From the NCBI GenBank assembly GCA_965644265.1, contig OZ286475.1, positions 15,500,001 to 15,564,000 on the forward strand: DNA of 64,000 nt, in the 5' to 3' direction. A program made the translations under genes and the position numbers. Positions 1 to 64,000 of the stretch are shown here, one piece after another. The DNA is from Glycera tridactyla (Eukaryota). How positions within the stretch are numbered: the first letter of the stretch is position 1; every line of letters begins with the position of its first letter. The notes beneath the pieces were generated by a model that saw only the letters and a list, made by a program, of their open reading frames with translations, did no database searches and had not been told where the DNA came from.

Positions 1-11929: not shown

Positions 11930-13566
11930 ATATCGTTTATTGCATAAGTGACAAACATTACAGATAAATATAACAGGAACAAGAGCAAATCAATAATGGG
12001 GGACCCTGAGGGGTCGTATCAGATACTTATGCAAAGCCAGTCTTCGTTCACAACACAGATGCACCACAGGAACTACAAAATTGAACATTTAAATGCTACG
12101 ACATACAAGGGGATAAATTAATTCAACATAAGATACTATTCAGGAAACACGCACACACAATTGAGGAGCAATATTACCATCTTCAAGATAAATTCTAGCA
12201 CAAGGCAGAGAATATTTTTCAAGGATAAACTGGGTGTAAACACTTGGTGCGTTTATCCAGTAAGGAGATCCACATATCAAGCTGTACATGTTCGACTGAA
12301 AAAAGGATTTCACACAAGTTTGAAAGAATTGAGGCTCTCACAGCTTTTCGTGGCATGGTCTAATTGGTTTCACAAGGATGGACCTCGATAATGTAGGCTT
12401 TTATCGGCAAAATGAAGTTTATTTCTTGGCAAAACAAGATTCAAGCTCTGAGAATGAGTCTGGCATGTTTGTCGAACCATAGGGCAATCGCCTTTTCTCA
12501 CAAATTGAAATGTCACAGGTCCATTTAGAGGGCCATTTATGGCTTTGTAGACCTCGGCGAGCATATGCCTCTGTCTAGATGATTGGAGCTCCTCGACATT
12601 GAGGACTTCATGCAGTTCTTTAGCAGAATAGTTCCAGCCTGATTCATTAATAACACTCAGGCACCTATTCTGAGAGACTTGTAGGTGCTTGCTTTAGAAC
12701 AAGCATCATAAATATAATCTGCATAAAAATAGGTGCAGAGTAATGTATCTACATGACCTCCTCTAGGGGACGCTATTCATATTTGCCATCCGAGTAACTG
12801 ACCACAGACCCTCTCCACTATCTGACTTCTGACCACCTACGTCTGTGTGTGAATCTGTGATTGCTGTGTGTTAGCGTACTCCTGACCGCTTTATCCCATA
12901 TTTCATTCTGCCATTTCCTCTTACAAACTCTATGTGTGTACTCATAACCCAGTATAAAATCGCAATGATATCATCTTTTTGACTTGATTTGGTTATATAT
13001 TTGGTGTACTTACTGCTATGTTTGTGTTAGCACGTAGTATGACCCGGTTTGGTCCCGTGTGAATACCATGTATAAGTATCTAACACAATAAAGAATTCTG
13101 TATTCTGTATACTTTATTCTGTGATAAAGCGGTTGAATGAGGCTATTAAACGAATACAACCCAGTCTCCCGTGTAATTAAGGGAGGTAGATAAGAGAGCG
13201 CTCTCCTTCTAAAATTCACCTTATTATTGACATATCTAATATGGGTCTCAAAAGTTAAATAAGGATCCAGCTGACACCCAGGTACTTATATTTGGGTACA
13301 TGTTCAATCTCAGTATCATCTGACTTGATGTTCAAATCTCTGTTTCGAAGTAAACGTTTGTTTGTCCCAAACAGTATAACTTTTGACTTGTTGATGTTAA
13401 CAGTCAGTTTTAGGTCCTTGAACCCCTTTGAGATACCTACTAGGTCCTCATTCAATTTGTCTTCGACCAATTTGCTATCGGGACCTGACAGGAGTAATGC
13501 TGTGTCATCTGCATACAACAGCAGACGAGAATGTCTGACATAATCATGAATATCATTAACATACAC
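11930..13566 (-). mobile_element. CR1/L2-group LINE-A, RT C-terminus and 3'UTR
   Basis: VYVNDI...LLLYADDTALL, KYKYLG, LDPYLTFETHI, SLIQPL|YADYIYDAC, LHYRGPSL, with aataaa near 11935. Confidence 0.85.
12728..13128 (+). mobile_element. About 400-bp retroposed insertion with (ATTCTGT)n tail inside LINE-A
   Basis: Splits the LINE-A codons QPL|YADY. Ends aataaagaattctgtattctgt...attctgt and shares a 3' motif with 10988-11040. Confidence 0.6.
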
Positions 13567-14161
13567 AGTTAATTACCGTACCTGTCTCTCCCTCAAATTC
13601 TGCATCGCCAATGCTCAACTACCTACATACGAACATTAAAACAATATAAAAACTATTCAGGGGTGTACCCGACTGCTGCAGCTATATCACCATCTAGGAT
13701 AAAGCGCTCTTCGTATTTTCTCAATTCGGCCATTTCGAAAGGTTCTGAGAAAATTCCCTCGTCGATTTATTGATTATTTCGGATGCTTAACTATATACGC
13801 CTACATCGTAGTTTGCTTGGATATACTGCGTTAGTATCAGGATACTGTATATAGGCGTTAGGAGTGTTAATCGCTCTGTAGAGCTTCTACGGCTACAAAC
13901 TTGTTACCATTGAGCGCGCGCTTGTGCGTACGCTCTGTTTCGGAAATTGTTGTTTGTACGGCTGTCAATGAGCGCACTCTCGTGCGTTTGCTCGTGTTGG
14001 GTACTGGTTGTTTACGTTGCCCGGCATACCATACTATCAGCACGATGTATGCACACACCTTTGAAATGGTCCGCTCTTGAATGAGTGTAGACCTGTGATT
14101 TTCATATCAGTGCATTGTTGTTGTTGAAAATTGTATTTGTTTATTGTATATTGCATTTGAC

Positions 14162-17063
14162 ATGTCAAGCAGAAAGGGGCAATGTGGGCATTTCCTTGCG
14201 GGTTGGGACTTGCATGATTACTGCCCCTTCTGTAGAGATTGTGGTAGGAGGAGGGACGAGGACGGTGAGGATTTCGTATGCAATGTATGCGAGACATGGG
14301 ATGACGCCATAAAAGAGTCGTCATTATGCGCGTACGGGGTCGTCCTCGAGTCCTAAAAGGTTCTCGTCTGTGGCTAGCCCATCTGGAGATACGTCCGATA
14401 GGTCCCCTTGTCAAATGCGAAGCAAAGGGTCACCGAAATCGAGAAAGACCCTACCGAAGAAAGCCCCCATTTTTCCAGAGGAAACAGATGTGGCTTCTTC
14501 TTCTCGCGAGTTGGTTGGAGGGGGTGTAAAATCAAAAAAGGGTATGTTTCCCCCCAGATCAGAACCAACATCACCATCACAATTGAATAAACCTGTTCAC
14601 AAACCATCATCACCTAAATCTGTTTCTCATGTTAATGTGGATGAAGATTCCTTCAGACCCCCCTTAGATCCAGCAGGAATAAAGTGACTGGCTAGGAGCA
14701 AAGGGTAAATTCCTCAGGCAGAAGCAGTGGTTTTGTTATCGGTGAATGCTGTGACTGATGGATCTGCACCCTTGACAAAGAGGTTACAAGGTAGGGATCC
14801 GAGTGATGTCTACCAAGGGTCTGAGTCTGTAGAGAAGACTCTGGGCAAGACACTCTCAAAATCAACTCAGTCAAAGGGAGATATTGCTATGGGCTCAGGG
14901 CACCATACATCTCAACCAGCAATTGAACAGTTCTTAGAACGGTTTCCAATTCTCACCAAGCTAAAGAGTAGAGAAAAGTAGGGGTCGGTCCAAGGACCGG
15001 GCATCGGGCACGGACCGGGCTCCGGGCACAGAGAAGGGTGAGCAGGTCAGAGAACTGTCAAAGGACCGGGTACCGGGCAAGCACCAGGCACCGGGCAGTG
15101 AGAGTAGCTTGGACAGGTCCAAGGACAAGTCAGGGGGCGCCCACAGGGCGAGCACGGGGCACCAGGCAGTGACAGCTGTGTGGATAGGTCGAAAGACATA
15201 GTTCACTCAGAAGATAAGTCACAGGGCGCTCACAGGGCACCCGGCAACCACGGGGCACAGGGCACTGGGAAGAGTGCACACAAATCTAAGGAGGTTTCTC
15301 AGTCCAAGGGCCAACCAGACACCGGGCAGCGGGGCTCCAGGGCACCTGATACCATTGCTAAGGCTCCCACTAAGTCTGGGAAGGATCCTTCCAAAGAGAC
15401 CAGTGTTAGTCCACCTAAGAAGTCTAGGGCTACTCCCTCAGTATGGGACAATCAGAGGAGTAGTGTAGGGGTGTTGCCCACAGTTCATGAAGCTTCTGAA
15501 CCTGAGGAATCGAGTTCAGATAATGAACCGGATATTTTGCCAACTCAGATTTTCGGTTCAGGGTCAGACTGTAACCCACATGAAAGGTTGTTCAGATTAT
15601 TGTATGATAAGCTTCCACCAGTGAAGGTTAGAGTTCAGACCGGCGCAGAGAGACAGGTCTTCACCAGAGAACAGAGTCATAGACCAGAATCTTCAAGTGG
15701 TAGATCCGATATCAGGAAGAGAAAGATTTCAGTGGCAGGATATTCAGATAATGAGTCAGATCGTTCATCTCTTAAGAAGGTGAAACGGCCTCCTGAATGG
15801 TGGGCACGTATGAGGCAGATAAGAACCCCTGAAACTGTTTTGAGACCCCAAGAGGCTGATCAAGTGGATCAGATTCCTATCCAACCTGACGATGAGGAGG
15901 AGAGAATTGATCAAATGGTAGAAAATAAATCTACAAATGCCCTTATTCATAGCCTCAGGCAGGAGATCCTTAGCCTTCGCAAGGAAGTGAAGGAGACCAA
16001 GGATCAGAATACTCCTCCTGCGGATCCAGAGGAGAAAGAGTCAGAAAATCCGGCACAGATCAGAAGGTTACAGACCTTTCGTAGATCTGCCTCAGAGCTC
16101 TCACCCCACTACATGGGTACTCCAGATCCTTCAGAAGTTGAATTTTCGGGTATGTCAACTGATATGTTGAAAACCGCTCATCCTAAACAGGTTCAAGATG
16201 AAGAGGTGGATAGGTTGATTGATACAACGCTCCCATGGTCACCACTTATATTGAATGTCATGACATTCTTAGATGAGAATCTTCAAGGCAGGGAAAAACG
16301 TCAACCAAAGATCCCAGAGGATTCACCTCTGGAGGACTTTGTGGCAGGAAAAGGGGGCAAAACAGAGGCTTTAACAAGAGTGTTCAAGCCTAACTTTCCA
16401 ATTGTCATTGGATGCAATCCCAGAGTATATAAGATTCGACCACCACCAGATCAACCAGAGGGTTATCTAGCAGTGCCATCTGAGATAGACGTCAATTATG
16501 ACAATTGGGGAAAATCTTCGAAGGCAGAGCTGAAGGCCTCGCCTGAGGAGATAATGCTTAAGGATTCCCTGAAAGTGTTGTCCTACGCGGATGTGGCATT
16601 AGCTGCAACTATTAGGTCAACACACGAGGATGTAGCAGACTCACCAGATGTCCCAGAAAAAGCGCAAATGTCCATGGACATAGGCCTCAAAGCAATAGAA
16701 CATGCTACGTATATTGTAGCTAAGGTAGCAGGCAACTTAGAACTACAAAGAAGAACTGTGGCCTTGAAGACAATGAACGTGGATGACACGGCAAAGGCAC
16801 AGGTAAGATCCTTACCTCTAGGCCAGAAGTACTTGTTTGGGGGTAGGTTAGAGGAGGCCGCTGATGAGTCAATGGAGAGATCTGAAAAGAGACGAAACAT
16901 GGAATATGATTTCAGAATGGGTTTCTCTCCTGTTGTTTCCAAGAACACATCTCAGCAGAAGGACCAGAAAACTCAGTCCAAATCTGCATCTCGATCAAGG
17001 GGTGGTTCTTGGAGAGGTCGTGGTAGGGGCAGAGGTGCAGGACGTTCTTATGAGGAATCTTAG
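14162..17063 (+). pseudogene. DIRS gag-like ORF1 (frameshifted; longest open piece 15180-17063)
   Basis: N-terminal Cys/His cluster CGHF...DLHDYCPFC...CNVC..W and C-terminal LELQRR...LPLGQKYLFGGRLEE followed by an RGG tail, typical of animal DIRS ORF1. Broken into four ORFs. Confidence 0.75.
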
Positions 17064-17139
17064 TCCCAAAATTACTACCAGCCACAGCAGCAGCAACAAC
17101 AGCAACACCAGCAACATCAGTATAGTCAGGCTCAGAACA

Positions 17140-18730
17140 AATCAGAGCGCAGACCTTATGGCAAAAGAGGGGGTCGGGGCAGAGCCCGTAGGCCCTAGGA
17201 TGAGGAGCGCCTCTCTCTCATCACAATGTGTGGGGGCCAGGCTGGCTCAATTTCTACCAGCCTGGCAGACTCTGACCGGGAACAGATTTGTTCTATCTAT
17301 AATCAAAGACGGGTTGACACTCAATTTCAACAACCCTGCAAATCTATCGAAGAAGTTTCTTCCATTCAAGGGACCCAAATCCGGGTCTCTGAAGTCAATA
17401 GCCCTCCTGGAAGAAATTCAGAAGATGCTAGAGAAACAAGCGGTTATCAAATTGTCACCAGATTGCAAAGAAGGTTACTACAGCAATCTCTTTCTGGTGG
17501 CCAAAGCATCAGAAGGATTCAGGCCCGTGATCAACCTAAAACCGTTCAACAGGTCGATCCACAATCAAAAATTCACAATGGAGACGGTCAGGTCTGTTGT
17601 GAAGGCAGTGCTCCCGGGGGATTGGTCAGTCTTAATCGACATCCCGGACGCTTATTTTCATATTCCCATTCACAAGGACCATCAGAAATATCTTTGTTTT
17701 GCGGTGTCAAGCAAAGAAGCCTACCAGTTTCGGGCACTTCCGTTCGGCCTCTGCTCGGCACCGTGGATATTTACGATGGTCCTGAGGGAGCTGGCACAGC
17801 ACCTTCATATGAAGGGAGTGAAAGTACATTTGTACTTAGACAATTGGCTCATTTGTCACCAGAATGGTCAGATATTGATGGAGCACCTGGAGTATGTCAT
17901 CCAGATTGCCATACAATTAAAGTGGATTGTCAACGAGGAAAATTCAGAGCTCGTTTCTCGTCGGCAATTCACCTATCTGGGTGTCGATTTCGACACCCAG
18001 ACTCAGACAGTTTCTCCGACCGAGAGGAGGATTCTCAATCTCGAGTCTTGCATCAACCTGTTCCTCAGGAGACCATGTCAACCAGCAAGGGCAATATTGC
18101 GCCTCCTGGGACACATGTCAAGTTTATCAGATTTTGTGAGAGTAGGCAGACTACACATGAGACCGATTCAGGTTTGCCTATTATCCCGTTGGAGACCACA
18201 TATAGACAGTCTGGAAATAATGATAGATTTTCCACAGGAAATTTCAGAGATCTCAGCCTTGTGGTAGAATAGAGAAAACACGATGTCAGGAGTGCCATTA
18301 TCTCTGCCGGATCTAGACATCACAGTCACAACCGACGCATCTTCGTCAGGTTGGGGAGCCCAAATTGTGGGTCCAGATTTCAGGGACCAGATCTCGGAAG
18401 ACTGGCCATCGAGTTACGAAGGAAGGTCTATAAACTCGTTAGAGTTAGAGGCGGTGTTGTCGGCTCTAGAAGCATTCCATCTATTGATCCAGAACAACAC
18501 TGTCATGATACTTTCAGACAACATAACCACGATAGCGTACATAAAGAATCAAGGGGGCACGCACAGCACACTACTTTGTGGCTTGGCGTGGCAGATTTGG
18601 ATGTTTGCAGAGGCCAGAAACGTCACTCTGAGAGTGAACCATATTCCGGGCAAGCAAAACATGGTCGCAGACGCGTTATCGGGAGCCCAACCTATTCAGA
18701 CAGAATGGGAACTTCACCCCCCATATCTTT
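17140..18730 (+). pseudogene. DIRS reverse transcriptase and RNase H
   Basis: GYYSNLFLV..RPVINLK, IDIPDAYFHIPI, ALPFGL, LYLDNWL (YLDD variant), TTDASSSGWG, INSLELEAV, SDN, HIPGKQNMVADALS. Stop at 18265-18267. Confidence 0.95.
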
Positions 18731-18754
18731 CGGAACATTTTAGAGTGGTTCCAA

Positions 18755-19171
18755 GTGGATCCACTAGTGGATCTGATGGGCACACATCAGAACAAGAAGC
18801 TGCTAATCTTTGTGAGCCCTGTCCCGGACCCAGCCGTACTAGCGGTAGAAGCCCTCTCTCTGCAGTGGAACCAGTTTTCCATAGCTTACGTCTTTTCACT
18901 GACAGCTCTGATTCGGGAGACTCTTGACAAGATCAGAGAATCAGAGATCATTCTGATATGTGTGGCTCCCTGGTGGCCGAACCAGGCGTGGTTCCCGGAT
19001 CTGTTGGAACTATCCGTGACCAACCCAGTGGAGCTGCCGACGCCGAGAGACATTTTGACCCAGGTTGTGAAGGGGAAGAGGCTGAACCATCACAAGCCTC
19101 AGGTCCTCAACCTTCACGCCTGGTGTTTATTAGGCAAGCCCTTATCAACAAAGGCTACTCGGCTGAGGTAG
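18755..19171 (+). pseudogene. DIRS DNA N6-adenine methyltransferase-like domain
   Basis: DLMGTHQNKKL..FVSPVPDP.VLAVEALSLQW...YVFSL...APWWPNQAWFP is the domain found after RNase H in DIRS1 elements. The expected YAFPP motif is degenerate. Confidence 0.8.
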
Positions 19172-20940
19172 TCCGCAGAATCGCGGCACCCCCCAGGGAG
19201 TCCACAAACCGAATATATGACGCGAGATGGGAAGTCTGGGGCCAGTGGTGTAGGGACAATAGGATTGATCTGATCTCTGCACCTCTGGTCTCAATAGAAA
19301 ATTTCTTTCTGTTTCAATGGGACAAGGGTAAAGGTCTGGAAACTCTCAAGGGCTATAAGTCTGCCCTGGCTTCAGTATTTTCCTTGTATGATAATCCAAT
19401 ATTAGATTCAATGGATATCAAGAGACTCTTCAAGAATTTTGCATTGGAGAGACCTGTTCAAAGGAAATTGGTTCCCACTTGGAACTTGCCATTAGTTCTT
19501 TTTTTTCTAAAGAAAGAGCCGTTCAATGACTTCGAACAGCTGTCTTTAGAGAATTTGTCCCTGAAAACTTTTTTTTTCTGATAGCGCTCGCCTCAGGAAG
19601 GAGAAGGAGCGAGCTTCATTCTGCGTTCTGGTTTACTAGAAGCAGTACGTTTTTCTAGAGACAAATCCAAAGTAACTTTAACTTCCTCGCCAGGGTTCTT
19701 GACAAAGAACCAGAAACCAGATGAAGGGACACCCTTTATAGAGATCCCCCCCCCCAGGATTATTTATTTAACCTGGGGATCTATACTTACCATTTCTCCC
19801 TCAAATTAAGCATTCCCCAGGCCGAAGTGCCTACTAGCGAACATTACAACAGTATAAATTTCAATTGGAGGATGTGACCTCCCTCCAACCTCCTCTTCCA
19901 CTAGATGGTGGTGTATGTCAACACCACCACTAGAGGTTGGAGCGACCGTCCTGTGTATCTGCATATTTCTCAACTTCGCGCCATTGTGGCAGGTTGAGAG
20001 ATACCCGGGCTTGCAGAAAATATCATTTTATGCTCGCCTACGGCGCTTCATTAGATCTTTTTTCGCTTATCTATCTGGATATAGATCATTCACATTTGGA
20101 TCTGTGCGGAATTAGCACTTGATTGCGTTTGCGAACTATATATTGACTGTAATTGTTTGTTTACGTTTGCTATAGCAGGATCGCTGGACAGTTATAGCGT
20201 GCGCTGCCCGCCGCAACAAGTGGTTGCCGTGAGCGACGGCTTGTGTACCGGCCGCTGTCAGCGGTCCCGGTCTTCGCAGATAGACGATAGTTATTGTTTG
20301 TTTACCAGAATTGATTACCAGGAGCGTCGGCTTGTGTTTTTGGCAGCCGTCAGCGGTCCCTGTTTCGGCGAAAATCATTGCTTGTTCACCAGAATGTCAC
20401 TATTCACACGATGTTATATTGTTGTAATGTTCGCTAGTAGGCACTTCAGCCTGGGGAATGCTTAATTTGAGGGAGAAATGGTACAGATAGATCCCAGCGA
20501 TCCCGAGACATAGTGAGGAAGTTGAAGTTAGCAATGAGTTTTATCCCGTTAGGGCACTTGAAACATATCTCAGAAGGACAGCTGCAATCAGAGGAAATAG
20601 GAGACGCCTGTTTATTCCTTTAGGGGGATCTCAAACATCTGAGATTAGAATAGACAGAGTGTCTGGATGGATCAGTCAGCTCATTTTGATAGCTTACCAT
20701 ACCAAAGGTGAACATGGTCAGGATAACGTGTCAGCACATGAGGTGAGAGCATTATCTGCATCATGGACTCTATTCAATAGGTCAACATCAGTTCACGAGA
20801 TAATGCAAGCTGCATTTTGGGGGTCTAGCAACAGGTTTGCTACTTTTTACCTCCGTGATATGTGTGGGCAGGCGATGAACCTGTATTCTTTGGGTCCAAT
20901 TGTGGCAGGACAGTCTGTCATCTGTCCACCTTCACAGTAA
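19130..20940 (+). pseudogene. DIRS tyrosine recombinase, split by a 747-bp insertion
   Basis: LASGRRRSELH and TKNQ before the insertion; FYPVRALETYL, AHEVRA and FWGSSNRFATFY after it. Removing 19749-20495 restores ...PFIEIP-AIPRHSEE... in frame. Confidence 0.9.
19749..20495 (-). mobile_element. Non-coding mini-element with DIRS-type termini
   Basis: 75-bp inverted repeats at 19776-19850 and 20421-20495 (4 mismatches), terminal hairpin CCAGG-ATTATTTATTTAA-CCTGG, and AGATCCC on both sides (19742-19748, 20489-20495). Confidence 0.9.
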
Positions 20941-21205
20941 TATTACTGTGAATATTTAGGGTGATTAGAACATGATGTTCTTTTCAATTAGTCCCTCCAT
21001 CTCCGTTTTATGCGGATGAAGAACTTGAGGGAGAGACAGGTACAGTAATTAACTAATTCCGGGTTTATTTAACCCGGATGTTGATACCTACCTGTCTCTC
21101 CCTCAAAAGATGTACCCTCCCATCCGTCCCGGCTAATTGTTGTTAAATACGAGGAGCGCATGCACGCTCGACGCTATGTTAGCGCAGTTGATCCGACACA
21201 GATAA

Positions 21206-22803
21206 CCCTATTCAAGTTGATTGCGATCGGTCATTCAGGTAAGATTGAAACCATTTAACACAGCTTTCACTGAAATTGTTGCCACTGAGTCTCCTCAGTA
21301 TAATCACATGGTTGACTGTATCGAAAGCTTTTTTCAGGTCCAGGAAGAGGACCCCATTGGCCATGCCGTCATCAGCCGAATGATATATATCGTCCAACAG
21401 AGAAGCAAGACAAGAGCCAGTGGAGTATCCCATCCTGAACCCGAATTGAACCTTACTAAGAGTATGATACTTCGCCGTGAAAGAACTGGCTTGGTCATTT
21501 ATGAGGCGTTCCATAACTTTCTCAAGTATACAAAGAAGAGAAATAGGTCTAAAATTACCTAGATCATTGGTCAGCCCACCCTTATGTAAAACACTGATGG
21601 CAGCATGCTTCCAGTTCGTAGGGAACATCGCGTCTGGAATTGACATGTTATAGATATGGACCAATGTCGGACAGATTGACATGGAAGCCTGCTTGATATA
21701 ATAACTACTAATACCATCTGAGCCATAGGATGAAGTGTTGTTAAGATGACATATAACTTGATGGACATCCGACTCTTTAACCTCTTCAAGGTACAGACTA
21801 TCAAAATTGTCTGTACACTCAACATTACATATATCTGTATTTATAGTAGGAACAACAGATTCACCGGAGGTCAGGGGCCAGATACGTTACAACTGTTTCC
21901 ACAGGTGTTTACTGTCCCCTTTAACCTCGTTCAGGCTATCATTGATAAATGACCTTTTCAAAGATTTTTTCATCCGGTTTTTCACACGTACAGCTTCCCT
22001 TTTCATCTCTGCATCAAAGGCAGTGGGGACATAATAAAGTTTTGCCCTATAATCAACATAGTCAATCATGCTCAAAAACTCATGATTGACCCATGGCTGG
22101 TGGTCAGATTTACATGGAACTTTTTTCAGGGGGGCATGTTTGTCTACGATCTCAATGAAGTCCCTAGTGAACGAGTCAGAAGCTTCATCGACATTAGCGA
22201 CATTGAGTGTAGAAATCCAATCATGATTAACTAACTCCTGGTTGAATCTATTGTGATCAAATCTACATCTTGAGCCTATCTCGATCATCACTTTTGGTCG
22301 TTTGACTTTGCATCTAGTAACAAAAGTTAGACAGTGATCACTTAGACATGGATCCAGGACACCGAAGCGACTATAATATTCTGGCCTGTTGACCAATATT
22401 TGATCAATACAAGTCTTACTTGTTGAACCATCACACGTTGCCATATCATTCTGATGGTATAGACCCATGAATTCACAGAACTTCATGTAGGCCAAGGTCT
22501 TATGATTCAAGTTGGTCAATAAATCAACATTAAGATCCCCAAGAATTATTGTATCACTCAGGGTTGAAAAAAGCGGCCTAGCTAAAGGCTGCCATCTGGC
22601 GGACGATAGATTACTATGTAATGCGTAGGTCTGGTTTGCTTAAGATGCAAAGTGAAACAAAGCATTTCCAAATCAGAGGAACAGTGACAAAGTTCTACAT
22701 TTAAACTTGTATTTAAATGGCCAGAAACATAAACCAAGATTCCTCCGCCACCTGATTTGTCACATGTAGCTGTCCTATCCTGTCGAGAAAATTTGTAGGT
22801 AGG
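21206..22803 (-). mobile_element. LINE-A middle part (APE C-half and RT N-half)
   Basis: SIPTYKFSRQDR..GGGGILVYV, IYRPP, CIDQILVN, LSDHCL, NFRPISLL, QFGFR, FLDLKKAFDTVNH, SYLNDRSQ. Confidence 0.9.
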
Positions 22804-23053
22804 GATACTAATACTAATAATAATAATAATAATAATGGACATTTATATAGCGCCTTTTCCTCAGTGAGCTCAAGGGCGCTTTACATGAAGGTGTACCTGA
22901 AAAGCAAGACATGGAATCAAGTTGGTGGAAATGCAATATTAAACAAATGTGTCTTGAGTCTGGTCTTGAAGGTGTTGACCGTAGGTGAAAGTTTGATGTC
23001 TAATGGCAGTGAGTTGTACAAGGATGGAGCAGCATAGGCAAAGGCACGATTCC

Positions 23054-25891
23054 CTAGTTTTTGGCATCGTGTTTCGGGGATGCATAAAAGGTGTTTGTCA
23101 GAGGAGCGGAGAGAGCGTGAGGGGGTGTAGGGGTGTAGGGAAGAAGCAATTTCGACAGGTAGTTTGGAGCCATACCATGGAGAGCCTTGTAGGTCATGGA
23201 CAGGATTTTAAAAGTGATCCGATGTTCGATGGGGAGCCAGTGAAGCTTTTCCAAGACAGGAGTGATGTGTTGGTGGTGACTGCAGGATGCTGTTAACCGA
23301 GCTGCACAGTTCATGACATGCTGTAGTTTACTGATGTGGGTCTTTGGAAGACCATAAAGGGCACTATTGCAGTAATCAAGTTTGGAGGAGATTAGTGAGT
23401 GGATCAGGATTTTTGTTGCATCTGACGTTAGAAATTTGCGGATGCGACTGATTTTGTGTAGCTGAAAGAATGCAGATTTACAGATAGCAGAGACATGTGG
23501 GGTAAGGGTTAGGCGACTGTCAAAGATGACACCCAGATTTTTGGCAGAGCTGCCAGAGCTGATGATGTCCTCCCCAATCTTAATATTTTGGATGGATGGG
23601 AAATTTATGTTGCTGTGGCTGGAAAAGAGAAGAAACTCAGTCTTGGAGTCATTAAGTTTGAGCTTATTTGTGAGCATCCAAGACCTAATTTCGGCAATGC
23701 AGCACTCGAGCGTGTCTATGGCAGTGGATTTTGCGATAGGGTCATTGTTGTCAAAAGTCAGATAGAGCTGTGTATCATCTGCATAGAGATGGAAGTTGAG
23801 ATCGTATTTACGAATGATGTCTCCCAGTGGAAGGGTATAGATGGTGAAGAGAATGGGACCAAGGACAGAGCCTTGGGGGACACCACAGGTCAGTCTCTCA
23901 CTGGGTGATCTAAAGCCAGAGATTGATACATACTGAGATCTGGATAGGAGGTAAGAGTGGAACCACATAAGGACAGAGCCATCAATACCAATCATATTGG
24001 CCAGTCTGTCCAGTAGGATGGTGTGATCGACAGTGTCGAATGCAGCAGACAGATCTAACAGAACAAGGCAGATTGACTTTTGGGCATCTAAGGCCATGAG
24101 GATATCATTCAGGGCATATACAATTGCAGTTTCGGTTGAGTGGTGCTTACGATACGCTGATTGGTAGGTTTCAGAGCGAGAGTTGTTGGACAGATGTGAA
24201 TTCAATTGTGAGGCAACAACTCTCTCTATAAGCTTAGATATATAGGGAAGATTGGAGATAGGGCGGTAGTTATTGAGGTCGTCAGGGTCAAGATGGGCTT
24301 TCTTTAGTATGGGGCTGAGCATGGCTTCAGTTAATTGGTTTGGCATAGTGCCTTCGTCAAGTGACGCATTGATCAATCGTGTGAGTATGTGACAGAGGTG
24401 TGGGTGGGACAATTCGAAAAGACTGGCAGGAATGGGGTCAAGAGAGCATGACTTCATAGGTGAGGATGAGATCAGTTTAGATATTTCAGGGCTTGTAACA
24501 GGAGTAAAGGAGGAAAACTTGATATGAGACATTGGTTCAGGGGATGAGTTTGGATGATACTGCACAGAATTTTCAACTTGGGTGAGATTGTTGTGGATTT
24601 TGACTATTTCATTTGTGAAAAAATTGGCAAAGTCTTCAGCCAGAGACTCAGGACAGTTGTGGGAGGGGAGAGGCGTGGCAGATGTGTGGTGAAGAAGCTT
24701 GTTTGCAAGTCTGAACAGTGCACTTTGGTCACTACCGCACTGATGGACCAGGTCATTGAAGTGTTTGGTCTTGGTTGAGATTAAGCATTTGTTATATGTG
24801 TGGGATTTAGTTTTGTGAATTTCAGCATCAATTGTAAGTCCAGTGCATTTGGCTTTACTTTCAGATCTTCTGAGGTCCCGTTTCATGGCCCCCAGTTCAC
24901 TGGTATACCATCTAGACTCAGGTCGGTCAGTGATGGTCTTTTCTTTCAGCGGAGCATGTTTGTTTATTATCAGCGATAGAGTGCTGTTATACTGGGACAC
25001 CAGATCAGAAGCTTTGGTGGCTGGAGAATCAGAAAGGTCAGATTTAATGATGTCATTATTGAAATCAGTCACATTAATCTTTGAGAAGCTCCTATATTTG
25101 ATCTTGTTTGTGGTAGGAGAGGGTTTGTTCATTGCTAGTGTAAGCATGATGGCTTTGTGGTCCGAGATGTGTGGGTCAGTGATGTTTACTTCAGATATGA
25201 TGGGATCATCTGTTCTGGTGATGACCAAGTCCAGAGTGTGGCCAGAGGCATGAGTAGCTCCATGCACATGTTGCTTGAGGTTGCTTGAGTTTAGAAGAGA
25301 CTGAAACTTGGTTGCAGGTTGGCTTTTTGGATCATCCAGGTGGAAATTGAAGTCCCCTGTGATGATGAGATGGCCAGGAGAGATGATCAGACCTTCAAGA
25401 AATGTCTGGAAGTCTAAGAGGAACATGTCTGGTGTGACTTTTTTCTTGGTAGAGTATGGAGGACGATAGATAGTGACAAGACGGAGACTGGTCTTACTTG
25501 TGGTGATGGAGAGATCTAAGTGTTCAAAGGAAGAGAAAGCTGTGTGGTGATTTACCTTGATACTGAGAGAGGATTTGAAAACAACCCCAACTCCCCCATC
25601 CCTTCTGCCACATCTTGGGCGGTGTTGGAAGGAGAATCCAGGCCCAGTGATGTCATTGATTTGGTGGGAAGACCCTTCGCCAGGTTTGAGCCAGGTTTCA
25701 GTTAGGGCTGCGCAATCCAAGTCTTCACTGGTGATAAAGTCTCTGATTAGGGTGGCCTTCTTGTCACTGCCAATAGAGCGCACATTGAGAAGGGATAATC
25801 TGAGGTGTTTGACCATGGCAGGCGATACACGACGTACCTTCAACAAGTTTGTGCAAGGTTGATGGGGACGGCGGGGTTGAGGAATAGACAC
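23054..25891 (-). CDS. L2 ORF2: AP endonuclease plus reverse transcriptase
   Basis: LLNVRS, LTETW, IYRPP, GDFNFH, HTLDLV, SDH, NYRPISNL, LLDLSAAFDTVDH, GVPQGSVLGP, YADD. Only the extreme C-terminus is frameshifted. Confidence 0.95.
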   Translation of the reverse strand: MSIPQPRRPHQPCTNLLKVRRVSPAMVKHLRLSLLNVRSIGSDKKATLIRDFITSEDLDCAALTETWLKPGEGSSHQINDITGPGFSFQHRPRCGRRDGGVGVVFKSSLSIKVNHHTAFSSFEHLDLSITTSKTSLRLVTIYRPPYSTKKKVTPDMFLLDFQTFLEGLIISPGHLIITGDFNFHLDDPKSQPATKFQSLLNSSNLKQHVHGATHASGHTLDLVITRTDDPIISEVNITDPHISDHKAIMLTLAMNKPSPTTNKIKYRSFSKINVTDFNNDIIKSDLSDSPATKASDLVSQYNSTLSLIINKHAPLKEKTITDRPESRWYTSELGAMKRDLRRSESKAKCTGLTIDAEIHKTKSHTYNKCLISTKTKHFNDLVHQCGSDQSALFRLANKLLHHTSATPLPSHNCPESLAEDFANFFTNEIVKIHNNLTQVENSVQYHPNSSPEPMSHIKFSSFTPVTSPEISKLISSSPMKSCSLDPIPASLFELSHPHLCHILTRLINASLDEGTMPNQLTEAMLSPILKKAHLDPDDLNNYRPISNLPYISKLIERVVASQLNSHLSNNSRSETYQSAYRKHHSTETAIVYALNDILMALDAQKSICLVLLDLSAAFDTVDHTILLDRLANMIGIDGSVLMWFHSYLLSRSQYVSISGFRSPSERLTCGVPQGSVLGPILFTIYTLPLGDIIRKYDLNFHLYADDTQLYLTFDNNDPIAKSTAIDTLECCIAEIRSWMLTNKLKLNDSKTEFLLFSSHSNINFPSIQNIKIGEDIISSGSSAKNLGVIFDSRLTLTPHVSAICKSAFFQLHKISRIRKFLTSDATKILIHSLISSKLDYCNSALYGLPKTHISKLQHVMNCAARLTASCSHHQHITPVLEKLHWLPIEHRITFKILSMTYKALHGMAPNYLSKLLLPYTPTPPHALSAPLTNTFYASPKHDAKN

Positions 25892-26369
25892 TTGTGAGGT
25901 GATTATGGGGATTTTTTTGAGAATTTAAAGAGGGTATGGGAGTGTTCGTGCATATTGTGGTGAGGTTGGTCAAATTACAGCTGCGCTTCACATGGAGTTT
26001 CCTAGACAGGGTGATTCTTGTGGTGATTTGCTTGGGTTGATAGTTGGTATGGCCAGGAGGATCGGAGCAGCCATGATGCTGTCCCCATATACCAAGACTG
26101 AGTTTGCATGGACAATTCCTTCTGAGGGTGTGCAGGGTATTCTCATCATAGGTGATTCTCAGGTTGGGAAATGGTGCTATGGAGTTTGGCTTTTTCTGGG
26201 TAGCGGACACTGGCCCAGAGTACAGTGTAGAGGTTGACACAATATTGGGTGAGCAGATGGAATGGGGTAGGCGAGCAGACATAGGTGGTAAATGAGCAGT
26301 AACTTCAGGGTGGGTGGTTTGTGCAGCCTCAGATGGGGGTGTCAGACTAGGAACTGTAGCGGCAGCTGC

Positions 26370-26812
26370 TATGATGCCATTGTAGTGGTCGCCGAGGCGC
26401 TGCATCATGATGTTTGGGGATGTATGGTTTGGAGATTCAATACTTATGACATTGAAGGACTGATCATGTTTGGTATCATATATGATCAAATTCAGTTCAA
26501 AGGCCCTCGAAAGTATGATAGGCACTAGATCTCCAAAATTGGAGTTGTATCTCTTGTGTAAAATGTAGAGGTCAAGGTCCCGGGAAATTTCATGCTCAGG
26601 ATACCCGAATAATGAGTAATGCTCAAAGCTCTGAGCTGTCTCTAGTCTTATAGACCTGTAGATGGAATTGAGGCTTGGGGTTCACTGCTGAGTTGACTCG
26701 CCCATGATGAGCGCAGGCTATGCAGAAGGCAGTGACCATCCATTGGGGAAGGTGATATGGCCATTCCCTTATTTTTCAGGAGGGCTTGGATTGAGTGGGA
26801 GGTGGATGCCAT
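26370..26812 (-). pseudogene. OTU-like cysteine protease domain upstream of ORF2 (one frameshift near 26660)
   Basis: From ATG 26812: SPMDGHCLLHSL (Cys at 26731-26729), then after a 1-nt shift LDLYILHKRYNSNFGDLVPIILSRAFELNLIIY...RLGDHYN (His at 26387-26385). Confidence 0.75.
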
Positions 26813-27949
26813 TTCTATAGTGATTTGCAGGCAGGTAGATGATATGAAAATCACAGACACACCAGTGTCGTTTCAGTGATAATGTTGCTCAGTACTGACT
26901 ATGGGTTTGCAACTCTGATTTGGGAGAAAGGAAGAGCAGACACTCAAATTCCTGAACAGGATAATGAAAAGTAAAATCGCAAGGTGAAATAGTTCAAAGA
27001 GCGAGAAAGCGGGAAGACAGATAATCTATGAAGTAGTGAATAATCTAGTTGTAAAAAATGGTCACAGACACAAGAGTGACGTCACACAATCGAAGTTTTG
27101 AACAGTGCTGAAAGGTGATGGTGCGACAGATAAAGATGATAGGAGCTTACACTCAGACTCCTGAACAAGCAATGATAGGTTAATTGGCAATGGTATGAAA
27201 ATCACAGACACACTAGTGTCATTTCACTGTACGCAACTTCAGATCAAGAGGTGTACCGTATCACAGTGAGGAAAAATGAAAATGAATTTTTATGATGGGG
27301 ATATATCACAGTAACTAGGAGACTATCACAGCATGAAGTCTAACAAGTGAGGAAAGTAGTGTAAAAGAAATAAAATGTATATATCACAATCATAGGTGAT
27401 CTCATAAAACAGAGCATTAGAAAGACAAGCATACACTGTTCAGAACCAAACGAGTTTAATTCATCAGAAAAATTACAGAGTGAAAAAAAATAGCAATAAA
27501 TCGATGAGAAGCACGAATATGGAGTGTGCAACCTGCTGAAGACATTCAAAAGTGCTTAGAGATGGCAAGCTTAAAAGAAGACAAGGATGTCAGGTAGGTG
27601 GTGGAATGCTTGCTTGAATGCTTGTGCGTGCATTCTCTATAGGGCCTTATCCAGTTCAAAATGCGGTCGATGAGAGTCACCTAGTGGTTCTGGATGAGAA
27701 TGTTAGTTCCAGAGACTGCCAACGATGGCGAGGGCATGCCAGGAGCAAGCAAAACAAATCCCGCGCTCAGGTAGGGCGATAATACAGGTTTAGTTACGAA
27801 AAGAGCTGTAAAACACATTAAAATACAAGATGAAAGCTAAAACTGATGTTCGCCACGATCAGTGTTACATGCCGAAGATATACGTGCTAGTCCAGATTTG
27901 GAGAGATGCTGATAAATCCGAGTCTGATAGTAACAACATGAGCGCCGAA

Positions 27950-29056
27950 AATGTGATGATGTACGCGGTTTAACGATCAAACCCACAAACTGTGAGCAGC
28001 ACCTGCTGGTAAGCAAGAGAACTACTCATGTAGCACTGACATCTGTTGGCTAGTTGGGTGGGTGAATTATGGTTTTTGTACATTAACTTCAAAAATTTCA
28101 GGGCTAGCCTTCTCAAACTTGATGTACAGACTCTCCTAGGCCATGGTAAGACACCCATCAATTTTAGGGCGACCATCTTGAATTTCAAGGTCACCGAGTG
28201 CAAAAAGGTCGAAATGGTTTCCGGACAATAATTCCGAAAGTGCCAAGCCTAGCATTGGCAAAATTGATGTACATACTCTGCTAGACTATGGGAAGATGCC
28301 TACTGATTTTGAGGCAGCAATCTCGAATTTCAAGACATGTATTCTACTTCAGTGATGCCGTGAATTGGATGCTTATATCCATATGATGTTATTGTATGTG
28401 GAAATCAAAGGGTCATTTTTTCCAACCTCAAATAATGAGAAGAAAATTGAGGGAGCAAATACAGACATCTTTATTATAGAAAATGATCATTTTCAGTGTA
28501 TATTTGTCTGGAATGACTCAGGACTATGGATGATGGATTTGTTTTTTTGCCGAATCCAGACGTAAAAGGGTGAATTTCACAAAGAAAGTCCACGGTGACC
28601 TGTGATGATTTTTTTCACATATAAATACACTTGATATGATCTACTTTCTGGGGTGGTTTGAAGCAGTGTCCATGGTTCAATTTTTTTTTATTGTGAAAAT
28701 TTCAATTTTTTCTGCCTTTTTCCATGAAACTATCGACATTTGTGTACATATTGGCGCAGGTTTTTGGTTATGAAAGAGAATGGTTGTATGCTGTATGATT
28801 TTCTGCTTTGTTTTCTGTCCGTATTGAGTGAAATATCAACATAAAAGTGGTGCAATAACAATTACAATTCTATTTATTGGTGCTGGCATATCCAAGACAA
28901 CTTGAAAAAATGACCACCAGATGGTGTACCAATACTCGGAATTTTCCACGGTGACTCACAAATATTTTGATGGAAAATTGATCTGGTGATCCAAGTGAGC
29001 TACCATACCAAATTTCATTGAGGTTCCATGGGATTTTTGAATAGTGTGTATTATCC
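27950..29056. repeat. Unclassified interspersed repeat with an internal tandem duplication of about 130 bp
   Basis: aaacttgatgtacagactct...atcttgaatttcaag at about 28110-28190 recurs at about 28260-28335. Ends ccttaa at the LINE-A junction. No ORF. Confidence 0.35.
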
Positions 29057-29293
29057 TTAAGGTCCGGCGTCAGTGATTGTGGTGTTTAAAAAGGATTCAG
29101 TAAGACACAAGACATCAAGATCACTGCGTTTCAACAGTGTAGATACATCATCGTACTTCCTGACAATATTACGGATGTTCAGAGCACCCGTAGCAATTCC
29201 AGGCAGATTCAATAAAGCCATAGAACAATAGTCACTGTCATTAGTGTCATTATTTACAGGAAATACAAATTTATTCTTACGTGGGCCTGGCAT
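29057..29293 (-). mobile_element. LINE-A APE N-terminus
   Basis: GALNIRNI...DLDVLCLTESFLNTTITDA joins naturally to SIPTYKFSRQDR at 22803. Confidence 0.85.
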
Positions 29294-29633
29294 CTAATTT
29301 CTATTTGCTAGTAATCTAAGAATCCTAACAACAAATTCAATATAAACTCGATTGTGGGGAGAGCAGTGACCGAGGAAAGACTATGATATATGATACAAGC
29401 ACTCGCTCATATCTGCATGCACACAAACACACACTCACCCATCCTCACAGACGTACACATATTCTTGCAGTCCATACAAACACACCCACCCACACACCAG
29501 TATAAAGGGCATGAAGATACATCCCTTTAATGAAAATAGATAAATAGATAAATAGATAGATAGATAAACAGTATCAAACGCCCATATCTAGGAGGTACAT
29601 CCTTACTCAGATGCACACATATCCTCACAGTCC

Positions 29634-29664
<31 letters not shown>

Positions 29665-32600
29665 ACTCACACTTAATAATGATCCGGGCATGCAATTACA
29701 TCCCATTAATAATGAATAAATAAATAAACAGACATTATCATGTGACTGTGTCTAGGAGGCACCAGATACGGATAATAGGATAGTCTATGATCAGTGTAGA
29801 ATCACAAACAGTCGTGGCTTACCATATCCTTGACGGATTAAAAATATGCAATAATTAGTATCAACAGTTTGGCTCCAGTGGAATATCGCAAAATGCGTGC
29901 ATCACAATAATCTTGATAACATGTGAACTATTCCATTTGATTTACCTTAAAAAAAATATATATATATATATAAAATTGAGTAGATCTAACTTTGTACCTC
30001 ACGAGAGCAGGAATTCATAAGAGTTGGGTGAGAAAATTCATAGGATACATGTCAGGAAGTTCTGTCTCAAAAAAAAAAAACCACTTGGATTTGATAGATA
30101 AACAAGATGATAGAGGTAAGCTAGGCCCCAACTCATATGACATTAATATAAACATGTAATGGAAAAAGACCAAATGATAGTATTTTTGGCTAGAGAGGGC
30201 TTGTGGCTTGAGAATGCTAGAACCATTATCAACACTACTGAGTAGGTATTTGGCATTGATGTCACTTGCATAATGTAGGACAAAGTCGGGTTTACTTCAA
30301 TGAAAAAAATTATAGGTTTTATTCATCATGAATAATCTATGTGTGGCTATATCATGGGTCTGGATCCAGTAATTTATTCAGAAGGTGAAGTTTCAGAGTA
30401 AGAGAAGAACACCTCGGTGGGTCCTTTAGAAACATACTCTGATTACTTCTGCTTCTTGCATTTAGACTCCCATGCTACCATTACTTTAGGAATGTAATCC
30501 TTCGATCCGAGAGCCAAAATGCTGACTTGGAAAATATTCTTATAAAGACCCTTTGTATTCCTGATAGATTCCCTGGTCTCAAGGAACTGTGTTGAAATCC
30601 TTACGTTTGTTAATATTCATGCCTGGCTAAGGACTCAAGCAATCAAGTGACCTCAGTGGTAAGAAATAGCAAGTATAGAGACTAGGCCCTAGGAATCTCC
30701 TCAGTCCCTTTTGCTAGGACTGTGCTACTCTTACTGATTATCAAAACGTTGTCTAGGGTAGACAACAAAAAAGCGTGATTGTGATATAATCTTTCCTCAG
30801 GCAACCAACTGTGATTCAAAATTCATCTTGTGAAGAGCATGTTTGTTCAGAGACAGGCATTGAAACACGGAACAAATAAGTAACAGATATTGACTTAATA
30901 TCATTTATTGCAGCACAATTCTCCTCCTCGCTCCATCACCCTTCTCTTCTTGGTATCAAATAAGAAATGAAAGTTCAAACTAGGCGGACCTCCAGGTTAC
31001 TTCAAGAAAGAAGTAATTGCATCATCACTCGAACTCAAGCTCACAGATACTCGCACATACACCCAAATATCTGTTCACAACACAGTTTCTGCTCCACGTT
31101 CACCAATACGGATCCAAAGGAGAAGTGCACATGGTTAGTGTGTGTAACGGGCTGGAAGTATGAATGATGAATGAAGATGAAATGGAAGATCAAAGATCCC
31201 AATTCAACTACCCAAGTTCAAATCAACCCAAGTGGTGCAGATCCTCTGGGATTATCAGTTCAGAAACGATACGCTATAAAGATAGAGAAAACGTTTCCGG
31301 TCTACGATGAACTCAGAACCAAACACGTCATCACTTCTCGTGAGCGAATACCAAAACTAAACAATCCCCAGGACTACACGAGCGGACGGTGCGATTTAGA
31401 GATGATTTATACTACAATAACTTCGTGGGACCAAGTTTGACTTCGAAACATTCAAGTTCTAACTCTGGGATCAAGCAAGAACTAAAGTCGAAGTGATGCT
31501 GGTCACTGAAAAGCGATAATCTTCATAGCGATGAGCTAGTGAGTGAAAGAAAACACCGGGAGGCGTTCAAGTCAACTGTGAATGCACCTACAAGTCACGC
31601 TCAGACTGAAGGAAGCTAAGCGCTGTAGCACACACAACACACATATCGCTGATTCACCCAAGCATACGGCAGGCCGCTAAAGCTGGAAAGAGTTCATCAG
31701 GTATTCGAACACTTTAAAGAAGAATTTGACAGTCTATGAAGATGAATGACGCTTCAAGACTAAAGATCTCAATTCAAAATTCAAATTCAAATTTCAAAAT
31801 CTAAATTGAAATTCTAAACCAAAGAAGTGTTCACAGAATAGTGTTCACAGTGTAACACGCTGCAATTTGACTTAAGAGTTCATACTGTAAGAAATATTCC
31901 CAAGAGAAGCTTGGAGACTATCAACCAGGACAGGGGGAACAGTGTCACTCAAATGGGTTCACTACAGTGAACAAAGTCAACCGGTTTCCACCACAGGAAT
32001 GTTCATCGGTGAATCTTAAGATGTGGCAAGGTGAAACACATTACCAGTTACCATGCAGTGCTGGTCGACTGCAATGCACCAAGCTGCATACTGATTCAGA
32101 AGATGTCATAACGTCACGAGATGTCGTCACAAGATGTCGTAGACAACACACTCACACTGACTTCAAGTAACGCTCGAGCTGAACGAAGGTCATCGGAGAT
32201 CAGTCCATACCAACTATACCTAACGAATCAGCAAAGCCGGCTGACGACGAACGCTCTACTCTACAGGCGACTTCGGATTGCACAAAGGATGTCTCCGGAT
32301 GATGTCATCGGAAAGATCCAAAGATCGCCCCGAAGGCCACTCCACGACTTCTAGCACTGGAAACGTTCGGCTGACGACCAGTAAGCCATGGCATGCATGC
32401 TGCCGCTACAGGAAAAGAAGAAACCCAAATTCCCTCAGCATCCATGTGTGGTATGTGAACTTAAGTCAAAGTTTATGTTATATCGTTTAGTTTGCAATTT
32501 TTTTGGTATTTTATATTGTTCCTAATTCATTCGAAGAGACTATAGTTAAAAGAATTGAACATTCCATGTTAAGGCAATGCTCCATGTATCCACTAACTGA

Positions 32601-33269
32601 ATCGCAGACATTGGGTTTTATGTTGTTCATACTAACTCCAACAATCAGTTAAGACTAACCAGAGTCGAGATAATTAAGCTCGAAAATATTTGTTGAGCCG
32701 AGACTACTTTCAATCAAGTGATCACCTGCAATACTAATGCCATCAATAATCATTCTAACAAGAAAGCACGAAACTGATTCGCATGAACTTTGTTTTGATT
32801 CAAGTTAGCATTAGTAGAGCAATAGCCCGAATCAGGTTCCGAAAACAGACAATGTTCAACTATGCATCCAGTTGGCATGACTGTGGACTGATTCTGCTAT
32901 TTTTATTTGTTGAAATTATTCTAAGTGATTTCACAAAGAAATTGCTTGCAAAATCAAGAAATTTCAATTTCTCAATTAATTAAGTGCCATTTCAAAGAGA
33001 ACTACTCACTATCAATTGCAAAAATTAAATAAATTCCATTGTGAAATAGCAAGTGTCATGATGTTCTAAGAGGGCTATCAGTTGTAAACAAGTCAAAACT
33101 CTCACCTGGCCATATATGGAGGTCAACTGAGGACCACCCACAATGGCAAGCAACACAGTGAATTCCGAATGGAATTCTACAAGTTCACTACCTATTCCTG
33201 TGTGACAAGAATTTTCTATCTGTTCTTGTTATTCCATAGCCAAATAAAGAAAAGGAGACAAAGAGGCTA

Positions 33270-35460
33270 TTTGACTGAACTCGACAAGCTAAATTGGCTA
33301 AGATGACTAAAAGCACTAGGAGAGCTACAAAGTGTCTTCACGAAATGGAATGGGTGTAAAATGTGTCTTGGAATTGTTGTAGATATACTGTGAGGGTTCC
33401 TAAAGGTCAAAAGTCGAAAAATGAGCCAATCTAGTTGAAAACAAGAAATTTCAAGATGGCCGCCAAATATAACATGGCCGCTGCAGACCAACTCCAATGA
33501 GATACAAAGCTGGTATTCTCACACACACTATTTGGATCACCAGGCTTCCATCTGGAATGATTTTCGAATCGATATGACCAAAACTCAGAGATTTCAAGAT
33601 GGCACCCAAAATGGCCGACCAAAATATCAAAATCGTTCTCCTGAGCTTAATATTGAAACTCACCACAGCTAGATATGAATATTTGTGACTCTTTAAGCTT
33701 ATTAAATCAGAGATTTCTTGAAAATTGACGAATTTGGAGAATATATTGAATGCTGGTGAATAGAGTCAACAGCTAGCAAAATCCGTCACACCTCGAGTTT
33801 TCAAGGTAGAGACTTCATATTTCACATCATCACACATGACAGTTTGGCCAACAACTTTTATTGCATGAATTATAGATATAGTGAATTTTTCTTTAAACGA
33901 CGGATGGTTCAAGATGGTTGCAATTTGGTTGGAAAATGGTTGGAAGGCAAAATATTTCACAATCATGAAATCTGAAGCACCAAATCAACTGGAGATTTCA
34001 CAAATACTGCAACATTGGTTTTGAACATGGCTGATAGGCGAAATATGAGATTGGTTCAACCAAAATTGGTTATTCGTGATTGGTTTAGGTTGGTTGGTCT
34101 CAAACCTGGACAGATGTATCAGACAAAGCCAGAATTGCAAGAATTCGGTCTTAACACATTAGAAATCAACCGTAAGTGTGAAAAATCATGGAAAATCACG
34201 AATGGTCACAAATTCAATGTTAGTCTTTTCACAAGGGTCTAAGTTCGAAAAGTAGGTCACGTGCTTTGGGAACATTTTAGGGCACAGTATATGAACAACC
34301 GTGTATGGAGTGTTCTATAACCGTGTTCTACGCGGGTTCTAGAGTGATTCTAGGTGGTCTTGATCCCACGGACCAAACATAAACAAGCCTATGTTTACTC
34401 TCTTGTCCGGAGAATTCTCAGAACAACATTTCATAGAGATGCGATATATCTACATAGATAATGGTCTCTAACCACTCAAAACGGGTCATATCCCTCTCAA
34501 ATAGATATTGTATCACAGACGTGTAGGCAAGAAGCTTTCATGACAGCGTGAAACAACAGGAAATGTGATTTTCGGAATTCTCTTGTCTATATACTCAAAA
34601 TTGTTTTCACGATGACGGGATTTCACAAAAACAACGTTTGGCTATCAAAAGTCACGAAATACTGTGCAATAACAACATTTTGTGTGTGAAACGTCCAAAA
34701 AACAGTGTTTTGGTAAGATTTGGCTGAGAAACAGCGAAGCGCCTTTTAGAGACAAAAATGGTCAGTGAATCTAAACCAGGGCATGGGAACAATTAACCCA
34801 ACAAGGCCACACACCGCGCGTCTCTCGATCAGATCCGGCGTCTCGCAGTCATGTCAATTTCTGTCTGGAAACCTAGACAACCGTCTGACTTTGAAAGAAT
34901 ATTCTATATTGAGATCAGTTTGTTCACTTTAGAAGAAGCATTCAGGCATGCAGGACGCTTTTGGAGCGTTCTACATTCAACATTCATGGACTTAACAGCC
35001 CTGTTCGTCTCAATGCAAATCACAGATATTAGGAATACCGGATAGCACATTTATGAGACAAAATGGATATCTTACTCATTCTTTTTACCGAAATTATGAG
35101 TTACGGACCACGTATATCGTGAAAATAGACTATTTCGGACACAAATTGCATATCTCTCATAACAGACACTTCAAACACAATTGTCGGATGAATTACAGCC
35201 TGTGGATGTGGCAATAGAATCCACGTTCACCGTGCTTTCATCCTTTCACCGAAAAACATCACAAACCGCGGTCACATGGATGGCTTTCACTCTCACAACC
35301 CCCACACACCAATAGTCACGAAATATCAACCGCGAGGACATTTTGGCACACAAAACGTATCACGAGACACAGTAACAATACAAGAACATTTCCACGGCAC
35401 ATTTCATGAGTCACACTGTCATTGAAGAGAGTTTCAGAGAAAGACAGGTGTTTCACAGTG
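33270..35460. repeat. Degenerate non-coding DNA-transposon-like repeats
   Basis: Recurrent ttcaagatggc(c/a) motifs (33449, 33594, 33909) and gtcacgaaata motifs. No ORF, and no termini could be defined. Confidence 0.3.

Positions 35461-64000: not shown

What the first reader, a model, noticed from the sequence alone, without database searches (positions are those of the whole stretch)
19742..20495. 747-bp ORF-less, ICR-less mini-DIRS inserted at a 7-bp site identical to its own ends
Seen in sequence: 75-bp inverted repeats (19776-19850, 20421-20495) share TCTCCCTCAAA with the host DIRS ends and show the same asymmetry (TACTTACC versus CTGTACC; host TACCTACC versus CCGTACC). An extra terminal hairpin has the same TTTATTTAA loop as the host ICR hairpin at 21059-21077. 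Read on the minus strand, it has a DIRS left end and the right end predicted from an ICR, but no ORF and no internal ICR. AGATCCC flanks both sides and is part of the element end, and excision restores the YR frame. Established: DIRS elements integrate from a circle by recombinase exchange at a short shared core, and the ICR is thought to be needed to regenerate the ends during reverse transcription. Inference: this may be a MITE-like parasite of a sister DIRS family, possibly moved as DNA by the recombinase alone. Here it has knocked out a recombinase gene.
Basis: partly seen in the sequence, partly recalled or inferred. Interest (0 to 1): 0.72.

Follow-up and report, generated by a model that had tools for sequence, protein, structure and literature searches.

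The report
Single-copy deleted DIRS retrotransposon remnant
A 747-base gene-less leftover of a DIRS-type jumping gene is inserted precisely into the recombinase gene of another DIRS copy. It is a one-off, not a mobile mini-family, though its ends are swapped relative to its interior compared with almost all full-length relatives.

Summary
More than 20 paralogous copies of the host DIRS family read TTTATAG-AGATCCC-AGCG at this spot. The window has 747 extra bases, with AGATCCC at both junctions (19742-19748, 20489-20495).

The insert has 82-nt inverted arms (94%), a 28-nt terminal hairpin, no ORF and no internal complementary region (ICR). The hairpin is the canonical DIRS "right extension".

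The MITE-like reading is not supported. The deletion junction is unique in the 2.04-Gb assembly. Every other match is an end of a 7.7-8.2-kb DIRS element; the nearest are 90% (C17) and 85% (C32) identical.

New point: the insert is right extension + R-type terminus + 197-nt ITR + first ~440 nt of the 5' leader + 82 nt of ITR ending in the L-type terminus. Full-length relatives put the L-type terminus next to the leader (673 pattern hits against 5). So this is not a simple internal deletion.

Best reading: a short, ICR-less product was integrated once by the family's recombinase through the shared GATCT core. I infer that its ends were rebuilt on a plus-sense ICR supplied in trans. Inversion plus deletion after insertion remains possible.

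An earlier scan note (s1-354297) reported the same GGATCT core on other DNA.

The parts
19742..19748 (.). Left copy of AGATCCC (reverse complement GGGATCT). It is shared by the target and the element's circle junction; GATCT is the part constant in the family.
   Evidence: Empty paralogous sites hold a single AGATCCC. GATCT stands at both junctions of L041, L042 and the mini. Fifteen left ends all begin GATCT after varied flanks.
19749..19777 (+). Right extension (rE): C run plus hairpin, stem CCCCAGG/CCTGGGG, loop ATTATTTATTTAA. In full-length relatives it sits outside the right ITR and in the centre of the ICR.
   Evidence: Query positions 9-66 match the ICRs of L041, L042 and L043 at 93-95%. 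The rE is defined in PMC3266345.
19778..19974 (+). 197-nt ITR that begins with the R-type divergent terminus GATCTATACTTACC and ends ...TCAAC.
   Evidence: Matches both ITRs of L041 and L042. The ITR boundary was set from the young element L074, whose ITRs are 193 nt and identical apart from the termini.
19975..20417 (+). First ~440 nt of the 5' leader (U5) of the parent family, in plus sense, with two ~92-bp direct repeats (20218-20271 and 20309-20363). No ORF.
   Evidence: Continuous alignment of mini 36-676 to the left end of L041 (90%) and 37-665 to that of L042 (85%). Repeats. ORFs and RT/RNase H orientation of the relatives.
20414..20417 (.). Deletion junction with 4-nt microhomology TTAT between leader position ~440 and ITR position ~82.
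   Evidence: Alignments to the L041 leader and ITRs. The junction is unique in the genome.
20414..20495 (-). 82-nt inverted arm ending in the L-type divergent terminus (GATCTATCTGTACC on the minus strand).
20489..20495 (.). Right copy of AGATCCC.
18958..19746 (+). N-terminal piece of the host DIRS tyrosine recombinase ORF. It holds the box I region ALASGRRRSELH, out of frame here, and ends ...TPFIEI.
   Evidence: The intact paralogue's nearest named Atlas clusters carry PF00589. Pfam itself gave no hit.
20491..20940 (+). C-terminal piece of the host recombinase ORF. It begins IPAIPRH and holds HEVRALSAS (H-x-x-R) and ATFYLRD (candidate catalytic Tyr).
21015..21106 (+). ICR of the host DIRS element, with the central hairpin CCGGGTTTATTTAACCCGG. 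No right ITR follows it.

Best explanation
This is a single, dead-end, internally deleted derivative of a DIRS1-like retrotransposon lineage that integrates at GATCT.

Shown:
- Exactly 747 bp were added at one AGATCCC in the recombinase ORF of an older, different DIRS copy.
- Both element termini are complete.
- The junctions have the form expected from tyrosine-recombinase exchange between a circle junction (...CCTGGGG-GGGATCT-ATCTGTACC...) and a target that shares the core. There is no target duplication.
- The piece is rE + R-type terminus + whole ITR + 440 nt of leader + 82 nt of ITR with the L-type terminus. The leader therefore sits next to the opposite terminus from almost all full-length relatives.
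- Only one copy exists.

Inferred:
- During one replication cycle of a parent element, reverse transcriptase jumped from position ~82 of the right ITR to position ~440 of the leader, through TTAT. This gave a short cDNA without an ICR.
- The normal in-cis route, in which cDNA ends anneal to the minus-sense ICR of the same cDNA, was then impossible.
- The ends were instead completed on a plus-sense ICR in trans. The most likely template is the skipped, uncopied part of the RNA. This yields a circle junction of opposite polarity.
- The parent family's recombinase, acting in trans, integrated that mini-circle once. It has not moved or multiplied since.
For: - Precise insertion: 23 contiguous empty paralogous sites among 25 fetched, and a paralogous contig that skips 747.
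- Parent family: L041 and L042 are 7.7-8.1 kb with RT/RNase H ORFs. Their ICR is [reverse complement of the left end]-GATC-[rE + R-type terminus].
- GATCT stands at both junctions of three independent insertions and at 15 of 15 left ends.
- Single copy: the junction search is unique, and no second short L/R pair occurs in 76 fetched loci.
- Polarity: 15 of 15 fetched left ends carry the L-type terminus next to the leader.
- Genome-wide exact patterns: L+ITR+leader 673 hits, R+ITR+leader 5 hits including the mini.
- No fully flipped full-length element: the 4 other R+leader hits and the 7 L+spacer hits never share a contig.
- 4-nt microhomology at the deletion junction.
[quoted passage not shown] Integration goes through a short shared junction sequence without duplication (PMC3266345).
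Against: - There is one example only, so the order of events cannot be read from it.
- In Dictyostelium an ICR-less DIRS-1 gave no retrotransposition (PMC7192593). Rescue in trans would have to be rare.
- Microhomology fits end-joining deletion in the chromosome as well as template switching.
- The immediate parent is not in the assembly; the best relative is 90% identical.
- I could not fetch the four other R+leader loci, so I do not know whether they are also ICR-less.
- Two units with the 3' spacer next to both ITRs show that other aberrant architectures exist.
- The C run is 10 long, against 6-8 in relatives.
Confidence: 0.55

Rival explanations
1. An ordinary full-length element of this lineage integrated here, with its L end at 20495 and its R end plus rE at 19749. 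It was later rearranged in the chromosome. Recombination or a replication template switch between its 197-nt inverted repeats turned the interior round. A ~7.3-kb deletion then removed everything from ITR position 83 to leader position 441.
For: Internal deletions of resident elements are common. The ITRs are long inverted repeats. The 4-nt microhomology fits end joining. Both the host copy and the insert are old: about 7-8% and 10% from their nearest relatives. That leaves time for two events.
Against: It needs two independent events in one element. Complete interior flips were not seen: no R+leader hit pairs with an L+spacer hit on the same contig, against 673 and 282 normal ends.
Confidence: 0.27
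2. One reading: a MITE-like non-autonomous element that the recombinase of a sister DIRS family moves as DNA, by excision as a circle and re-integration, without reverse transcription.
For: Both recombination sites are intact, and the target shares 7 bases with the circle junction. Cut-and-paste would keep the copy number at one, so a single copy does not strictly exclude it.
Against: No second copy, no sibling with the same junction and no family exist. No footprint or empty allele of this locus was seen; the one contig that skips the insert is a 5% diverged paralogue. No excision activity is documented for DIRS recombinases in the papers read (PMC7192593, PMC3266345).
Confidence: 0.08
3. Assembly artefact: a collapsed or chimeric join of two DIRS ends.
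For: The family has well over a thousand copies. The public runs found do not cover the interior 19894-20379.
Against: Both junctions are exact to the base at one target heptamer inside a continuous host ORF. A misjoin would not reproduce that. The runs were very small (2-81 million letters), so their silence means nothing.
Confidence: 0.03

Closest known systems
DIRS1-like retrotransposons (Cappello 1985 model; Poulter and Goodwin; Piednoel et al. 2011, PMC3266345)
   Same: ITRs with a short divergent terminal part. A right extension present only at one end and in the ICR. A circle junction that shares a short core with the target. No target duplication. A preference for inserting into other DIRS copies.
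   Different: No ORFs and no ICR. Only 747 bp. The leader lies next to the R-type end instead of the L-type end. The shared core is 5 bases (GATCT; 7 in this insertion) rather than the 3 usually reported.
SIRE / VIPER of Trypanosoma cruzi (described in PMC6681497, citing Vazquez et al. 1999, 2000)
   Same: A short ORF-less element made of the 5' and 3' parts of a tyrosine-recombinase retroelement. Its origin (central deletion) and its mobility are debated.
   Different: SIRE is a described repeat family and belongs to the split-direct-repeat VIPER group. The element here is one copy of an ITR/ICR-type DIRS1-like lineage.
Experimental ICR-less and truncated DIRS-1 constructs (Malicki et al. 2020, PMC7192593)
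   Same: An element lacking the ICR, or lacking the coding capacity for GAG, RT and RNase H. Both were reverse transcribed into cDNA in the experiment; for the truncated construct the endogenous RT acts in trans.
   Different: The ICR-less construct did not complete retrotransposition. The natural piece here is integrated with complete termini, so either it was rescued or it lost its ICR afterwards.
MITEs and non-autonomous deletion derivatives of DNA transposons
   Same: Short, ORF-less, terminal inverted repeats, derived from an autonomous element by internal deletion.
   Different: No amplification, no target site duplication, and termini of recombinase type rather than transposase type.

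Membership tests
DIRS1-like retrotransposon (as a derivative) | Inverted terminal repeats with a short divergent outer part | tested here: met
   82-nt arms at 94%. The termini GATCTATACTTACC and GATCTATCTGTACC are the same as in L041, L042, L074 and L076.
DIRS1-like retrotransposon (as a derivative) | Right extension found at one terminus only and repeated in the ICR of relatives | tested here: met
   19749-19777 matches the ICR centres and right ends of L041-L043 at 93-95%.
DIRS1-like retrotransposon (as a derivative) | Internal complementary region | tested here: not met
   Only the two terminal copies of the terminus motif occur in the window. The relatives have an ICR about 45 bp inside the right ITR.
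DIRS1-like retrotransposon (as a derivative) | Gag, RT/RNase H and tyrosine recombinase ORFs | tested here: not met
   No ORF in the insert beyond chance ones. Relatives carry RT/RNase H ORFs.
DIRS1-like retrotransposon (as a derivative) | Integration without target duplication through a core shared by circle junction and target | tested here: met
   The empty sites hold one AGATCCC. The ICRs of relatives show one GATC at the junction. Flanks of 15 left ends differ up to GATCT.
DIRS1-like retrotransposon (as a derivative) | L-type terminus adjacent to the 5' leader and R-type terminus plus rE at the 3' side | tested here: not met
   In the mini the R-type terminus plus rE adjoins the leader. 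The normal arrangement has 673 hits, the swapped one 5.
MITE-like / non-autonomous mobile family | Several copies with the same internal structure at different sites | tested here: not met
   The junction is unique. There is no other full-length match to the 754 bases.
MITE-like / non-autonomous mobile family | Evidence of excision or circles (empty allele, circle junction reads of the mini) | tested here: inconclusive
   Only three very small runs were available. The contig that skips 747 is a diverged paralogue, and the 'goes back' joints are ICRs of other elements.
Tyrosine recombinase (host ORF that was hit) | R ... H-x-x-R ... Y catalytic motifs and kinship to PF00589 | tested here: inconclusive
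   The motifs ALASGRRRSEL, HEVRA and FYLRD are seen in the intact paralogue. The nearest named Atlas clusters carry PF00589. Pfam and PDB sequence scans gave no significant hit.

The most novel reading that the evidence does not exclude
The swapped ends may be a natural record of how DIRS ends are rebuilt. Normal elements use the minus-sense ICR of their own cDNA. A cDNA that lost its ICR by a template jump can still be completed and integrated if a plus-sense ICR is available in trans: the uncopied template RNA or another element's plus strand. That would leave the opposite junction polarity as a signature. The three or four other loci with rE + R-type terminus next to a leader would then be further ICR-less products. 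If so, ICR-less DIRS derivatives are rescuable, and terminus polarity reports which ICR strand was used.
Probability: 0.3. Interest if true: 0.6.

Novelty: new variant of a known kind. Interest (0 to 1): 0.4.

Why it matters
DIRS replication is the least understood among retrotransposon orders. The role of the ICR rests on one sequence-based model and one experimental paper.

A naturally integrated, ICR-less piece with complete but swapped termini bears on two questions. Can ends be templated in trans? From which strand?

It also adds three independent junctions and 15 left ends showing that this lineage uses a 5-base GATCT core.

As a genome feature it is ordinary: one dead fragment inside another dead element.

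Tried and rejected
- Simple internal deletion of a normal element was rejected: the leader is contiguous with the R-type end, not the L-type end.
- Derivation of the right arm from an ICR half was rejected: the arm has 82 nt of ITR, while ICR halves hold only 34-38 nt.
- Fold-back self-copying was rejected: it would give two R-type ends with rE on both sides.
- Recombinase exchange between circle junction and ICR was worked through on paper. It gives L-L and R-R circles or inversions that do not match.
- Pfam and PDB sequence scans of the host recombinase gave nothing significant.
I did not try to read them by other means.
- The sequencing runs found were too small to test the locus.
- The phrase 'non-autonomous DIRS' occurs in no held paper, and two wider searches turned up no non-autonomous DIRS1-like family.
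- I built no joined or mended recombinase sequence. The two pieces were only compared with an intact paralogue.

Full report
**What is there.** The window comes from a 2.04-Gb assembly in 207 pieces, evidently an animal genome. From about 13567 to 21106 it holds an old DIRS1-like element.
- Its parts are a left ITR, ORFs with RT (PF00078, 2.7e-19) and RNase H-like matches, a tyrosine-recombinase ORF and an ICR at 21015-21106.
- No right ITR follows the ICR.

**The insertion.** More than 20 paralogous copies of this host family read ...CCCTTTATAGAGATCCCAGCGATCCCGAG... without interruption.
- In the window the same sequence is split after AGATCCC by 747 bases that end in a second AGATCCC (19742-19748 and 20489-20495).
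- A contig in a small public run, about 5% diverged and therefore a paralogue, skips exactly these 747 bases with 7 ambiguous letters.
- The intact paralogue L047:200-2341 reads ...KGTPFIEIPAIPRHSEEV.... The window's two pieces end ...TPFIEI and begin IPAIPRH..., in the same frame.
- The ORF carries the motifs ALASGRRRSEL, HEVRA and FYLRD, and its nearest named Atlas clusters carry PF00589. Pfam and PDB sequence scans were silent.
- The host ORF is also frameshifted at about 19570-19640, so the insert is not its only lesion.

**Anatomy of the insert.** The arms are 19776-19857 and 20414-20495, 82 nt, 94% complementary. Comparison with the genome gave two full-length relatives.
- They are L041 (C17, about 8.1 kb, 90% identical) and L042 (C32, about 7.7 kb, 85%). 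Both have RT/RNase H ORFs.
- In coding orientation they begin GATCTATCTGTACC... (L-type terminus).
- They end ...GGTAAGTATAGATC followed by a 28-nt hairpin extension (R-type terminus plus right extension, rE).
- Their ICR, about 45 bp inside the right ITR, reads [reverse complement of the left end]-GATC-[rE + R-type terminus].
- These are the canonical DIRS1-like features described by Piednoel et al.: divergent ITR part, rE, and ICR halves overlapping at the circle junction (PMC3266345).

The young element L074 fixes the ITR at 193 nt, ending ...TCAAC. After that point the left side continues TTCGC... (leader) and the right side GAG... (spacer before the ICR).

The insert therefore consists of:
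- rE, 19749-19777;
- ITR with R-type terminus, 19778-19974;
- the first ~440 nt of the leader in plus sense, 19975-20417;
- 82 nt of inverted ITR ending in the L-type terminus, 20414-20495.

The leader and the short arm meet at a 4-nt microhomology, TTAT. There is no ICR and no real ORF.

**Integration site.** GATCT stands at both junctions in L041, L042 and the mini, while the ICR holds it once. Fifteen left ends from across the genome all begin GATCT after unrelated flanks; the preceding base is G in 7, A in 7 and T in 1.
- The constant shared core is therefore GATCT. In this insertion two further G happen to match, giving GGGATCT = AGATCCC.
- This agrees with the published no-duplication model (PMC3266345, PMC7192593) and with an earlier scan note on other DNA of this genome (s1-354297).
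- The mini's C run is 10 long, against 6-8 in relatives.

**Copy number.** A 111-base query across the deletion junction found only itself. All 19 candidates were scored, and each stops at or starts from the junction.
- Among the scored matches to the whole 754 bases, none but the window itself covers both ends.
- No second short L/R pair occurs in any fetched locus.

**The new point: swapped ends.** In the mini the leader is contiguous with the R-type terminus and rE, and the L-type terminus is on the far side. All 15 fetched leader-bearing ends carry the L-type terminus. Exact patterns over the whole genome gave:

| Pattern | Hits |
|---|---|
| L-terminus + ITR + leader (normal left end) | 673 |
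| R-terminus + ITR + leader (swapped) | 5, including the mini |
| R-terminus + ITR + spacer (normal right end) | 282 |
| L-terminus + ITR + spacer (swapped) | 7 |

- Three of the four other R + leader hits also have the rE stem upstream.
- No swapped left end shares a contig with a swapped right end, so no fully flipped full-length element was seen.
- A simple internal deletion of an ordinary element therefore cannot give the mini.

**Mechanism.**
- Shown: a precise recombinase-type insertion of a complete-ended, ICR-less, swapped-polarity piece, present once.
- Inferred: in the accepted model the ends of the minus-strand cDNA are completed on the ICR of the same cDNA, and the ICR is needed after first-strand synthesis (PMC7192593).
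- A template jump from ITR position ~82 to leader position ~440 gives a cDNA with ITR sequence at both ends and no ICR.
- Its 3' end can still pair with the ITR-like half of a plus-sense ICR, for instance on the skipped and therefore uncopied part of the RNA.
- Working through the strands, extension there adds the complement of R-type terminus, rE and L-type terminus. After closure this gives exactly the mini's circle, of opposite polarity to normal.
- The family's recombinase would then integrate it in trans; in Dictyostelium the DIRS-1 proteins that complete retrotransposition act in trans (PMC7192593).
- The main rival is inversion between the ITRs plus a 7.3-kb deletion after insertion. 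It needs two events, one of which was not seen in about 680 elements, but it cannot be excluded from one locus.
- DNA-only mobility remains untested.

**Limits.**
- The public runs were too small to test the locus.
- The organism is coded.

**Verdict.** The MITE-like interpretation is not supported. The piece is a one-off defective derivative whose unusual polarity is a modestly interesting lead on DIRS end regeneration.

Noticed in passing
G000 C26:40445462-40445657(-), C34:25511113-25511307(+), C40:18803002-18803205(-), C28:103334628-103334823(+): Four other places where an R-type terminus is followed by ITR and 5' leader, the same swapped polarity as the mini. Three have the rE stem upstream. 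It is unknown whether they are short or full-length.
   Followed up: partly
G000 C11:8720458-8728795 and C7:70458898-70465966: Units of 7-8 kb with normal L and R termini but the 3' spacer next to both ITRs, a mirror-like architecture. Five further L-terminus + spacer ends lie at C10:70545716, C18:71477285, C32:30380629, C32:75943922 and C51:65248153.
   Followed up: no
L075:9226-9295 (G000 C1:5078600-5088100): A right end with rE is followed directly by an L-type left end. The circle-junction sequence therefore lies in the chromosome: a tandem copy or an insertion exactly at a resident element's end.
   Followed up: no
L043:480-1560 (G000 C7:119225200-119235199): The ICR and a shortened right ITR of one element lie about 170 bp before the left end of another element of a related family.
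   Followed up: no
window 13567-21140: The host DIRS copy has no right ITR after its ICR. It has frameshifts in the recombinase ORF near 19570-19640, at a T run.
   Followed up: partly
window 20218-20363 and relatives L003-L023: The 5' leader of this DIRS lineage holds ~92-bp tandem repeats whose number varies among copies. Query part 451-680 matches again just beyond 37-598 in most relatives.
   Followed up: no
whole genome: The R-type terminus motif occurs about 2,860 times. It is typically paired about 244 bp apart (ICR and right end), so this DIRS group has well over a thousand copies.
   Followed up: partly
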